NCBI GenBank assembly: GCA_963663385.2
Contig: CAXXXD010000002.1
Coordinates: forward strand, 960,001 to 1,024,000
Source: Oceanispirochaeta sp.
GTDB taxonomy: Bacteria; Spirochaetota; Spirochaetia; DSM-2461
Length of the DNA stretch: 64,000 nucleotides
Direction of reading: 5' to 3'
In this document: positions 1 to 64,000 of the stretch, one piece after another
Layout of the letters: every line of letters begins with the position of its first letter
Position numbering within the stretch: position 1 is the first letter of the stretch
Made by a program: the position numbers and the translations under genes
The notes under the pieces: generated by a model
Told to the model about the DNA's origin: nothing
The model's database searches: none
Seen by the model: only the letters and a program-made list of their open reading frames with translations

Positions 1-2
1 TG

Positions 3-845
3 GAACGGGATCTGAAGCGTCTTGATGAGGAGATCCTGGAGGCGGAAGAGGATGTCCGGATCAGGAAGGAACTGGCCGAACTTAAAAGCTCCCGGGAGAG
101 CGACTATGAGGATGCCCTGGACATTCTGGAAGAGCTGGAAGAGCAGCGGGAAGATGCGGGGGATGATCTGGAATCTGCCGTCAAAGCCGGAGATATCGCC
201 CTCCGGAAACAGCAGGCCGCTATCAATCAGCTTCAGGTGGATCTGGATATTGTCAGGGAGGATATCGAAGAGAACCGTATTAAAAGCCCCATCGCGGGAG
301 AGGTCCTCAGCATCAGTGATGATCTGTATATCCCGGGAAGCCTGATAGAAGATACGGATACCCTTTTTACGGTAGCCGACAGGAATGAGGTCTATATCGA
401 TTTTGATGTGTATGAGCAGTACGCCAGCCTTCTGGAAATCGGCGGCGAGATGACTGTAACCGTCGGAACAGATACCATGAAGGCCGAGATTATCAGAATC
501 GGTAAAATCGCCACCATGGACACAGACGGCCTTTCCGCCATGATCACCGTCCGGGCTGAACCTGTTACCGATAAATCCCTGACCCCCGGCGCTTCGGCTG
601 TGGCTACCATTACCCTGAGTGTACAGGACGACGTCCTGGTCCTGCCCCGCGGATCCTGGCTGACTACAGGCGGTCAGGAGTATGCCTATGTTGTGAAAGA
701 CGGAAAGGCCTGTAAAACGAAAGTCGTTCTGGGCGAGATTCAGGGTACGGATGTGGAGATCCTGAGTGGTCTTGAAGCGGGAGACAAGGTTATAACAGGC
801 AGTTATCAGGCCTATATCGATCAGGAAGTGGTTTCCCTTAAATAA
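3..845 (+). CDS. Efflux periplasmic adaptor (MacA/HlyD-like), 5'-truncated by window edge
   Basis: Frame is open from position 3; coiled coil followed by IKSPIAGEV lipoyl motif and C-terminal VEILSGLEAGDKVI; precedes ABC exporter genes. Confidence 0.85.
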   Translation, partial: ERDLKRLDEEILEAEEDVRIRKELAELKSSRESDYEDALDILEELEEQREDAGDDLESAVKAGDIALRKQQAAINQLQVDLDIVREDIEENRIKSPIAGEVLSISDDLYIPGSLIEDTDTLFTVADRNEVYIDFDVYEQYASLLEIGGEMTVTVGTDTMKAEIIRIGKIATMDTDGLSAMITVRAEPVTDKSLTPGASAVATITLSVQDDVLVLPRGSWLTTGGQEYAYVVKDGKACKTKVVLGEIQGTDVEILSGLEAGDKVITGSYQAYIDQEVVSLK

Positions 846-891
846 ATAAACGGAGAACAGAACCCCGGCGGTGCGCCGGGAGGAGGAATAA

Positions 892-1584
892 ATGATAAAT
901 CTGATAAATGTAAATAAACAGTACGACCTGGGAGATGTAAAGGTGAATGCTCTCCAGGGGGTTTCCCTGACCATAAACAGAGGCGAATATATCGCCATTA
1001 TGGGTCCGTCCGGTTCGGGAAAATCCACCCTTATGCATATTATGGGGATCCTGGATTCCATGAGTTCGGGCAGATACTTTCTGGAGGACTACGAGATCAG
1101 CTCCCTCCCCGACAGGGAGCAGGCCCGGATCCGGAACAGGCACTTCGGTTTTATCTTTCAGAGCTTTAATCTCTTCCCCGAATTAAGCGCCCTTGAAAAT
1201 GTCATGCTTCCCATGAGTTACGCCGGTGTGCCCTACGGCAGACGGAAACAGCGGGCGGGGGAACTGCTGGAAGAGGTCGGGCTGGTTCACCGTCTGAACC
1301 ATCTGCCTGCCATGATGAGCGGCGGGGAACAGCAGCGCGTGGCAATCGCCCGCTCCCTCTCCAATGAACCCGATCTGATTCTGGCGGACGAACCGACAGG
1401 GAATCTTCCTTCCGACAAGGGGGAGGAGATTATGCAGATCCTGGAGAATTTCAACCGCAGAGGGGTTACGGTTGTAATGGTAACCCATAACCCCGATCAG
1501 GGGGCCCGGGCCCGGAGAGTAATTAATCTGAAAGACGGTATCCTGCAGGAAGAAGGAATCCTGAAGGAGGAAATCGATGCATGA
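892..1584 (+). CDS. ABC exporter ATP-binding protein (MacB/LolD-like)
   Basis: Walker A GPSGSGKS, signature MSGGEQQRVAIAR, Walker B ILADEPTG; GGAGG SD. Confidence 0.95.
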   Translation: MINLINVNKQYDLGDVKVNALQGVSLTINRGEYIAIMGPSGSGKSTLMHIMGILDSMSSGRYFLEDYEISSLPDREQARIRNRHFGFIFQSFNLFPELSALENVMLPMSYAGVPYGRRKQRAGELLEEVGLVHRLNHLPAMMSGGEQQRVAIARSLSNEPDLILADEPTGNLPSDKGEEIMQILENFNRRGVTVVMVTHNPDQGARARRVINLKDGILQEEGILKEEIDA

Positions 1585-2962
1585 TGAATCCCGTAAAATA
1601 ATCCTGCGCCGGTCAGTGAACCGTATGCTGGAAACGGGGCTTCTGATACTGGCAGTAGCCCTGGGGATCGGAGCGGCTTCGGCGGGGATGTCCCTTCTGG
1701 CCAATATCCTGCAGAGTTCCCGTGAGATGCTGGCCTCTCCCGCCTATCAGGAGATTGTGGTCAGCACTGTAGGCGAAGCGGACGAGATGGACAAGCCCGT
1801 TTCTCTCAAACCCGTATCGGAAGATGCTGTTCTGACTTCTGCCGATCTGGATGCGGCGGGTATGGCTCCCTCTGTGGATTATGCCTATGTAAAGAACCAT
1901 ATACGGATGCACTTTATCAATGAAGAGAGTATCGCAGAAGAGGAAGAGAGGCGGCAGGAGTTTGAGCAGATGCGGTCGGAGGCCGGCGGGGCATTGGGGA
2001 ACTCTGAAGGCGGTGAAGCTCCTCCCGAAGAGGGACCTCGAATGGAGCAGACCTCCCTGGAGGATCTGGAAAACATGGCTCTTGACGGGGACATTGTCAT
2101 TGCCGAACTGGAGGAGATTAACGGTTATGAGGTTACCCCCGGTTTTTTCGATGCCTGGGAGCTGACCGCTTCCTCGGGAAGCCTGTTTACCGAAAGCGAT
2201 ATGACCGGGACCTCTTCCATTGTTGTACTGGGGGCGGAAACGGCTGAACTCCTTGCCCCGGAGGGGGAACCGCCCGAATCCCTTCCGGGGAAGAAACTTC
2301 TGACCCGTGACGGTCTGGTTACGGTTATCGGGATAGCCGATAAAACGGGAGGCGATAACGATGATGCCTTCTTTCAACCCTATCAGAGTGACGGAGGTTT
2401 GTCCGGATTCCGCAGGATGTTTATGAATACGCAGCTCCGTTTTACCGTGGATGATCCTGACAATCTGGATGAAACGGCCCTGCTCCTGCAGAAGTGGTTT
2501 GACAGGGAATACGGAGAACAGCAGATTGTTATTTCCAATCCCCGTTCGGAAGCGGTTCAACTGGCCTCCCGTAATACGGGAATCGGTTTCCTTATCCTTT
2601 TTCTCTCTCTGGCGGGACTCTTTATCGCATCGGTTAATGTTTCCAATATCCTTATGAGCCGGGCCATGCGGATGAAAAAGCATGTAGGGATTCTGATGGC
2701 CCTTGGGGCTTCCCGCCGCCGGGTTCTGGAACTCTTTGGAACAGAAGCTCTGGGTATAACCCTGGCGGGAGCTGTCTTTGGCACCTTTCTGTCCCTCCCC
2801 CTCGGGAACTATATGCAGAGTTCTCTTGATATAGCCAGGGGATCGGGGATCTACACATTCCTGGGGGTTGTTCTGTCGGCAGCTCTTACCTTTATCTTCG
2901 GGATACTCCCGGCCAGGCAGTATTCCGGAATCGATCCCGCCCAAGCCATGCGGGCTGCCTGA
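1577..2962 (+). CDS. ABC exporter permease (MacB/FtsX family)
   Basis: N-terminal TM, large periplasmic domain, C-terminal FtsX-like segment (VGILMALGASR). Confidence 0.85.
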   Translation: MHDESRKIILRRSVNRMLETGLLILAVALGIGAASAGMSLLANILQSSREMLASPAYQEIVVSTVGEADEMDKPVSLKPVSEDAVLTSADLDAAGMAPSVDYAYVKNHIRMHFINEESIAEEEERRQEFEQMRSEAGGALGNSEGGEAPPEEGPRMEQTSLEDLENMALDGDIVIAELEEINGYEVTPGFFDAWELTASSGSLFTESDMTGTSSIVVLGAETAELLAPEGEPPESLPGKKLLTRDGLVTVIGIADKTGGDNDDAFFQPYQSDGGLSGFRRMFMNTQLRFTVDDPDNLDETALLLQKWFDREYGEQQIVISNPRSEAVQLASRNTGIGFLILFLSLAGLFIASVNVSNILMSRAMRMKKHVGILMALGASRRRVLELFGTEALGITLAGAVFGTFLSLPLGNYMQSSLDIARGSGIYTFLGVVLSAALTFIFGILPARQYSGIDPAQAMRAA

Positions 2963-2978
2963 GGAGGTATGAAAAACT

Positions 2979-4289
2979 ATGAAAAAATTTCTAACCATGC
3001 TGATCCGGAACTGGTCCGGATCGCCTGTAAAAATAATCCTGACCCTGAGCTCCGTCGCCCTGGGTACGGGTATCCTGATACTGGCCGGCAGCGCCGGTAA
3101 AATCCTGGAGCAGCAGATTGCCAGCGAACTGGAGAAGGACGGTCTGGTACTGATGATGGCAAACGGGGAGTGGGATTCCAACGGAAAGGTGGAACAGACC
3201 CGGCCGACCGAGTGGGATTCCACAGCTCCCTCCGTTCTTGTCAGTGATATAGAAGAGGTTACGGCTGCGGTACCCGTTGTGGCGCCCCCTTTCTCCGAAA
3301 TCACCACGGAAGGGCAGTCCTACAATATGCGTTCGGTTGTCGGGACAGGACCGGATTATTTCACCATATTCTCCCTTGATATTGTGGCGGGAGTCCCCAT
3401 GACCGACCGGGATATCGATTCGGGATTCAAGAAGGTCTGGATCAGCAGCGAGATGGCGGAAATCCTCTACGGGTCAGCTGATGCGGCCATAGGCAAATGG
3501 ATCCAGCCCCCCGGTGAGATGCTCCACAGAGGCCCCGGGGGAGGGAAAAGCCGGAATATGATACAGCAGTATTCGGTGGCCGGTGTATTTGAATCCCCCG
3601 GTGAGGTGGCCCGTCGCTCCTACGGCATAGGCGATGCCGTCTTTCCCTATACGGCACTGCTTTCCGCGGGAGGCAATATTCAGAGGATGATGGATATGAT
3701 GGCCGGACAGCTTCTTCTGCAGGCCGGCAGCGGTTCGGTTGAGAAGGTGAGCGCTTCCATTGCCGAGGTGGTTGCATCCAACTACGGTTACGATATCGAT
3801 CTGGTTGTCTGGGAAGGTTCTCCCAACGGGGTTACCGATTATATGGATGAGCTTCGTCAGTCAGTCCGGATTTTCTCGGTTTCCCTGTCTATTCTGGGGA
3901 TGGTTCTTCTTCTTACAAGTTCCCTTGGAATCTTCAGTATCATGGTAGTGGAGGCTCTAAACCGGCGGCGGGATATCGCTCTGGAGCGCTCCCTGGGTGC
4001 TTCCCGGCAGATGGTCGTCCGGGAATTCTGGTCCTGGTCCATCGCTTTGAGTTTCACAGGTGCGGCTGTGGGCGTGATCCTGGCTCTAATCCTCTCCCGG
4101 CCGGTTCTGGGTACCCTTTCGCCCCTTGTGGGAGAGGTTTCCACCCGGTTCAGCGAAGCCGCCGGAGTCAAAGGCGGTTCCGTGTTTCTCGGAGTGGGAA
4201 TGGCTCTCCTTTTCGGCGGGGTGCTGGGGCTTTTACCTTCCTTCTCGGCTGTAAAAGGCAATATCGCCGAAACCTTGAGGGAGGCCTGA
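2979..4289 (+). CDS. ABC exporter permease (MacB/FtsX family), second subunit
   Basis: Same topology; RRRDIALERSLGAS FtsX motif. Confidence 0.85.
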   Translation: MKKFLTMLIRNWSGSPVKIILTLSSVALGTGILILAGSAGKILEQQIASELEKDGLVLMMANGEWDSNGKVEQTRPTEWDSTAPSVLVSDIEEVTAAVPVVAPPFSEITTEGQSYNMRSVVGTGPDYFTIFSLDIVAGVPMTDRDIDSGFKKVWISSEMAEILYGSADAAIGKWIQPPGEMLHRGPGGGKSRNMIQQYSVAGVFESPGEVARRSYGIGDAVFPYTALLSAGGNIQRMMDMMAGQLLLQAGSGSVEKVSASIAEVVASNYGYDIDLVVWEGSPNGVTDYMDELRQSVRIFSVSLSILGMVLLLTSSLGIFSIMVVEALNRRRDIALERSLGASRQMVVREFWSWSIALSFTGAAVGVILALILSRPVLGTLSPLVGEVSTRFSEAAGVKGGSVFLGVGMALLFGGVLGLLPSFSAVKGNIAETLREA

Positions 4290-4290
4290 T

Positions 4291-5565
4291 ATGGGTAGAT
4301 TCCTCCATGCGGTAATAGTCATCATTCTGCTGTTGCTTTCGGGAGCTCTGGGGGCGCAGGAATTGACAAGTCTGGATGATATTAAAGCCTATGCCCTTGA
4401 AAACAGTCTGGCTTATAAACAGGCTGCCCGGGATGCGGCAAAAGCCGCAAATGATGTGGATGGTATACTGGAGCTGGAAGAGACAAGCTTTTTCGCGGCA
4501 GCTGATTATTCCGATACGGCAGATGAGATCAGTTCTTCCGCAGGGGCGGTTGTTCCCCTGATAGATCAGCTGAGCCTTAACGGAACCTGGTATGATGATA
4601 ACAGGACCAGTGTGGGAGTGAGTTTTTCTCCCCTGGTTCATAGCGATGACAGGGACCAGCAGGATATCAATCTAAGGAAAGCCCTGGCTCTGGCTGAGGA
4701 AACTGCTGTTACAGCGGAAAACAGCGCTCTTTCGGCTGCCCTGTACTGGATGGCCGTTTCCAGGCAGCTCCGGGTTCAGGAAGAGGCTGTATCGGTCCGG
4801 TCCGTTATCTATCAGGATGAGAAGGTCCGCTATGAAGCGGGAGAGGTCACCCTGGATGATGTCAGGGATGCCCTGGTCAGCTGGACCGAATCCCGTACGA
4901 CCCTGAGCAGCCTGCAGACCCAGCTCCGTCAGAAGGAGTCGGATCTGATGAAAGCGCTGAATGTGAATCCCGCGGAAGTCTCCATCCCTCTGCTGGACCG
5001 TACGGAACTGGGGAAGGAGTTGAATCTGCTGAAACTGTCTATCATTCCCGAAGAGACGGATGCCGCAGGCAGCTGCTCCGTGCTGAGTGCCTACCTGGCT
5101 CTGGAAAGTGTTCAGCAAAGTCTGGCGGATACGTGGCTCTTTGATCCGACTCTGAGTCTGACTGCCGGAGCTCTCAGGGAGGGGGGCGATATCACCTGGG
5201 AAGCGGGGCTGCAGTTCGGTTTTTCCCTGCAGGACTGGCAGAAGGTCGACCGGGAAGAACTGCTGACAGACCTGGCCCTCAGCCGGGAAGAGGCATTTCA
5301 GGCGGAACAGGCTGCGGATCTTGCCCTGCAGCAGGCCCTGATTGCTCTGGACAATACGGCCCGGAACCGGGAAGTCGCCGAACTGGAGCTTGAGCAGGCG
5401 ACGGATCTCTATGAGGAAGCTCTTTATCTTAACGAAATAGGGGAGTACTCGGAAGCCGAGCGGGATGATGCCGAACTGGCGCTCCGATTAGCCGAAACAG
5501 GTTTGTTCAGCTCCCTGGCCGATGAATACCTGGCCTGGCGGGAGATCCTCCTGTACCTTCCCTGA
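4291..5565 (+). CDS. TolC-like outer membrane efflux protein
   Basis: Signal peptide, long amphipathic helices, RYEAGEVT motif, last gene of exporter operon. Confidence 0.7.
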   Translation: MGRFLHAVIVIILLLLSGALGAQELTSLDDIKAYALENSLAYKQAARDAAKAANDVDGILELEETSFFAAADYSDTADEISSSAGAVVPLIDQLSLNGTWYDDNRTSVGVSFSPLVHSDDRDQQDINLRKALALAEETAVTAENSALSAALYWMAVSRQLRVQEEAVSVRSVIYQDEKVRYEAGEVTLDDVRDALVSWTESRTTLSSLQTQLRQKESDLMKALNVNPAEVSIPLLDRTELGKELNLLKLSIIPEETDAAGSCSVLSAYLALESVQQSLADTWLFDPTLSLTAGALREGGDITWEAGLQFGFSLQDWQKVDREELLTDLALSREEAFQAEQAADLALQQALIALDNTARNREVAELELEQATDLYEEALYLNEIGEYSEAERDDAELALRLAETGLFSSLADEYLAWREILLYLP

Positions 5566-5615
5566 AAGGGCGCTCTGGTTTGGGCAAAAACTATTCTTTC
5601 TGTCTGAAGCGGAAT

Positions 5616-6008
5616 TTACTGCTCCCTGATCCATTCCAGGGCATTCCTCAGATTCGGGAAAAAGGCAAGGTTTATCCCTTCAGCCAGAAAGGGCGACTTG
5701 TGCATCCTCTGGTTCAGTCTGCTGCTGAAGTTTTCCGGCTCCACAACAGCCCAGGTTCGCCATCCGGCTTCTTTCGCCCTGGGAAGCCAGTCATTATGAA
5801 TCCAGTCTGCCCCTTCGTCGCTGATCCGGCCGTTTTTCCTGTTGTCAGAAATCCATTTGGTAAGATTGTGTTTTTTCAGGAATTCCAGTCCAGTCGTCAA
5901 AATATCCTGCCATACCTCTATGGTCACTGCGGTTTTCAGTGTATGAATCATTGTTTCCGACTCTTCCAGGTAAGCCAGAATATAATTGTCCGTTTCCTTG
6001 ATAATCAT
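5616..6008 (-). CDS. Small STAS/SEC14 (SpoIIAA-like) protein
   Basis: KWISDNR...WIHNDWLPRA..AGWR.WAVV pattern and F...ALEWI C-terminus; last gene of signalling cluster. Confidence 0.55.
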   Translation of the reverse strand: MIIKETDNYILAYLEESETMIHTLKTAVTIEVWQDILTTGLEFLKKHNLTKWISDNRKNGRISDEGADWIHNDWLPRAKEAGWRTWAVVEPENFSSRLNQRMHKSPFLAEGINLAFFPNLRNALEWIREQ

Positions 6009-6085
6009 TATTAAACCTTATATATAAAACCTAGCCTGTTTCAGTAAAAAGGATCAATCGTTTAATCGGAGAGACAGAGAAAAAA

Positions 6086-7654
6086 TCAATAATAGGGATT
6101 AAAATATTTATTAATCATTCTAAAAAGATGCAGCTCCGAAACCGGTTTGATTAATATATCTGTAAATCCCGCCTCATCAAAAAGTTTTATATCCTCCTTC
6201 TGGGAGTAGGCGGTTACAGCGATTACGGGAATATGAAAATCACTCTTTATTCTGTTTATTTCCTGCATTACCTGAATCCCGCTGATTTCGGGAAGGCCTA
6301 TATCCATCAGAACAAGATCAAAAGATTTTTCCGATAGGACTTCCAGTGCTTCCGTACCATTTATAACCTGAGTAACATGGCATCCTGCCTCTTCCAGTAT
6401 CTTTTCCAGGTAATATATGGATACAGTATCATCTTCAACAATCAGAATGGAAAGGGACGGTATCTTTAAATCTACCGGATCCTCGATCTCCTTTTCCGTG
6501 TTGGCGTCGTGGGCTGGGATGGCAATTTGAAAGGCAGTTCCTTCCGGAGTCGATTGAAAAGTAATTGAACCATCCATGGCCGTTACCAGGCTCTGGGTGA
6601 TGGCCAGACCGAGTCCAAGACTGTTCTCTCCATTAATATATCTCTTATTTTTCTGAACAAAGGGTTTGAAAATATCATTCTGTATTTCCATGGGGATACC
6701 CTTCCCCTCGTCGGAGATTCTCAGATCCAGTTTGTCCTTATATGTATAGGCAATGGAGATTGTTCCTTTTTCCGAATATTTTATCGCGTTGGTAAGGATA
6801 TTCTCCAGGATCTGGAGGATTCTATCCCTGTCTCCTGTAAAAACGATGGATTCACCTGGATGGGTAATCTCCAGATTTAATCCTTTTTTCCGGCATTGCA
6901 GACTATATAACTGTTCCAGTTTTCTGAACAGGTCGGTTAATGAAAAAGGAGAATAACGCAAGAGCATGGAGTTATTTTCCAGCTGTGTATAATCCAGGAT
7001 ATTATTTATCAGAAAAGAGAGATGGTTGGCCGAATAATCTGCCAGGTCTATGTACAACTCCTGAAGATCCTCATCCTGTGCGCCTTTCTTCAATAAACTT
7101 AACATTCCCATTATACCGTTTAAGGGAGTCCGGAATTCATGATTGATCTGGGATATGAAAAGGGATTTTGCTTTATTGGCCTGTTCCGCTTCTTCCTTTG
7201 CGCGTTGCAGTTCAAGAGTCCTTTTTTTTATCTCCTGTTCCAACCGGCTGTTGAAAATCAGGATTTCCTCCATAGATCTTTTCAGATTGATATGGGTTCG
7301 GACCCGGGATAGAACATCCATCGATATAAAAGGCTTTGTAATGTAATCCGCTCCGCCTGCGTTAAACCCCATGACTTTCTTGCTTCCTTCCATTATTCCG
7401 GATACGAATATTACGGGAACCGCCAGTAAATGGGGTATCTTTTTTATGGCTCTGCATAGGTCTATTCCGTTCATCCCGGGGATATCTATATCCAGTAAAA
7501 ACAAATCGGGAGTGTTTTCTTCTGCATAGGCCAATGCTTCTTCGGAGGATTGAAACGGGACCGTTTCATATCCCTTTTCCGTCAGTATATCCTGCAATAG
7601 ATTTACAATGTAGATATCGTCATCTACGATTACAATTTTCCCTTTCAGTATCAT
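6086..7654 (-). CDS. Hybrid histidine kinase REC-HisKA-HATPase-REC
   Basis: N-terminal receiver (LLDIDIP), [10 protein letters not shown]-box, NAIKYS N-box, GLGLAI G2-box, C-terminal receiver (LMDIGLP). Confidence 0.92.
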
Positions 7655-7664
7655 TTTTTCCTGC

Positions 7665-8396
7665 CTAACGGTTATTTTTACATGTGATCATTAGAAAATC
7701 AGCGATTTCATAAACAGTATTCATATCTTTTCGTGCATCCGGGTGTGTTTCTTCGGAACAGGGAAAAACAGAGGCTGCAATCTGGTTGCCGCTGTTTCTG
7801 CTGCAAATCCTGATTTCATAGCCTGTCATCCGGTCATAATTCATAAATCTGATATTGGCGTCCAATTGAACCCGGGTCTTAAAGTTGTCCGGTTCTTTTG
7901 AACGGATGAAAAGGTACTGGAGCAGCTGCATATTTAATAAATCATACTTATCAAAGAATAAATTCCGGCGGGACTCAAATACAATATGCAATACCGTGTT
8001 CTCAAAACAGAAGAAATACTCCATTTCATCTGAACCGGTACTTTTTTTGTAAGTGTTTTCTTCGTTATTCCTATTATACAGGAATTCCGGAATATACGAT
8101 CCCTTCGGAAGGGATATGAGAACCGCATCATGACGCCCGTCCGTCTTGTAATACTCTACAAGACGGTCGCGAAGGCGTTTGGCCTCAACCCGGACTCTCG
8201 GATTCTGCTGCTGATCAAAGTCTGCATTCAGACCGAACGCTTCAATTGCGATTGTATACTCTTTGATTTGATCGGTTTCACCGTTCAGGGTTTTATAACA
8301 TACATATTTTAAAAAACTGACAGACCTTTTGGATGATTTGAAGGAATCATGAGATACTATTTTTTGAATCTGATTCTGGACTGTTTCTTTTTTCAT
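7665..8396 (-). CDS. Putative DNA-binding protein with the N-terminal domain seen in TolB/TPR/adenylate-cyclase-annotated proteins
   Basis: [12 protein letters not shown]...[17 protein letters not shown]...[12 protein letters not shown] motif. Confidence 0.6.
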
Positions 8397-8496
8397 GATA
8401 ATTGAAATGATTATATCTTAAACAGATAAAATAAGGATGATTTTTCCGGATGTAACTGTTACACATGGGCAGCTGTTCCATCCGGTACCGAATTGT

Positions 8497-11400
8497 CTAG
8501 CGTTTCAGGAGTTCCTGTATGCTGCCTATGAGAAGATTGATGGACAGAGGTTTCTGGACAATTTTCATACTCTCCTTTATCAATATTTCTTTATTCTGAA
8601 GGTCTTCCAGATATCCGGTCATAAAGAGAGTTTTCAGATGGGGAGACTTTTCGGTCAGCTTGTCATGCAGGGTGATTCCGTCCCGGCCAGGTAAAACGAT
8701 ATCCGTTAACAGTAAATCAATGGAATCAGCGCCTTCTGTACAGATTTCCAATGCCTCCTCGGCAGATTCAGCCGGAATGACATTATACCCGTACTGATCA
8801 AGGATAGTCGATGTAACAGTTCTTACCTGGGGGTCATCTTCCACAAGGAGGATTGTTCCGGTGGATCGGGATTCTACGGAATGTAAATCTTCCTCTTCCC
8901 TGGCCGGTGAATTCTCCTCTATTACGGGAAGGGATATACGTACAACCGTTCCTTTGCCAACTGTGCTGTTTACCGATATCTCCCCTTTGTGCTGCTTGAC
9001 GATACTGTGAACATTGGCTAATCCCAATCCTGTCCCTTTGTCTCCCTTGGTGGAATAATAGGGTTCGAATATCTTATCTATGTTATCCCGACTGATACCG
9101 CATCCCGTATCGGAAATTTTAACAGCGATCCGGTAGAATCCCTCTCTGTGTTCTTTCTCCGTTTGTATTGTAATCGTTCCTCCCCCGGGCATGGCATCCT
9201 GGGCATTTACTGCCAGATTCATAATTATCAGCTCGATTTTTCCGGGATCGGCGTTAACGGATGGTAAATCAAGATCCAGGATTGTCCGGATTGTAATATT
9301 CTCCCTTAGTGTTCTTTTAAGCAGATGCATAAAATCCGAAACAAGAATATTCAGGTTAACCGCGTGAAATTCCAGGTCATGTTTACGGCTGAAAGTCAGC
9401 AGCTGTTTGATAAGCTTCCTGGCTCTTTCTCCGGCTTCCTGAATCTGCCTGATCCTCTTCTGTTTCATTTCGTCCAGAGTCGAATCATTCAATAACAGCT
9501 CACTGTACCCCAGTATGGGCGAGAGCATATTGTTCAGGTCATGGGCAATCCCTCCGGCAAGGCGCCCGATGGATTCTTCCTTTTGCGCCTGATAATACTG
9601 CTCTTCCAAACGGACGTTTTCCTTCTCTATTTTCAGTTGTTCCGTAATATCCCGTTCCATACAGACGTAGTGTATAATAGCGCCTTCCGGGTTAATAATC
9701 GGAAAAACACTGGCCTCCACGATATAGTCGGAACCGTCCTTCCTTTTATTGCATATACGGCCGGACCATAGCCTTTTAGAGGATACGGTCTGCCAGATTT
9801 CCTGATAGGAGTCGCTGTCTATCAGGTGACTCTTAAGCACGCAGGCGGCAGGAAGATGCAGTACTTCGGCTTCCGAATAACCGGAGATCTGTTCGAATGA
9901 GGGGTTTACAAATACGATATTCCCTTTTGAATCTGTCACTATAATGCTGTCATGGCTCTGTTTATATGCGGATATAAGAATCTCCCGTTCCTTCTCTTTT
10001 TCCTTTCTTTCTGTAATATCCTGTATCCTGTGTACATATCCCTTAGAGTAATCTGCTGTATCCAATGGACTGGCGCATACTGAAATGTTGATCAGCCGGC
10101 CTGTTTTATGTTTCCAAACAGCTTCTATTGTGCTGATGCCCTTAAAGGAGAACTGGGCCGCTTCTTCCTGTAATACGCGGTTGTATTCCTCCCGGTCGGC
10201 ATACAGGATCTCTCTATTCTGATTTATCAGTTCTTCGGAAGAATACCCGGTTATATCATGAATCCTGTTATTGATATGCAGGATTCTGTTATCCTTTATT
10301 ACGCCGATTCCTACAGGGGCTACTTTTAAAATACCCCGCAAGTATTCCTCTTTTTCTTTAATATCGCTGATAATTTCTGTCCGGACGGCAATATACTTCT
10401 TCAGTTTGAGGTTCTGAAACGCAATCGTCGAGATTTGTTTTGTTATTGTGTTCAGCAAAGACACCGCTGCCTTGAGATCATCGGATGTCATCCGGGTGGT
10501 GTTCCGGTAAGCATTATACAGAATCTCCGGATCGGCTCCGATCTCTTCGGCGTAGGAATAGATAAATTCCTTTTGATCTTCTGTTCCCCGGACTTGACCT
10601 ATAAGCCATGTGGCAACATGTTTCCCCCCGATTATTATGGGTGAGCTTGAGTCCCACAGTCTGCCGCTGGAGCAGCAGTATGTATTGGGTAAATAATCTG
10701 AGTCCTGTATCCGGGAGTCCGATTTTATACAATTGCCGTAGCCCTTCTGAGTTTTTCGTATGATCCGGCAGTATTCGCTGAAATTGACTGGAGGCAGAAT
10801 CGGTTCGCCTTCAGGATCTGCAATAATGGAGGATACACCGGTTACACGGCAGAATTCTTTCTGAAGCAGATGAATCTGTTCCAGATCGAAATAATCCTCC
10901 AGCTGCAGATCCGGCTCGCCCTCATTATGTATTTTCGCTGCTGTGTCTTTTTCTGATGCTTTATTTATAAACACCTGTGAATCAGGATCTATTTTTGTTT
11001 CGGAGGCTGCTTTTTTCTTGTTTATTCTATTTTGAATACGAATCGACCAGATGGCATCGGAGAGGTCTTCCGCTAAAGTATTGACAAATTCCGGATCAAT
11101 AGAGATGACCGGGTCTATGGAGTAGGACGCGCAGAATACACCGAGGCGGATCCCGCGGTGAAAAAGGGGGATCAGGAGCTTCCGGTTATTTTTAAAGTAT
11201 GAATGAAGGGGACACTCCGAACAGTATGTATCGGGGCTCTTCAGAATAATTCCTTCCTTATGATCCAGCATTTCAATATAACAGATTGGAATGCGGCCTG
11301 AATCGAATACCTGCTCCATTGCGTTTGCCGAATTCCGATCCCAGCGGGTATAGTGGGGAATTTCACTATTGTCCTTATCCAGAATCAGCCAGGCCTGATT

Positions 11401-11541
11401 GATTTCTATCCTGTTTGAAATATACCAGCATGCCGTATCCAGAATGGACTGCAGATTTTTTCCTTCCCGGATATTCTTATGAATCGTACTTGTTATCTGA
11501 ATGGATTCGAAATGGTCCAACGCTGTTAAAGTTTTTATCAT
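8497..11541 (-). CDS. Cytoplasmic hybrid sensor kinase GAF-PocR-PAS-PAS-HisKA-HATPase-REC
   Basis: PocR Cys pattern (YCRIIR..CIKSD..YCCSSG), two PAS/PAC domains, AHDLNN H-box, GTGLGL, receiver LLTDIVLP; no TM segment evident. Confidence 0.88.
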   Translation of the reverse strand: MIKTLTALDHFESIQITSTIHKNIREGKNLQSILDTACWYISNRIEINQAWLILDKDNSEIPHYTRWDRNSANAMEQVFDSGRIPICYIEMLDHKEGIILKSPDTYCSECPLHSYFKNNRKLLIPLFHRGIRLGVFCASYSIDPVISIDPEFVNTLAEDLSDAIWSIRIQNRINKKKAASETKIDPDSQVFINKASEKDTAAKIHNEGEPDLQLEDYFDLEQIHLLQKEFCRVTGVSSIIADPEGEPILPPVNFSEYCRIIRKTQKGYGNCIKSDSRIQDSDYLPNTYCCSSGRLWDSSSPIIIGGKHVATWLIGQVRGTEDQKEFIYSYAEEIGADPEILYNAYRNTTRMTSDDLKAAVSLLNTITKQISTIAFQNLKLKKYIAVRTEIISDIKEKEEYLRGILKVAPVGIGVIKDNRILHINNRIHDITGYSSEELINQNREILYADREEYNRVLQEEAAQFSFKGISTIEAVWKHKTGRLINISVCASPLDTADYSKGYVHRIQDITERKEKEKEREILISAYKQSHDSIIVTDSKGNIVFVNPSFEQISGYSEAEVLHLPAACVLKSHLIDSDSYQEIWQTVSSKRLWSGRICNKRKDGSDYIVEASVFPIINPEGAIIHYVCMERDITEQLKIEKENVRLEEQYYQAQKEESIGRLAGGIAHDLNNMLSPILGYSELLLNDSTLDEMKQKRIRQIQEAGERARKLIKQLLTFSRKHDLEFHAVNLNILVSDFMHLLKRTLRENITIRTILDLDLPSVNADPGKIELIIMNLAVNAQDAMPGGGTITIQTEKEHREGFYRIAVKISDTGCGISRDNIDKIFEPYYSTKGDKGTGLGLANVHSIVKQHKGEISVNSTVGKGTVVRISLPVIEENSPAREEEDLHSVESRSTGTILLVEDDPQVRTVTSTILDQYGYNVIPAESAEEALEICTEGADSIDLLLTDIVLPGRDGITLHDKLTEKSPHLKTLFMTGYLEDLQNKEILIKESMKIVQKPLSINLLIGSIQELLKR

Positions 11542-11689
11542 GATGCACCTAAAAATAAACGCCTTTACTTTGTTTTATCAGTCTAACATATCAGATTTTC
11601 AAATAATATAATAGTTGTTGAAAATAATGATCTTTAAAAAATATATAATGTTAAAACGTTTACAGGTATGGGATTACTGTATTTTAACT

Positions 11690-12844
11690 TCAGACTGCTT
11701 CTGTCAGGGAAGCCGGCCGGTTTGTGTCCCCGTTGTCATGAAATTGTTCGCTGACCTCTAAAATTTCATTTCTGCAATTTAGAAATGCCTCAACAAAATC
11801 CGGATCAAACTGTTTCCCCTTCTGTTCCGATAAGTATTGAAAACAGGCCTGATTATCCCAGCTCTCTTTGTAGGGTCTTGAACTGCCTAATGCATCGAAT
11901 ACATCCGCAATGGCTACGATCCGGGCTTCTATTGGAATTTCATCACCAACCAGACGGTAGGGATACCCTGTCCCGTCAAACCTCTCATGATGAAATTTGG
12001 CAATATTGATCGCGGTCTCCAGCAGATTATCTGAATCGGGCATTTTCTGATAAACATAGGATAGGCTGAAAATCCGGGATTCCAGGAATTGGCTGGTTAG
12101 TATTTCTTCTCCGTAAACAGGATGCTTCTGGATCTCTTTTATCTCATTTTTATCCAGTTTCCCTTTCTTCAACAGTATGGATTCGGGGATACCGATTTTA
12201 CCGATATCATGCAGAGGGGACGCCATCTGGATTGTCTGAATAAAATCTTCATCCATATTGAGCTTGCGGGCAAGGATGGTACTGTAATTTGACACACGGA
12301 TAACATGCTGACCGGTTTCATAATCCTTGAACTCTGCCGCACGGGATAGTATGCCCACCAGCTGGCTTCTGGAATCATGGAGCTCTCTGTTTTTTATTTT
12401 CAGTTCCTTTGTCCTTTTGTCCACCAGTTCTTCCAGATGGTTTTTATATAACTTATTTTCCAGGAGCAGTTCTCTTTTTTCCAATGCGGCTTTAATCGTT
12501 TTTAAAAATAAAGGAAAGCCGGTTATCGGTTTTTTTATGTAGTCATAGATCCCGGAATGGAACGCATCAATGGTTGATTGTATATCATTATTTCCCGAAA
12601 CGATTATATAGGCCGTATCCGGGAACCGCTTCCGGGCTTTTCTGATGAATTCAATACCGCTCATGCTTCCCGGCATCATCATATCGGTTAAAACCAGGTC
12701 TATCCGGATCGACTGCATGATACTTAAGGCTTCTATCCCTTCCTCAGCCTGTAATACAAAGTAATCTTTTTCCAATACCGATGATAACAGATCCCGTAAG
12801 CTCCTATCATCATCCAGTATCAGTATCTGATATTTAGAATCCAT
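11690..12844 (-). CDS. Response regulator with HD-GYP c-di-GMP phosphodiesterase domain (RpfG-like)
   Basis: Receiver domain, then HDIGKIG and HHERFDGTGYP; start placed at MDSKYQ (ORF track extends to 12949). Confidence 0.9.
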   Translation of the reverse strand: MDSKYQILILDDDRSLRDLLSSVLEKDYFVLQAEEGIEALSIMQSIRIDLVLTDMMMPGSMSGIEFIRKARKRFPDTAYIIVSGNNDIQSTIDAFHSGIYDYIKKPITGFPLFLKTIKAALEKRELLLENKLYKNHLEELVDKRTKELKIKNRELHDSRSQLVGILSRAAEFKDYETGQHVIRVSNYSTILARKLNMDEDFIQTIQMASPLHDIGKIGIPESILLKKGKLDKNEIKEIQKHPVYGEEILTSQFLESRIFSLSYVYQKMPDSDNLLETAINIAKFHHERFDGTGYPYRLVGDEIPIEARIVAIADVFDALGSSRPYKESWDNQACFQYLSEQKGKQFDPDFVEAFLNCRNEILEVSEQFHDNGDTNRPASLTEAV

Positions 12845-12917
12845 ATCGTGTCTGCCCGATAGTATCAGTTTTTCTATGGACAGGCTGCTCTCCCTAATGG
12901 AAAAGGTGCTTTTCAAG

Positions 12918-14894
12918 TCAGAACTCGATGAAATCGCTGTCATTAACACTCCCTCCAGAAGTCCGCCTGTCTATGCTTGCTATGGAAGATGCCAAAAGCA
13001 GCTTCCTGTGTTTTTTCTCGGGGGATGTTTTCTTTAATGTCTTATCATTCAAATCTCTCTTTTGACTGTCGTCGGTCTGGAAATAGCTGACAGCTTCTAT
13101 CATCGTATGGGCCTGGGCAGACATCTCTTCCGACATGGATGCCAACTCTTCCGAGGCAGAAGCATTCTGCTGTATAACCGTATCCAATTGAACCACAGAA
13201 TCATTAATCTGAGAGGAGCCGATCGTCTGTTCTTTACTGGCATAGGAAATCTCTTCTACCAGTTCCGCCGTCTTTTTCATCAGGGGTAGAACTTTTTCGA
13301 TTCTTTTCTGAGCCTGTTCTGCCTGATGGACACTGCTTTTCGTAATTTCAGTAATCTCTTTGGCCGCTATCGCACTGGATTCCGCCAGTTTCCTGACTTC
13401 TGAAGCAACTACTGCAAATCCTTTTCCAGCTTCACCGGCTCTTGCCGCCTCAATTGCCGCGTTCAGTGCCAGCAGATTCGTATTCCTTGCCAGTTCTTCA
13501 ACAATGGCTGTTTTCTCGTCGATTATCCGCATGGCATTTAGTGTCTCTGTAACTGAGTCGCTGGCTTCTTTAGCATTCTCTGTCACTTCCTGAGACATGG
13601 TGTTGGAGTGTGCCGCATTATCGGAATTCTGTTGAATATTGGAGTTCAACTCCTCTATGGACGCTGAAATTTCTTCCATATTGGCTGCCTGTTCGCTGGC
13701 ACCGGATGAGATTTCACTGGCTGATTCTGCAATCTGGTCAGATCCGTTTGTCAGTTCCTTCGCCGATTCGGTTATGGCAATCACAATTGATTTCAATCGG
13801 GACGTCATTGTTTCCATCGACCCGTATATCCCTGTCAGTTTCTTTTCCGGGAAAGTTAAAGTAAGGTCCCCTTTGGCAATGCTTGATGCAATCGCCTCTA
13901 TTTCATAGGGTTCTCCCCCCAACTGGCGTGAAAGAGAGGATGTTATAAGAAAGGTGATTCCAATACTGAATAAAATGGCAACAATGCTGAAAAGGACGGC
14001 AATGGCAATATTCAGTTTTGCTCTTTGATTAATGACTTCTTCAATACTAGCTCTGATCTGATCTCCCTCTTTCATAACCTCAAGAGCGTGACTTTGCTGG
14101 TCGGCATATATTTCTGTCTGGCTGTTTTCTAAATCAACGAACTCTGAAATTGTTTCCTGATATATATCGATCTGATTCAGACAGGTTTCAATATATATAT
14201 GAAACTCTTCTGCGTTTATGTTCTTTTCATAATCCAGCAACAGATTCCGTGACTGAATGATTCCGGTCGTCCAGCTTTCCAGATAAGCCGCTTTTTCTTC
14301 TTTTTTAACGGCTTGTTTGTACTTCTCGGCATTAATATGATACTCATAGGTCACATTCAATATCTTCTGCAGTTTCTGCAGCCCCCGAACCTGATCTCTG
14401 TACTCTCCGCCGGAAAGGCTATCGCTGGAAAGCCGATCTTCAGTCAGGCCGATTATCTGATGAATCGTCTGCTGTAATTTTCGGGCCGCATCGGATCGTA
14501 TCCTGTCGCTTTCATTCCTTTGCATCTGAATCCGGTAAGATTCCTGATTCAGGGATTCATACTCTTCCATATTGTTAATCAATTGAGTCAGCAGCTGCTG
14601 GTCCTGCCGGAAGACCATCCTGTCGTAAGCTGTTTCTGCCTTTGCAACGCCCTTGATTATGGCGTCTTCAGCCTTCTGTATATAGGATTCATCCTGGTAG
14701 ATAATGTAACGGAGGGTTGCTGCCTGCGCTTCCTGGGAATAGGACAGGGACTGATTTGTCAGATAATTGGTACCATTCATGTGGATGATCTGATTAATAC
14801 CTCTGGTTCCGAGGAATCCTACGGTTACAGTGAATGCAATCAGCAAGGTAAAACTTGATAGAATCTTTGTTCGAATTTTCATCTTTTTAAACAT
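12918..14894 (-). CDS. Methyl-accepting chemotaxis protein
   Basis: Two TMs, large periplasmic helical domain, [41 protein letters not shown] before ATG at 14894. Confidence 0.95.
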
Positions 14895-15046
14895 AACGGT
14901 CTCCTGTGTTATATCCCTTGAACTTAGAGAAATTGCACAGAAAAAATAAGTATCATTTTTCATGTAACGGTAACAAAGGTTTATTAAGGAGTCTTACCGT
15001 AATGGAAACGGTAGGGAGCTGTTACGGGTAGTGTATCAGGGGAGGG

Positions 15047-15082
15047 TGCGGATGAACCGAGAGAACATTCGTTTCATCCGCA
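15047..15082 (-). terminator. Hairpin downstream of GH4 gene
   Basis: TGCGGATGAA...TTCATCCGCA inverted repeat just after the stop codon. Confidence 0.5.
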
Positions 15083-15087
15083 GATTT

Positions 15088-16455
15088 CTATTTCAGATAA
15101 TCCAGCCAGGGACTCTGACGGCTTATCATCCGGTCTACCATCTCTTTCAGGGGACGGGCCCTGTTGACTACAGGGTTGGCCAGCAGTGACTGAATCACAT
15201 AATCCCTGCTCTGGTTCAGAACTGCTTCCGCCAGAAGGTCATAGGCTCCCGTGTAATTCCGGAGAAGAGCTGTAAATCCTTTGGGGAGATCCAGTTTGCG
15301 TCCCGTGATTCCGTCTTTTGAAATAATACCGGGTACTTCAACGGCAATCCAGTCGGGAAGATCCGCAATCAGTCCATTGTTGATAATATTGACTGCCGGC
15401 TCCAAATAACCGCTGTTGTCAATCATCCCTTCGGCAATGGGAACAAAGCGTTCCTTGCAGATCATCTCTATTTCTGCTTTGCCTTCAGCGCTCAGCATAA
15501 CCTTGTAGATGTCGAAGAAGTCCATGATTCCCCTGTTATCCACAACTTCCCAGGCCCAGCTGAGGTACTCCCCGAAGTGGCTGTCACCTGTAATGGGCAG
15601 CAGGTTGTATGTATCCATGATAAAACGGAAGAGATTCCTGTCCGCCCATTCATAGGCGCTGCCCTCTTCCAGTCCCAGCTGCAAACGGCCTTTGGAACCT
15701 TCCGTATGGATGATTTCTCCGGTTTTTTTATAGTAATCCAGCATATCGCTGTACCCGGGCTCCCTGCTGAAAAACTCATAAGCCTTCTCCATAATGGCAG
15801 GGTAGAGATCATCTCCGGTCTTTCGGTCTTTTGCTTCCAGAAGGCAGCTGAAGTGGTTGAGCCCTCCTGCAATCAGTTCCATATCCTTGTAGGGTTTGTT
15901 CAGCATGGAGGGTATGTAACGTTCCAGTGAGGCTATCTCGTGGCACATACCGGTGAATCTGATACCCGGGAAGGCACGGTGAACCGTTGTAGTAATCGCT
16001 GTCATGGGATTGGAGTAACAGAATATCTGGGCTTCAGGGCAAATCTCCACGGCATCCCGGCAGATCTCAAGAATGGGAGGCAGGATCCTGAGGGCATGAA
16101 AAGTTCCCCCGGGACCTCCGTTTTCTCCATATACCTGCTTAAACCCATACTGCTGGGGTACCTTCCAGTCCTCTTCCCATAGTCTGAACCTGTCACCCGC
16201 TTCAATCGAAAGAATTATATGATCAGCTCCCTTAAAGGCAGCCTTTCTGTCCAGAGTGGTGTGAATGGCAAAGTCCAGATTATGTTTCTTCAGGAATCCT
16301 ACTGTTTCGTCCCTGACGTTCTGCAGCGCCTTTTCATTAATATCAAGCAGGGTTATTTCTGAACCTGTCAGTTTTTTACTGGAAAAAATATCCCCCAGCA
16401 TTCCCAACCCGAACTGGGCGCTTCCTGCGCCGACCAATACGATTTTCTTGCTCAT
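15088..16455 (-). CDS. Glycoside hydrolase family 4 (NAD+-dependent alpha-galactosidase/glucosidase)
   Basis: KIVLVGAGS, ENGGPGG, YSNPM, GMCHE, GLNH motifs. Confidence 0.92.
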   Translation of the reverse strand: MSKKIVLVGAGSAQFGLGMLGDIFSSKKLTGSEITLLDINEKALQNVRDETVGFLKKHNLDFAIHTTLDRKAAFKGADHIILSIEAGDRFRLWEEDWKVPQQYGFKQVYGENGGPGGTFHALRILPPILEICRDAVEICPEAQIFCYSNPMTAITTTVHRAFPGIRFTGMCHEIASLERYIPSMLNKPYKDMELIAGGLNHFSCLLEAKDRKTGDDLYPAIMEKAYEFFSREPGYSDMLDYYKKTGEIIHTEGSKGRLQLGLEEGSAYEWADRNLFRFIMDTYNLLPITGDSHFGEYLSWAWEVVDNRGIMDFFDIYKVMLSAEGKAEIEMICKERFVPIAEGMIDNSGYLEPAVNIINNGLIADLPDWIAVEVPGIISKDGITGRKLDLPKGFTALLRNYTGAYDLLAEAVLNQSRDYVIQSLLANPVVNRARPLKEMVDRMISRQSPWLDYLK

Positions 16456-16625
16456 GACCGCATTCTCCTGTTCTATTTTATATAGTTACTATTTAAAAGC
16501 ATTTCTGAAATAAATCAATATAAATTTCGAAAAATAAATAAAAAACATGAAAATAAATGAAAAATATAGTGAAAATTATCATTGTGAGAATTGACAGTCC
16601 CTGACCTGGAGGCTAATATCGCATT

Positions 16626-17618
16626 ATGGGTAAGATAAATTTGAAGGATATTGCCGAAGAGTGCGGGGTCAGCATCAGCACTGTCAGCCGGGTGATCAAT
16701 GATCCCGATCAGGTTCAGGCCGGAACGCGGGAAAACGTCTATAAAGCAATGCGGGATCTGGGGTATAAGCCGAGTCTTAAAACAGAAACCGGAAAACAGG
16801 GGCATGGCGCCGTTGCTCTGATAACATCCTGCTCGGGATCGGAGTTCTTTACAGATTTTATGATTGCCCTCCAGGATGAGTTCTCACGACATAATCTGTA
16901 TCCTCTGCTGATTGATACGAGGGGTGAACTCTCTCTCTCTGCTTTTATCGGGCGTAACAGTTCATGGGTGAATCTGGTGGATGCGGCTATTGTATTCTAC
17001 TGTCAGATTGATGAACTGGCCCGGGATTTCCTGAAGGAACACAACCTGCCGACAGCAGTTGTCCACAACCGCTGTCCCTATTTCTATTCCATAATGAATA
17101 ATGATTATCTTGGCGGGTATGATGCGGCCGCCTATCTGTGGGATAAAGGATACCGCCGGTTCTCCCTGATAGACTGGGATAAAAAAGAAGAGGATAAGAG
17201 CGGGGGCAGAAAAGCAGGATTTTTCCAGTTCCTGAAAGAAAAGGATATTGATCCGGATAAGGATATACGGCAGCAGACCGAGCGGATAAGTATGGAAGGG
17301 GGGTATAAGGCTACGGAGAGGCTGCTGGAGAAGGGCAGGCCGGATGTAGTATTTTACGCCTGCGATACCATGGCCATGGGCGGAATTGAGTACTGCCGTG
17401 AGCAGGGGATTCGTATCCCCGAGGATCTGGCCATAATGGGATTTGATGATATCCGTATGGCCGAGGCCATGAACCTGACTACGATGAAACAATTTATTTC
17501 AAGCAAGGCCCGTTCCGTATCCCGGCATATTCTGGATGGACTGAACGGAGCCATCCCCCCGGAATTCCCGGAGGAAGTTACCATTACTCCCATAGTGGTG
17601 GAACGGAAAACAACCTGA
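16626..17618 (+). CDS. LacI-family regulator, divergent from GH4
   Basis: LKDIAEECGVSISTVSRVIN HTH; IPEDLAIMGFDD. Confidence 0.95.
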   Translation: MGKINLKDIAEECGVSISTVSRVINDPDQVQAGTRENVYKAMRDLGYKPSLKTETGKQGHGAVALITSCSGSEFFTDFMIALQDEFSRHNLYPLLIDTRGELSLSAFIGRNSSWVNLVDAAIVFYCQIDELARDFLKEHNLPTAVVHNRCPYFYSIMNNDYLGGYDAAAYLWDKGYRRFSLIDWDKKEEDKSGGRKAGFFQFLKEKDIDPDKDIRQQTERISMEGGYKATERLLEKGRPDVVFYACDTMAMGGIEYCREQGIRIPEDLAIMGFDDIRMAEAMNLTTMKQFISSKARSVSRHILDGLNGAIPPEFPEEVTITPIVVERKTT

Positions 17619-17632
17619 TATACTCTTTTTTT

Positions 17633-18580
17633 ATGAACAATATCTCTTATGCATCCTGTCGGATCTGCGGCCGTAACTGCGGTGTGGACCGTAGTAAAAC
17701 AACAGCCTGGTGCGGTCAGAAAGATACTATCCGGATGGCATGGGCCGGTCTTCACTTCGGCGAGGAGCCCCCGGTTACGGGGGAGGGCGGAAGCGGAACT
17801 CTCTTTTTTTCCGGCTGTACCCTGGGTTGTCCCTTCTGTCAGAACTGGCAGATCAGCCGGCATGGTATGGGAAAGGATATTTCCACAGAAGAGTTTGTCG
17901 CAATCTGCCGGGTATTGATGGATGCGGGGGCGGAGAATCTGAATCTGGTTACTCCCTCCCATTTTATCCCCGGTCTGGCGGAGCTTCTGCCCCTTCTGAA
18001 ATCGGAGGGTGTGAATCTTCCTGTTGTGTGGAACTCTTCCGGACAGGAGTCTCCCGAAGCCCTGGAGGCTGTGGCCGGTCATATTGATATATTCCTTCCT
18101 GATCTGAAAACCCTGGACCATCGGGTAGCCCGTGAGTACTACCGCTTTGAGGAATATCCCGGAGTAGCCGAACCGGCCATAAACAAGATGATTGAATCCC
18201 GTCCCCTGGAACTGGATAAAAAGGGTGTAATGAAAAGAGGCGTTCTTCTCAGGCATCTCATTCTGCCCGGTGAGATCGAATCAACAAGGCAGGTGCTGGA
18301 GTGGTTTGCCCGCAATGGCAGGGACCGGGCACTGCTGTCTCTCATGAGTCAGTACACCCCTGTCCCGACACCGGATTTTCCTCATGTCCGTCCGGACCGT
18401 TACCTTTCGGAAGATGAGTATGAACAGGTTCTGGAATGGCTGCAGGAGTATGACCTGGAAGACGGTTTCATTCAGGAGCTGATTACAGGGAGCGACTGGC
18501 TCCCCGATTTTAATAAACCCCGTCCGTTTTCGTCCGAACTGTCCAAAGCTCTCTGGCACTGGAAAGAAGGGTTTTTATAG
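17633..18580 (+). CDS. Radical SAM protein, PflX-like
   Basis: HFGEEPP..G..GSGT.FFSGCTLGCPFCQN; RHLILPG; LMSQYTP. Confidence 0.85.
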   Translation: MNNISYASCRICGRNCGVDRSKTTAWCGQKDTIRMAWAGLHFGEEPPVTGEGGSGTLFFSGCTLGCPFCQNWQISRHGMGKDISTEEFVAICRVLMDAGAENLNLVTPSHFIPGLAELLPLLKSEGVNLPVVWNSSGQESPEALEAVAGHIDIFLPDLKTLDHRVAREYYRFEEYPGVAEPAINKMIESRPLELDKKGVMKRGVLLRHLILPGEIESTRQVLEWFARNGRDRALLSLMSQYTPVPTPDFPHVRPDRYLSEDEYEQVLEWLQEYDLEDGFIQELITGSDWLPDFNKPRPFSSELSKALWHWKEGFL

Positions 18581-18584
18581 GAAG

Positions 18585-19112
18585 TTATAAAACTTTGATT
18601 TCTATCTTCTTACGGGGAAGAAAGGAGTATTTGAGACTCCCCTTTGGACAGGATGCTACACACTCCAGGCAGCGGGAGCAGCTGAAGGCATCACCCGATT
18701 TACTCTTGTCATCCTGATAGAGACTGTATTCTTCGTTTAGACTGGAAATATAACAGGTCTTATCGCAAATCCCGCAGGACGTACAGCTTTCCTGATCTCT
18801 GGTTATTCTGAAAAAGCTGTATTTATTCAGGAATCCCCCCACCCAGGCAATGGGACAGCCCAACTTATGGTATTGATACATTTGAGAGGCTTCGGATCCT
18901 TTCTTATTTCCTCCCATCATCAGTTCCATAATGAACCCCAGGGGACATATCCACCGGCAGAATACTTTTCCCAGGATGATTCCGGTAAATGATCCTCCGA
19001 TAAGAACATACAGGATGGGAATATGAAAGTAGGATGTTAAAGTATAAATACCCAGCCCTGCCAGAGCCTGAATGATTCGTCTTTTAGGTATTATGATTTT
19101 TGAATATTGCAT
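18585..19112 (-). CDS. Membrane-bound 4Fe-4S binding (polyferredoxin-like) protein
   Basis: FCRWICPLG, CTSCGICDKTC, CSRCLECVASCP. Confidence 0.8.
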   Translation of the reverse strand: MQYSKIIIPKRRIIQALAGLGIYTLTSYFHIPILYVLIGGSFTGIILGKVFCRWICPLGFIMELMMGGNKKGSEASQMYQYHKLGCPIAWVGGFLNKYSFFRITRDQESCTSCGICDKTCYISSLNEEYSLYQDDKSKSGDAFSCSRCLECVASCPKGSLKYSFLPRKKIEIKVL

Positions 19113-19223
19113 AAATACTATATAAGGTATAATTCAATCGTTGTCAATCGATTTTCACGGGAATCCGGCAAAACTGAAAACTCTGGATATAAAGCTTTTA
19201 TCCAGAGTTAATTCGGCGCAGAC

Positions 19224-19919
19224 TTATTCCGGACCGATTACCGTGCCCGTAAAATCCTCTTCGTTGAAAATCTTCCTGAGGTTGGGAAGATCCTTTCCGT
19301 CTGCAGCAATAACTTGCAGTTTCAGCTCTCTGGCTTTCTTTGTGGCAACAGGGTCAAAAGGCGTATTTTTACCAGGGGTCCAGACATCGCCGCACATCTT
19401 CTGATATTCGGTCCAGCTAATTTCATCAAGGGGTTTAGCATCTGGATTCAGGTTGGGATCGTCGGTATACACTTTTTTGATATTGGACAAATTCAGAATC
19501 GTATGCGCCTGGAAAGTTTCTGCCAGGAGTACCGCGTCGTAATCGGTGGACCATCCCGGTTTCCATCCCGCTGCCACCAGAACCCGGCCTTTCATGGATT
19601 TGACTACAGTAGGATCGGTTACGACAGGATCCTTGCACCACTCTCCCATAACGGCTTTCACCATCTGCGCATTCAGACGGGTCGCCATAATGCCTATCCA
19701 GTCCAACTCCTCGTCCGAGGGGGCTGCTTCGGTTTCCTTGTATGCCTGCTGATACTTCCGGGCCGGGGCTCCTCCGCCAATTATAAGGATAATTTTTCTC
19801 TCTTCATCCGCCTTTAACCAGTCTGTCAGAAAGTTTCGCATTTCCTTCAGAAAATCCGTGTCGATTACTTCGGGAGCGACAATTGAGCCTCCCAGATCCA
19901 GTACCTGAATTTTTTCCAT
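19224..19919 (-). CDS. pyrH: UMP kinase, archaeal-type
   Basis: DLGGS, GGGAPARKY, LDWIGIMATRLNA, PGWSTD, PFDPVA. Confidence 0.9.
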   Translation of the reverse strand: MEKIQVLDLGGSIVAPEVIDTDFLKEMRNFLTDWLKADEERKIILIIGGGAPARKYQQAYKETEAAPSDEELDWIGIMATRLNAQMVKAVMGEWCKDPVVTDPTVVKSMKGRVLVAAGWKPGWSTDYDAVLLAETFQAHTILNLSNIKKVYTDDPNLNPDAKPLDEISWTEYQKMCGDVWTPGKNTPFDPVATKKARELKLQVIAADGKDLPNLRKIFNEEDFTGTVIGPE

Positions 19920-20077
19920 ATGCCTCTCCCCGGTTTTCTGTATTACCATTCACAGGGCTCCGACCGGGCCTGTTTATGGTCGCCGCTATTGTATATGCTC
20001 TGCTTATTTTTTGACAAGACCTGCCGGAAGGGATTTGCCTTGACAGTACACCGTCCCGTCGGGGTATATTAGACCTT

Positions 20078-20749
20078 ATGAGAAAAATTATGACAGTTCT
20101 CCTGCTTTTGACAGCGGGACTCTATACGGCTGCCGCACAGGAAACGGCGGAAAAATATTTTGACAGGATTTCGGAATATTACGGATCAGTCAATGATTAC
20201 GAGGGTGATCTGATTATTACGAGGGGAGACCAGGAGCAGAAAGCCCGGATTTCCTATAAAATACCCAATATGCTCCGTCTGGACTTTTCCAGTCCCGAAG
20301 GGCAGGTCCTTGTTGTCAATAATGAAAAGCTGGAGCTCTATCTTCCCGAGTACAGAGTATCCTTTGTTCAGCCTGTCGGTAACCACTCCGACACGGCCCT
20401 GGCAAATATGGCCAATGCCCAGGGGCTGACTCTGATGAAACGAAATTACAGTATAGGTTATGTTTCCGGTCCGGAACCTGTTCCGCTGGATACGGGGTCG
20501 GAGGAGATCGTGACAAAACTGAGGCTCAGTACCCGGTCCAGCAGCGAGGGGTTCCGGGAAATGACCATGAGTATCGGCAGCAATAACCTGATCAGACGGA
20601 TAGAGGGGATTACCACAGGAATGGAAAAGATCGTTTTTGATTTTACCAATCTGGAAATAAACAGGGGTATTCCTGATGCCCGGTTTGATTACAAGAGTCC
20701 TCCCGAAGGAAATACCATTGAGAATTTTCTATTTGAACCTGAAAGTTGA
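20078..20749 (+). CDS. lolA: Outer membrane lipoprotein carrier LolA
   Basis: Signal peptide, YKIPNMLRLDFSSPEGQVLV, F.YKSPP C-terminus; adjacent to rodZ-rimO. Confidence 0.75.
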   Translation: MRKIMTVLLLLTAGLYTAAAQETAEKYFDRISEYYGSVNDYEGDLIITRGDQEQKARISYKIPNMLRLDFSSPEGQVLVVNNEKLELYLPEYRVSFVQPVGNHSDTALANMANAQGLTLMKRNYSIGYVSGPEPVPLDTGSEEIVTKLRLSTRSSSEGFREMTMSIGSNNLIRRIEGITTGMEKIVFDFTNLEINRGIPDARFDYKSPPEGNTIENFLFEPES

Positions 20750-20755
20750 GGCAGT

Positions 20756-21832
20756 ATGAAATCTATCGGAGAAACACTGAAAGAGGCCCGGGAGGCAAAA
20801 GGCAGTACCATACAGCAGATTTCCCTGGATTTGAATATATCCAGAGAGTATCTGGCAGCTCTGGAAGAGGAGCAGTTTGATATCTTCCCGGCCGAAACCT
20901 ACCTTCTGGGATTTCTGAGAAATTATTCGGAATACCTGGGTCTGGATGTGGATAAGAATATTAATCTGTATAAAAACTACAAGATCAGTGAAGAGCCGGC
21001 TCCCCTTGAAGAGCTGGTGGGTCAGCAGAAAATTTCTGCCGTCATTCCCCTGAGACTGTTCCTTATTGTCCTTGTTCTGGGCATTGTCGCAGCAGCCGGC
21101 TGGTTCGGGTACCGGTATTTTTCTCCGCGGCTGATGCAGAAAGAAGCGCCTGTTGAAATCTATAAAGGGGTGGATTACAGCCTGGATCTGAATTCGGCGG
21201 AGTGGCAGATGCATACGGGCGATCGTATTCTGGTCCCCCATGGTGACGGGGAACTGGTTATGAGGATCAGTCTTGAGGACAGGCGCTGCCGGATTGCCAT
21301 CTCTGATCTGGCAGATGAGGATATTATCCTTTTTCCCGGGGATGAAAAGATTCTGCCCGGGGGGGACGGTATACCTGTAATTCGTTTGAAACTGAATTCC
21401 CTTGATGAAAACGGGGCTCTTCTTCTGGTGGAAAGAACCGATGTGGTTACGGAAAACAATCCGGACAATGACGCGGAAGAGCTGATTCCACCCGTTGCCA
21501 GTATAAAAGAGGATGCGGAAAAAACGATTCTCACAGGATTGAATAAACCGGAAGACTTTACTTTAAATGCACAGTTCAGCAGCTACTGTCTCTTCCGTTA
21601 CCAGGCGGACGGGGCAGATTATGTGGAAAAGTACTACCGCGAGGGAGACCGTATTCGTCTGGGGGTTGAAAAACAGCTGATGATCTGGGGTTCCAGCGCC
21701 GGAGCTGTTTCTCTGTCTGTGAACGGCGTTAGTGTGGCGCAGGGAAAGTCCGGAGAAGTTCTAGTTAAATTAATACAGTGGGTGAAGAATGATGAAGGAA
21801 AATATGACCTCGTCCTCTTCCCTGTCCAGTAA
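20756..21832 (+). CDS. rodZ: RodZ-like HTH membrane protein
   Basis: SIGETLKEARE...YLAALEEE.F...YLLGFLRNYSEYLGLD, single TM, C-terminal DUF4115-like region. Confidence 0.8.
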   Translation: MKSIGETLKEAREAKGSTIQQISLDLNISREYLAALEEEQFDIFPAETYLLGFLRNYSEYLGLDVDKNINLYKNYKISEEPAPLEELVGQQKISAVIPLRLFLIVLVLGIVAAAGWFGYRYFSPRLMQKEAPVEIYKGVDYSLDLNSAEWQMHTGDRILVPHGDGELVMRISLEDRRCRIAISDLADEDIILFPGDEKILPGGDGIPVIRLKLNSLDENGALLLVERTDVVTENNPDNDAEELIPPVASIKEDAEKTILTGLNKPEDFTLNAQFSSYCLFRYQADGADYVEKYYREGDRIRLGVEKQLMIWGSSAGAVSLSVNGVSVAQGKSGEVLVKLIQWVKNDEGKYDLVLFPVQ

Positions 21833-23159
21833 AACCTTTTATGTAGAGAATCTTGGTTGTTCTAAAAATCAGGTTGATGCAGAAACAATAATCTCGGCTC
21901 TGAAAAGAGCGGGATGGCAGTATTGTGACAGTCCGGACAGGGCTGAGTTGATAATTGTAAATACATGCGGGTTTATCAAATCCGCCAAAGAAGAATCCAT
22001 TCAGACTATTTTTGAGTACAGGGAACAGTATCCCGACAGGAAGGTTCTGGCGGCAGGCTGTTTTGCTCAGCGGTATAACGAAAATCTGATGGATATGATC
22101 CCCGAGCTGGATGGGGTGTTCGGAAACCGTGCTCCCGCTCTGATTCCGGATATTGTCAACGGTGTCATGAAGGGGGAAAAGCCCGTTTATGTACCCGAGC
22201 AGGATCTGAGGGTCCCCATGCGGGATGAGTTCCTCTCTTTTAAGGGGTCGGCATTTGTTAAAATAGGCGAGGGATGCAACAACCGGTGCAAGTTCTGTGC
22301 TATCCCCCTTATCAAAGGGGATCTGAAAAACCGGACAATCGAATCGATCATTGATGAAATCCGTGATCTCCTTGCAAAGGGCGTTTTTGAAATAAACCTG
22401 GTTTCCCAGGATCTGGCCAATTTCGGTATTGACCGGGGGCAGAGGGAACTTCCGGAGCTGCTCAAACAGATCTCCGCACTGGAAGGAAAATTCTGGCTGC
22501 GTCTGCTCTATATCCATCCGGATCATTTCCCTCTGGACATCCTGCCCCTGATGAAGGCTGACCCGAGGATCCTGCCGTACTTTGATATCCCCTTTCAGCA
22601 TGCCCATCCGGGAATTCTGAAAAGGATGGGACGGAAGGGCGACAGGGAGACTTATTTAAATCTGATACGCAGATTGAGAGAAGAATTTCCGGACGGTGTG
22701 ATCCGGTCGACCATTATGACCGGTTTCCCCGGAGAAAACAGGGAATCCTTTGCAGAACTGAGCCGCTTTCTGGAGGAAGCCCGCCTGGACTGGGTTGGTT
22801 TCTTTATCTATTCCAGAGAAGAGGGAACGGAAGCCTATCACTACAGGGGTGCTTTGGGAACGAAACTGGCCCTGCGCCGCGCTTCAAGGCAGAAGACCCT
22901 TCTGGAAAATCTGCAGAGTACAATTTCCGAAGAGCAGATGGAACGTTTTGTAGGGAAAGAGATGGTTCTTCTGGTGGAAGAAGCGGTTGAGGAAGAACCT
23001 CTGTATCTGACAAGGGCCGCTATACAGGCTCCGGAAGTGGATGGGCTGGTTGTGCTCCGTGCCGAAGGGCTTATCTCCGGACAGATCGTTAACGCCCGTA
23101 TCATAAGGCGGAACGGACTGGATCTGGAAGCGGTTCTGGTGGGAAACGGGGATGACTGA
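21789..23159 (+). CDS. rimO: Ribosomal protein S12 methylthiotransferase
   Basis: LGCSKNQVDAE, NTCGFI, GCNNRCKFCAIP, QAPEVDG. Confidence 0.93.
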   Translation: MMKENMTSSSSLSSKTFYVENLGCSKNQVDAETIISALKRAGWQYCDSPDRAELIIVNTCGFIKSAKEESIQTIFEYREQYPDRKVLAAGCFAQRYNENLMDMIPELDGVFGNRAPALIPDIVNGVMKGEKPVYVPEQDLRVPMRDEFLSFKGSAFVKIGEGCNNRCKFCAIPLIKGDLKNRTIESIIDEIRDLLAKGVFEINLVSQDLANFGIDRGQRELPELLKQISALEGKFWLRLLYIHPDHFPLDILPLMKADPRILPYFDIPFQHAHPGILKRMGRKGDRETYLNLIRRLREEFPDGVIRSTIMTGFPGENRESFAELSRFLEEARLDWVGFFIYSREEGTEAYHYRGALGTKLALRRASRQKTLLENLQSTISEEQMERFVGKEMVLLVEEAVEEEPLYLTRAAIQAPEVDGLVVLRAEGLISGQIVNARIIRRNGLDLEAVLVGNGDD

Positions 23160-25248
23160 TCCCGTCTGGCTGGATGCGCTTAACAAGGAGCAGAGACAGG
23201 CCGTTAAGCATGAACAGGCTCCTCTTCTGATCCTGGCCGGCGCCGGATCGGGGAAAACCCGTGTGGTTACCACCCGTATCGCCTACCTTGTCCGGAAAAT
23301 GGGCTTTCAGCCGCTCTCCATCCTTGCCGTGACATTTACCAATAAAGCAGCCGCAGAGATGCGGGAACGTGTGGAGCAGATGGTTCCCGAGGCGGAGGGC
23401 GTCATGATCCGTACGTTTCACTCCTTCGGTGCCTGGCTGCTGCGGCGGAACGGCTCGCCTCTGGGGCTTAAAAGCAGTTTCACCATCTATGATGATGACG
23501 ATACACTGGGGCTGTTGAAGACCCTTTTTGAGAATCTGTCCCGAAACGAACTGAAACTGATTGCCCGGAATATTTCCCGGGCCAAGGACGAATGCCTTAC
23601 CCCTGAGGATGATCTGGGGCATATCAGTGCCGACCCTGACTTCCCCGGATACTACGCCCGGTATGAGCAGAGGTTACGGGAGATCGGTAATGCCGATTTC
23701 GGGGACCTTATCTTTCTGACCAAAAGGCTTCTGGAAGAGAATAACCCCGTCCGGCAGCGGATACAGCAGCGTTTCCGTGTTATTCTGGTAGATGAATACC
23801 AGGACTCCAACCGGGCCCAGTTCCAGCTGCTGCAGCAGCTGGTTTCACCGGATACCTGGCTCTGTGTGGTGGGGGATGATGATCAGTCCATCTACCGTTT
23901 CCGCGGGGCCGAGGTGGAGAATATACTGGGGTTTAAGGATCACTTCCCCGGGACCCGGGTGATTAAACTGGAGGAGAATTACCGTTCCACAGGGCATATC
24001 CTGGCCGTTGCCTCCCATGTTGTTTCCCATAATGAGGGGCGTCTGGGGAAAAACCTGTGGACCAGAAAGGAAGAGGGGGTTAAACCCCGTCTTGTCTATC
24101 TCTCCGATCAGGAAGAGGAAGCCCGGTACTGTGCCGACATCCTTCAGGACGGGAATTTCGGTAACAGCGCCATACTATACAGAACCAACGCCCAGTCCCG
24201 GATCTTTGAGAAGGTGTTCCGTCAGCAGAATATCCCCTACAGACTGGTGGGAACCGTCAGTTTCTACAGCAGGGAAGAGGTGAAAGATTCCCTGGCCTAT
24301 CTGGGATTCCTCAGCAATCCGGCGGATGAGGTCGCTTTCAGGCGGATCATCAATAAGCCTGCCAGGGGGATCGGAGCGGTTTCTCTCAGGAAAATCCTGA
24401 CCCGAAACGGCCGGGAGATGGTTGTCCGGGATCTGGATGAAGCTCTCCTTTCCGCCGAAGGGTTCCTCAAAGGGAAGGCGGCCAAAGGGGTTAAGGCTCT
24501 TAACGAAGTCCTCCGGGAGTTGAGGGAAAGCCTGGGGCAGGATGAAAATCTGGGAGCCTACCTGAAGAATCTTGTGGTACTGACCGGTCTTCTTGATTAC
24601 TACCGGGAACAGGACCGTGTTGAAAATTCCCAGAGAGTGGGGAACCTGGAGGAGCTGGTTTCGGCTGCGTCGGATTATCCCTCCACTCCGGAGGGACTGG
24701 CGGAATTCCTGGAACTGATCGAACTGGACCAGTCTTCCCTTGAAGAGGAAGAGACGGACATCAACAGGGTTACCCTGATTACCATGCATAACACGAAGGG
24801 CCTGGAATTCGACCGGGTTTTCATTTCCGGAATGGAAGAGGGGCTGTTTCCCAGGGGCAGCCTTTATGATGATGAAGAGGAGATAGAGGAAGAACGGCGC
24901 CTTTTCTATGTCAGCATAACCAGAGCCCGGAAAGAACTCTATCTGACAAGCTGCCGCAGACGGATGCTCTACGGCCGTACGGAAGATGCACTTCCCAGCC
25001 GTTTCCTGGATGAACTGCCCGGGGAGCACATTGATGTGGAGGGAGGCGCGCCTTCAGTCCGGAACGAATCGGACTATCCTCCCGGTACCAGGCTTTATCA
25101 TGAGGACTATGGTGTGGGCGAGGTTGTGAGCAATGCGGAAAACGGGGGACATCTTGTTATTATGGTCCGTTTTGAAACCGGACAGTCCATGACTTTCCTG
25201 CCGGAATTCAACGGCTATCAACTGGAAAAACTGGGAGGTGAATGGTGA
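23152..25248 (+). CDS. uvrD: ATP-dependent DNA helicase UvrD/PcrA
   Basis: AGAGSGKT, DEYQD, VGDDDQSIYRFRGA, NYRS, KGLEF, EEERRLFYV. Confidence 0.93.
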   Translation: MTDPVWLDALNKEQRQAVKHEQAPLLILAGAGSGKTRVVTTRIAYLVRKMGFQPLSILAVTFTNKAAAEMRERVEQMVPEAEGVMIRTFHSFGAWLLRRNGSPLGLKSSFTIYDDDDTLGLLKTLFENLSRNELKLIARNISRAKDECLTPEDDLGHISADPDFPGYYARYEQRLREIGNADFGDLIFLTKRLLEENNPVRQRIQQRFRVILVDEYQDSNRAQFQLLQQLVSPDTWLCVVGDDDQSIYRFRGAEVENILGFKDHFPGTRVIKLEENYRSTGHILAVASHVVSHNEGRLGKNLWTRKEEGVKPRLVYLSDQEEEARYCADILQDGNFGNSAILYRTNAQSRIFEKVFRQQNIPYRLVGTVSFYSREEVKDSLAYLGFLSNPADEVAFRRIINKPARGIGAVSLRKILTRNGREMVVRDLDEALLSAEGFLKGKAAKGVKALNEVLRELRESLGQDENLGAYLKNLVVLTGLLDYYREQDRVENSQRVGNLEELVSAASDYPSTPEGLAEFLELIELDQSSLEEEETDINRVTLITMHNTKGLEFDRVFISGMEEGLFPRGSLYDDEEEIEEERRLFYVSITRARKELYLTSCRRRMLYGRTEDALPSRFLDELPGEHIDVEGGAPSVRNESDYPPGTRLYHEDYGVGEVVSNAENGGHLVIMVRFETGQSMTFLPEFNGYQLEKLGGEW

Positions 25249-26051
25249 TGGGTATGGAACTGCTGCGGGAGATGCCTGTAATCCGGCGTGCACGGGAATT
25301 TCACCTTTATGATAATGCGGGGAAACGACTGCTGGACCTGTATCTGAACGGGGGAAAGGCTCTGCTGGGGCATCGCCCCGAGGGATTTTCCCTGATTGTA
25401 AAGAATACGCTGGCCCGGGGGGTAACAGCGGAATACCCATCCCACGAAGAGGGGAAAATGCTGAAAGCGGCTAAGGCCCTCTGGGGGAAAACTCACCCCC
25501 GGATCCGTTACTACCGGGATATGACCCGGCTGGGGATCTGGCTGTCCGATCAGAATCTGCTGCTCCCGGGTAATCCTGTTCCCGATCCGGTTCTGAATGA
25601 GACAGGGGAGGTTTCCCTGTGGCGGCCCTGGCTGACGGGGCTGAAGGCTCCCGGGATTTTTATCCCCGTTTTACCTGTTCCCGGTATGGAAACCGGGGTG
25701 CTGCTCTGTGCATCGGAGGGGATAAAAGATCTGCCGGAAGGGGATATCCCGTCTCCCGTCCTGGCGGCCGGACTCAGCCGCTGTCTCTGGTTACTTAAAT
25801 CGGTTATGGAGGAACACCCTTTATCGCCCCATGATTCCATGAGCGGGCTGCCGGTTTTTAAGGGGTGGGAGAGGAAAGGATCCTACCTTGTCTGGCTGGG
25901 AAAAAAGGACGATTATGCAGATATCTTTCGCCGGGCTCTGGAGGGAGGAATTTTGCTCCCTCCTGATCCGTCAATTCCTGCCGTGCTGCCCTATGAGCTG
26001 ACCAGCGGTGACAGAAAAGTACTGAATAAGCTTTTTTCCCAAGGAGAATAA
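25242..26051 (+). CDS. Degenerate PLP aminotransferase class III-like protein
   Basis: N-terminus RRAREFHLYDNAGKRLLDLY...LLGH resembles class III aminotransferases; short (269 aa), catalytic region not recognisable. Confidence 0.5.
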   Translation: MVMGMELLREMPVIRRAREFHLYDNAGKRLLDLYLNGGKALLGHRPEGFSLIVKNTLARGVTAEYPSHEEGKMLKAAKALWGKTHPRIRYYRDMTRLGIWLSDQNLLLPGNPVPDPVLNETGEVSLWRPWLTGLKAPGIFIPVLPVPGMETGVLLCASEGIKDLPEGDIPSPVLAAGLSRCLWLLKSVMEEHPLSPHDSMSGLPVFKGWERKGSYLVWLGKKDDYADIFRRALEGGILLPPDPSIPAVLPYELTSGDRKVLNKLFSQGE

Positions 26052-26054
26052 ACC

Positions 26055-26348
26055 ATGGATTACCCCGTAGTGCTTCTAGCAAAAACATCCGGAAGTTTTC
26101 TGGCAGCCTTTCTGGCCATCTGGGTGTGGACCAGGATCAGGGAGGAGGGCTGGGCCCTTCTTGTTCTGGGAACCCTGATCCAGTTTGCGGTTCTTCTCCT
26201 TGAAGTTCTGCTTATTTTCGGGATCCTCTCTCTGGAAGGGGCTCCGGGAAGAGCTGTCCCTCTCTGGTTCGGCATCCTCCAGGCACTGCCCTATCTGTTT
26301 TACTCCATGGGTTTCGGCTTTTTTGTTTACCGGAACAGGCATTACTGA
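26055..26348 (+). CDS. Small hypothetical membrane protein
   Basis: Three hydrophobic segments; AAGGAG SD. Confidence 0.65.
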   Translation: MDYPVVLLAKTSGSFLAAFLAIWVWTRIREEGWALLVLGTLIQFAVLLLEVLLIFGILSLEGAPGRAVPLWFGILQALPYLFYSMGFGFFVYRNRHY

Positions 26349-26470
26349 AAAAAACTTATAAAGTGTTTGACCGGATGCATTTCCTTATTGACAATTATTC
26401 TCTCCTGTGTGAAACTAACGAACCCGTTACGACTATATAAAAGACCTATTGGATAAGGCAGAAGAAAAGA

Positions 26471-26899
26471 ATGAAAACAATATTTGTTAAACCAAATGAA
26501 GTAGAGCGTAAGTGGTACGTTATTGATGCGGCTGGTCAGTCTCTCGGACGTGTTGCAGTAAAAGCGGCTACTATACTTCGCGGAAAGAATAAAGCTCTTT
26601 ACACACCTCACCAGGAAGTTGGTGACTATGTTATTATCGTGAATGCAAAAAATGCAGTTATGACCGGTAATAAGAGAAACGACAAGATGTACTACCGTCA
26701 CTCCGGTTTCCTGGGTGGAATGAAATCAGAGAACTATGAAAAGCTGGTTGCCAGAAAACCTACTGCTCCCATGGAAAAGGCTGTAAAGGGAATGCTTCCC
26801 CGCGGTCCCCTCGGGAACAAGCTGTTTTCCAACGTAAAGATCTACGCCGGTGCGGAACATCCTCATACGGCTCAGCAGCCCGAAAAGATTGAGATGTAA
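26471..26899 (+). CDS. rplM: 50S ribosomal protein L13
   Basis: [11 protein letters not shown]...LRGK; YYRHSG; VKGMLP; HPH.AQQP. Confidence 0.98.
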
Positions 26900-26916
26900 G
26901 GAACAGGAGAGATACA

Positions 26917-27309
26917 GTGATTAAAAATCTTGCACATGGAACAGGAAGAAGAAAAACCGCCACTGCTCGTGTTTATCTGAGACAGGGAAAAGGTGAAATC
27001 AAAGTGAATGGCAAAGCCATTGCAGATTTTTTCCCTATTGAGCAGCAGGTTACCATGATTCGTCAGCCCCTGGTTGTGACTGACAATGATGAAAAATACG
27101 ATGTCCTAATTAATGTAAAAGGCGGTGGAATTACCGGTCAGGCTGGTGCCTGTCGTCATGGTATTTCCAGAGCTCTTGTTGATCTGGATGAAGCCAACAG
27201 ACCTTCTCTGAAGGCTAACGGATTCCTGACAAGGGATTCCAGAATGGTAGAGAGAAAGAAATATGGACAGAGAGGAGCTCGTAGAAAGTTCCAGTTCTCA
27301 AAACGTTAA
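26917..27309 (+). CDS. rpsI: 30S ribosomal protein S9
   Basis: [36 protein letters not shown]. Confidence 0.98.
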
Positions 27310-27916
27310 TCTTTTTATCGCAGACCTGCGAAATAGAGGAACCAGAAAGGAGACCGTTTCGGTCTCTCTTTCAGAGGGTTCCTCTTTTTTTATACCCTCA
27401 GCCTGGGCCGAACGGTTTGGAGAGGGGGTGCAGCTGGGAGAGAGAGACCTTGAGGAAATACGGAAAGCGGATGAATATATCCGCTGCAGGGAGTGGGCAG
27501 CTGCTTTTCTGGCATCCCGGGAGGAATCTTCCGGGCGGCTGCTTCAGAAAATGATCAAGCGCGGTTACAGCCGGGATACCGGGCGGGAAGTCATTCAGGA
27601 ACTTCAGCAGCTGGGATTTCAGGATGATGCCCGGTTTGCAGAGCAGTGGCTGCGGGGGCGTATGGAATCTCATCCTGAAAGCAGACAATATCTGGAGGCC
27701 CGGCTCCTTCAGCGGGGAGTCAGCAGCTGTATTGCCAGTGAATCTGTTTCTCAAATGGTAGGCCAGGAGGAGGAGCTTCTCATGCTTCGCCGTTTGATAG
27801 AGAAGTGGATTCCCGATCCCTCTGAGGCGGATGAGAAGCAGATACGCAGAATTATGAACAGGGGTTTTTCATACAGTTACATAAAAAGAAATTTATTCAA
27901 TGACAATGAATACTGA
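27263..27916 (+). CDS. recX: Regulatory protein RecX
   Basis: LASREES..L..K...[23 protein letters not shown]; start uncertain. Confidence 0.75.
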
Positions 27917-27962
27917 TTCGCTGTATAATATTTCTGAATCTTCTATCTGAAAGGAATGATTG

Positions 27963-28346
27963 ATGAGTGATGAAAAAGCGGTACTCCTGGTCGAAGACGA
28001 AGATGCTATCCGGTTGACTTTACGGGATTACCTTTTGAAAAAAGGGTATGCAGTCTTTGTGGCTTCCGATGGTGTCGGTGCTATCAAACAGCTTCTGGAT
28101 AATCCTCATATCAAAGTGATTGTCAGCGATTACCGCATGGAAATCCTCGGCGGCGATTACTGGATCAAATTCCTTAATCATTACTGTTCCGACAAGGAGG
28201 TTATTGTTACAAGCGGCTTCCTTCGTCCTGAATTTCCTGTCCCTTATGAGGTTTTTTATAAACCCTATGATTATGCGGATCTGGAATCCGCTCTTGCTGG
28301 CGTCTTTGATAAGATGAATGGAGTTGCAGAACCTTCTGATGGTTGA
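27963..28346 (+). CDS. Stand-alone response regulator receiver
   Basis: LLVEDE, VSDYRM, YKP. Confidence 0.85.
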   Translation: MSDEKAVLLVEDEDAIRLTLRDYLLKKGYAVFVASDGVGAIKQLLDNPHIKVIVSDYRMEILGGDYWIKFLNHYCSDKEVIVTSGFLRPEFPVPYEVFYKPYDYADLESALAGVFDKMNGVAEPSDG

Positions 28347-28614
28347 AGCCTGGCATGTAACCGTTACCGGGCGGGTCCAGGGAGTGGGATTCCGTTTTTC
28401 TACTTTCCGGCAAGCAAAATTGACTGGCGTGAACGGTTGGGTGCGCAATGCATTCGACGGTTCGGTTGAGGTTTTTGTTCAGGGGGAAAATCTGCCGGTA
28501 GCCCGGTTTCTGCAATGGCTCTCACAGGGGCCGCCCCTGTCTCATGTGACAGGTCTGGTAAAAATGCCTGCGGCTGTTGATGAAAACTGCCGGGACTTTG
28601 AAATAACCTTTTAA
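28318..28614 (+). CDS. acyP: Acylphosphatase
   Basis: VTGRVQGVGFR...GWVRN..DGSVE; true start may be 28339. Confidence 0.92.
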   Translation: MELQNLLMVEAWHVTVTGRVQGVGFRFSTFRQAKLTGVNGWVRNAFDGSVEVFVQGENLPVARFLQWLSQGPPLSHVTGLVKMPAAVDENCRDFEITF

Positions 28615-28676
28615 TATTCTATGTGATTAAGATATTCTCCTTTTATACTATATAGTAACTTTTCTTTCAGGAAGGG

Positions 28677-29675
28677 ATGTATATGCATCGATACAGGAAG
28701 ATATTTATTCTGGGTTCCGGTTTTTCAAAGGCGGTATCCTCCAATATGCCGACTATCAAGGATTTGAAGAAGAGGTTGATCTCCCTCGATCCTTCCGAAG
28801 CGAACTTCGGCGAGCTGGTACGGTACATACAAAACCTGACAGATCTGTCCAATAATGATCCGGCTTTGACAAGTTTTGAATCAATCTGTCATCTGATCCT
28901 TTCCAAACCTTTTTATTTTAACAGTGATGAAGAGCTTCGGTATTATATTCTAAGGACTCAACTGCTCCGCTGGATTCATTCCAGGATCGAGAACGAAGAG
29001 CCGACTATTGACCGGAAGTACCGCTCTGATGTTATCGATTTTCTGGAATACAGCAGTTGTAGCTGTTCTCCGGCAGTACAGGAGGGAGAAAGCCTTGTTA
29101 TTACTTTTAATTATGACCTTCTACTGGAACGGCTTTTAAAGAACAACAAAAACCGTGTCTGTCGCATGAATCACTCAGTACGGTTAAATACCTACCGCGA
29201 TATGGTCCGGGATGAAGGACGTTCCTCTTCTGATCTGGTGTTTGAGTATTTAAAACTTCACGGATCTTTTGACTGGTATCTGGCTCCTTCTTCAGACAGT
29301 ATCAATATAAGCAATACATATCATGTAGAGTTCGATGATCATAACAGGGAGCTTATTCATAAGGGAGATATACCCGTATTTGTTCCCATGTCATTCAGTA
29401 AGACCAAGTACCTGAAGGGCTCTCTTTTTAATATCCTCTGGAATAAAGCTGTTTCCTATATGGACGCGGCTGAGCAGATTCATTTTATCGGATACGGTTT
29501 TCCCGCTTCGGATAATGACTATCTGGAGCTTTTTTTAAAGTATAAGCAGAAGGTCCGGGATATTGTCCTTTTTGATAAACCCTCTCAGAAAAGGGCGGAA
29601 AGAATCTTTGAGAATGCCCGGGTGATGCATATGCATGCCGGGGAGTATCTTAAGCAGAAGATGTACAGGATATAG
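28677..29675 (+). CDS. SIR2-like domain protein
   Basis: FILGSGFSK..MP, ITFNYDLLLE, YLKLHGSFDW, FIGYGFP..D. Confidence 0.75.
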   Translation: MYMHRYRKIFILGSGFSKAVSSNMPTIKDLKKRLISLDPSEANFGELVRYIQNLTDLSNNDPALTSFESICHLILSKPFYFNSDEELRYYILRTQLLRWIHSRIENEEPTIDRKYRSDVIDFLEYSSCSCSPAVQEGESLVITFNYDLLLERLLKNNKNRVCRMNHSVRLNTYRDMVRDEGRSSSDLVFEYLKLHGSFDWYLAPSSDSINISNTYHVEFDDHNRELIHKGDIPVFVPMSFSKTKYLKGSLFNILWNKAVSYMDAAEQIHFIGYGFPASDNDYLELFLKYKQKVRDIVLFDKPSQKRAERIFENARVMHMHAGEYLKQKMYRI

Positions 29676-29873
29676 ATGCTGATACGGACACGTTTAGTCA
29701 GGTGCACAATATCTGTCAGGATAGACAATTAACTTGACAAATGAGACATTTAATCGCAATGTGGATTCAATAGCAGGATGGTCTGATTTTGATATCCCTT
29801 TTTAACTATAAAATTAGAGAATTATGTTTCGAAATATCCCTATTTATTATAGCAGAAAACAAGTATTTGTTTA

Positions 29874-30872
29874 CTATCTTTTTACAAGCATAGTGGGGAT
29901 TCTTGTTTCTGTATATGGCATATCATCACTATCTAAACGACTCAATAATACTTCTGCTACTGCTTTTCCGATTTGCTGCCAATCCTGATCAACAGAGCAA
30001 ATTGATGTATATGCCAGAGACAACCAAAACGCATCATCAAAACAAACCACATCAACATCCCTTGGGACTTGAATATTATGCTCTTTTAAATAGCAAATGA
30101 CTCCGATTGAAGCTATATCATTACCACAAAAGAGAGCGGTGACTTTTTCTTCTTCAACCAGATATTTTGCTGCATTATAGCATTCCCCGTGTTTCAAAGT
30201 ACTAAGAGGCATGCTGTGCTCTTTTCCGAATTTAATTAGATTGTTATCCGGCTTCAAACCATGCTGTATTAAGGCTGAACGATATCCTTCACAGCGTTCG
30301 TTCATCGTACCGTCAATATGGGAGCCTACAAAACCTATTCGTTTATGTCCTTTGTTCAATAAGATTTCTGTGCCATCAGATGAACCTTCAGAATTGGTAG
30401 ACATAATGAAATCTCGATTATAACCTAAAGGTTTCCTGTCTAAAAAGACGCAAGGGCATTTATCTCCAATTACCTGATTCATATAGCTACAATCAGTGTC
30501 CACCGGAGCAATAATCAATCCGTCGACACTTTGCATTACCAATTTCTTAATATTCTCCTGCTCTTTCTGCTTATTTTCATCAGACGTCAGATAAATGAGT
30601 TGGTACCCTTTTTCTGAAAGTATTTCATCAATGATTAAACCAATATCAAGAAAGAAATTTGATAAATTGGCAATAACATACCCAATCATCTTTGAACTGC
30701 CACTACGAAGATTTCTAGCGACAGGGTTTAACTCGTAATTAAGTTTCTCTATTGCATCTCTGACTTTTTTTTCTGTTTCCGGATTTACCTTCCTCGTTTT
30801 ATTGATAACATGAGAAACAGTTGAAGTGGATACTTTTGCCAGCGATGCAACATCCTTTATAGAATAGCCCAT
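29874..30872 (-). CDS. LacI-family regulator of the sugar/polyol island
   Basis: IKDVASLAKVSTSTVSHVIN HTH; GGAGG SD before ATG at 30872. Confidence 0.93.
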   Translation of the reverse strand: MGYSIKDVASLAKVSTSTVSHVINKTRKVNPETEKKVRDAIEKLNYELNPVARNLRSGSSKMIGYVIANLSNFFLDIGLIIDEILSEKGYQLIYLTSDENKQKEQENIKKLVMQSVDGLIIAPVDTDCSYMNQVIGDKCPCVFLDRKPLGYNRDFIMSTNSEGSSDGTEILLNKGHKRIGFVGSHIDGTMNERCEGYRSALIQHGLKPDNNLIKFGKEHSMPLSTLKHGECYNAAKYLVEEEKVTALFCGNDIASIGVICYLKEHNIQVPRDVDVVCFDDAFWLSLAYTSICSVDQDWQQIGKAVAEVLLSRLDSDDMPYTETRIPTMLVKR

Positions 30873-31022
30873 AGCAAAACAACCTCCAAATCGATACAAA
30901 CGTTTTCGTGTAAAGAATACTTAATCAAAATTGCATTGTCAATGTTGAAATTAGGCAAATTATCTCTATGTTTATATTGTAAAAAGAAATATTTACAAAT
31001 CATAGTTGTTATAAACTTTTTC

Positions 31023-31082
31023 TTGACAACATGAGGGAACCATTTTATTATTATCGAAACGATTGCGCAAACGTTTCGATAA
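31023..31082 (+). promoter_or_regulatory. Sigma70 promoter followed by a 32-bp palindromic double LacI-type operator
   Basis: TTGACA(31023)-17 bp-TATTAT(31046); TTATCGAAACGATTGCGCAAACGTTTCGATAA (31051-31082) has one mismatched pair. Confidence 0.75.
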
Positions 31083-31267
31083 GGTGTCGCCACGAAAAAA
31101 GGATATCAACACCCTCAGGCATAATAGGAGTTACATTCACGATCCCCAAAAAGGGGGGAGTGAATAAATGTTGTGAATAGTGGCACTTGTTGATTGAATT
31201 TTATATTTCTCTCTTTCGGGAGAATACTAAATGAAAATGGTTCTAAAATATCTGGAGGATTGAAGAG

Positions 31268-32224
31268 ATGAAAAAAATGATTTTGACGGTATTGTTGATA
31301 GCAGCAATGGGGTTGGGTGTTTTTGCAAACGGTCAGGCAGAAACCGCAGATGATGGTGTTATGAAAGTAGGGCTTACTCTACAGGATCTGACAAACCAGG
31401 TATGGGCATCCAGAGCTATGGCTGTTGAAGACATCATTAAAAAGAATGGTGGAGAGTTTACTTATGTAGGTTGTGAGTATAATGCAGCAACTCAGATCAG
31501 CCAGGTTGAAAATTTCATTGCAAGCGGTTGTGATATCGTAATGATCCACCCCGCAGAGAAAGCATCAATGGATTCAGCTCTGAAAGAATTTAAAGCTAAA
31601 AATCCGGATGTGAAGTTTTTTCTTTATGACGAAGAACTTGAGAATTCAGATATGAATTTTCTGGCTAATAACTATGACTGTGGATATATGATCGGTACCC
31701 AAGCTGCTAATTGGATTAATGAAAAGCTTGGTGGTACAGCGGAAGTCGGAGTTATTGGATGGCCTTCTATCGAAGTTCTACTTGAGAGAGAGAATGGTAT
31801 TAAGGATGCTATCAAGGATATTGCACCTAATGCAAAGATAGTTGCAAACGGTGCTGCTATAAACAATGTAGATGGTATGGCTCTGGCTGAGACTTTCTTG
31901 CAGGCTCATCCTGATATGCAGGTCATTGCATCAATAGGTGGGAGCTCTTGTGTAGGGGCAAATGAAGCTGTGAAAGCTGCTGGTAAACTGAACGATAAGT
32001 GGGGGATTTTCGGTTCGGATGCGACAGATGAAGAGCTTGCGGCAATTAACAGAAATGAAGCCATACGCTGTAGTATCATGTACACCGGATCCTCTGAAGA
32101 GGTTGCAGTATACGTCTATGACTGGCTGCTTCAGCTGTATAATAACGAACCTCATGACAAGAATGTATACCATGTATTTGTTCCTGTGGATGGCAGCAAC
32201 TATAAAAAGTATTACAACAAGTAA
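31268..32224 (+). CDS. Sugar ABC transporter substrate-binding protein (RbsB-like)
   Basis: Signal with FANGQ motif; QISQVENFIASGCD periplasmic binding protein type I. Confidence 0.88.
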   Translation: MKKMILTVLLIAAMGLGVFANGQAETADDGVMKVGLTLQDLTNQVWASRAMAVEDIIKKNGGEFTYVGCEYNAATQISQVENFIASGCDIVMIHPAEKASMDSALKEFKAKNPDVKFFLYDEELENSDMNFLANNYDCGYMIGTQAANWINEKLGGTAEVGVIGWPSIEVLLERENGIKDAIKDIAPNAKIVANGAAINNVDGMALAETFLQAHPDMQVIASIGGSSCVGANEAVKAAGKLNDKWGIFGSDATDEELAAINRNEAIRCSIMYTGSSEEVAVYVYDWLLQLYNNEPHDKNVYHVFVPVDGSNYKKYYNK

Positions 32225-32295
32225 GTCCAGTAATCAGTAAGATATCCACAGAGTCTCATATCGAGGCTTTGTGGATTCTTTATCCAGGAGGTATC

Positions 32296-33807
32296 ATGCC
32301 TAAAGAAGAGATTCCGGTATTAAAATTGAAAAATGTATCCAAGAGATATCCAGGGGTGGTTGCCTTAAACAATGTCTCGATGGAGGTGAAAAAAGGTGAA
32401 GTACATGCTCTTGTCGGTGAGAATGGTGCTGGGAAATCTACACTGGTAAAATGCTGCAGCGGGGCTATCAAACCGAGTGACGGTATTATCCAGATTAATA
32501 ATGAGGAATTTCATTCACTGACACCCCAATTGTCAGAAAAGAATGGACTTTCAGTGATCTATCAGGAATTCAATCTTATTCAAGAGCTAACAGTAGCAGA
32601 AAATGTGTTTTTGGGAAGAGCTATTCGAAATGGAATAGTAATAGATATGAAGTCGATGGCGGAACAAGCCAGGAAAATCTTCTCGCAATTTCATATCAAG
32701 ATAAACCCTAATCATGTGGTTAAGAATCTGACAGTTGGTTATCAGCAAATGGTAGAGATCGCTAAAGCTCTGTCCATTGATGCAAAAATTCTATTTATGG
32801 ATGAACCGACCGCCCCTTTGACAAAGAATGAGACTGAGGATCTATTTAAAGTCATTCAGAAGCTGAAAGAGGCCGGAGTGACAATAATCTATATATCACA
32901 TCGGCTGGAAGAGATCTTCCAACTGTGCGACAGAGTGACTGTTATGCGTGATGGGGAATTTATAAATACTCTAGAGACGAAAGATACCAACAAGAAGCAA
33001 CTTATTGAACTGATGGTGGGGAGGGAGTTTAAAGAGACATTCCCTCCCAGACCATGCTGTATACAGCAAGATGTTGTTTTGGATGTAAAAAATGTATCTG
33101 GAAATGGGGTTCGGGATATCTCCTTTCAGGTCAAGAAAGGTGAGATTCTGGGGCTCGGAGGGTTAGTAGGTGCAGGTCGAACTGAATTGGCGGAATTGCT
33201 TTTTGGTGTAAAACCTATAAAATCGGGGGCTGTTTTTCTGAATAATCAAGAGATTTTCTACAAGGATCCCGAAAATGCCATCAAAAAAGGGATCGCATAT
33301 GTTTCTGAAGACAGAAAACAAAAAGGTGCTTTGCTAGATGTTACTATTCGTGAAAATATTACCATAGCGATTCAAAAAAGAATTTCGAAATTTTCTGTCA
33401 TCAACAAGAAAAAAGAAATGTCTATCGCTGAAAAATTCAAGGAGCAGTTAAGCATCAAGACTCCCGATATTTATCAGCTTGTGAAGAATCTGAGTGGGGG
33501 GAATCAGCAGAAAGTTGTTCTTGCCAAATGGCTTGCTTCCGAGCCTGATCTGATTATTCTCGACGAACCCACTAGAGGTATTGATGTTGGGGCAAAATAC
33601 GAGATTTACAAACTGATCAATGAGCTGGTTCGCCAGGAAAAGGCTGTTATTATGATTTCTTCAGAGATGGAGGAGCTGATTGGAGTTTCTGATAGGATAA
33701 TTGTTTTATCTGAAGGAGTTATTACAGGGGAACTGGCAAAACCCGATTTCAATCAGGAGAAAATATTAGAATTTGCTTCAGAAAACTCAGGAGAGATTAA
33801 AGTATGA
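32296..33807 (+). CDS. Sugar ABC transporter ATP-binding protein (RbsA-like)
   Basis: GENGAGKST, LSGGNQQKV, DEPTRGIDVGAK; AGGAGG SD before 32296. Confidence 0.95.
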   Translation: MPKEEIPVLKLKNVSKRYPGVVALNNVSMEVKKGEVHALVGENGAGKSTLVKCCSGAIKPSDGIIQINNEEFHSLTPQLSEKNGLSVIYQEFNLIQELTVAENVFLGRAIRNGIVIDMKSMAEQARKIFSQFHIKINPNHVVKNLTVGYQQMVEIAKALSIDAKILFMDEPTAPLTKNETEDLFKVIQKLKEAGVTIIYISHRLEEIFQLCDRVTVMRDGEFINTLETKDTNKKQLIELMVGREFKETFPPRPCCIQQDVVLDVKNVSGNGVRDISFQVKKGEILGLGGLVGAGRTELAELLFGVKPIKSGAVFLNNQEIFYKDPENAIKKGIAYVSEDRKQKGALLDVTIRENITIAIQKRISKFSVINKKKEMSIAEKFKEQLSIKTPDIYQLVKNLSGGNQQKVVLAKWLASEPDLIILDEPTRGIDVGAKYEIYKLINELVRQEKAVIMISSEMEELIGVSDRIIVLSEGVITGELAKPDFNQEKILEFASENSGEIKV

Positions 33808-34763
33808 ACACTACCGAATTATTTAAAAAATATGGGATCTTCTTAGCATTAGTTATCCTTTTTGTTTTTTTTTCGTTAATGAACAGTGTCTTTTTCACAA
33901 CAAGCAATCTGTTCAATGTTGCCCGGCAGGTTTCCTTTCTTGGAATAGCTGCTGTAGGAATGACATTTACACTTCTTTTGGGGGGGATTGATTTATCCAT
34001 TGGGTCTGTCATCTCTCTTGTCAATGTCGTGGCAGCAACATTAATGGTTCAGCATGGGTTTTCCCCAATAGTTGCTTGTCTTATTGGAATTGCTTTGGGA
34101 ACATTCCTGGGGTTTCTTAATGGATGGGCAATAGCAAATATCGGTATTCCCCCTCTAATTGTCACATTGTGTGCCTTAACTATATGGGAAGGTGTTGCAT
34201 ATATCCTATCAAAAGGTATGCCAATCTTTGGATTTCCACAATCATTTTCCTTTTTAGGGCAGGGCTACCTTGGAGTCGTACCGATTCCTGTCATTGTGAT
34301 GGTTGTGATCCTGATAATAGGGGCATTTATCTTAAATAAGACATATTTTGGCCGGCACTTCTATGCTGTAGGAGGGAATGAAGAAGCTGCTTTCCTGTCA
34401 GGGATTAACGTAAAGAAAGTTAAGTATCTGGCCTACACTCTTTCCGGTTTTTTTGCCAGCGTTGCCGGTATTGTTATTCTTTCCAGAACCAGTTCAGGTC
34501 AGGCTATTACCGGTAAAGGATTTGAGTTCCTTGTTCTGACTGCAATTGCTCTTGGAGGCGTGAGTGTTAACGGAGGAGTTGGAAGGGTATCCAACATTGT
34601 AGCAGGTGTCTTTATTATCGGTGTCCTGACCAATGGTTTGGTTATCTTGAATATCAGCCAATATGTCCAAATGGTTATCAAAGGTTTGGTTCTGTTTACT
34701 GCGGTTGCTTTTGACATGCTGCAGCAGAACGGAAAGCTTAATTTTGTAAAAAACAAGTCATAA
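33804..34763 (+). CDS. Sugar ABC transporter permease (RbsC-like)
   Basis: GGIDLSIGS; YAVGGNEEAA.LSGI. Confidence 0.93.
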   Translation: MNTTELFKKYGIFLALVILFVFFSLMNSVFFTTSNLFNVARQVSFLGIAAVGMTFTLLLGGIDLSIGSVISLVNVVAATLMVQHGFSPIVACLIGIALGTFLGFLNGWAIANIGIPPLIVTLCALTIWEGVAYILSKGMPIFGFPQSFSFLGQGYLGVVPIPVIVMVVILIIGAFILNKTYFGRHFYAVGGNEEAAFLSGINVKKVKYLAYTLSGFFASVAGIVILSRTSSGQAITGKGFEFLVLTAIALGGVSVNGGVGRVSNIVAGVFIIGVLTNGLVILNISQYVQMVIKGLVLFTAVAFDMLQQNGKLNFVKNKS

Positions 34764-34823
34764 TTTTTTAGATAAAAACAATTAGGATAAAAAAAATATT
34801 AACTCAATATCGGGGATATATAT

Positions 34824-36299
34824 ATGGGATTTACGCAGTTAAATAAGAAAGAGCTGGGGAAACTCAATGGGGTAGAAATACCTACTTATGATTTGAATAA
34901 TCGAAGGTGTCAGATTTTGCACATAGGTGTAGGAAATTTCCATAGAGCTCATCAGGCATATTACCTTCATGATCTATTACAGCAAGAGGATAGTCCATGG
35001 CGGATATGCGGTGCAGGATTGATGCCGCAGGATGAACACATGAAAAAGGCTTTAAGCGGGCAGGATTACATGTATACGCTTGTCTCTCAGAAGTCCGATT
35101 CAGAGGATATACGCATAATCGGCTCAATTCGTAACTATATTCACATATGTACTGAATATTCCAGATTCATTGAAGTTTTCACAGATGATGTGTTGAAGAT
35201 AATCTCGCTGACTGTTACAGAGAAAGGCTATTGCAACACAAATGATTGGAATTTGGATGTGGAGTACGAGGGGATACAACATGACTTGCATAATGAAAAT
35301 GCAATACCGAAGACAGCAATCGGTGTACTTGCTTATGGGATTAAGCTAAGGATGTTAGCCGGGGCTTCCCCTCTGACGATTATGTCCTGTGATAACATTC
35401 CTGGAAATGGAGAGGTTCTGAAAAGAATACTTTTACAATTTGTTGACCAGAAAAAGGATGCAGATCTAAAAGATTATATAAATCGATTCGTTAAATTCCC
35501 ATCATGCATGGTTGACAGAATTACTCCCGGTACAACCTCTGATAAGGTAAAATACCTTGAAAATGAATATGGATTCCAGGATAAAGTTCCAGTTTTTTCT
35601 GAAGATTATATTCAATGGATTATAGAAGACGATTTCAATGTTGAACGACCAGAGTGGGAACGTTTAGGAGTTCAGATCGTCGAGGATGTAAAGCCCTATG
35701 AAATCATGAAGACCAGACTATTAAATGGAGGGCATTCGGCGCTTGCTTTTCCGTCTCTATTATCCGGATTCGAGTTTGTTGACGATGCAATGGAGAATCA
35801 AATCATAAACAAATTTGTTGAGTCATATATGAATGAGGTTAAGGTAACCCTGACACCTATAAACGGTGTCGATTATGATGCTTATATTCAAATGCTCTTA
35901 ACCCGATTTAAGAATCCGGCAATTAAAGATAGAGTCCAAAGATTAGCAGAAGACAGTAGCTCTAAATTCGTGAATTTTATCATCCCCGCATTGATCAAAC
36001 TTATAAACAGAGACGAAAAAACACCTATGATCGCTGTTGTTATAGCGTCATGGATCGTGTATTTGAACGATTCTTTTTCGAATTCTGAGTATGAAGTAGA
36101 TGATCCCCGAAGTGAAAAAATTCGAAATGCGGCATCCAATTCTCTTGAAGATTGTACAGAATTTTTGTCACTCAAAGAGATCTTCCCGGATGAAGTACTC
36201 AATAATCAGGTATTTAAAAAAGAACTGAACAATATGATCAATGATATTCTGAATAAGGGAATAAAATCGGTTTTAACATGTATTATTGAGAAATTATGA
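34824..36299 (+). CDS. Mannitol dehydrogenase family oxidoreductase (mannitol/arabitol/mannonate)
   Basis: HIGVGNFHRAHQ, SLTVTEKGY, SCDN, MVDRITP, KTRLLNGGH. Confidence 0.92.
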   Translation: MGFTQLNKKELGKLNGVEIPTYDLNNRRCQILHIGVGNFHRAHQAYYLHDLLQQEDSPWRICGAGLMPQDEHMKKALSGQDYMYTLVSQKSDSEDIRIIGSIRNYIHICTEYSRFIEVFTDDVLKIISLTVTEKGYCNTNDWNLDVEYEGIQHDLHNENAIPKTAIGVLAYGIKLRMLAGASPLTIMSCDNIPGNGEVLKRILLQFVDQKKDADLKDYINRFVKFPSCMVDRITPGTTSDKVKYLENEYGFQDKVPVFSEDYIQWIIEDDFNVERPEWERLGVQIVEDVKPYEIMKTRLLNGGHSALAFPSLLSGFEFVDDAMENQIINKFVESYMNEVKVTLTPINGVDYDAYIQMLLTRFKNPAIKDRVQRLAEDSSSKFVNFIIPALIKLINRDEKTPMIAVVIASWIVYLNDSFSNSEYEVDDPRSEKIRNAASNSLEDCTEFLSLKEIFPDEVLNNQVFKKELNNMINDILNKGIKSVLTCIIEKL

Positions 36300-36441
36300 C
36301 TCAATAATACATAGGGTATTGTAGAGAATGAGCTTGATAGGTTTAGATGCAGGAACTACCTCAATAGGCTAAAATTCTATAGAAATATTCTTAAATTGTT
36401 TTATAGTAAATAAATGGGTTTAAACCCCTAGTGGAGTTAAA

Positions 36442-36466
36442 GGTCTGTGTGCGTTTCACACAGACC
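36442..36466. terminator. Perfect 10-bp hairpin at the right edge of the AT-rich island
   Basis: GGTCTGTGTG-CGTTT-CACACAGACC. Confidence 0.5.
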
Positions 36467-36474
36467 CCCTTATT

Positions 36475-36741
36475 ATGCTAAAAAATCTAAGTCTTCTTCC
36501 GGTTTCTTTATTTCCCCTTATTCTGATGAGTCCCGTATCCTACAGGCTGACAAACCGGATCATTTCTAATAACAAACGGACCAATACGGAAGTGGTTATT
36601 GACCGGGTAAGGGATGAACTGAATGCGCTTCTCTCCGAATCCCGAGTCTCTGAATCCCTGGAAAAACATTTACTTTATAAGTTAATACAAATTAATAAGT
36701 ATAATCTATTGACGTTAGGCAAGGCTAATTATTATATTTAG
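36475..36741 (+). pseudogene. Possible remnant of a membrane sensor N-terminus
   Basis: LLPVSLFPLILMS TM-like segment then a helix, degenerating into AT-rich promoter sequence. Confidence 0.25.
36709..36738 (+). promoter_or_regulatory. Promoter with DtxR/IdeR-like box in the spacer
   Basis: TTGACG(36709) then TTAGGCAAGGCTAA (36715-36728) then TATATT. Confidence 0.55.
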
Positions 36742-36769
36742 TTATAAACAAAACCTTTCAGGGAGTGTT

Positions 36770-37120
36770 ATGAAAGTTTTTATCCATCATATCTATGAAT
36801 TGAAAAAAGGACTGAGAAGACTGGTTCTGCATACCTGTCCTTCCTCTGATCTGCCGGTAATCGAGAGGAAACTGAAGAGCGAGGGGATCCCCTATCTGAT
36901 AGATCAGGTAACGAATTCCAAAATCAATGTTTTTTTCGGGGATGAAACCTGTATTAATGTTCTGAAGGAGTTTTCAACCCTGGCACTGTATCAATTGAGT
37001 GATCAGGAGGATTTTATCCTGGGAACTTTACTGGGGTACGATCTTAAAATTCAGTGCCTTAGGTTTTTGGAGAGGGTGAAGGCCGATTCCAATGAAGGCC
37101 TCCAAATTCTCATGGCATAA
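36770..37120 (+). CDS. DUF2023-family protein
   Basis: MKVFIHHIYELKKGLR.L.LHT; EDFILG.LLGYD...QC.RFL. Confidence 0.8.
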   Translation: MKVFIHHIYELKKGLRRLVLHTCPSSDLPVIERKLKSEGIPYLIDQVTNSKINVFFGDETCINVLKEFSTLALYQLSDQEDFILGTLLGYDLKIQCLRFLERVKADSNEGLQILMA

Positions 37121-37140
37121 ACAAGTTACAAGGAGTTTAG

Positions 37141-37620
37141 ATGACAGTCATAATTTACGGTTCAACAACGGGTAATACGGAAGAGGTTGCCAGAAAAATA
37201 GCAGAGGAAATGGGAGATGCCAGACTGGTGAATGCAGCAGATGCTGCTCCGGATGATCTTTCTTCTGCCGACAGAATCATCCTCGGTACATCCACATGGG
37301 GAGTCGGAGATCTTCAGGATGACTGGGAAGGTAAGATGGGTCTGTTTGACGGCCTGGACCTTTCCGGAAAGAAAGCGGCTGTTTTCGGACTTGGCGACCA
37401 GGAAGGATACCCGGACAGTTTTGTGGACGGAATGGGTATCCTGGCCGGAAAACTGAGTGAAACGGGAGCAGAGCTAGTGGGAACATGGCCTGTAGAGGGT
37501 TATGAATTTGATGAGTCCGGGGCAGTTACGAACGGGCAGTTTGTCGGTCTGGCGCTGGATGAGGATAATCAGAGTGATCTGACTGATCAGAGAATCCGGG
37601 ACTGGATTGGAACTCTTTAA
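37141..37620 (+). CDS. fldA: Long-chain flavodoxin
   Basis: YGSTTGNTE, TSTWGVGDLQDDW, FGLGDQEGY, FVGLALDEDNQ. Confidence 0.93.
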   Translation: MTVIIYGSTTGNTEEVARKIAEEMGDARLVNAADAAPDDLSSADRIILGTSTWGVGDLQDDWEGKMGLFDGLDLSGKKAAVFGLGDQEGYPDSFVDGMGILAGKLSETGAELVGTWPVEGYEFDESGAVTNGQFVGLALDEDNQSDLTDQRIRDWIGTL

Positions 37621-37795
37621 TTTAAACGCCTCCGGTTTTCTGTCAGAAAGCCGGAGCAAACGGCGGGACTCTGCATGATCCGGGCTGAAGTTCTCAACTC
37701 CCACCGGGGAATTTACTGTTTTCCCTTCTGATTCCTATGATAACATGGTATGGTCCAATTGTTTAACTGAATTGATAGGATAAAGAGGATAGGTT

Positions 37796-38356
37796 ATGAA
37801 AAAGCTTGTAGAGGTATCTGCACAGTCTCACAAGGAAGAGCTGGATATTCGTGTTGTACCTGTTGATGCCGGTCTGATTAGAAAAGATGCGGTATTCAGA
37901 GAGGCCTGTGAACAGAATCTCTGCGGGCATTACAGCGCAAAATGGATGTGTCCTCCCGCTGTCGGTACGGTAGAAGAACTGACCGAAAAACTGAAGCAGT
38001 ATAAGAATGCTGTTGTGATTCAGAGCATACATCCCTTAAAGGATGATCAGGATACCGGGGAGGTATTTACCTGCAGGCAGGAACATATCAGACTATTTAT
38101 GAAAGTTCGGGAAGATCTGTGGGCTGCCTGTCTCTCCGACGATTCCGGAGGATTCCTTGGATTGAGCGCCGGAGAGTGCATGGTCTGTAAAAGCTGCAAT
38201 TGTACAAAGGGGAAAAAATGCCGTTTCCCTGATAAAGCCGTCCCGTCTCTTGAATCCTACTGTATTGATGCGGATGCCCTGCTGAAGTGCTGTAGTCTGA
38301 ATTATCATAACGGTGAAAATACGGTCTCTTTCGTGAGCCTTTTTCTGCTTCAATAG
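37796..38356 (+). CDS. DUF2284-family Cys-rich metal-binding protein
   Basis: CEQNLCGHY..WMCPP; GECMVCKSC; CRFPDKA.PSLESYCID. Confidence 0.75.
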   Translation: MKKLVEVSAQSHKEELDIRVVPVDAGLIRKDAVFREACEQNLCGHYSAKWMCPPAVGTVEELTEKLKQYKNAVVIQSIHPLKDDQDTGEVFTCRQEHIRLFMKVREDLWAACLSDDSGGFLGLSAGECMVCKSCNCTKGKKCRFPDKAVPSLESYCIDADALLKCCSLNYHNGENTVSFVSLFLLQ

Positions 38357-38414
38357 CGTCAATAGCAGGGCCCTGAAAAATTCCTTGACAATTTCTCAAT
38401 TCCAGTATAATTTA

Positions 38415-38430
38415 AATGAAACGTTTCATT
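38415..38430. promoter_or_regulatory. LacI-type operator copy 1
   Basis: Perfect palindrome AATGAAACGTTTCATT just after TATAAT (38406); identical copy at 39496. Confidence 0.8.
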
Positions 38431-38444
38431 ATGGGAGGGGTTTT

Positions 38445-39479
38445 ATGGCTACCATGAAGGATCTGGCAAGAATTGCCGGAGTATCAGTCGGAACAGTATC
38501 CAATGTCATCAATAACAAATCCACTGTAACAGATGAAGTGCGCATGAAAGTTGAGAAAGCCATAAAACTGACCAATTATAAGGTAAATCTCCATGCCAGA
38601 GGGATGATTCTGAAAAAAAGCTTTAATATCGGTTTGATTGTACCTTCCATTCTTGATCCCTTTTTCCCGAGGATGGTTGACGTCATAGAGCAGGAGTGTG
38701 AGAAACTGGATATGAACGTTATTCTGGCATCCTCAAACTACTCGGGAGAGAGAGAAATAGACAAGATTGAGCAGATGCTTTCTAAGAATGTGGACGGAAT
38801 AATCCTTACTCCCGAATCTGATGGAAATATGCCTTATGTCAAAGGGCTGCTTTCAAAGGGAATCCCTCTGGTCCTGTTATCCAGGCGGTATAACAATCTG
38901 CAGACTTCCTATGTTGTCGCAGATAATGAAAAAGCCGCTATTGATGGTTTAAATTATTTATTAGAAAAGAAATACTATGATATAGGATTCCTTGTCTCTC
39001 CATTGATGAACTCCTCTGACGAGGACCGTCTTCAGGGAATTCAGTTGTGGGCAAGAGACAATGCCGATCGCTGCCGTGTTTCTGTGCACTACTGTGAACC
39101 GCTTCCCGAAAAGGACAGGAAGCACAGTATGGAACATCAGATGTCTGAGGGGTATCAGAAGGGTTTGGTTCTGATACGGGAAAACAGGCTGCCCCGTGCT
39201 GTATTTGCCAACAATGACTATATTGCAGTCGGATTTATGAAAGCCTGCTTTGAGGAGGGCGTCCGTATTCCCGAAGATGTGGCACTTCTGGGTGTCAGTA
39301 ATCAGTTTCCGAAAGAGCTTCTGATTAAAGCGTTGAGTACCTTTAATCCTCATGCAGACAGGCTTGGAACAGAAGCTGTGAGAATACTCAAAAACCTGAT
39401 GGATCATCAGGGAGAAATTGTTCCGGAAAGGCATCAGATAAAAATTGGCATGTCCTTGATTGAGGGGATGACAACATAA
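38445..39479 (+). CDS. LacI-family regulator
   Basis: MATMKDLARIAGVSVGTVSNVIN HTH; GGAGG SD. Confidence 0.93.
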   Translation: MATMKDLARIAGVSVGTVSNVINNKSTVTDEVRMKVEKAIKLTNYKVNLHARGMILKKSFNIGLIVPSILDPFFPRMVDVIEQECEKLDMNVILASSNYSGEREIDKIEQMLSKNVDGIILTPESDGNMPYVKGLLSKGIPLVLLSRRYNNLQTSYVVADNEKAAIDGLNYLLEKKYYDIGFLVSPLMNSSDEDRLQGIQLWARDNADRCRVSVHYCEPLPEKDRKHSMEHQMSEGYQKGLVLIRENRLPRAVFANNDYIAVGFMKACFEEGVRIPEDVALLGVSNQFPKELLIKALSTFNPHADRLGTEAVRILKNLMDHQGEIVPERHQIKIGMSLIEGMTT

Positions 39480-39495
39480 AAAAAATATTTTTATC

Positions 39496-39511
39496 AATGA
39501 AACGTTTCATT
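39496..39511. promoter_or_regulatory. LacI-type operator copy 2
   Basis: AATGAAACGTTTCATT immediately upstream of the SBP gene. Confidence 0.8.
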
Positions 39512-39529
39512 GGTAAAACAGGAGGTCTT

Positions 39530-40795
39530 ATGAAGAAGGTTGTAGGTACTTTGGGGATGTTGTTTCTTTTTTGCACAGGTCTGTTTGCCGCCGGCCAGCA
39601 GGAGGCAGGATCGGAATCTGTCAAACTGAAGGTGTGGGGGTGGATCTTTAACCAGGGCGAAGGGCCTGTAATTAAAGCAGTTCTGCAGGACTACCGGGAA
39701 CTTCATCCGGAAGTTGAGATTGAAGAAATCGATACACCATGGGCACAGGCGCATGACAAGTTTATTGTGATGACCCAGTCAAGTGATGTTCCGCAGCTTA
39801 CTGCTGTCAACCGAAACTGGCTTACTGAATTCGTATCAATCGGAGCTTTGACGGATTTGACCAGCAGGGTGGATGCCGTTCCCGGAATGAGGGATAAATA
39901 TTATGAAGCGGTGAAGGGGGAGATGGACGGAAAAGTCTGGATGCTGCCTTACAGCGGAGGTAATGCCGCCCTGGTCTACAATAAAAAGGTATTTGATGAA
40001 AAAGGATTGACTCCTCCCGCTACCATGGAAGAGTTTATAGAAATTGGGAAACTCCTTTCCGATCCGGCATCCAATAAATATGCCACACAGCTTTGTATCG
40101 CCGAATCGAATTCATCGGGTGCTCATGTCTGTAACTATGGACCGGTTCTGTACTCATTCGGTGGTAAATATGTGGAAAATAAAAAAGCGGCATTCAATTC
40201 TCCTGAGGGTGTAAAAGCTATGGAGTGGATGATCTCCCTGGAGAACGATCTGAAAATTGCCTCACCCGGATCCATTACCGTTGATGCCAGGGGGATGAGG
40301 GAATCCCTGGCAGGAGGCAGTACATTTATGAACTTTGACGGATCATGGGGAACTCCGTTTTACAATAAGTATCCCGAGATCGAAATCGGAATTGCACCCA
40401 TGCCTAAAGGTGTGTCCATGGGGACTGTTATAAATATTATGAACTGGGGTATTCCGGAAAAAGCAAAGGATAAGGATGCAGCCTGGGATCTGCTGAAGTT
40501 TATTGAGAGCGATGAGAATATGCTGAGACTGTTCCGGGATGCCAATGTAATGCCCAATATGCCGAAATACGGCGAAATGCCGGAATTCCTGGAACAATTT
40601 TCCGGATTCCTCACAACCATGGCCCAATCGGATAACTTTTTTCAGACAGGTTCTATCCCTCATGAATCCGATCTGTACAAAATCCTTGTAAGAGCCTATC
40701 AGAAAGCCTTTCTGGGAGACGCTACAGCCAAGTCAGCACTGGATGATGCGGCTGTAGAATATAATGCACTTCTGGACCGGTTCTATAACAACTGA
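39530..40795 (+). CDS. Carbohydrate ABC (CUT1) substrate-binding protein
   Basis: FAAGQQE signal, LVYNKKVF, AAWDLLKFI; AGGAGG SD. Confidence 0.9.
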   Translation: MKKVVGTLGMLFLFCTGLFAAGQQEAGSESVKLKVWGWIFNQGEGPVIKAVLQDYRELHPEVEIEEIDTPWAQAHDKFIVMTQSSDVPQLTAVNRNWLTEFVSIGALTDLTSRVDAVPGMRDKYYEAVKGEMDGKVWMLPYSGGNAALVYNKKVFDEKGLTPPATMEEFIEIGKLLSDPASNKYATQLCIAESNSSGAHVCNYGPVLYSFGGKYVENKKAAFNSPEGVKAMEWMISLENDLKIASPGSITVDARGMRESLAGGSTFMNFDGSWGTPFYNKYPEIEIGIAPMPKGVSMGTVINIMNWGIPEKAKDKDAAWDLLKFIESDENMLRLFRDANVMPNMPKYGEMPEFLEQFSGFLTTMAQSDNFFQTGSIPHESDLYKILVRAYQKAFLGDATAKSALDDAAVEYNALLDRFYNN

Positions 40796-40859
40796 TCCCC
40801 GGGGGCATCCGGATGGAATACTCCGGATGCTCCGGAAATTTAATAAATAGGAGAATTAT

Positions 40860-41738
40860 GTGAACATTAGTAAAGAGGCCCGTGGGTATTTCTGGGTAAC
40901 TCCGCTGATTGTAATCCTTTTGCTTACAACCCTGTTTCCCGTTCTGTATATTTTCGGCCTGGGATTCTTTGAAAACTATCTGCCTTCGGGCAAGGTATTC
41001 CCGATTGGTCTGGCAAATTACAGGGAAACTCTTAAGAACCCGCTTTTTTACAAAGTCCTGTCCAATACGGCTGTATATGTCTTTTTCAGCGTCCTGCTCC
41101 ATCTGGTCATCGGTCTGTTTCTTGCGGCGTTTCTGGACAAAAGGAATCGGTTCTCTACACTGGCATCCGGTATGCGGGTCGTATTTATTATTCCCTGGCT
41201 ACTGTCATGGTCGGTAGCATCTTCCATCTGGCTGCTTATTCTGAATCCTACAGGAGTTCTGAACAGTTTCCTGATTTCACACGGCTGGACAACGGATCAG
41301 ATATCCTGGTTCGGTTCTCCCGATTACGCCATGGTCTGGATAATTCTGATAACCGCATGGAAGGCTTTTCCCTTTTACATGATGCTGATATATGCGGCTC
41401 TTACCACCATACCGGAAGAGCTCTATGAATCGGCTTCAATAGACGGAGCAAACCTGGTGCAGAAATTTTACTTTGTCAGTTTGCAGTCCATTATTCCCAC
41501 GATTTTGACTCTGGGTGTCCTGGATGTAATCTGGTCCATCCGGCAATATGACATCTTTGCCCTGACAACCGGCGGCGGACCTCTGGACAGTACCAGAACC
41601 TTATCCCTGCATGTGTATTCCATGGCATTCGAAAACCTCAGGTTCGGCCTGGCTTCGTCCCAGGGAATTATTATTATGTTTATTTCCAGCCTGATTTCCA
41701 TATTCTATATCAGATTGTACGGACAGACGGAGAAGTAA
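40860..41738 (+). CDS. Carbohydrate ABC permease
   Basis: EAA-type motif IPEELYESASIDGA; LTTGGGP. Confidence 0.93.
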   Translation: MNISKEARGYFWVTPLIVILLLTTLFPVLYIFGLGFFENYLPSGKVFPIGLANYRETLKNPLFYKVLSNTAVYVFFSVLLHLVIGLFLAAFLDKRNRFSTLASGMRVVFIIPWLLSWSVASSIWLLILNPTGVLNSFLISHGWTTDQISWFGSPDYAMVWIILITAWKAFPFYMMLIYAALTTIPEELYESASIDGANLVQKFYFVSLQSIIPTILTLGVLDVIWSIRQYDIFALTTGGGPLDSTRTLSLHVYSMAFENLRFGLASSQGIIIMFISSLISIFYIRLYGQTEK

Positions 41739-41740
41739 AA

Positions 41741-42580
41741 ATGAATACTATTGCATCGAATAAATATTTGGACTCCCTCTGGCTGATTGCTGCGATCTTT
41801 CTTTTGGGTGTTATTTTTTTCCCTATTCTATGGATGATCCTCTGTGCTACAAGACCCAATCAGGACCTGTTCCTCTTTCCTGTTCCTTTTATTCAGGAGA
41901 AATTCACTCTTGAAGCCTTTAGAATCATTTTTTCACAGAAGGATGTCTATCTGTCTCTGTATAATACGGTTTTTGTATCCCTTTTTGCGACAATCTTCTG
42001 TATCTGTGTGGCTGCACTGGGGGCATTCGGAATGTCCCGCTACAATTTTAAAGGCCGCCGTTTGCTGCAATTCTATATCCTTATGACCCAAATGCTGCCT
42101 GTCATTCTTATTGCCATACCTTTCTTTAAGGTTTTTATGAGTCTGGGCCTGTATGATACAAAGGTAGGACTTATTCTGGCTTATACCTCTTTCTCTCTGC
42201 CGTTTTGTACTCTTACACTGCTGGGATTCTACAGCAGTATACCCCGCTCTCTGGATGAGGCGGCTCAAATAGACGGCTGTACCCATTTCGGCAGTTTCCG
42301 GAGGATTATCCTGCCGATTTCAAAAACCGGACTGGTTTCTACCGGGATATTTTCCTTTGTTACCGCATGGAACGAATACCTGATGGCCCTGGTTCTCACC
42401 AATTCGAACCGTTCCCAGATGCTGGTTGTGGTTATAGGAAAAAAAATCGGGCAATACGATATCGCCTGGAATGAACTTATGGCCATTACGGCAGTGGCAT
42501 CCCTGCCATTAATTATGATGTATGCGTTTATGCAGAAAAGCTTTATGCGCGGCCTGACGGCCGGTTCCGTTAAAATGTAG
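41741..42580 (+). CDS. Carbohydrate ABC permease
   Basis: IPRSLDEAAQIDGC; AWNEY; GLTAGSVK. Confidence 0.93.
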   Translation: MNTIASNKYLDSLWLIAAIFLLGVIFFPILWMILCATRPNQDLFLFPVPFIQEKFTLEAFRIIFSQKDVYLSLYNTVFVSLFATIFCICVAALGAFGMSRYNFKGRRLLQFYILMTQMLPVILIAIPFFKVFMSLGLYDTKVGLILAYTSFSLPFCTLTLLGFYSSIPRSLDEAAQIDGCTHFGSFRRIILPISKTGLVSTGIFSFVTAWNEYLMALVLTNSNRSQMLVVVIGKKIGQYDIAWNELMAITAVASLPLIMMYAFMQKSFMRGLTAGSVKM

Positions 42581-42592
42581 GAGTCCCCGACA

Positions 42593-44203
42593 ATGAAACA
42601 GAAAAATATACTCTTTTTATTCAGCGATCAGCATAATGCCAGGGCTATTGGGTGTTATGGTAATAAGGAAGTGCAGACACCCCATCTGGACAAGTTGGCG
42701 GAAGAAGGCGTCCGGTTTGATAATGCTTACTGCAACAATCCGATCTGTACACCGAGCAGAATCAGTTTTCTGAGCGGGCAGTATGCTCATAACCATGGGT
42801 ATTTCGGACTGATGGGACCTCAGATTGAGCAACTGCCCCATATCTTCTCCCATTTCAAAAAAGCCGGCTATGCAACCGGGTGGGTCGGGAAAAGTCATAC
42901 ACCCGCAGGCTGGCTCTCCAACTGTGACTATATCCGGGATGCCATGGGTTACGAAAAGGGTATTACCCTGGAAGAAGCTTCCCGGCTCGAAGGGTTGCAG
43001 GGGCGTGATGACGATGATTATTCACTCTACCTGAAGGAAAAAGGGCTACTCCGATTACGAGAGGATAAGGTCCTGCAGGAGCAGTTTGACCGTTTCGGCC
43101 ATAGCCGGGGACAGGGGGTTGACGCCAAAGCCGGTTCCCTGCCTGTTGATGAAACAGTAGAAGCCTGGTGTGCTTCGGAAACCATGGAGTTTATACGGGA
43201 CAGTAACGATCGGGACAAGCCTTTTATCTGCTGGATGAGTATGCCTCACCCGCATCAGGGATGGGCCCCGGCCAAAGAGTTCTGGGATCTCTATGACGAA
43301 GATGCCCTGACTCTGCCTCCCAATGCGGAAAGCGATTTCTCCTTCCGTCACCCTACGGCGGAAAAGGCCCGTAAGTATTATCAGGAAAATGATGAGTGGC
43401 GGCTTTATGAACCAAAAGATTGGGAATCTGCCCGCAGACGCGTATTGAAGGGGTACTATGCCAGTGTGTCACAGGTGGACGATGCGGTCGGCCGGGTACT
43501 GAAAGGATTGAAGGAGCTGGGGCTGGAAGAGGATACGATTGTGATTTACTCCGCGGATCATGGTGATTTTGCCGGAGAGCACGGAATGATTGAGAAGGCT
43601 CCCGGTATCGCCTTCCGCTGCGTAACCCGGATTCCCCTTATTATGAAGTGTCCCGGTTTGATCCCTGAGAATCTTACCCGTCGCCATCTTGTAGAATCAA
43701 TAGATCTCTTTCCGGGGCTGGTCGAACTCTGCGGCTTATCCGAACCTGACTGGATTGACGGTACAAGTCTGACTCCTGTTTTAATGAAGGATGAACCGGT
43801 TAAGAAATATGCTTTTACCGAACATCCCTTGAGTAAAACGGTGCATACGGAACGTTATAAATTCACCCATTATCAGAAGGAGATGTGCGGCGGAAAAGAC
43901 TTTGGTGAACTGTATGATATGAAACAGGATCCCTGGGAACTGGAAAATCTTTTTTTCAGGGAGGAGTATAAATCTGTTGTGGAAGAACTCCGTCTTGCTG
44001 TCTTGGACTGGCTTATCCAGTCATCCCGGCATCTTACAATTGGTCCGTCACCCTATGTCTGGAAGGGGAAGGATTATGGGACATGGGATCTTGCTCCTCA
44101 ATTATATGATGAGGATGGCCTTCTGGGGCGGGGATATCTCAGTCGTGTACTCTCTTTTCAGGATGGTAAAACCACGAAGGTGAATCCAATAAATTATCTT
44201 TAG
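42593..44203 (+). CDS. Cys-type formylglycine-dependent sulfatase
   Basis: NILFLFSDQH, CTPSR, GKSH, PHPH, SADHGD; no signal peptide. Confidence 0.92.
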   Translation: MKQKNILFLFSDQHNARAIGCYGNKEVQTPHLDKLAEEGVRFDNAYCNNPICTPSRISFLSGQYAHNHGYFGLMGPQIEQLPHIFSHFKKAGYATGWVGKSHTPAGWLSNCDYIRDAMGYEKGITLEEASRLEGLQGRDDDDYSLYLKEKGLLRLREDKVLQEQFDRFGHSRGQGVDAKAGSLPVDETVEAWCASETMEFIRDSNDRDKPFICWMSMPHPHQGWAPAKEFWDLYDEDALTLPPNAESDFSFRHPTAEKARKYYQENDEWRLYEPKDWESARRRVLKGYYASVSQVDDAVGRVLKGLKELGLEEDTIVIYSADHGDFAGEHGMIEKAPGIAFRCVTRIPLIMKCPGLIPENLTRRHLVESIDLFPGLVELCGLSEPDWIDGTSLTPVLMKDEPVKKYAFTEHPLSKTVHTERYKFTHYQKEMCGGKDFGELYDMKQDPWELENLFFREEYKSVVEELRLAVLDWLIQSSRHLTIGPSPYVWKGKDYGTWDLAPQLYDEDGLLGRGYLSRVLSFQDGKTTKVNPINYL

Positions 44204-44212
44204 GAGCAGAAT

Positions 44213-44536
44213 ATGAAAAGGTGGGCACAGGTTATCGGTCTTGAACCGGACCGCCTTGATGAATACCGGGCATATCATAAAAATATATGGCCGGAGGTTG
44301 TCGAAAATCTGAAACAGGCGCATATTCACAACTACTCCATACATTATGCGGGAGGTTATCTTTTCTCCTACTTTGAGTACTCAGGTTCCGATCTGGAAAA
44401 AGATCTGCACCGGCTTGCTTCCCGTCCTGAAAATATCCGCTGGAGGAGTATCATGAAGCAGATGCAGCTTCCCTTTTCAGATGGGGATGAAAGGGTGGTA
44501 TGGATACCCATGGAAGAGGTTTTCTATCTCGAGTAA
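44213..44536 (+). CDS. L-rhamnose/L-fucose mutarotase family
   Basis: EYRAYHKNIWPEV...IHNYSI...LFSYFEY...MEEVFYL. Confidence 0.85.
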   Translation: MKRWAQVIGLEPDRLDEYRAYHKNIWPEVVENLKQAHIHNYSIHYAGGYLFSYFEYSGSDLEKDLHRLASRPENIRWRSIMKQMQLPFSDGDERVVWIPMEEVFYLE

Positions 44537-44576
44537 CCAGGCAGTGTAAAATATGTTAACAGGTTCGTCCCGGATA

Positions 44577-44611
44577 AAGGCTCCCCGGCTTATAGCTAAG
44601 GAGCCTTTTTT
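44577..44611. terminator. Intrinsic terminator between convergent operons
   Basis: AAGGCTCC...GGAGCCTT followed by a T-run. Confidence 0.7.
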
Positions 44612-44617
44612 GGGAAA

Positions 44618-46147
44618 TTACACGTAATCAAACCCTTCGGGAACGGTAAAGCTCTTCTTGAACGCGTTGAACAGGAAGCAGATTGCCGCCAGGATCAGGT
44701 AGCTGAAAAAGAAGGGATTCAGGCTGAACCCGAGGGATGGTGCATGAATAAATCCGATCAGGGCCATAAGCGACGCCGCCAGACCGACAAATCCCGCCTT
44801 GTCCAGGCGTTTATCGATAATAAAGGCTGTTATGGAAGCCCAGAGCATTCCGGTGATAATGGCGCCGTATTTCAGTTCCGGAACCCCCATCCACATAACT
44901 CCCTCATTATTGAGAGCTGCCACTACTTCGGGGCTGAACTCATATACACCCTGTGTATAGAGTGTCAGCTGAACCTCTGTGAATGCATAGTCCGCCAGGT
45001 GGGGAACGAAAGCTACCGCTACAGCAGCGCCATGACGGAAGGGGCGTGCTTCCCTGAAAGCCTGGGTAATAATAACGATGGAGCACCAGATAAAGGTGAT
45101 GGCGCAGATGACAGGAGGCATCAGGGAGTTGATAAAGGCATAGGCACCGAAGATTCCCGCCAGACCGAGGATAAGCCCGGAGATCCAGGAATAACCGGAA
45201 CCGGCTTTTCCCTTTTTCAGTCCGGGGTGTCCCAGCCATACCGTATTGGGAACCACACCGCCGAAAAGGGCGGAGAGCATGGTCATGGCACCGTCGGCAA
45301 TCTGTGTCTCCCTTACATCGTAGTTGTCGCCGGCTGCAATGGCAGATTCAACATTATCCATTGTTTCGATAAAGTTGTAGATCTGAATGGGGATGATAAC
45401 CACCAGATAGGGGCCGATCATGGACATGCCGCTGATAATAGCCCTGATCCCGCCGATCGGACTCATCAGGGTAAACCCGAATCCGCTTACATCGGGATGG
45501 ATCCTTCCAAGAATAGCCGCATAGAGCATACCGCCGATAACAGCTACCATCAGGGCGGGGATCTTTCTGGGGAAAACATATCCGCCGATCAGTCCGATAA
45601 TGGCGATGATAAGAACGGGCATTCCCAGAATCGGATCGGCATAGACATCATAGAAACCCTTGTTGATCATCCAGACCAGGGCTATACCGCCGACTGTTCC
45701 CAGCAGGGCTGCCCGGGGGAGGAATTTGCGGAGCCAGGGACCGACAACGCTCCCCAGCGCTTCAATCACTCCGCCCAGAAAGGTGGCGGCAACGGCGACC
45801 ATCCAGACTTTCTCCGGATCTCCGATGGCATAGTTGAGAGGAGCAATAATGCCCCAGAGATAGACAAACATGGCCGGTGTGGAGACACCGGAAGGGAGGG
45901 CGGTTACATCGGTGCGGCCCTCCTTTTTCGCCAGTCTGTTTGCCATCCAGGCATAATAGATACCAGACCCCATCAATCCCACGGACATGCCCGGGATTAC
46001 CTTGCCGAATACAAGGGCGGCGGGCCATTCGAAAACATAGAGAAGAACACCGATTACAATGATGTAATTGACGATATTCCCGGCCAGACTATAGGCCATC
46101 CCGCCTATGTCACCGCTTCGAAACAACGGCATTTTAGATTCTTTCAT
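44618..46147 (-). CDS. Xanthine/uracil/vitamin C permease-like (NCS2-type) transporter
   Basis: Multi-pass membrane protein with GRTDVTALPSG, LPRAALLG, NVESA.AAGD.Y, GHPG.K motifs. Confidence 0.75.
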   Translation of the reverse strand: MKESKMPLFRSGDIGGMAYSLAGNIVNYIIVIGVLLYVFEWPAALVFGKVIPGMSVGLMGSGIYYAWMANRLAKKEGRTDVTALPSGVSTPAMFVYLWGIIAPLNYAIGDPEKVWMVAVAATFLGGVIEALGSVVGPWLRKFLPRAALLGTVGGIALVWMINKGFYDVYADPILGMPVLIIAIIGLIGGYVFPRKIPALMVAVIGGMLYAAILGRIHPDVSGFGFTLMSPIGGIRAIISGMSMIGPYLVVIIPIQIYNFIETMDNVESAIAAGDNYDVRETQIADGAMTMLSALFGGVVPNTVWLGHPGLKKGKAGSGYSWISGLILGLAGIFGAYAFINSLMPPVICAITFIWCSIVIITQAFREARPFRHGAAVAVAFVPHLADYAFTEVQLTLYTQGVYEFSPEVVAALNNEGVMWMGVPELKYGAIITGMLWASITAFIIDKRLDKAGFVGLAASLMALIGFIHAPSLGFSLNPFFFSYLILAAICFLFNAFKKSFTVPEGFDYV

Positions 46148-46159
46148 ATCACTTACTCC

Positions 46160-47533
46160 TTACAGGAATTTCAAACCCGATTGAATTAACTCTTCCTTTA
46201 CCTGATCGTACATCTCCTGCCAGGCGGGAACGGGGCGGACAGTCTCAAGGTCATATGCTTCGCTTATGCATACCCCGGGATTCCCTCCCTCTTTTACAAA
46301 AACCGCTTCATATTTTTCGAGGAGAGAAAGGATTATTCTGTTGGCCTCTTCCAGACTGAGCCCCTGCCGGGCTGCCGCATGGCCCACTTCTCCCATCAGC
46401 CGGACTTCAAGACCCGTTCCGTTGGGGTAGGAACCGTCGGCGGAACCGACACCTTCCAGATGGCCCCCGCTGACAGTCGCCGCAATGGCATTGGCTGCCA
46501 CTTCATAGAGCAGTTCCTTTGTCAGGGCTCCGCTCTTCGGGTAAATATCGCAGACGATTATCCCGGGAGCATTCCGGGCGATAGCCTGGCAGACCATACT
46601 CTGCAGCCACATACAGCCCCTGGTTGAGGTCGCCACATACTGGATATGGATCGGATGGCAGAGGTGATAGTCTGCGAGACAGATAATATTGGCAGCCAGA
46701 AAAGAAGCTATCTGTGCTACAGCCGCACCGGGAGCGTCACCAGCCAGTCCGCCTACCATTACGGTTGCCAGGGAGGCATTGGCCATTCCATAGAACTGGG
46801 AATTGGCCGCTCTGGTCATATTCCCCTTATCAATCATCAATTCATTGAACATGGCAACCAGATGAGCGTCGCAGGGACGGAGCATATCCGGGTGGGTAGC
46901 AGCCAGGTCTCCGATTTCGGTTACACTGCTTTCGGCTGCCAGCATTCCTATACCGGGTCTTCCTACCTCTTCCCTGACCTGCTTTAAAATAGAAAGTTCC
47001 CGCCTGGAGGCATACAGTTCACTGGGACCGCCTGATTCTACGGAAAGCCCGTCTACATCCACAAGGGATCCGCAGGTTATAAGATCGACTACAGGTTCCT
47101 GGGCCCAGCTTTTTACCGATACTTTATAGAGCTTTTCCGGAGTGGGGACTCCGGGGTTCCCCGCCCATACCGCCGGCGGCCGGCTGTCCATTATCTGCCG
47201 GGGAACGAGGCTGCAGGCGTCTTTTCCCTCGCCCATCACAAGAGGACGGTTCATTTTGCGGATCCCCTCATTGATCTCCCCTTCGCTCAGGGGAATTACC
47301 GTTCCATGGGTCAGGGCGTAAACACCTGTGTTCAGAATAAGTTCCTTTCCGGCCCGGAATATCCGGTCTGCCAGATCCGGATCATTGGGGGTTATGGTAT
47401 TCTGATCCCAGGACAGATCGTATTTTTCAACAAGGTCCCGGACTTTTTCGATAATGGTAAAATCCCAGTCCTCTTTGCTCATTTTCCGGCCTGTACGGGC
47501 CCTTCTGATAATCTCGAGATAATCGTGAATCAT
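46160..47533 (-). CDS. Monomethylamine:corrinoid methyltransferase (MtmB) family, non-pyrrolysine
   Basis: 457 aa; RARTG..EDWD, GRPGIG, FNELMID, GGLAG, PIHI, TGLEVRLMGEV, YDLETVRP match MtmB as recalled; no in-frame TAG. Confidence 0.85.
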   Translation of the reverse strand: MIHDYLEIIRRARTGRKMSKEDWDFTIIEKVRDLVEKYDLSWDQNTITPNDPDLADRIFRAGKELILNTGVYALTHGTVIPLSEGEINEGIRKMNRPLVMGEGKDACSLVPRQIMDSRPPAVWAGNPGVPTPEKLYKVSVKSWAQEPVVDLITCGSLVDVDGLSVESGGPSELYASRRELSILKQVREEVGRPGIGMLAAESSVTEIGDLAATHPDMLRPCDAHLVAMFNELMIDKGNMTRAANSQFYGMANASLATVMVGGLAGDAPGAAVAQIASFLAANIICLADYHLCHPIHIQYVATSTRGCMWLQSMVCQAIARNAPGIIVCDIYPKSGALTKELLYEVAANAIAATVSGGHLEGVGSADGSYPNGTGLEVRLMGEVGHAAARQGLSLEEANRIILSLLEKYEAVFVKEGGNPGVCISEAYDLETVRPVPAWQEMYDQVKEELIQSGLKFL

Positions 47534-47608
47534 TTTCCTACTCCATCTGGTATAAATGTCATCAAACCATGAGCGGAAAAAAGAATTGTGCGGAAGAAAG
47601 GTAGAAAT

Positions 47609-47724
47609 ATTCCGGAAGACAGACTTCACGCACCTCTGATTTTACCCAATCATGGTTAAGCGTGACCCCGATATCTTTTTCAGGATATGAACAGGCTTCC
47701 CGTCCTCAGTGTCATCACCGGAAT
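47609..47724 (-). ncRNA. Candidate structured 5' leader (unassigned riboswitch-like element)
   Basis: Closing stem UUCCGG/CCGGAA enclosing AUAUC/GAUAU and CACGC..UGAUU/AAUCA..GCGUG hairpins; no known family recognised. Confidence 0.4.
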
Positions 47725-47878
47725 TTTATGCAAGGAAACTGTATAATGATACAATTTCAATGATTTTTAATAAAATTAGCACGATAGTACAAAAATTGGC
47801 AATATATTTTTGAAAAAAAGGTCAGACAAGTTGAAATTCCTTTCTAAGAGCAGGATGAAGGATGAAGACCAGGGTATT

Positions 47879-47908
47879 AAAAAAGGCAGTTCCCGTCGGG
47901 AACTGCCT
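47879..47908 (-). terminator. Intrinsic terminator of eno
   Basis: AGGCAGTTCCC/GGGAACTGCCT stem with U-run on the minus strand. Confidence 0.85.
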
Positions 47909-47929
47909 GATATATCCGGAATTCAGATA

Positions 47930-49333
<1,404 letters not shown>

Positions 49334-49400
49334 TCAAGCTGTTACAGGGCCGGTTTGAAAGATTATTCGCTTATCCTAAGTGCATTTTCCGTTTTTCTTC

Positions 49401-50408
49401 TCAGGATAGGGGCAATATGGATTTTCTATCCATGAAGATCTGTTTTATCCGGAGAATATGAGGGGTCTGTCGTCCGCTGCCGAGCCGTTCCAGCATCATA
49501 CCGGCAGCATAACTTCCCATCAGTTCCGTGTCGATTCTCATAGTGGATATCTGATAGGTTTCAGCCGATTCGTAATTCAGAGTATCTCCCGGAGCTATAA
49601 GGGATACATCCCGGGGTATGGAATACCCCATTTTCTGAAGCAGATGGATGACTTTTCCGGCCAGCAGGTCATCATGGAGAAACAGGGCTGTCGGTCCGGT
49701 TCCCTCTAAACGGAATATTTCTTCCAGGTGACTGGAAATATCGTCATAATCCCGGATATTAACTGTTCTCCTCCATTGATCCGGAATTGTAAGCCCATTC
49801 TCTTCCAACGCTTTCCTGAATCCGAAATAACGGTCCGTAAGCGTTCCCGGAAGATTCTCTCTCGGGTAATCAAGGTAGGCTATTTTTCTATGACCAGCCG
49901 TGATCAGTTTCAGGGTTCCTTCGTATGCTCCCAGAAAGTCGTCAACGCAGACTGTAAAAAAACGATCCAGGAAGGCTGTGTTATTGATTATAACACAGGG
50001 GATTCCCTTTTTTTCAAGCTTATCAAAAAGGTGCTGATCTGCCAGGTGAATGGAAAGGAGAGCCGAAGGATTCAGCTCTGATATTTCCGCGAATATTTCG
50101 TCCGTACTCATTTCCCGAGATACCGGAAGCATCGTGACTGTATATCCTGCCTCTTTTGCGGAAATCCGAAGCTGTCTGATAATAGGGTTGAAAAAATAGG
50201 ATAGGGAGTCGTTTTCCCTGTCCTGATTAAAAAGGAGGGTCCAGTGCCGGCTTATGGTCTGACGGCTCTTTCTGTAACCGACCTGTTCCGCCGCATCCAT
50301 AACTTTCTGCCGGACTTCTCCGGAAATCCGGCCTTTCCCTGAAAGGGCCATGGACGCGGTAGTAAGGGAGACTCCGGCTTTTTCTGCTACATCTATTAAT
50401 TTTGCCAT
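49401..50408 (-). CDS. LacI-family regulator divergent from the glycyl radical enzyme
   Basis: LIDVAEKAGVSLTTASMAL HTH; IPRDVSLI. Confidence 0.9.
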   Translation of the reverse strand: MAKLIDVAEKAGVSLTTASMALSGKGRISGEVRQKVMDAAEQVGYRKSRQTISRHWTLLFNQDRENDSLSYFFNPIIRQLRISAKEAGYTVTMLPVSREMSTDEIFAEISELNPSALLSIHLADQHLFDKLEKKGIPCVIINNTAFLDRFFTVCVDDFLGAYEGTLKLITAGHRKIAYLDYPRENLPGTLTDRYFGFRKALEENGLTIPDQWRRTVNIRDYDDISSHLEEIFRLEGTGPTALFLHDDLLAGKVIHLLQKMGYSIPRDVSLIAPGDTLNYESAETYQISTMRIDTELMGSYAAGMMLERLGSGRQTPHILRIKQIFMDRKSILPLS

Positions 50409-50458
50409 AGAAACCTTCAGAGGTATTGTAGCCTACAAAGACCGTTTGTAGAACAGGA

Positions 50459-50479
50459 TGATAAAATTTTACCACAGTT
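50459..50479. promoter_or_regulatory. Candidate operator TGATAAAATTTTACCA
   Basis: Near-palindrome; AAAATTTTA(C/T)CACAGTT recurs at 55586-55602. Confidence 0.55.
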
Positions 50480-50573
50480 CTATTTTTTTAAACAGTTTCC
50501 CTATTTTTTGCACACCCCCGGAGGAGAAGGGCATTGTAGGATTTTAACAGGTAATCAAATGGAGGATTTTCCC

Positions 50574-52871
50574 ATGAACGAAAGTGCAGTAATAACGGAT
50601 ATTTCAATAAAAGGCCGCCCTGCGGAAGCGGATGCAAGACTAAAAGCCTTGATTAAAAGGAGTCATTCTCTGGCTATCGGGCATAAAAGGGACCTGTTTG
50701 TGGACAATGCGGAGTTTCTCGTGTATCACTGGAGCGGAGAAGCCGCGGCGTTCAGCCCCAATACGGGGGAGACTGCGGCGGATACGGATACACGGATCCA
50801 TATAGGGGATCACAATGCCCGGGTGGATGCGGGAGGGCCCTTCCCCTATACGAAAGAAATGCCATCCAAATCCGGCAGCTTCGAGTACAGTGAAAAAAAC
50901 TGGGCCGAAGATTATGCCTTTTTCCTGGATCACAGCCCTGCTGAAATCCATCCCAATGAGCGGATTGTCGGGGAGTTTCACTGGATGCTGGAGGAAGCCC
51001 GTTACTTTCAATACCCCGAATCCCAGAGAAAGTTGGGAAAGGCAGCCCGTAAACTGGGGGCCGGGGGCATCAGTTTTACCCATACCTGTCCGGATCTCAG
51101 CATAGGACTGGCACTGGGATGGGGCGGTCTGCTGGATAAAGTAAAGAGGAATCTGAAGAAATTCGAAGAGTATGGAAACGAACGATCCGCGGAGTATCTG
51201 AGGGCTCAAATCCTGGTTGTGGAATCCATTATGCGTTTTATCGAAAAGCATGCCGACCGGGCCGAAGAGCTGGCGGCTGCCGAAAAGGATGCTCTGCAGA
51301 AACAGAACTACCTGTTTGTGGCGGGAAACTCCCGGGCCATTATCTCCGCGGCTCCCTCCACCTACGCCCAGGCTGTTCAGTGGTTGCAGTATTTTACTAC
51401 GGTGGAAAGGATTAACGGACACGGTAACGGTTACGGCCGTCTGGACCAGCTGCTGATCGAGTATTACAGCAGGGATAGGGAAAAGGGGATCCTTGACCGG
51501 ACGGAAGCGGTATCTCTTATTGCCGAATTGTACCTGAAATACGGGGGGAACTACTGGTCCTTTGGCGGCCGAGACATAAACGGAGATGATGCCACCAACG
51601 AGATGAGCTGGATCTGTGTGGAGGCCTACGATATTACAGGGGGATACAATCATCTGGGGCTGATGTGGCACCCGGATATAAACGAAGAGTTTTTTACCTA
51701 CGGCTGTGATGTGGTGGCCCGTCACAACTGCGGTACTCCTACCCTGGTGAATTTTGATGTGCTGAGAGACAGCCAGCTCCGTTCCGGAGTGGATGAAAAG
51801 GATGCCTGGAATATGTCCTACTCGGGGTGTCAGTGGTACTGTGTTGTGGGCAGGGAGTATAACGACCAGGATCTGAACTCTTTCGTTCTGGTTCAGCCCA
51901 TGCAGAGAGCCATGGACAGGGCTGCGGAATCCGGTACGACCGATTTTGAAACTTTCTGGCACTATTACGATGAGGAGGTGGATAAAACGGCGGAAATCCT
52001 GAAAGATTTCAAGAACGAAACCTATCTGTGGCAGCATAAGGTCTGGCCGGAAATGGTTACCAGTCTCTGTATGCACGGTCCTATTGAAAAAGGCCGGGAT
52101 GTAACCGATTCTCAGTCTGTCCCCTATAACTACACCTCTGTTAATGTTCTGGGAGTTCCCAATGTGGTCGATTCCCTTTATGCCTTGAAGAAGCTGGTTT
52201 TTGAACAGAAGAAATACTCCATGCAGGAGGTGATTGATGCGGTCTCCTCTGACTGGGAGGGAAGGGAACTGATGCGTCTGGATTTTCTGAACCAGGATAA
52301 ATTCGGAAATGATCTGGAAGATGTGGACGCCATGTCCGTACGTGTTTCCGAGCATATCAGGGAGGTTCTGGAGAACAAGAGGAATAATAAGGGATTCTGG
52401 TTCAGGCCGAGTCTTTTTCAGTATATGGGACACACCTATGCGGGGGATCTTCTGGGAGCCACACCCGATGGAAGGAAGGCTTCGGAACCCCTGGCACATG
52501 GAAACAATCCCATGCACGGTCGTAATACAGAAGGCATGTCAGCCACCATGAAATCCTTCTGTGCCCTGGATTATACCAGGTATCAGGGCGGATCTTTTCA
52601 GGTGGAACTGCAGCCCTCGTTCTTTTCCGGAACAGACCACAAGGGAAAGCTGGTCAGCGCCTTTTCACGGATTTTCTTTAATATGGGAGGGGTCCAGATA
52701 AACCTGAACACGATTGATCTGGCAAAGCTTACCGATGCGATGGAGCATCCGGAAAAAGAGGAGTATTCCGAGCTGGTTGTCAAAGTTACCGGGTATTCCG
52801 CACACTTTGTCGTTCTGGACAGGCGGTTTCAGGAAGAGTTTATTTCCCGTGTAAACTATTCCTCCCTGTAG
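50574..52871 (+). CDS. Glycyl radical enzyme (PFL-like superfamily), uncharacterised subtype
   Basis: 765 aa; YGRLDQ, SGCQW Cys loop, KFGND, GATPDGR, LVVKVTGYSAHF Gly loop; GGAGG SD. Confidence 0.9.
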   Translation: MNESAVITDISIKGRPAEADARLKALIKRSHSLAIGHKRDLFVDNAEFLVYHWSGEAAAFSPNTGETAADTDTRIHIGDHNARVDAGGPFPYTKEMPSKSGSFEYSEKNWAEDYAFFLDHSPAEIHPNERIVGEFHWMLEEARYFQYPESQRKLGKAARKLGAGGISFTHTCPDLSIGLALGWGGLLDKVKRNLKKFEEYGNERSAEYLRAQILVVESIMRFIEKHADRAEELAAAEKDALQKQNYLFVAGNSRAIISAAPSTYAQAVQWLQYFTTVERINGHGNGYGRLDQLLIEYYSRDREKGILDRTEAVSLIAELYLKYGGNYWSFGGRDINGDDATNEMSWICVEAYDITGGYNHLGLMWHPDINEEFFTYGCDVVARHNCGTPTLVNFDVLRDSQLRSGVDEKDAWNMSYSGCQWYCVVGREYNDQDLNSFVLVQPMQRAMDRAAESGTTDFETFWHYYDEEVDKTAEILKDFKNETYLWQHKVWPEMVTSLCMHGPIEKGRDVTDSQSVPYNYTSVNVLGVPNVVDSLYALKKLVFEQKKYSMQEVIDAVSSDWEGRELMRLDFLNQDKFGNDLEDVDAMSVRVSEHIREVLENKRNNKGFWFRPSLFQYMGHTYAGDLLGATPDGRKASEPLAHGNNPMHGRNTEGMSATMKSFCALDYTRYQGGSFQVELQPSFFSGTDHKGKLVSAFSRIFFNMGGVQINLNTIDLAKLTDAMEHPEKEEYSELVVKVTGYSAHFVVLDRRFQEEFISRVNYSSL

Positions 52872-52875
52872 AACT

Positions 52876-53829
52876 ATGAATCCGCTTGTTTTCGATATTT
52901 ACAAAATGTCAGCCCATGACGGGCCGGGGATGAGAACAGTGATATTTCTGAAAGGCTGCCCCCTCAGATGCCGGTGGTGCCATAATCCGGAGAGCTTCCG
53001 TGCTTCTCCGGAAATCTGGGTCTATCCCGAGAGGTGTATCGGATGCGGCCAGTGCCTGGAGTCCTGCCCGGAAGGTGCTCTGTCATTTGATCAGAAGAAG
53101 CGGCCCCTGTTAAACCGGCAGCTCTGTACAGGCTGCGGCCTGTGCTCGGCTGTCTGTCCGGCAAAAGCCCTGGTTGATATAGGTAAATCCTGCTCAAAGG
53201 ACGAGCTTATGAAAATAATTCTGAGGGAAAAGACCTTTATGGATGAAACGGGCGGGGGCGTTACCTTTTCCGGCGGGGAGGCTCTTCTCTATCCCGGGTT
53301 TCTCAGTGAAATGCTGAAGGCCTGTAAAGAGGTCGGGGTTCATACGGCAGTGGATACCTGCGGGGCGGTTCCCTGGGAGAGCCTGGAAAAGGTTCTCCCT
53401 TTTACGGATCTTTTCCTCTATGATCTGAAAATACTGGATCCGCGGGAGCATAAAAAATATACGGGTCTGGGTAACAGGAGGATCCTGTCCAATCTGGAAA
53501 AGCTGAATCCTGTTCTCAGGCGGGAGAAGAAGACACTCTGGATCCGGACTCCCCTGATCCCGGGAGCTACGGACGGTACGGCTAACATCAGGGGCATTGC
53601 CGAATACATCAAAGCTAAACTGGTTCCTCTGCCTGAAAGGTGGGAACTGTGTGCTTTCAATCCTCTGGGCGAGGAGAAATACAGACGGCTGGATCTGCCA
53701 TGGGAGTATAAGAGGGGGTTCATGCTGGAGCAGAAAGCGGCAGACTCCCTTCTGCATACGGCAGGAGAGGTTTTCAGAGGAGCGGGTGAAGCCGGAATTG
53801 TCCGGCTTACAGGTCTGACTGCCTCCTGA
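52876..53829 (+). CDS. Glycyl radical enzyme activating enzyme (radical SAM with ferredoxin insert)
   Basis: HDGPGMRTVIFLKGCPLRCRWCHNPES, two CxxCxxCxxxCP motifs, GGVTFSGGE. Confidence 0.93.
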   Translation: MNPLVFDIYKMSAHDGPGMRTVIFLKGCPLRCRWCHNPESFRASPEIWVYPERCIGCGQCLESCPEGALSFDQKKRPLLNRQLCTGCGLCSAVCPAKALVDIGKSCSKDELMKIILREKTFMDETGGGVTFSGGEALLYPGFLSEMLKACKEVGVHTAVDTCGAVPWESLEKVLPFTDLFLYDLKILDPREHKKYTGLGNRRILSNLEKLNPVLRREKKTLWIRTPLIPGATDGTANIRGIAEYIKAKLVPLPERWELCAFNPLGEEKYRRLDLPWEYKRGFMLEQKAADSLLHTAGEVFRGAGEAGIVRLTGLTAS

Positions 53830-55465
53830 GGGATTCCTGGTATTCAACAGGAGTTATCCCCATGGCCTTGTGGAAGTTTCTGAAAAAGTAACTCCTGCTG
53901 GTGAAGCCTACGGCAATCCCGACCTGTCCCGCATTCAGGGAACTGGTTTTAAACATATGACAGGCTCTGTCTATACGTGTCCTGTTCAGGTAGAAGGAAA
54001 AGGACTCTCCCGCTTCTTCCCTGAACAGCTTCCCCAGATAGGAAGCACTCATCTGGAACTGCTGGGACAGGGTTTTCAGTGAGAGCGGCGCCGAGTAATT
54101 CTGATCTACATAATTGATCAGTCTGCGGGCAATGCTGCTGTCAGAACGTTGTATCAGTTCTTCAGAAATCGCCAGAGACAATTTCCGCAGCCAGTCTATT
54201 AGATCTTCCGGAGATTTCTGTTTAAACAGCTGTCTATGAAGGTTCGCATATCCTCCGGTTAGACTCTCCTTATCCAGTTCCTCCTTTTTAACAAGCGAGA
54301 GAAGATCGGAAAGAATTTCAATCAAAAACCCGATACAGTACTCCCTGTCTGCTGCAGGGTGGTTGGTATAATCCATGAGCAGTCTGTTAAAAAAGTGACT
54401 GATAAGGGTTGTACTCCCTTCTATAATACCGCATATCAGATCATCTGTTTCAATTTCCCCGAAAGGCGTGTCTTCCCTTACAAAGCGGTCAAGGGATGCC
54501 TTGTCAATTATCCGTACGGGCAGGTAGGTAATCGGTTCAATCTCCAGGCCGTTGAACCAGTCTACAGCTGTTTTAACGGGCAGGGTTCCGTCCTGAACAG
54601 GATCCTGCCAGGTTATGGCATTCAGGCTGCCGTTTCGCAAAAGGGCAATCCCAACGGGTGTGCTCCCGTTGGCAACCCGGATCAGATCGGCTCTGCCATA
54701 CCGCGCCAGAGCATCGTTTATGCCCAACTGGCTTGTATTGTCATCCGCACTGATAATTCCCTTCAGTTTCGTTCCGTGTTTTACAAGCCAGGACAGCACC
54801 ATGTCGCATGTTTTCTGTCTGTTCAGCCCGGCCGAAGCCATTTCAAGCAGCTTCATACCCGGAGCACATTCCGCGAGTTCCGTTATGGCTCCCCATGCCC
54901 TGGCGTAATAGGGGGAGGTCCCCGGCAGGTGGGTAACAATGGCATAGCCGCCTTCATGGTTCATCAAACGGGCAAAGTGCCGGCTCAACTGCCTGGTCTG
55001 TTCCCAGTCATCCGGACCGGTCCAGGAGAGGATGTAGGGAAAACCGTCATCCTCCGGGAGCATATTGCTTGCAATGACAGCTATGCCGGCTTCATAGAGT
55101 CGTCTGTACAGGTAGGAACTGTCTTCATTGCTTTCCGGCATCAGTATAACAATGTCAGGCTTATCTTCGATAATGGCTTCAACCTGCTGATCCTGGAGTT
55201 CCGGATCCCACCCGGCATTGTAGATACTCAGCACCATTCCCTTTTTTAATGCCGCCTCACGGAGTCCCCGTATATATTCTCTCTGATAGGGGTGATCTCC
55301 CGCCAGCAGGGCAGCTATCCGTTTCCCCTCCGGTCCTGTTTCAGGGGGAGGCGGCTGCCTTTTTTTTCCGATATGCCAACCGGCATATTCCTTGTCATAC
55401 CAGTGTTCAGGCCTGGTTTTCGGGTATTCAGTCGGTTCTTCCGGACGGGGAGGGATGAATTTCAT
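53807..55465 (-). CDS. Sugar-binding-protein / AraC HTH fusion regulator (paralogue 1)
   Basis: Type I PBP domain (SWTGPDDW, GIISADD) plus C-terminal SYLGKLFREE.G.SF...VGF...YF AraC HTH; no signal peptide. Confidence 0.85.
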   Translation of the reverse strand: MKFIPPRPEEPTEYPKTRPEHWYDKEYAGWHIGKKRQPPPPETGPEGKRIAALLAGDHPYQREYIRGLREAALKKGMVLSIYNAGWDPELQDQQVEAIIEDKPDIVILMPESNEDSSYLYRRLYEAGIAVIASNMLPEDDGFPYILSWTGPDDWEQTRQLSRHFARLMNHEGGYAIVTHLPGTSPYYARAWGAITELAECAPGMKLLEMASAGLNRQKTCDMVLSWLVKHGTKLKGIISADDNTSQLGINDALARYGRADLIRVANGSTPVGIALLRNGSLNAITWQDPVQDGTLPVKTAVDWFNGLEIEPITYLPVRIIDKASLDRFVREDTPFGEIETDDLICGIIEGSTTLISHFFNRLLMDYTNHPAADREYCIGFLIEILSDLLSLVKKEELDKESLTGGYANLHRQLFKQKSPEDLIDWLRKLSLAISEELIQRSDSSIARRLINYVDQNYSAPLSLKTLSQQFQMSASYLGKLFREEAGESFSFYLNRTRIDRACHMFKTSSLNAGQVGIAVGFTSRSYFFRNFHKAMGITPVEYQESLRRQSDL

Positions 55466-55540
55466 GAAAGAAGTTTAGAGAGTGACCGCCCTTTTTGTCA
55501 AACAGCTTTTTTCAACTCCGGGAGCAGGGAGGAATAATAA

Positions 55541-55568
55541 TTGACAAATGGTAAAATTGTGATAAAAT
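55541..55568 (+). promoter_or_regulatory. Sigma70 promoter of the UroD-like gene, now upstream of the IS
   Basis: TTGACA-16 bp-TAAAAT with extended TG. Confidence 0.65.
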
Positions 55569-55676
55569 ATAGGTAAAATAAAAACAAAATTTTATCACAG
55601 TTTGTACGAAATGCTCACGGCCTGGTTATGCAAGCGGGCTTGAGAGTTTTTACAGGAGGAATGATAAAAAGTCTTC

Positions 55677-55860
55677 ATAGGCTTGTGGATTGATACAATG
55701 TTCTAAACATCGTTTAGAACAGCCAGGTTACTGTTCGCCATTTTTACTGGTCTCCGAGACCGTACAGGAGAATGAAGAGCCGTGACCGAAACATTCAATG
55801 GTCTTCGAGACCGGATAGGAGAATGGAATCAATTCACCGTACAGGCGCTGTTTTAGGCAA
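55677..55860 (+). ncRNA. Predicted IS110 bridge/seekRNA
   Basis: 5' hairpin 55699-55721; twin GGTCT-nCG-AGACC hairpins flanked by segments matching the target and donor; ends approximate. Confidence 0.75.
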
Positions 55861-55873
55861 TAGGAGCGAAGGT

Positions 55874-56986
55874 ATGAAGATGAGTATCGGAGTGGATCTG
55901 CACAAATCCCAGTTAACAGTCTGTTTCCTGAGTGATGATAGAAGCATTTGTGAATCAGGAATGTATCCGACCTCTGAGGACGGTTACAGAGCATTTCTTG
56001 AGAAAGCAGTGTCCTATACAGAAGAGGGCCTTGATGTTAGGGCTGCAGTGGAATCAACAGGAAATGCCCGGTTCTTCCGTAACAAGCTATTGCTAGCAGG
56101 GATTGAGGTGGTGGTTGTGAATACACTGAAATTCAAAGTTGTAAATGAATCAGTGAAAAAGACGGATAAGCATGATGCCAGAACTCTAGCAGAGTTCTTG
56201 GAAAAAGATATGCTTCCCGAATCACAGCTTTGTTCTCAGGAGAGTGAGGATATCCGTAGAGTTCTTAAATCCAGAACTATCCTTGTTAAATCAGTCGTAT
56301 CTTTGAAGAATCAGGTTCACGGACTGCTTCTAGGGTATGGAATTGAAACAAAAAGAGCTGCGCTGCAGAGTAAAAAAGAAAGGCAGCGCATCCTCATCGG
56401 TCTCGTGGACCATAGGAGTTTCGGAAGCGCTGCCAAAGCGATAGAACCGCTGCTTTCTACGATAGATCAGGTTTCGAACCAGGTCAAGCAGTTAGAGAAA
56501 GTCCTGCTGGAACTTGTAAAGGAAGATGAGGATGTACAGTTATTGCAGACGATCCCGGGAGTCGGATTGATAACGGCATCGACTATTAGGGCCTATACGG
56601 ATGATATCAAGCGGTACGCCAGTGCCAAGAAGTATTCGGCTTATGCCGGTCTTGTACCATGGGTGCAGAACTCCAATGAGACGATTCATCATGGGCATAT
56701 AACAAAGAGAGGGGCTGTAGAACTGAGAACGGCATTTGTTCAGTGTGTTATGGGAATGGTTAGAACTCGGAAAACGACTGGCAATTACCGTATCATGACG
56801 AAGTACAGAGCGATGAAGAAGAACAAGGGCAGCGGCACGAGTATTATCGCCTCTGCAAGAAAGATGAGTACGGTAGTGTACTCCATATTGAAAACCCGTG
56901 AACCCTTTGATCCGTTGAAGATGGTTCCGGATGATAAGTACTTGAAGATGCAGGCGGCTGCATTCAATGCCGTAAAAACTGGGTAA
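55874..56986 (+). CDS. IS110 DEDD transposase/recombinase
   Basis: IGVDLHK (D), AVEST (E), KTDKHDA (DD), LQTIPGVG, YAGLVPWVQNS (Ser); AGGAG SD at 55862. Confidence 0.95.
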   Translation: MKMSIGVDLHKSQLTVCFLSDDRSICESGMYPTSEDGYRAFLEKAVSYTEEGLDVRAAVESTGNARFFRNKLLLAGIEVVVVNTLKFKVVNESVKKTDKHDARTLAEFLEKDMLPESQLCSQESEDIRRVLKSRTILVKSVVSLKNQVHGLLLGYGIETKRAALQSKKERQRILIGLVDHRSFGSAAKAIEPLLSTIDQVSNQVKQLEKVLLELVKEDEDVQLLQTIPGVGLITASTIRAYTDDIKRYASAKKYSAYAGLVPWVQNSNETIHHGHITKRGAVELRTAFVQCVMGMVRTRKTTGNYRIMTKYRAMKKNKGSGTSIIASARKMSTVVYSILKTREPFDPLKMVPDDKYLKMQAAAFNAVKTG

Positions 56987-57046
56987 TCCGGTTCAATTGT
57001 AAGCTTGTTAATAGGCTTATGATTGACTTTTTATAGGAGTAAAAAA

Positions 57047-58306
57047 ATGACTTCAAGAGAAAGAGTTCTGGCCTCTGTCAACCACAGGTCTCCCGATCGG
57101 GTTCCCATTGACCTCGGCGCTACTCCCAGTTCCGGGATATCGGCGGTGGCCCATAACAATCTGATTAAACATCTGGGCTGGGCGGATTCTCCCACCCGGA
57201 TCTACGATGTGGTGCAGCAGCTTGCCCAGCCTGATGAAAAGCTGATAGAGCTTCTGGGGGTGGATATTCTGGATATTGGCCGGACCTTCAATACGTCTCC
57301 CGAAGACTGGTATGAGATAGATCTTCAGAATGGGGGTAAAGCGCAGTACCCGGTCTGGTTTCGTCCTGTCAAAAATGAAAAAACCGGAGAGTGGGAGGCT
57401 TTTCACCGGACCAGCGGGCGAAAGATTGCGTCCATGCCCGACAGCGCCACCTTCTATGATCAGTCATACTTCCCCTGGGTGAACGGATACCCGGACAGCC
57501 GGCAGGGGATGGAAGATGCTCTGGATGAGGCAATGGACCATATCCTCTGGTCCCATCTTGTGCACAGTCCCTGGGACCATGCGGGAGATGCGGGTTTTTT
57601 TGATACCCTCAGAAGCAACACCCTTGCCCTGCGGAAATCCAGCGATAAAGCCCTGATGGTTGTAAACGGGTGCAACCTTTTTGAATGGGGCACCTTTCTC
57701 CGCCGTATGGATAACTTTCTGATGGACCTCTATGTGGAACAGGATAAAGTAGCCATGCTGATGGAGCTGCTCATGGAACGGCATATGAAGGGCCTTGCCA
57801 AAACCTGCGAAGCCGTGGGGGATACGGTTGATATTTTGCGTTTCGGTGATGATCTGGGTATGGATTCGGGGCCTTTTATGGGACTGGAAGTGTACCGGGA
57901 CCTTTTTCATGAACACCGTAAGACTCTCTGTTCCCATGTGCATCAGAACAGCAGCATGAAAACCTTTCTCCATACCTGCGGGTCCATGCATCAGTATATA
58001 CCCAGCCTGATAGAGGAGGGAATGGATATTATCAATCCCGTTCAGACCAACTGCCGGGATATGGAGGCGGATAAACTGAAAGAGGAATTCGGGAAGGATA
58101 TCGTTTTCTGGGGCGGCGGAATGGATCCCCGGGTAATTCTGAATACGGGAACCCCGGAACAGGTCCGGGAAGAGGTCCGGAAGCGTCTGGACGTATTTAC
58201 TCCCGGGGGCGGATATGTTTTCAACAATATTCATAATATTATGCCCGATGTGCCGCCGGAAAATATCCTGGCCATGTTTGAGGAAGTTCAGAAATATCAG
58301 CTGTAG
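57047..58306 (+). CDS. Uroporphyrinogen decarboxylase / MtaA-CmuA-like methyltransferase family protein
   Basis: MTSRERV...PDRVP, GDDLG, LHTCG, INPVQ, FWGGG, GGYVF..HNI..DVPPENI. Confidence 0.85.
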   Translation: MTSRERVLASVNHRSPDRVPIDLGATPSSGISAVAHNNLIKHLGWADSPTRIYDVVQQLAQPDEKLIELLGVDILDIGRTFNTSPEDWYEIDLQNGGKAQYPVWFRPVKNEKTGEWEAFHRTSGRKIASMPDSATFYDQSYFPWVNGYPDSRQGMEDALDEAMDHILWSHLVHSPWDHAGDAGFFDTLRSNTLALRKSSDKALMVVNGCNLFEWGTFLRRMDNFLMDLYVEQDKVAMLMELLMERHMKGLAKTCEAVGDTVDILRFGDDLGMDSGPFMGLEVYRDLFHEHRKTLCSHVHQNSSMKTFLHTCGSMHQYIPSLIEEGMDIINPVQTNCRDMEADKLKEEFGKDIVFWGGGMDPRVILNTGTPEQVREEVRKRLDVFTPGGGYVFNNIHNIMPDVPPENILAMFEEVQKYQL

Positions 58307-58328
58307 CAGGTATCTGGCAATCCAGGGC

Positions 58329-58357
58329 GTAGAGACAGGTTTTAAACCTGTCTCTAC
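58329..58357. repeat. GTAG-type REP-like palindrome between convergent genes
   Basis: GTAGAGACAGGTTT-T-AAACCTGTCTCTAC with perfect 14-bp arms. Confidence 0.6.
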
Positions 58358-58429
58358 TGTCCTCTGATTGCCATGGTTATTATTCCGGATGCATTTTCTC
58401 TATGCGTATAATCCCCGAATTGCGGTAAT

Positions 58430-59737
58430 TTACCGGCTGGCCGCTCTTTCTGCTTCTTCCATGGCTATTTTCTCCCAGTCCCACAGCCTTTCGGGTTTGT
58501 AGCTGACCGTGGAAATATCCTTCATGATCAATTCCACATGACACTGGCCTTCGGTTTCATCCAGAAACTCCCGGATCTGCCGCCTGGCTTCGTCCCTGTC
58601 CCAATCACTGGTGGCAAATACGGCCGGGTTGGGTTTTCGGCTGATCACATACTCATCCCGGATTTCAGCAATGGCTTTTTTCGTATTGTTCCAGGGGCTG
58701 CAGGAAATCTTCCGCAGGTTGGGGATCTTCCGCAGCTGTTCCATTTTACCGGCCAGGGGTTCACAGCAGCCGTAATAGGTCATACCCCAGCGCTCAAGCC
58801 ACCTTAAATCGTGTTCGATAGCAAAATCCCAGTGCATCTCAGGGGAAACATCCGAGAAAATCTGGGCATTGGAACAGCCCCACATATTGATTGGTTTTAC
58901 ATAATCCGGATCCGGATTCTCACCGGGCAGCTGTGATGTGTATCCGTAACCGCCGGATCCGATCCTTGTATTGTTGCAGTCCAGTGAGAGCAGGTTCTGT
59001 TCCACAAACTGATCCAGCTCCACCATCCAGGCATCAACCATGCGGTCTACCGCATCATGAACCATCCGGGGACGGAGGACCAGATCCATCATGGCCTCCT
59101 GAACACCCCACCAGCGGATCAGGTAGTCCCAGGGGGTAAACCAGATATGGGTCTGTCCCACCTCTTTTACAGGCATCAGGTCGCCAAAGAGGCTTTCCAT
59201 GGCATCCCTGCCGTAAGCGGTAGCCTCCCTGTTATGGGTTACGATGGGCATTTTGATTTTTTCTATATCCTCGGGATTGGATATCTGAATTTTGAAGTGA
59301 CGGGAGACAATATCATTGGCATCATCCGTTCTGGCAATATCTGTCTCTTCCAGAATACCGAAATCGGTGCTGTGAATAACCTTGGGACATTCAAACCAGG
59401 GGTTTACAACCATATCTCCCCGCATATGCTCCCACTGGTAGATGGTCTTTCTCATCTGATCTTCCATATTCCGGGCCCATGTTCCCTTGCAGCGAAGGGT
59501 CAGCTCATCATTCACATTCATCTCGTGCCAGGGAATCTCATTGATCCAGACCATGGGTCTCCGGGATTTCAGGTCATTCAGATCTGTCCAGAGAGCGGCT
59601 TTCTCTTTATGAACAGGATCCGAGGCAATTGCCGTGATTTTCTCACCAAGTTCCCTGAGTATGCATTTTTCTGTGTTGTCCAAAACTATCGGTTCAGCCA
59701 CCGGGGCGGCTTCTCTATGGCTGGGGTCATGCAGCAT
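58430..59737 (-). CDS. Uncharacterised protein, distant UroD/MetE-like barrel
   Basis: WGVQEAMMDL, VSPEMH..F, YYGCCEPL, RKISCSPW, SRKPNP, ELIMKD; AAGGAG SD. Confidence 0.65.
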   Translation of the reverse strand: MLHDPSHREAAPVAEPIVLDNTEKCILRELGEKITAIASDPVHKEKAALWTDLNDLKSRRPMVWINEIPWHEMNVNDELTLRCKGTWARNMEDQMRKTIYQWEHMRGDMVVNPWFECPKVIHSTDFGILEETDIARTDDANDIVSRHFKIQISNPEDIEKIKMPIVTHNREATAYGRDAMESLFGDLMPVKEVGQTHIWFTPWDYLIRWWGVQEAMMDLVLRPRMVHDAVDRMVDAWMVELDQFVEQNLLSLDCNNTRIGSGGYGYTSQLPGENPDPDYVKPINMWGCSNAQIFSDVSPEMHWDFAIEHDLRWLERWGMTYYGCCEPLAGKMEQLRKIPNLRKISCSPWNNTKKAIAEIRDEYVISRKPNPAVFATSDWDRDEARRQIREFLDETEGQCHVELIMKDISTVSYKPERLWDWEKIAMEEAERAASR

Positions 59738-59857
59738 ATTCTGCTCCTTTTCTGATTACAGGATATTCTATAATTCATTCCTGAACCGGCAGGGAGCAAG
59801 AGGCTGTCGAAATAGTTATAGGGAATTTATTACTTTTTATAGATAAATGTAATTATC

Positions 59858-61555
59858 TTATGATTTTTTTAGACTCTCCATAAAATCCCCGGGATTTATC
59901 CCCTTATATTTTTTAAACAGGCTGAAAAAATAGTTGGGGTTGGAATAGCCCACCTTGACGGCAATCTGTGACGCCGTCAAGCCCCCCGCATACATCAGTT
60001 TTTCAGCCTCCTCCATTCGCTGCCGGTTCAGCCAGGAGGCAAAAGAGAAGCCTGTTTCCTCTCTGAACAGTTTTCCCAGGTAGGGGGAGGATATATTAAA
60101 GCGAAAAGCCAGGGTTTTGAGAGAAAGGGGTTCCGCATAGTGGGTTTCCGCATAGTTTACAATCTGCTGAATCAGGCTGGTATGCCGGTTCCGCTTCCGT
60201 GAGAGATAGTGAATAATCTGCAGGGCTACTTCCTGAAGCCATCCGAGTGTCTTTTCCATACTTGGCTGCTGAAAAAGTTTTTTAAATAGGGTCTCATAGC
60301 TGCCGATTATCTCCTCAGCGGGAAGATCGAGTGTTTTTACAATATTCAGAAGACTGGATAGAACCTGAATGGAGTAACCCCTGAAATAATCCATTGTCAT
60401 ACTGCTGTCCCGGGAAAAATCCTGTTCCACTTTCCTGAAATAGTCAAAGACATCACTGCTGCGGCATTCCATAACAGTCTGGAACAGGATATCCGGAGAT
60501 GTATCTGATGTATCAACCGGTTCGCTGAATAGCTGGCTTATATTGGATCTGTCCAGCAGACGTTTGGGAAGCGTGTTCATAAGAGGGGTTTCCAACCCGT
60601 TGAACCAGTCCACGGCAACCCGGATCGGCAGGGCCCCGTCCTGTTCCGGCAGCTGGAAGGTTATGGCTTTCAGGGAGCCCTCCTGAATCAGCCGTATTCC
60701 CGTAGGGGTGCTGCCGTTGGCAACCCGGATAATATCCTCTCTCTTCTCTTCCCTCAGGGCTTCATTGATCCCCAGTTGGGTGACATTATCATCAGCGCTG
60801 ATAATGCCTTTAAGCTCGGTCCCGTAACGGTTCAGCCATTCCTTTACCAGCTGGCAGGTTTTTTCCCTGTTGAGATCTGTTGAGGCCATCTCCAGAAGCT
60901 TCATTTCCGGAGCATATTTTTTTAATTCCGTAATGGCGGACCAGCTCCGGGCATAATAGGCGGAGGTCTCTTCCCGATGGCAGACTATGGCGTAACTCCC
61001 TTCATGGTTCATCTCTTCGGCAAATCGGCGGGAGAGCAGACGGAACTGTCCCCAGTCGTCGGGACCGGTCCACCCGAGAATATAGGGGAAGCTTTTATCA
61101 AGGGGCAAGAAATTTGAAGCAATCAGAGGGATGCCCGCCTTATAGATCTTCCGGATCATCTCATCGCTTGCCTCTCTGTTTTCGGCGCAGAGGATAATCA
61201 TATCCGGTTTCAGCTGAATGGCCCGTTCGACCTGTATCATCTGCAGATCCGTATCCCACTGGCTGTCATAGTAACTCAGATTAATGGAGTACTGTTCGGC
61301 AGCTTCAAACATCCCCCTCTGATATTCCCTGCTGTAGGGGTGGGATCCTGAACCGAGAGTAATTATACTTTTCCCTTTGGCCCCGTCAGCCGGGGAAAGG
61401 GGCTGTTTTTCCCTTTTTACATGACGTCCGGCATATTCCATATCAAACCAGTGCCTCTCATCATCCAGAGGGTAATCCTCCGGATGATCCGGGCGGGGAG
61501 GTATTTCCCGGGAATCGGTCTGCCAGAAAAGGGGTGATTCCGTGCTATAATGCAT
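59858..61555 (-). CDS. Sugar-binding-protein / AraC HTH fusion regulator (paralogue 2)
   Basis: GWTGPDDWGQ, GIISADD, C-terminal AraC HTH; start 61555 preferred over 61567. Confidence 0.85.
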   Translation of the reverse strand: MHYSTESPLFWQTDSREIPPRPDHPEDYPLDDERHWFDMEYAGRHVKREKQPLSPADGAKGKSIITLGSGSHPYSREYQRGMFEAAEQYSINLSYYDSQWDTDLQMIQVERAIQLKPDMIILCAENREASDEMIRKIYKAGIPLIASNFLPLDKSFPYILGWTGPDDWGQFRLLSRRFAEEMNHEGSYAIVCHREETSAYYARSWSAITELKKYAPEMKLLEMASTDLNREKTCQLVKEWLNRYGTELKGIISADDNVTQLGINEALREEKREDIIRVANGSTPTGIRLIQEGSLKAITFQLPEQDGALPIRVAVDWFNGLETPLMNTLPKRLLDRSNISQLFSEPVDTSDTSPDILFQTVMECRSSDVFDYFRKVEQDFSRDSSMTMDYFRGYSIQVLSSLLNIVKTLDLPAEEIIGSYETLFKKLFQQPSMEKTLGWLQEVALQIIHYLSRKRNRHTSLIQQIVNYAETHYAEPLSLKTLAFRFNISSPYLGKLFREETGFSFASWLNRQRMEEAEKLMYAGGLTASQIAVKVGYSNPNYFFSLFKKYKGINPGDFMESLKKS

Positions 61556-61603
61556 CTTCTTAAGCATAACTGTGATTTTCGGATAATGTAAAGGATATCA
61601 GTG

Positions 61604-63319
61604 ATGAGTAAAATTCAGAGGTCTACCATGAAAAGGAGTTCCGGCCGTGTTCTGGTTCTCTGGGGACGTTCCGAAAAGGAACTGCCTCCAAAGCCCGGGA
61701 ACCCCGAGTCTCTGAATAAGGAAGACAGGGATTACTGGTATGATAAGGAGTATGCCGGGTGGGATGCCGCTAAAATCAATATACCTGTTTCTCCTTCCGA
61801 TGGCGCCGCGGGGAAATATGTTATTTATATACAGCCCGGCCCTCACCATTATATGGATGAATATGCCGGGAATCTGAAAAAAAAAGCGGCTGCGGCCGGG
61901 ATCCGTCTGGATATTCTGGAATCCTACTGGGATGATAACCAGTTTGACAGGAATGTCAGCCGTGCCATTGCGGAGAAGCCGGATCTGATTCTGCTTAATC
62001 CGGAAAACCAGGGGAAGAGCAATTTCTGGTACCGGAAAATCAATGAAGCGGGGATTCCTGTTATCGGAGGCAATTTCCTTCCCGATAACGAGGGGTTTTC
62101 CTACCTGCTGGCCTGGACCGGTCCCGACGACTGGGGGCAGATACGGCTTCTGGCCAGAGACCTGGCAGAAAGAATGAACTGCCGGGGGAATTACGCCATT
62201 CTTCAGCACCGGGAAGGCACTTCCAGCTATTTTGCCCGAACCTGGGGGTTCATAAGCGAAATGAAAAGCCGGGCCCCCGGGATGAACTGCCTCGACTGCC
62301 GTTCTCCCGGGATGGATCGGAAAAAAGCCTGTTCTACTGTTATGGATTGGATCGCCCGTTACGGAAGGGATCTCCAGGCTATTCTCAGCTCTGATGATGA
62401 ACAGGTCCTTCTGGGGGTGGTGGATGCCCTGAAAGAAACAGGACGGGAGGATATCCTTACTGTGGCTCCCGGCAGCAGCCGAACAGGATTGGAGCTGCTG
62501 AAACAGGGAAAGGTGGAGGCCCTTACCTATCAGAGCGCTGCAGTGGACGGCAGTATCGCCATGGAGACCATTATTGACTGGTTCGAAGGGGTGCCGGTGG
62601 AGCCGATTCGTTATCTGCCCCAGTACATCATCCACCGGGAGGAAGCTTCTGATTTTCTGAATGCCATCGAGTCTGTGGAAGCCGTGAATCTTGAAACTCT
62701 CTACCGGGGAATTGAAAGCTGCGACTGGGAAGGTGTCTATGGCTTTTTCGGAGATGCCTACCAGATTTTTCTGAAAAAAATGATAATCCCTACAGAAATG
62801 TTTCAGGCCTTCTGCCTGGAGATCCTGACAAACCTGATTCTGATCCTGAACGGCAAAGGTCTTGAAGTTGAGGAAACTATCGGTTCCTATGAGCGCATGA
62901 TAAAGCATCTGCTGCTGGATGAGGATATCGGGAGTGTTCTGGAATGGCTTAACGGTCTGTCTCAAAGTGTTATTCGTCAGATTATGATCAGCCGTAATCA
63001 GAAAACCCCCATCCAGCAGATCATTGATTATGTGGAGGAACACTACTGTGAACCCCTCTCGCTTAAAACACTGGCCCGGGATTTCATGGTTTCTCCCGTT
63101 TATCTGGGACAGCTGTTTCGCAAAGAAACAGGAGAGAAGTTCAATGATTATCTTAACAGGAAAAGGGTGGAAGAAGCCTGTTTCAGGTTGGGCGGGGATA
63201 ATGCCAGGGCCAGTTCCATCGCTCTTGATCTGGGTTTTTCCGATCCGGCCTACTTCTATAAAATCTTCAAAAAATATACGGGAAAATCCGTCTCGGAATT
63301 TGTTAGGGAACAGCTCTGA
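61604..63319 (+). CDS. Sugar-binding-protein / AraC HTH fusion regulator (paralogue 3)
   Basis: AWTGPDDWGQ, C-terminal VYLGQLFRKETG...LGFSDPAYFYKIFKK; start uncertain (61601/61604/61628). Confidence 0.85.
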   Translation: MSKIQRSTMKRSSGRVLVLWGRSEKELPPKPGNPESLNKEDRDYWYDKEYAGWDAAKINIPVSPSDGAAGKYVIYIQPGPHHYMDEYAGNLKKKAAAAGIRLDILESYWDDNQFDRNVSRAIAEKPDLILLNPENQGKSNFWYRKINEAGIPVIGGNFLPDNEGFSYLLAWTGPDDWGQIRLLARDLAERMNCRGNYAILQHREGTSSYFARTWGFISEMKSRAPGMNCLDCRSPGMDRKKACSTVMDWIARYGRDLQAILSSDDEQVLLGVVDALKETGREDILTVAPGSSRTGLELLKQGKVEALTYQSAAVDGSIAMETIIDWFEGVPVEPIRYLPQYIIHREEASDFLNAIESVEAVNLETLYRGIESCDWEGVYGFFGDAYQIFLKKMIIPTEMFQAFCLEILTNLILILNGKGLEVEETIGSYERMIKHLLLDEDIGSVLEWLNGLSQSVIRQIMISRNQKTPIQQIIDYVEEHYCEPLSLKTLARDFMVSPVYLGQLFRKETGEKFNDYLNRKRVEEACFRLGGDNARASSIALDLGFSDPAYFYKIFKKYTGKSVSEFVREQL

Positions 63320-63548
63320 ATGATCTGTTCCCCCGGCCGTCCGGAGTTCCGGGAAACTGCTGTACCCTGACCGAACAGACCGAAACAGGCAATATGGGAT
63401 TAATAAATAAGGGTAAATTGTGAAAAATCCTTATTTTTTGCAGTTTTTTATATAATTTTTCCGGTAGCGGAGAAAAAAAAACGGCTCCTACAATGATATA
63501 TACCCGCCTGAAACGGAACGGGACTTATCTATTCAAAGGAGTTTTTAA

Positions 63549-64000
63549 GTGAAAAAATTACTAACTGTTTTATTGACAATCACACTGAGTTTTGCCTTGT
63601 TTGCAAATGGACAGCAGGAAGCCGGATCCGGTATGAGTGATGATCAAAAGCAGGCAAACCTTGCAGCGTCCAAAGCCATTGATATTTCCAATGTGCGCGG
63701 AAGTGACGGTCAGCTTCTGCTGATGTACGGTGAAACAAGACCTGTGCCTCCCAAACCCGCCGATAAAGCGCTGGCCGATATGTGGAGCCTGGAATATGCC
63801 GGTCGTCAGACCAAGAAACTTCCTATGATCGAATCCCCCAGGGATGGTATTATCGGAAAGAAAATTGTCATGATCCAGCAGTCGGAACATCCCTACTGGA
63901 CCGCCGTAAGTAACGGATCCAAACTGGCTTGTGAAGCCTATATGGCTGAATTCGAGCTGTGGAACCCCAATGGTGACCTGAACCAGCAGAACCAGTATGT
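63549..64000 (+). CDS. Periplasmic sugar ABC substrate-binding protein, 3'-truncated by window edge (absent from ORF track)
   Basis: AAGGAG SD, GTG start, MKKLLTVLLTITLSFALFANGQQE signal, PPKP..WSLEYAG..SPRDG..GKKI..HPYW; open to window end. Confidence 0.85.
   Translation, partial: MKKLLTVLLTITLSFALFANGQQEAGSGMSDDQKQANLAASKAIDISNVRGSDGQLLLMYGETRPVPPKPADKALADMWSLEYAGRQTKKLPMIESPRDGIIGKKIVMIQQSEHPYWTAVSNGSKLACEAYMAEFELWNPNGDLNQQNQY

Follow-up and report, generated by a model that had tools for sequence, protein, structure and literature searches.

An IS110-family insertion sequence of Oceanispirochaeta with a bridge RNA that is probably set to translation initiation regions

Introduction

How can an insertion sequence lodge between the promoter and the start codon of a bacterial gene and still leave a Shine-Dalgarno (SD) sequence in front of that start codon? 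This question is raised by a locus in the 64,000-nucleotide stretch of Oceanispirochaeta DNA analysed here (hereafter the window), where an element of the IS110 family stands between a UroD-like gene and its apparent promoter, and where the last nucleotides of the element resemble the host sequence that precedes it. A first-pass annotation of this DNA had proposed that the element is directed to translation initiation regions and inserts into them without destroying them.

One precedent for a target of this type is IS900 of Mycobacterium avium subsp. paratuberculosis, which was reportedly the subject of work by Doran et al. in 1997. The target motif that the published description gives for that element is CATGNNNNNNTCTCCTT, the reverse complement of SD-N6-CATG (PMC8141618). 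The mechanistic background is provided by the principal accounts of bridge recombinases (Durrant et al. 2024, PMC11208160; Hiraizumi et al. 2024, PMC11208158). A search of the literature outside most subscription journals and supplements returned nothing beyond IS900 on SD targeting by IS110 elements or bridge RNAs.

Results

The element and its boundaries

The recombinase encoded by the element matches PF01548 over residues 5-155 (E 8.7e-21) and PF02371 over residues 222-302 (E 4.6e-19), and thus has the DEDD (RuvC-like) N-terminal domain and the Tnp C-terminal domain of the IS110 family. The ends of the element (GAATGAT.. and ..ATAGGAG) have neither terminal inverted repeats nor a long target duplication, as is typical of this family, and the sole inverted repeat is an 8-bp sub-terminal one formed by CTTTTTAT in the right end and ATAAAAAG in the left end. 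The boundaries given in Table 1 can be slid leftward by up to 5 nt because AGGAG is present on both sides. Among the 10 copies in the genome, 8 are 100% identical over 1381 nt and the other 2 are 99.93% identical. Minus-strand open reading frames (ORFs) inside the element measure 88, 52 and 60 aa. No convincing MITE-like copies or solo ends were found in the same genome, where 2 left-end-like and 3 right-end-like 12-13-mers occur unpaired.

Position of the copies in the genome

At the UroD-like locus, the 12 nucleotides that precede the element (55647-55658) and the last 12 nucleotides of the element (57028-57039, TTTTTATAGGAG) are equal at 11 of 12 positions and differ at one, where 55653 is C and 57034 is T. 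The first-pass annotation had described this as mimicry of the target flank by the element end. The likeness holds at this site, but its systematic part is shorter than the 12 nucleotides proposed, since the mimicry that recurs at other sites extends over ~7 nt (A-T/C-AGGAG) and the TTTTT portion is peculiar to the UroD-like site. The 419-aa ORF that begins at ATG 57047 belongs to the URO-D family, and its orthologues in four genus relatives have the same start codon with an SD-like purine run ahead of it.

The remaining copies have the same arrangement. The left flank ends in AGGAG in all 10 (ACAGGAG in 8, AAAGGAG in 1 and GCAGGAG in 1), an ATG lies 6-8 nt into the right flank and begins an ORF of 98-689 aa, every one of these downstream ORFs has Pfam hits, and each element is co-oriented with the gene that follows. 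The right end reads TATAGGAG in every copy of the genome, and therefore an SD is restored at its original spacing. Mapping of the copies had been suggested as a check on the first-pass proposal, and it places all 10 at ribosome-binding sites (RBSs) in the orientation of the gene, as are all 15 copies in a 79%-identical relative.

Chance does not account for this placement at SD-ATG sites: of the 1444 ACAGGAG words that lie outside the copies, only 195 (13.5%) stand ahead of a start codon with an ORF of 80 aa or more. When ACAGGAG is followed by an ATG at 5-8 nt, such an ORF is opened at 87 of 140 sites. Even among candidate RBSs the element is selective: the two bases before AGGAG (x2 and x1) read AC at 8 of the 10 occupied sites versus 87 of 868 unoccupied ones, and the spacers are 64% A at occupied sites versus 34% at unoccupied ones (p 5e-5, with values for the A-rich spacers ranging from 2e-5 to 5e-5).

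An allele that lacks the element

In the public sequencing run X9, an IS-free allele is represented by a single 343-nt contig in which 55646 is followed directly by 57028. The first-pass annotation had predicted what such an allele should contain. Its extent is as predicted, in that exactly 1381 bp are skipped and a single copy of the 12-mer is left, but the one base that differs between the two repeats (x1) is T where C had been predicted. Orthologous loci of genus relatives, which are at most 76% identical and too diverged for an allele comparison, confirmed the start codon only. Among all contigs of four public runs, none was found that joins back across a circle junction.

A structured RNA whose loops covary with target and donor

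The 215-nt leader of the element folds as two internal loops around hairpins (z-score -4.15), and RNAalifold analysis of 22 relatives yields 28 pairs, 12 of them with compensatory changes. The element therefore has the long non-coding left end with a structured two-loop RNA that is expected of the IS110 family. An Rfam scan of 55300-57300 with E up to 1 returned no bridge-RNA family, and its lone hit, a chance miRNA match (E 0.6), lies outside the element.

Loop nucleotides covary with both the target flanks and the element ends, which is a further property of this family. The left-flank ACAGGAG at the UroD-like site matches the 3′ strand of the target loop at 55764-55770. Across 44 families, base x1 of this strand matches the left flank in 41.8 (permutation mean 30.1) and base x2 in 33.2 (permutation mean 15.6), and neither value is reached in 5000 permutations, although these counts are not true probabilities because the metagenome-assembled genome (MAG) families are mutually related. 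In almost every one of ~50 families the target loop retains AGGAG, whose two neighbouring bases vary freely. In 43 of 51 families, all five bases of the donor-loop 5′ strand form Watson-Crick pairs with the left end, four alternative compensatory pairs included, and the AUAGGAG core of the donor loop and the right end are unchanged in 51 aligned sequences with the exception of L062, L087 and L168.

In the best of the 7 registers compared, the 5′ strand of the target loop agrees with the spacer at 117.3 of 252 positions (~47%), versus 97.7 when permuted (0 of 600 permutations reach this value). Scanned position by position over 24 families, the same comparison gives no clean diagonal, and the pairing between the 5′ strand and the spacer is weak. 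The conservation of CAU in this strand may be structural, given that RNAalifold pairs CA with UG of AAUG. Two other readings of the 5′ strand were rejected. An IS621-type sense-strand reading, in which the 5′ strand would have the sense of the left flank and TTTTTAC fits the UroD-like site alone, gave no diagonal in a scan over 23 families, and a core-anchored register with CU opposite AG was not significant (reached by 143 of 600 permutations). No CT is present at the junction on the sense strand, where AGGAG is the block common to donor and target; the crossover would fall somewhere within that block.

Relatives of the element

Related elements occur in Spirochaetia, Desulfobacterales, Treponema, Leptospira and other MAGs. 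The 79%-identical relative resides in another spirochaete genome, where all 15 copies are located at SD-ATG with an invariant right repeat and a left flank that varies between copies. In 10 of these 15 copies the left flank is TATAGGAG, against UUUAGGAG in the guide, and such flanks look closer to the donor than to the target guide. Of 28 other genome loci, 21 show an ATG at a distance of 3-8 nt that starts an ORF of 60 aa or more; among 75 metagenome right ends, an ATG follows at 3-12 nt in 52 and is absent from that interval in 23. The right end TTGACTTTTTATAGGAG is found across recombinases down to 51% identity. TATAGGAG is also the terminus of members that have been retargeted and in which neither guide nor flank resembles an SD (L150 with CACAGAG, L116 and L082). 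The genes behind relatives' copies include those for phosphoglucose isomerase, a PlsC-type acyltransferase, KDPG aldolase and two antitoxins, as well as E1-beta-like and lipoamide-dehydrogenase-like genes.

The target of the element is thus an SD, a spacer of ~6 nt and an ATG, as it is for IS900-like elements. The placement of all 10 copies here and all 15 in the relative, the covariation of the guide, the choice of sites and the conserved right end together bear out the first-pass claim: insertion is directed to translation initiation regions, and the SD that remains has its original spacing.

Signals for transcription

The promoter-like site at 55541-55568 has 11 of 12 consensus matches and is now directed into the element. 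Plus-strand promoter-like hits in 55300-57300 number two, both upstream of the element, and none was found inside it. When the element ends are joined, TTGACT at 57023-57028 would be followed by 11 nt of the right end and 6 nt of the left end, which make a 17-nt spacer, and then by TAAAAA at 55665-55670 with TG at 55662-55663 (the extended -10-like box TGATAAAAA). These boxes are clade-conserved and match at the consensus level, and they would form a promoter across the circle junction. The terminator-like hairpin and T-run stand immediately 5′ of the rebuilt SD, and the 3′ arm of the hairpin overlaps the -35-like TTGACT. We rejected an outward right-end promoter with TATGAT at 57018-57023, which has a poor -35 and a 15-nt spacer; as part of the same 3′ arm, this hexamer lacks conservation among relatives.

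Table 1. Coordinates, in the window, of the element, its predicted RNA parts and the adjoining host signals.
Feature	Positions	Strand	Description
Host sigma-70-like promoter of UroD-like gene	55541..55568	+	TTGACA, 16-nt spacer, TAAAAT, TG before -10
Left flank, host DNA with original SD	55647..55658	+	TTTTTACAGGAG; ACAGGAG at 55652-55658; varies between insertion sites
IS110-family element	55659..57039	+	1381 bp; 10 genome copies; X9 contig skips exactly 1381 bp
Left end	55659..55671	+	GAATGATAAAAAG; first 5 nt predicted to be read by donor loop; clade-conserved; compensatory changes with donor loop
Bridge RNA structured core (predicted)	55685..55838	+	Outer stem, 5′ hairpin, target-binding loop, donor-binding loop
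Target loop 5′ strand	55739..55748	+	CAUUUUUACU; complementary to spacer top strand, plus ATG at 6-nt spacer
Target loop 3′ strand	55762..55770	+	GUACAGGAG; same sense as left flank and SD
Donor loop 5′ strand	55792..55796	+	CAUUC; reverse complement of left-end first 5 nt GAATG
Donor loop 3′ strand	55813..55821	+	GGAUAGGAG; same sense as right end ATAGGAG
Recombinase gene	55874..56986	+	370 aa; DEDD_Tnp_IS110 and Transposase_20 domains (E 8.7e-21, 4.6e-19)
Right-end hairpin and CTTTTTAT	56993..57034	+	15 pairs, 3 G-C; intrinsic terminator-like; z-score -3.9
Element-borne AGGAG, putative substitute SD of host gene	57035..57039	+	
Host spacer TAAAAAA (57040-57046) and UroD-like gene	57040..58306	+	ATG 57047; 419 aa

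Discussion

Very probably, this insertion sequence belongs to the bridge-recombinase elements of the IS110 family and its bridge RNA directs it to translation initiation regions. The 3′ strand of the target loop (x2-x1-AGGAG) would recognise the SD and the two bases that precede it, and the 5′ strand would recognise the A-rich spacer, with the conserved CAU opposite the ATG when the spacer has its commonest length of 6 nt. The donor loop would read the junction at which the two ends of the excised element meet, with ..ATAGGAG contributed by the right end and GAATG.. by the left, and strand exchange would occur at the end of GGAG, presumably with AG on this strand (CT on the other) as the crossover dinucleotide. 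Following insertion, the host SD would stand before the left end and the ATAGGAG of the element before the unchanged spacer and ATG, and every copy would be co-directional with its gene because the target is asymmetric. As the first-pass annotation had suggested, host transcripts would be expected to run into the bridge RNA and recombinase genes, and the downstream gene may keep its expression. This mechanism is carried over by analogy with IS621, because the sense-strand guide arrangement is opposite to the IS621 description.

It is possible, although we regard it as doubtful, that the insertions are polar, such that the hairpin and T-run end transcription before the rebuilt SD, the downstream genes are largely off, and the right-end AGGAG serves donor recognition and not translation. 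The terminator-like structure (56993-57026, followed by CTTTTTAT) has a fold z-score of -3.9, and a hairpin is maintained ahead of TTGAC-TTTTTAT in most of 21 relatives with stems of different sequence. However, the stem is A-U rich (3 G-C of 15 pairs) and termination may therefore be leaky. On the side of polarity, the copies are 99.9-100% identical and hence so recent that genes switched off by them would not yet show decay. Retention of TATAGGAG by L150, L116 and L082, which have been retargeted to sites that are not SD-like, favours a role in donor recognition; against this, both loops and the right end keep AGGAG fixed down to 51% recombinase identity, even though IS621 as described needs only a short shared core (PMC11208160), and losing genes such as that for phosphoglucose isomerase behind relatives' copies would probably be costly.

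We judge it unlikely that the RBS location is a by-product of a guide that fits a short purine-rich word, with in-gene insertions purged by selection and an SD-like right end inherited from sister loops that never diverged. The two loops are indeed much alike in sequence, and the donor-like left flanks of the 79%-identical relative fit the ‘half-match’ off-target insertion described for bridge recombinases (10.64898/2026.08.31.748434). Furthermore, the low start-adjacent fraction of ACAGGAG (13.5%, and 87 of 140 even with a suitably spaced ATG) means that a filter beyond the motif is needed to reach 10 of 10. Nevertheless, the 5′ strand fits the spacer too and this fit is enriched at occupied sites among true candidate RBSs, AGGAG is held in the target loop while its neighbours are free, and SD-N6-ATG is also the published target of IS900, a distant member of the family (PMC8141618). 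Far less probable still is that the 12-mers are an ordinary target-site duplication from a staggered cut. Direct repeats flanking the element and an empty allele with a single copy would be expected from such a process, but it is already contradicted by a right repeat that is constant and a left repeat that is variable in the 10 copies, and likewise in 15 of 15 in the relative. The one-base difference between the repeats at the UroD-like site, the clade-wide conservation of the right repeat and the DEDD/IS110-type recombinase also argue against it.

Many attributes of the element set to translation initiation regions are shared with IS621 and its IS110 group, as these are portrayed in the two principal accounts (PMC11208160, PMC11208158). 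These include the DEDD/RuvC-like and Tnp recombinase, a long left non-coding end whose RNA has a target and a donor loop (both internal loops that enclose a stem-loop), covariation of the guides with flanks and element ends, right-end -35-like and left-end -10-like boxes that would make a promoter only in the circle, and short sub-terminal inverted repeats around the donor site. Unlike IS621, which is described as targeting REP elements, the present element targets the SD-spacer-ATG of genes, and its donor and target share AGGAG, far beyond the 2-nt core of IS621. In the published description of IS621, the 5′ loop side pairs with the bottom strand and the core CT is on the sense strand, which is opposite to the arrangement here. 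By our reading of the papers' text, the IS621 geometry coincides with the present one once the opposite strand of the DNA here is taken as reference (core AG equals CT), and thus the genes and the recombination sites appear mutually inverted relative to IS621.

Judged from published descriptions (PMC8141618), IS900 likewise belongs to the IS110 family and enters translation initiation signals in a single orientation. However, its recombinase is described as antisense to the host gene, whereas here all 10 copies are co-oriented, and its element-spanning antisense ORF, hed, is said to use host signals, whereas the element studied here has no such ORF (the longest is 88 aa). Elements of the IS1111 group also choose short targets through an RNA guide and a DEDD recombinase, the guide being called a seekRNA (Siddiquee et al. 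2024, PMC11187229). In that account the recombinase gene precedes the guide RNA and long sub-terminal inverted repeats are present, whereas here the RNA lies upstream of the gene and the repeat measures 8 bp. For SD-N6-ATG targeting, IS900 stands as the published precedent, with the opposite orientation.

More speculatively, we envisage a widespread clade of bridge-RNA elements that would have evolved to dwell in ribosome-binding sites. Their guides would read the SD, the spacer and the AUG, and the elements would reside co-directionally in 5′ UTRs or between cistrons, where host transcription would supply both guide and recombinase. A replacement SD would make their insertions near-harmless, and rebuilt SDs might be targeted anew to give stacked elements and MITE-like derivatives. 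Their genes would be inverted relative to the site polarity of IS621 and IS900. We put this wider picture forward only tentatively.

Such elements would represent a natural, clade-wide case of a bridge RNA aimed at a functional signal that precedes most genes, and not at a repeat. They suggest how insertion into such a signal could come at low cost, namely by carrying a copy of it in the donor end. The IS900 observation of 1997 gains a guide-RNA explanation that is directly testable. Furthermore, the many natural pairs of guide and target, with a fixed AGGAG and two variable positions, may inform on mismatch tolerance and on donor-like ‘half-match’ insertion. For genome annotation, genes behind these elements should not be labelled as promoterless or as lacking an RBS, and copies of the element would flag true start codons.

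Insertion ahead of the UroD-like gene

Two 12-mers that agree at 11 of 12 bases mark the insertion, as the first-pass annotation described when it proposed that the element end mimics the target flank. These repeats enclose a 215-nt non-coding leader and a 370-aa ORF carrying the two recombinase domains of the IS110 family (Pfam DEDD_Tnp_IS110 and Transposase_20). Beyond the right-hand repeat, TAAAAAA leads to the ATG of the UroD-like gene, whose orthologues in four congeneric genomes (at most 76% DNA identity) have the same start codon with a purine run resembling a Shine-Dalgarno (SD) sequence ahead of it. The left end contains stops in all three forward frames (GAA TGA TAA; ..TCA TAG; ..GAT TGA), and therefore an upstream host ORF overlapping the SD would soon be closed; the ORF upstream of the copy at locus L013 would gain one or two codons at most. 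The divergent gene upstream encodes an AraC-type regulator that includes a periplasmic-binding-protein domain, an unremarkable neighbour for a sugar or methyl-substrate operon.

Four DNA-type runs covering part of the stretch were compared with the window. One 343-nt contig from public run X9 skips 1381 bp, with six letters at the joint that fit both sides, and so bears out the insertion's size and position. The contig matches the right-hand repeat without any difference and has T, where C had been predicted, at the sole base distinguishing the repeats. There is one further difference across 203 nt of left flank, and the contig therefore derives from a slightly different strain. The T can be read in two ways. 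It may be a strain polymorphism falling exactly on the base read as C by the guide RNA, in which case it would account for an occupied site in one strain and an empty one in the other, or it may reflect deletion between the two repeats with a crossover left of the mismatch. In runs X7 and X9 the element also occurs behind other flanks, again ending ACAGGAG.

Features of the window element and of related loci
Feature	Location	Detail
AraC-type regulator gene	53807-55465 (-)	
Segments joined in the X9 contig	55444-55646; 57028-57167	
Promoter-like site	55541-55568	
Left 12-mer	55647-55658	TTTTTACAGGAG
Element	55659-57039 (+)	1381 bp
Left end with stops	55659-55691	33 nt
Putative circle-junction promoter, TG-n-TAAAAA	55662-55670	
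Target loop, 5' strand	55739-55748	CAUUUUUACU, complementary to spacer top strand
Target loop, 3' strand	55762-55770	G-x3-x2-x1-AGGAG, here GUACAGGAG
Hairpin	56993-57026	15 pairs, then CTTTTTAT
Putative circle-junction promoter, TTGACT	57023-57028	
Right 12-mer	57028-57039	TTTTTATAGGAG
UroD-like gene	ATG at 57047	419-aa ORF, URO-D domain
Copy L011, same genome (G000)	C3:58408-59788 (-)	
Copy L013, same genome (G000)	C3:65100-66480 (+)	
MITE-like element, L036, L037 and L043 (OY776510.1)	~1137-1287 of each locus	~135 nt; 5' start GAATGATAAAA; 3' end hairpin and ACTTTTTATAGGAG
Tandem right ends	L060:2617-2678	terminal 31 nt (..TTGAGCTCACGG-G/T-TGACTTTTTATAGGAG) twice
Marispirochaeta element	L074:1392-2396	56% identical; guide UUAAGGAG

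Copies in the genome and in relatives

The 1381-bp block is present ten times in the 5.3-Mb assembly, in eight identical copies and two with one differing base. Mapping them, as had been proposed as a check, places all ten at an SD before an ATG, facing the same way as the gene: the left flank always ends AGGAG (ACAGGAG in eight, AAAGGAG and GCAGGAG in one each), the right end TTGACTTTTTATAGGAG is constant, and the ATG lies 6-8 nt into the right flank. Every downstream ORF (98-689 aa) has a Pfam match, namely URO-D-like, MCP, H+-pyrophosphatase, MdcD-type ACP, GNAT, GDPD, Zn-ADH, GFO/IDH/MocA oxidoreductase, alpha/beta hydrolase and DUF6588, the last being marginal (27.5 bits against a cut-off of 27). 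At six sites a co-oriented candidate open frame, 90 codons or longer, ends no more than 73 nt upstream, and if these frames are genes, the insertions sit between operon cistrons. The heptamer alone is insufficient to account for the copy positions because only 195 of 1444 ACAGGAG words outside the copies (13.5%) precede, at 3-12 nt, a start with an ORF of 80 aa or more; when ATG is required at 5-8 nt, 87 of 140 open such an ORF. Two copies (L011 and L013) lie 5.3 kb apart and diverge, with the MCP gene behind one and the MdcD-type ACP gene behind the other, and a recombinase acting on this inverted pair could invert the intervening segment.

A protein-seeded scan of one genome per species yielded 76 loci. 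One Spirochaetia MAG chromosome carries 15 copies of the closest relative (79% aa identity). All 15 follow ..AGGAG (left flank TATAGGAG in ten and TTTAGGAG in three), and in each an ATG comes 5-7 nt beyond the right end, which is that of the window element. Elements whose recombinases are as little as 51% identical keep this right end and the left end GAATGATAAAAAG with few changes, and clade members occur in Spirochaetia, Marispirochaeta, Alkalispirochaeta, Treponema, Leptospira, Desulfobacterales, Dysgonomonadaceae and candidate-phyla MAGs. In 21 of 28 loci from further relatives, an ATG at 3-8 nt starts an ORF of 60 aa or more; the seven exceptions comprise five in which the ORF is only short or a start is absent from that range, one with a second SD and later ATG, and one missed by the search pattern. 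A metagenome scan with the 17-nt right end found at least 80 loci, and among the matches listed, 75 right ends had at least 12 nt of flank, with an ATG at 3-12 nt in 52 (in 42 of these the ORF has 60 aa or more or reaches the contig end) and none in that range in 23. The habit of inserting at ribosome-binding sites (RBSs) is therefore clade-wide but not universal.

Proteins encoded downstream in relatives matched Pfam at E <=1e-5 in 28 of 36 scanned cases, and include phosphoglucose isomerase, PlsC-type acyltransferase, E1-beta-like and lipoamide-dehydrogenase-like proteins, KDPG aldolase, DAP/ornithine decarboxylase, isopropylmalate synthase and two antitoxins. Two copies on OY776510.1 (L033 and L034), ~8 kb apart, precede the E1-beta-like and lipoamide-dehydrogenase-like genes, apparently within one 2-oxoacid dehydrogenase cluster. 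The Marispirochaeta element likewise lies ahead of a URO-D family gene, whose product has a similar N-terminus (MTPRERVLG.. versus MTSRERVLA.. in the window); its guide is unlike that of the window element, and it is therefore probably an independent insertion at a paralogous RBS.

At three loci of the 79% relative, a MITE-like element preceded by host ..AGGAG stands directly before the full element. Their arrangement suggests that the full element inserted into an SD which an earlier, non-autonomous copy had rebuilt, and such stacking probably explains the left flank TATAGGAG in ten of the 15 copies; no recombinase remnant was found among the 1287 nt preceding each of the 15. The tandem right ends at locus L060 may be the scar of two successive insertions at one RBS. 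Three other members no longer have AGGAG in the target loop, namely L150 (CACAGAG, flank CACAGAG), L116 (CACGGAG) and L082 (TTGAGAG, flank TTTAGAG). Their right flanks have no nearby ATG, their right ends are still TATAGGAG, and these members seem to have been retargeted naturally away from RBSs.

The leader as a guide RNA

Target choice guided by RNA is established for the IS110 family, and the leader has the two-loop layout described for IS621, as set out in passages of PMC11208160 and PMC11208158. Its fold beats all 200 shuffles, and RNAalifold, run on 22 relatives, gives a consensus of 28 pairs, with compensatory changes in 12; these pairs make up the outer stem, the basal stem of the first internal loop and the apical hairpins of both loops. 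The two variable bases before AGGAG in the target (first) loop, x1 and x2, covary with the host flank, a pattern first seen in 23 families and then tested on the 44 with a left flank. There, x1 equals the flank base in 41.8 families (permutation mean 30.1) and x2 in 33.2 (mean 15.6), values reached by none of 5000 permutations; x3 and x4 gave no covariation signal in these families. When candidate RBSs in this genome are defined as NNAGGAG, 5-8 nt, ATG and an ORF of at least 80 aa, AC stands at x2x1 in 8 of 10 occupied sites and in 87 of 868 (10%) unoccupied ones. In the donor (second) loop, the 3' strand AUAGGAG equals the right end, and the 5' strand CAUUC is the reverse complement of the first five bases of the left end. 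The latter tracks left-end changes (GCATG/CAUGC in four families, GCACG/CGUGC in three, GTATG/CAUAC in two and GAGTG/CACUC in one), with five of five Watson-Crick matches in 43 of 51 families.

Pairing between the 5' strand of the target loop and the spacer is the weaker part of the guide evidence, because a per-position scan of 24 families revealed no clean diagonal and RNAalifold pairs the CA of CAU inside the RNA. Spacers at occupied sites are richer in A than those at unoccupied candidate RBSs (64% versus 34%, p 5e-5) and closer to TAAAA before ATG (3.2 versus 1.6 of five positions, p 2e-5). Across 42 families, the canonical register was not significant, and the best of seven registers gave 117.3 of 252 matches versus 97.7, which none of 600 permutations reached. 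That register sets five variable bases opposite flank positions 2-6 and, with a 6-nt spacer (the commonest length), a nearly invariant CAU opposite ATG.

Proposed mechanism and host gene expression

By analogy with IS621, the right end of the excised element would be joined to its left end, the donor loop would hold the joined ends and the target loop the initiation region of the gene, and strand exchange would occur within a short core where GGAG ends. The expected product, host SD with left end, then right end with its own ATAGGAG followed by the unchanged spacer and ATG, is the arrangement found in the genome. Every copy is co-oriented with its gene because the asymmetric target fixes orientation. 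The joined ends would also create a promoter (TTGACT, a 17-nt spacer, TG-n-TAAAAA), inferred from consensus-level matches; both boxes are conserved in the clade. The proposal that the element is programmed for translation initiation regions and leaves an SD in place is thus supported at the sequence level, for targeting and SD replacement alike.

Whether the downstream gene is kept on by read-through expression is a different matter, and we judge it about equally likely to be so or not. Where the first-pass annotation placed a host promoter, there is a strong promoter-like site (11 of 12 consensus matches, with TG), and the element has no promoter-like site on its + strand. AGGAG is retained by both loops and the right end, even though in IS621 donor and target need only a short core in common, and relatives have copies ahead of several genes whose loss would seem costly. 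However, a 15-pair hairpin stands directly before the rebuilt SD, most of 21 relatives have a hairpin at the same place with differing stem sequences, the few members with non-SD-like guide and flank (L150, L116 and L082) keep the SD-bearing right end, and the copies in this genome are so recent that silenced genes would not yet have decayed.

Comparison with IS621 and IS900

IS900 is said to target translation initiation signals, a finding attributed to Doran in 1997. Its MEME target motif and the hed ORF are described in a passage of PMC8141618. Read on the sense strand, the guide arrangement of our clade is reversed relative to the description of IS621, with a shared block that ends in AG. 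On the opposite strand all features agree with IS621 (core CT, a 3'-side guide of 7 nt that ends in AG, plus a 5'-side guide), and the site also matches the published IS900 motif CATGNNNNNNTCTCCTT. So the genes of the clade seem inverted relative to recombination-site polarity, a comparison drawn from text passages on IS621 and IS900. In a literature collection with few subscription journals, no SD targeting by bridge RNA turned up beyond IS900. IS900 lies antisense to the host gene and has hed as an element-spanning antisense ORF, whereas the clade lies in sense orientation and the window element has no such ORF.

Follow-up and report, generated by a model that had tools for sequence, protein, structure and literature searches.

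An IS110-family insertion sequence of Oceanispirochaeta sp. with a candidate bridge RNA whose guides may read host Shine-Dalgarno sequences and start codons

In a 64,000-nt stretch of Oceanispirochaeta sp. DNA (the window; contig CAXXXD010000002.1, positions 960,001 to 1,024,000 of the forward strand), positions 55659-57039 very probably constitute an active IS110-family insertion sequence, the recent activity of which is read from 10 identical copies, and its left end is predicted to encode, from 55677 to 55837-55858 (roughly 160-180 nt), a bridge (seek) RNA. The overall explanation in which we place high confidence is that of a conserved bridge RNA whose loop 1 reads the target and whose loop 2 reads the donor. 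The element appears always to sit between the Shine-Dalgarno sequence and the ATG of host genes, for which it would supply a replacement Shine-Dalgarno sequence. The system is of a known kind, already named by NCBI's own model (NF033542), and as far as its sequence tells its differences lie in the guide order relative to the gene order, in a two-part and variably spaced target and in the Shine-Dalgarno replacement. Positions given below are those of the window, and all features described are on the + strand.

The element, its insertion sites and its relatives

The element is 1381 bp long and occurs in 10 copies with 100% identity over 1381 bp in its own genome (5.3 Mb in 4 contigs), where a protein search found those 10 copies only and no further relative. 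Outside 55659-57039 the copies resemble each other only in an AGGAG and in A-rich spacers, their flanks otherwise diverging, so that the boundaries of the original prediction hold. Because the left flank and the right end both finish in AGGAG, the boundary can slide over five bases. Beyond this AGGAG, which is common to target and donor, nothing is duplicated at the 10 sites, and the element is without terminal inverted repeats at its tips. It carries a subterminal inverted repeat that is a perfect 10 bp, as all 10 bases of ATAAAAAGTC (55664-55673) are complementary to GACTTTTTAT (57025-57034). The left end is 215 nt long (55659-55873) and the right end 53 nt (56987-57039), the latter closing in ATAGGAG (57033-57039), which would be the left half of the donor plus the core. 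Across the family the ends are strikingly conserved, reading G-N-N-(T/C)-GATAAAAAG on the left and TTGACTTTTTATAGGAG on the right.

Between the two ends lies a gene for a transposase/recombinase of 370 aa (55874-56986; PF01548, 8.7e-21; PF02371, 4.6e-19), which scores 228 bits against the cut-off of 140 of the NCBIfam model NF033542 ("IS110 family RNA-guided transposase"). It matches IS621 chain 8wt6_A at E 9e-16, in the Tnp domain only, and ISCro4 of the Protein Data Bank at E ~1e-15. In the printed alignments to both, the D of IGVD, the E of VESTG and the D..D of KTDKHDA line up, and so does the serine position, with ESG and NSN aligned to each other. The protein has the DEDD RuvC-like N-terminal domain and the PF02371 C-terminal domain with the conserved serine that characterize the IS110 family. 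A tblastn search of a plasmid collection (E 1e-8) found no Enterobacteriaceae among the ten commonest genera, and naming a subgroup from that search was abandoned, as its labels read only "IS110 family transposase".

The original prediction of a guided target was open to the objection that copies might sit at unrelated sites. All 10 copies follow NNAGGAG, with a left flank of ACAGGAG in eight, GCAGGAG in one and AAAGGAG in one, and to their right an A/T-rich spacer is followed by ATG 6-8 nt past AGGAG in 10 of 10. At the window copy, the target would have as its left half the host Shine-Dalgarno sequence ACAGGAG (55652-55658), with the final AG as the putative core, and as its right half the spacer and start codon at 57040-57049. 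This start codon (57047-57049) opens an ORF (57047-58306) that matches PF01208 and belongs to a URO-D-family gene. A divergent AraC-type regulator lies upstream of the window copy. Once inserted, the element places its own ATAGGAG ahead of the host ATG with the original spacing, and the ribosome-binding site would thus be replaced. The downstream gene is present in 9 of 40 other genomes, and five upstream regions inspected there were without the element; their identity of 65-71% was too low for the exact pre-insertion sequence to be obtained from them. Four contig-only sequencing runs contained no contig bridging an empty site. They did contain the same element after ACAGGAG in another organism's contigs, as well as a relative with changed guide bases.

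Relatives were collected at 76 loci from a genome contig scan and 80 more from a metagenome scan. They include an element of 79% identity with 15 copies in one Spirochaetia assembly, one of 56% identity with 12 copies in a Marispirochaeta assembly, one of 33% protein identity with about 12 copies in a Lentisphaeria chromosome, and many single loci in records labelled Desulfobacterales, Treponema, Leptospira, Dehalococcoidales and candidate phyla. From 166 loci, 18 of Lentisphaeria type (L067-L079, L081-L085) were left out because their RNA was too different for the parser. The remaining 148 yielded 139 parsed loci and nine failures (L041, L043, L062, L066, L092, L106, L119, L126, L138). Five mis-parsed loci were dropped, four in which the second loop had been taken as the first (L111, L124, L156, L157) and one with a misplaced left end (L141), leaving 134 loci with 129 unique sites and 77 distinct loop-1 guide sets. 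In the family, ATG lies 4-11 nt downstream of AGGAG at 101 of 107 unique sites (6 are without ATG), most often at 6 nt (54 of the 101). Among free ACAGGAG sites of the element's own genome, ATG follows at 4-11 nt in only 237 of 1454. Selection against insertions within genes, which could contribute to such a Shine-Dalgarno-to-ATG bias, surely adds to the bias of these sites and leaves the covariation described below unexplained.

The candidate bridge RNA and its guides

On reading the sequence, all motifs of the original prediction were found in place. TACAGGAG at 55763-55770 is identical to the left flank 55651-55658, TTTTTACT at 55741-55748 is the reverse complement of 57038-57045, ATAGGAG at 55815-55821 is identical to 57033-57039, and CATTC at 55792-55796 is the reverse complement of 55659-55663, with GAATG confirmed at 55821-55825. 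Among 200000 mononucleotide shuffles of 55664-55873, the left-flank 8-mer occurred in 892, the right-end 7-mer in 4360 and the reverse complement of the right-junction 8-mer in 601. The left-flank 8-mer and the right-end 7-mer occurred together in 9. CATTC alone is not significant, since it was present in 27839.

The region folds into a conserved structure. In both the minimum-free-energy fold and RNAalifold, an outer stem is formed by 55685-55694 and 55828-55837, and at alignment columns 39-43/199-203 AU replaces GC in 6 and 11 sequences. Stem-loop 1, a perfect 10-bp hairpin (55699-55721), was found by sequence reading and by an inverted-repeat search. The top hairpin of the target loop, GGTCTCCGAGACC (55749-55761), shows compensatory changes from GC to AU in 5 sequences and from UA to CG in 7, and that of the donor loop, the near-identical GGTCTTCGAGACC (55800-55812), from GC to AU in 13 and from CG to UA in 9. 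In the alignment of 27 distinct left ends, RNAalifold found 26 consensus pairs, 11 of them with compensatory double changes, which cover the outer stem, the base stem of loop 1 and both top hairpins; a U55748-G55762 pair, invariant in 27 of 27 sequences, closes hairpin 1. The strands flanking the second hairpin sit in a multiloop between the loop-1 module and the outer stem. The single-sequence fold beats all but 2 of 200 shuffles (z -2.5). G-U pairs throughout fit only the + strand, so the RNA would be read from the same strand as the transposase. An Rfam scan of 55300-57400 (E up to 10) returned 6 matches, all far below their gathering scores and none IS-related.

The 3' strand of the target loop, ACAGGAG (55764-55770), corresponds in sense to the left flank with the core and would therefore pair with the bottom strand. 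In a comparison of 69 guide sets with equal weights and 5000 guide shuffles, it matches the flank at 0.84 versus 0.34 shuffled for position -7 and at 0.94 versus 0.73 for position -6, values that none of the 5000 shuffles reach, although such shuffle tests overstate independence because the relatives share ancestry. All four nucleotides take part: guide and flank agree at -7 as A-A in 50 of 55, C-C in 7 of 8, G-G in 5 of 11 and U-T in 25 of 36, and at -6 as A-A in 74 of 75, C-C in 10 of 11, G-G in 3 of 3 and U-T in 16 of 21. Positions -5 to -1 are nearly invariant AGGAG. The same 69 guide sets give no signal at -8 (0.23 versus 0.25 shuffled, reached by 3345 of 5000). The guide bases AC of the window element fit its ACAGGAG flank. 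In the 79%-identical relative, whose guide bases are UU, T occupies -6 at 13 of 15 sites while A occupies -7 at 11 of 15, which argues for a 7-nt guide in which a mismatch at the far end is tolerated. The 8-base match to the left flank, proposed originally as a target guide, is thus retained for seven bases, of which those at -7 and -6 covary, with the T at -8 unguided.

The 5' strand of the target loop, CAUUUUUACU (55739-55748), calls for a different reading. In the original prediction its segment 55741-55748 guided the right half of the target. The match is real in the window copy, but as a contiguous match it is specific to that copy, the 8 bases after AGGAG agreeing with TAAAAATG at 6, 5, 6, 4, 4, 3, 3, 3, 3 and 2 positions in the 10 copies. 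Three fixed registers tried on 23 elements were set aside: one contiguous with the core (52 versus 45.4; 166 of 3000 shuffles), a donor-like one (31.6 versus 33.9) and one starting from +1 (56.5 versus 45.8; 12 of 3000 shuffles). Since coordinates fixed on the crossover gave no diagonal for this strand on 107 unique sites with 44 guides, they were given up for coordinates anchored on ATG. With the latter (101 sites, 42 guides), the three guide bases that follow a conserved CAU covary with positions -3, -2 and -1 of the ATG (Z 3.2, 3.6 and 3.0; diagonal sum reached by 0 of 500 shuffles), at modest matches of 0.59, 0.53 and 0.47 versus 0.43, 0.33 and 0.30 shuffled. CAU and the next three bases would accordingly be complementary to host NNN-ATG on the top strand, and the final U of the strand closes the hairpin. 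The three hairpin-proximal bases covary with nothing tested, whether anchored on the crossover or on ATG. With the ATG anywhere from 4 to 11 nt past AGGAG, this strand would not pair in direct continuation of the core, in contrast to IS621.

It is nevertheless conceivable, if unlikely, that only the 3' strand of loop 1 guides, that the 5' strand (55739-55747) is structural, with CAU pairing for example with AUG at 55772-55774, and that the position before ATG merely marks the insertions that survived as harmless. RNAalifold does pair CA with UG at columns 103-104/138-139 in 26 of 27 sequences, insertion at most ACAGGAG sites would break a gene, and the variable spacing together with the silence of the core-proximal bases in every fixed register fits such a view. 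What it leaves unaccounted for is the ATG-anchored covariation and the choice among true start sites in the element's own genome. There the guide UUU/CAU predicts AAA-ATG, and the 10 occupied sites carry A at 23 of the 30 corresponding places, against a mean of 1.03 A per site for 626 free NNAGGAG sites that open long ORFs; random draws of ten free sites reached 23 A once in 50000. Among the 40 of 54 free ACAGGAG true-start sites listed, none has AAA before ATG. The occupied starts are thus the A-rich ones that the guide predicts, and we prefer the reading in which both strands of loop 1 guide. With the 3' strand covarying in 69 guide sets and the 5' strand at 101 ATG-anchored sites, the assignment of loop 1 to the target is borne out, and the covariation between loop 1 and flanks that had been asked of homologous elements was found.

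Loop 2 was assigned to the donor. Its 5' strand CAUUC (55792-55796) is complementary to the first five bases of the element, GAATG. Over 24 distinct combinations in the family, this strand and the left end form 109 of 120 Watson-Crick pairs versus 86.7 shuffled, a number reached by 0 of 5000 shuffles. Eight left ends (GAATG, GTATG, GCACG, GCATG, GAGTG, GTACG, GAACG and GGATG) occur with a perfectly complementary strand, and five donor combinations show only G-U wobbles or a single mismatch. Elements with the left end GTCTG (L080, L159) have only 3 of 5 Watson-Crick pairs. The 3' strand AUAGGAG (55815-55821) is identical to the right end at 57033-57039 and has the sense of right end plus core; both being invariant in the family, this is a match in which covariation is not possible. 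The assignment of loop 2 thus stands on the covariation of its 5' strand and the identity of its 3' strand. The caveat that CATTC might instead pair internally with GAATG at 55821-55825 is settled by the relatives, which favor pairing with the left end. The internal partner keeps pace only partly, so the DNA left end is the main constraint, and pairing with 55821-55825 was rejected in that role. A handshake-type pairing of the 4-5 bases after each AGGAG (AAUG, AUUG, ACUG; AAUGG, AGUGG, AUUGG, ACUGG), judged by eye only, was rejected as well, these bases varying without tracking the left end. The left end of the element therefore holds what characterizes the IS110 family, namely a structured RNA with two loops and guides that covary with flanks and ends.

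A more ordinary function of the region is very improbable. In this case, the left end would serve only as promoter and 5'-UTR control of the transposase, the protein itself would recognize AGGAG-like sites, and the matches would come from common Shine-Dalgarno-like words. It is true that AGGAG is invariant and that the transposase's own Shine-Dalgarno sequence (55860-55866) also contains it. The region does look partly regulatory, because a segment past the bridge RNA that includes this Shine-Dalgarno sequence (55847-55867) can pair with both arms of stem-loop 1, and this alternative duplex, by which the Shine-Dalgarno sequence would be masked, is conserved, with z below -2 versus shuffles in 22 of 26 relatives (-3.3 in the window copy). 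On the other hand, the variable bases track flanks and left end with all four nucleotides, the left-flank and right-end words hardly ever coincide in shuffled sequence, and the family has been shown experimentally to use such RNAs, according to the portions of PMC11208160 and PMC11187229 that describe them. Less probable still is an action of the structured RNA on host messenger RNA or on ribosomes instead of DNA, for instance in the regulation of start sites. It has next to nothing in its favor beyond a 5' strand antisense to start-codon regions. Against it speak the 3' strands, which are in the Shine-Dalgarno sense, not antisense, and loop 2, whose matches to both ends of the element would be meaningless for a regulator of host messages.

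Proposed mechanism

In the conserved fold, the outer stem encloses stem-loop 1, a target module and the donor hairpin. The target module consists of a base stem, an internal loop and the top hairpin, and the two strands flanking the donor hairpin lie in the multiloop. We propose that, in the target loop, the 3' strand ACAGGAG would pair with the bottom strand at the host Shine-Dalgarno sequence plus core, and the 5' strand CAUUUU with the top strand at AAAATG, which is the start codon and the three bases before it. The two paired parts of the target would be separated by DNA that differs in length from site to site. In the donor loop, CAUUC would pair with the left end GAATG, and AUAGGAG corresponds in sense to the right end with the core. 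The DEDD/serine recombinase would then exchange strands within AGGAG, in the simplest case with its final AG as the core, so that the circular element would enter right after the host Shine-Dalgarno sequence while its own ATAGGAG restores one for the host gene.

The core AG of the original prediction is plausible, with the proviso that its position cannot be fixed inside the shared AGGAG; the most probable choice is the last AG, which is CT on the opposite strand. The left junctions of L046, L152, L061 and L040 keep target-specific bases at -5, -4 and -3, and the crossover would therefore fall to the right of -3. Two further loci, L027 with a right end of GGGG and L086 with a left junction ending in T, fit either a mismatched core or plain mutations.

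In the circle, TTGACT of the right end (57023-57028) and TGATAAAAA of the left end (55662-55670) may form the promoter from which the RNA is transcribed. Joined right and left ends read TTGACT as -35 element, 17 nt, and TAAAAA with TGA before it as an extended -10 element. These motifs recur in distinct elements with both ends, TTGACT in 67 of 75, TAAAAA in 73 of 75 and TG before the -10 in 64 of 75, which is consistent with a promoter across the circle junction. A junction promoter is described for IS621, ISEc11 and ISEc21 in portions of PMC11208160 and PMC11187229.

Comparison with known systems and implications

Bridge RNAs with two loops, each of which reads both DNA strands around the core, are the subject of PMC11208160, PMC11208158 and PMC11187229, and the comparisons made here follow the parts of these papers that deal with the elements named. 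Like IS621, the window element combines a DEDD RuvC-like domain with a Tnp domain that has a serine (PMC11208160, PMC11208158), has its candidate RNA gene in a long left end upstream of the recombinase, appears to use the first loop for the target and the second for the donor, with one strand of each loop pairing with the top and the other with the bottom DNA strand around the core, and may form a promoter across its joined ends. Its guide of 7 nt lies within the 4-7 nt given for the shorter guide of the IS110 group. Unlike in IS621, the 5' target strand would not be contiguous with the core, the donor strands sit in a multiloop, and the protein is only distantly similar.

The chief difference concerns the order of the strands within each loop, which is reversed relative to IS621 and ISEc21. 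In the window element, it is the 3' strands that read in the sense of left flank and right end, and the 5' strands that complement right flank and left end, so the guide order of the IS110 group (IS621/ISEc21 type) is not what is found. As described in part of PMC11187229, ISEc21 has the guide order of IS621, and IS1111-family elements have the opposite order, with the RNA downstream of the transposase. The window element resembles IS1111 elements (ISEc11, ISPa11, ISKpn4) in that a top-strand-complementary segment lies 5' of a bottom-strand-complementary one (PMC11187229), and in its inverted repeat, the 10 bp of which fall within the 7-17 bp given for the IS1111 group and exceed the 2-3 bp given for the IS110 group (PMC11208160). 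Donor-binding bases in a multiloop are also reported for many IS1111 members in PMC11208160. Unlike in IS1111, however, the long non-coding region is upstream of the transposase, an IS110-group feature, and the downstream one that marks the IS1111 group is absent (PMC11187229). A few IS1111 relatives, e.g., ISMtsp17, have an upstream non-coding region; the part of PMC11187229 that mentions them does not describe their RNAs. Because target and donor, taken on the opposite strand, conform to the IS621 scheme if the core is CT, the arrangement is most simply described as a flip of the RNA and transposase genes with respect to the recombination site. That the flip came about by inversion between the inverted repeats is speculation.

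Within the IS110 family, a precedent for insertion between a Shine-Dalgarno sequence and a start codon is IS900 of Mycobacterium avium subsp. paratuberculosis, which is reported to target translation initiation signals (Doran et al. 1997, cited in PMC8141618). According to PMC8141618, the host-dependent hed ORF of IS900 is on the strand complementary to the transposase, which would therefore face against the host gene; unlike in IS900, the window transposase faces the same way as the host gene. Within the literature searched, no bridge RNA element aimed at ribosome-binding sites was found.

Based on these comparisons, we tentatively suggest, as a possibility that we hold somewhat short of probable, that the window element represents a widespread IS110-family lineage (Spirochaetia, Desulfobacterales and candidate phyla, with Lentisphaeria at 33% protein identity) that may differ from known systems in four ways. 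Its target may be in two parts, with the Shine-Dalgarno sequence and NNN-ATG read on different strands across a variable spacer. Its polarity relative to the RNA and transposase genes may be reversed, with guide order and repeats like those of IS1111 and the RNA upstream, possibly by inversion of the interior between the 10-bp repeats. Its cost to the host may be low owing to the replacement Shine-Dalgarno sequence, and an RNA switch may mask the Shine-Dalgarno sequence of the transposase.

Bridge/seek RNAs are under development as programmable recombinases, and the family provides a natural series of about 77 target-guide sets and 8 donor-guide sets on one conserved scaffold, from which the positions open to reprogramming can be read off directly. 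Two further suggestions bear on the architecture of the synaptic complex: a guide strand may be able to act at varying distances from the crossover, and the order of the guides may be independent of where the RNA gene lies. For its hosts, this would be a mobile element that settles in the 5' leader of a gene, where it would be transcribed, and that would restore the ribosome-binding site which it displaces.

A possible alternative pairing at the transposase start

Both arms of stem-loop 1 of the bridge RNA (window 55699-55723) are able to pair alternatively with a segment that lies directly 3' of the bridge RNA (55847-55867). Within this segment, the partner of the 3' arm is GCUGUUUUAGGC, while the partner of the 5' arm is GGAGC, which is the transposase's own Shine-Dalgarno sequence. 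In comparison with shuffled sequences, the alternative duplex is stronger than expected (z < -2) in 22 of the 26 relatives, with a z of -3.3 for the window copy, and the two sides of the pairing change in step among the relatives. We propose that the alternative pairing of stem-loop 1 may be a switch for translation of the transposase.

The same start region (55860-55876) also resembles one of the element's own targets, as the ribosome-binding site of the transposase is ATAGGAG, which is identical to the right end of the element, followed by ATG 7 nt downstream; it differs from the guide by one mismatch. Within the transposase gene (56399-56418), GGTCTCGTGGACC is followed immediately by ATAGGAG and resembles the donor-loop hairpin with its 3' strand. 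A similar stretch is also found in the homologue L065.

Right end and host leader

At the right end of the element (56993-57034), a hairpin followed by CTTTTTAT is terminator-like and overlaps both the -35 element of the putative junction promoter (57023-57028) and the right subterminal inverted repeat (57025-57034). A hairpin recurs at this position in the relatives with different sequences, and it could either prevent read-through from reaching the host gene or serve as a protein-binding site. On the other side of the element, a strong promoter-like site (55541-55568) precedes the insertion by about 90 nt; it consists of TTGACA and TAAAAT with TG, separated by 16 nt, and matches at 11 of 12 positions. 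The integrated element probably lies within the host gene's transcribed leader.

Insertion sites and irregular copies

Five insertions in the 15-copy Spirochaetia assembly, whose element is a 79%-identical relative (L015, L016, L021, L022 and L029), are all preceded by the same repeated intergenic unit, which comprises a GC-rich hairpin and, downstream of it, an A/T-rich stretch that terminates with a Shine-Dalgarno motif. At L016 and L022, the final 14 bases of this unit are identical to the element's own right end. The related locus L039 (2620-2680) carries two right ends in tandem, 29 bp apart and both terminating in TTTTTATAGGAG, an arrangement that a previous insertion or excision at this position could have left behind. 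At the left end of another relative, L064, the 3' strand of the target loop and part of its hairpin are duplicated, such that GAGACCGTGAAGGAG occurs twice; as a search of this locus for a right end found none, the L064 copy may be decaying.

Further family members and start-site insertion

A relative from another organism (sequencing run X9, contig record 18) is altered in the target loop, at positions corresponding to 55763 and 55765 of the 3' strand and 55742 of the 5' strand, and appears to be a further naturally re-aimed guide. A 75%-identical transposase is encoded on the 33-kb plasmid NZ_CP035808.1 (31089-32186) of a cultured Thiospirochaeta perfilievii strain, which could provide a member of the family for laboratory work.

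The 33%-identical elements of Lentisphaeria (L069-L085) are also located between an (A/G)-rich GGAG and ATG. Their right end is TTTTATCATAGGAG, and GAGATG followed by GTATGATAAA is found at all 13 left junctions seen. That these distant elements also occupy start sites implies that the habit of inserting at start sites is older than the Spirochaete family.
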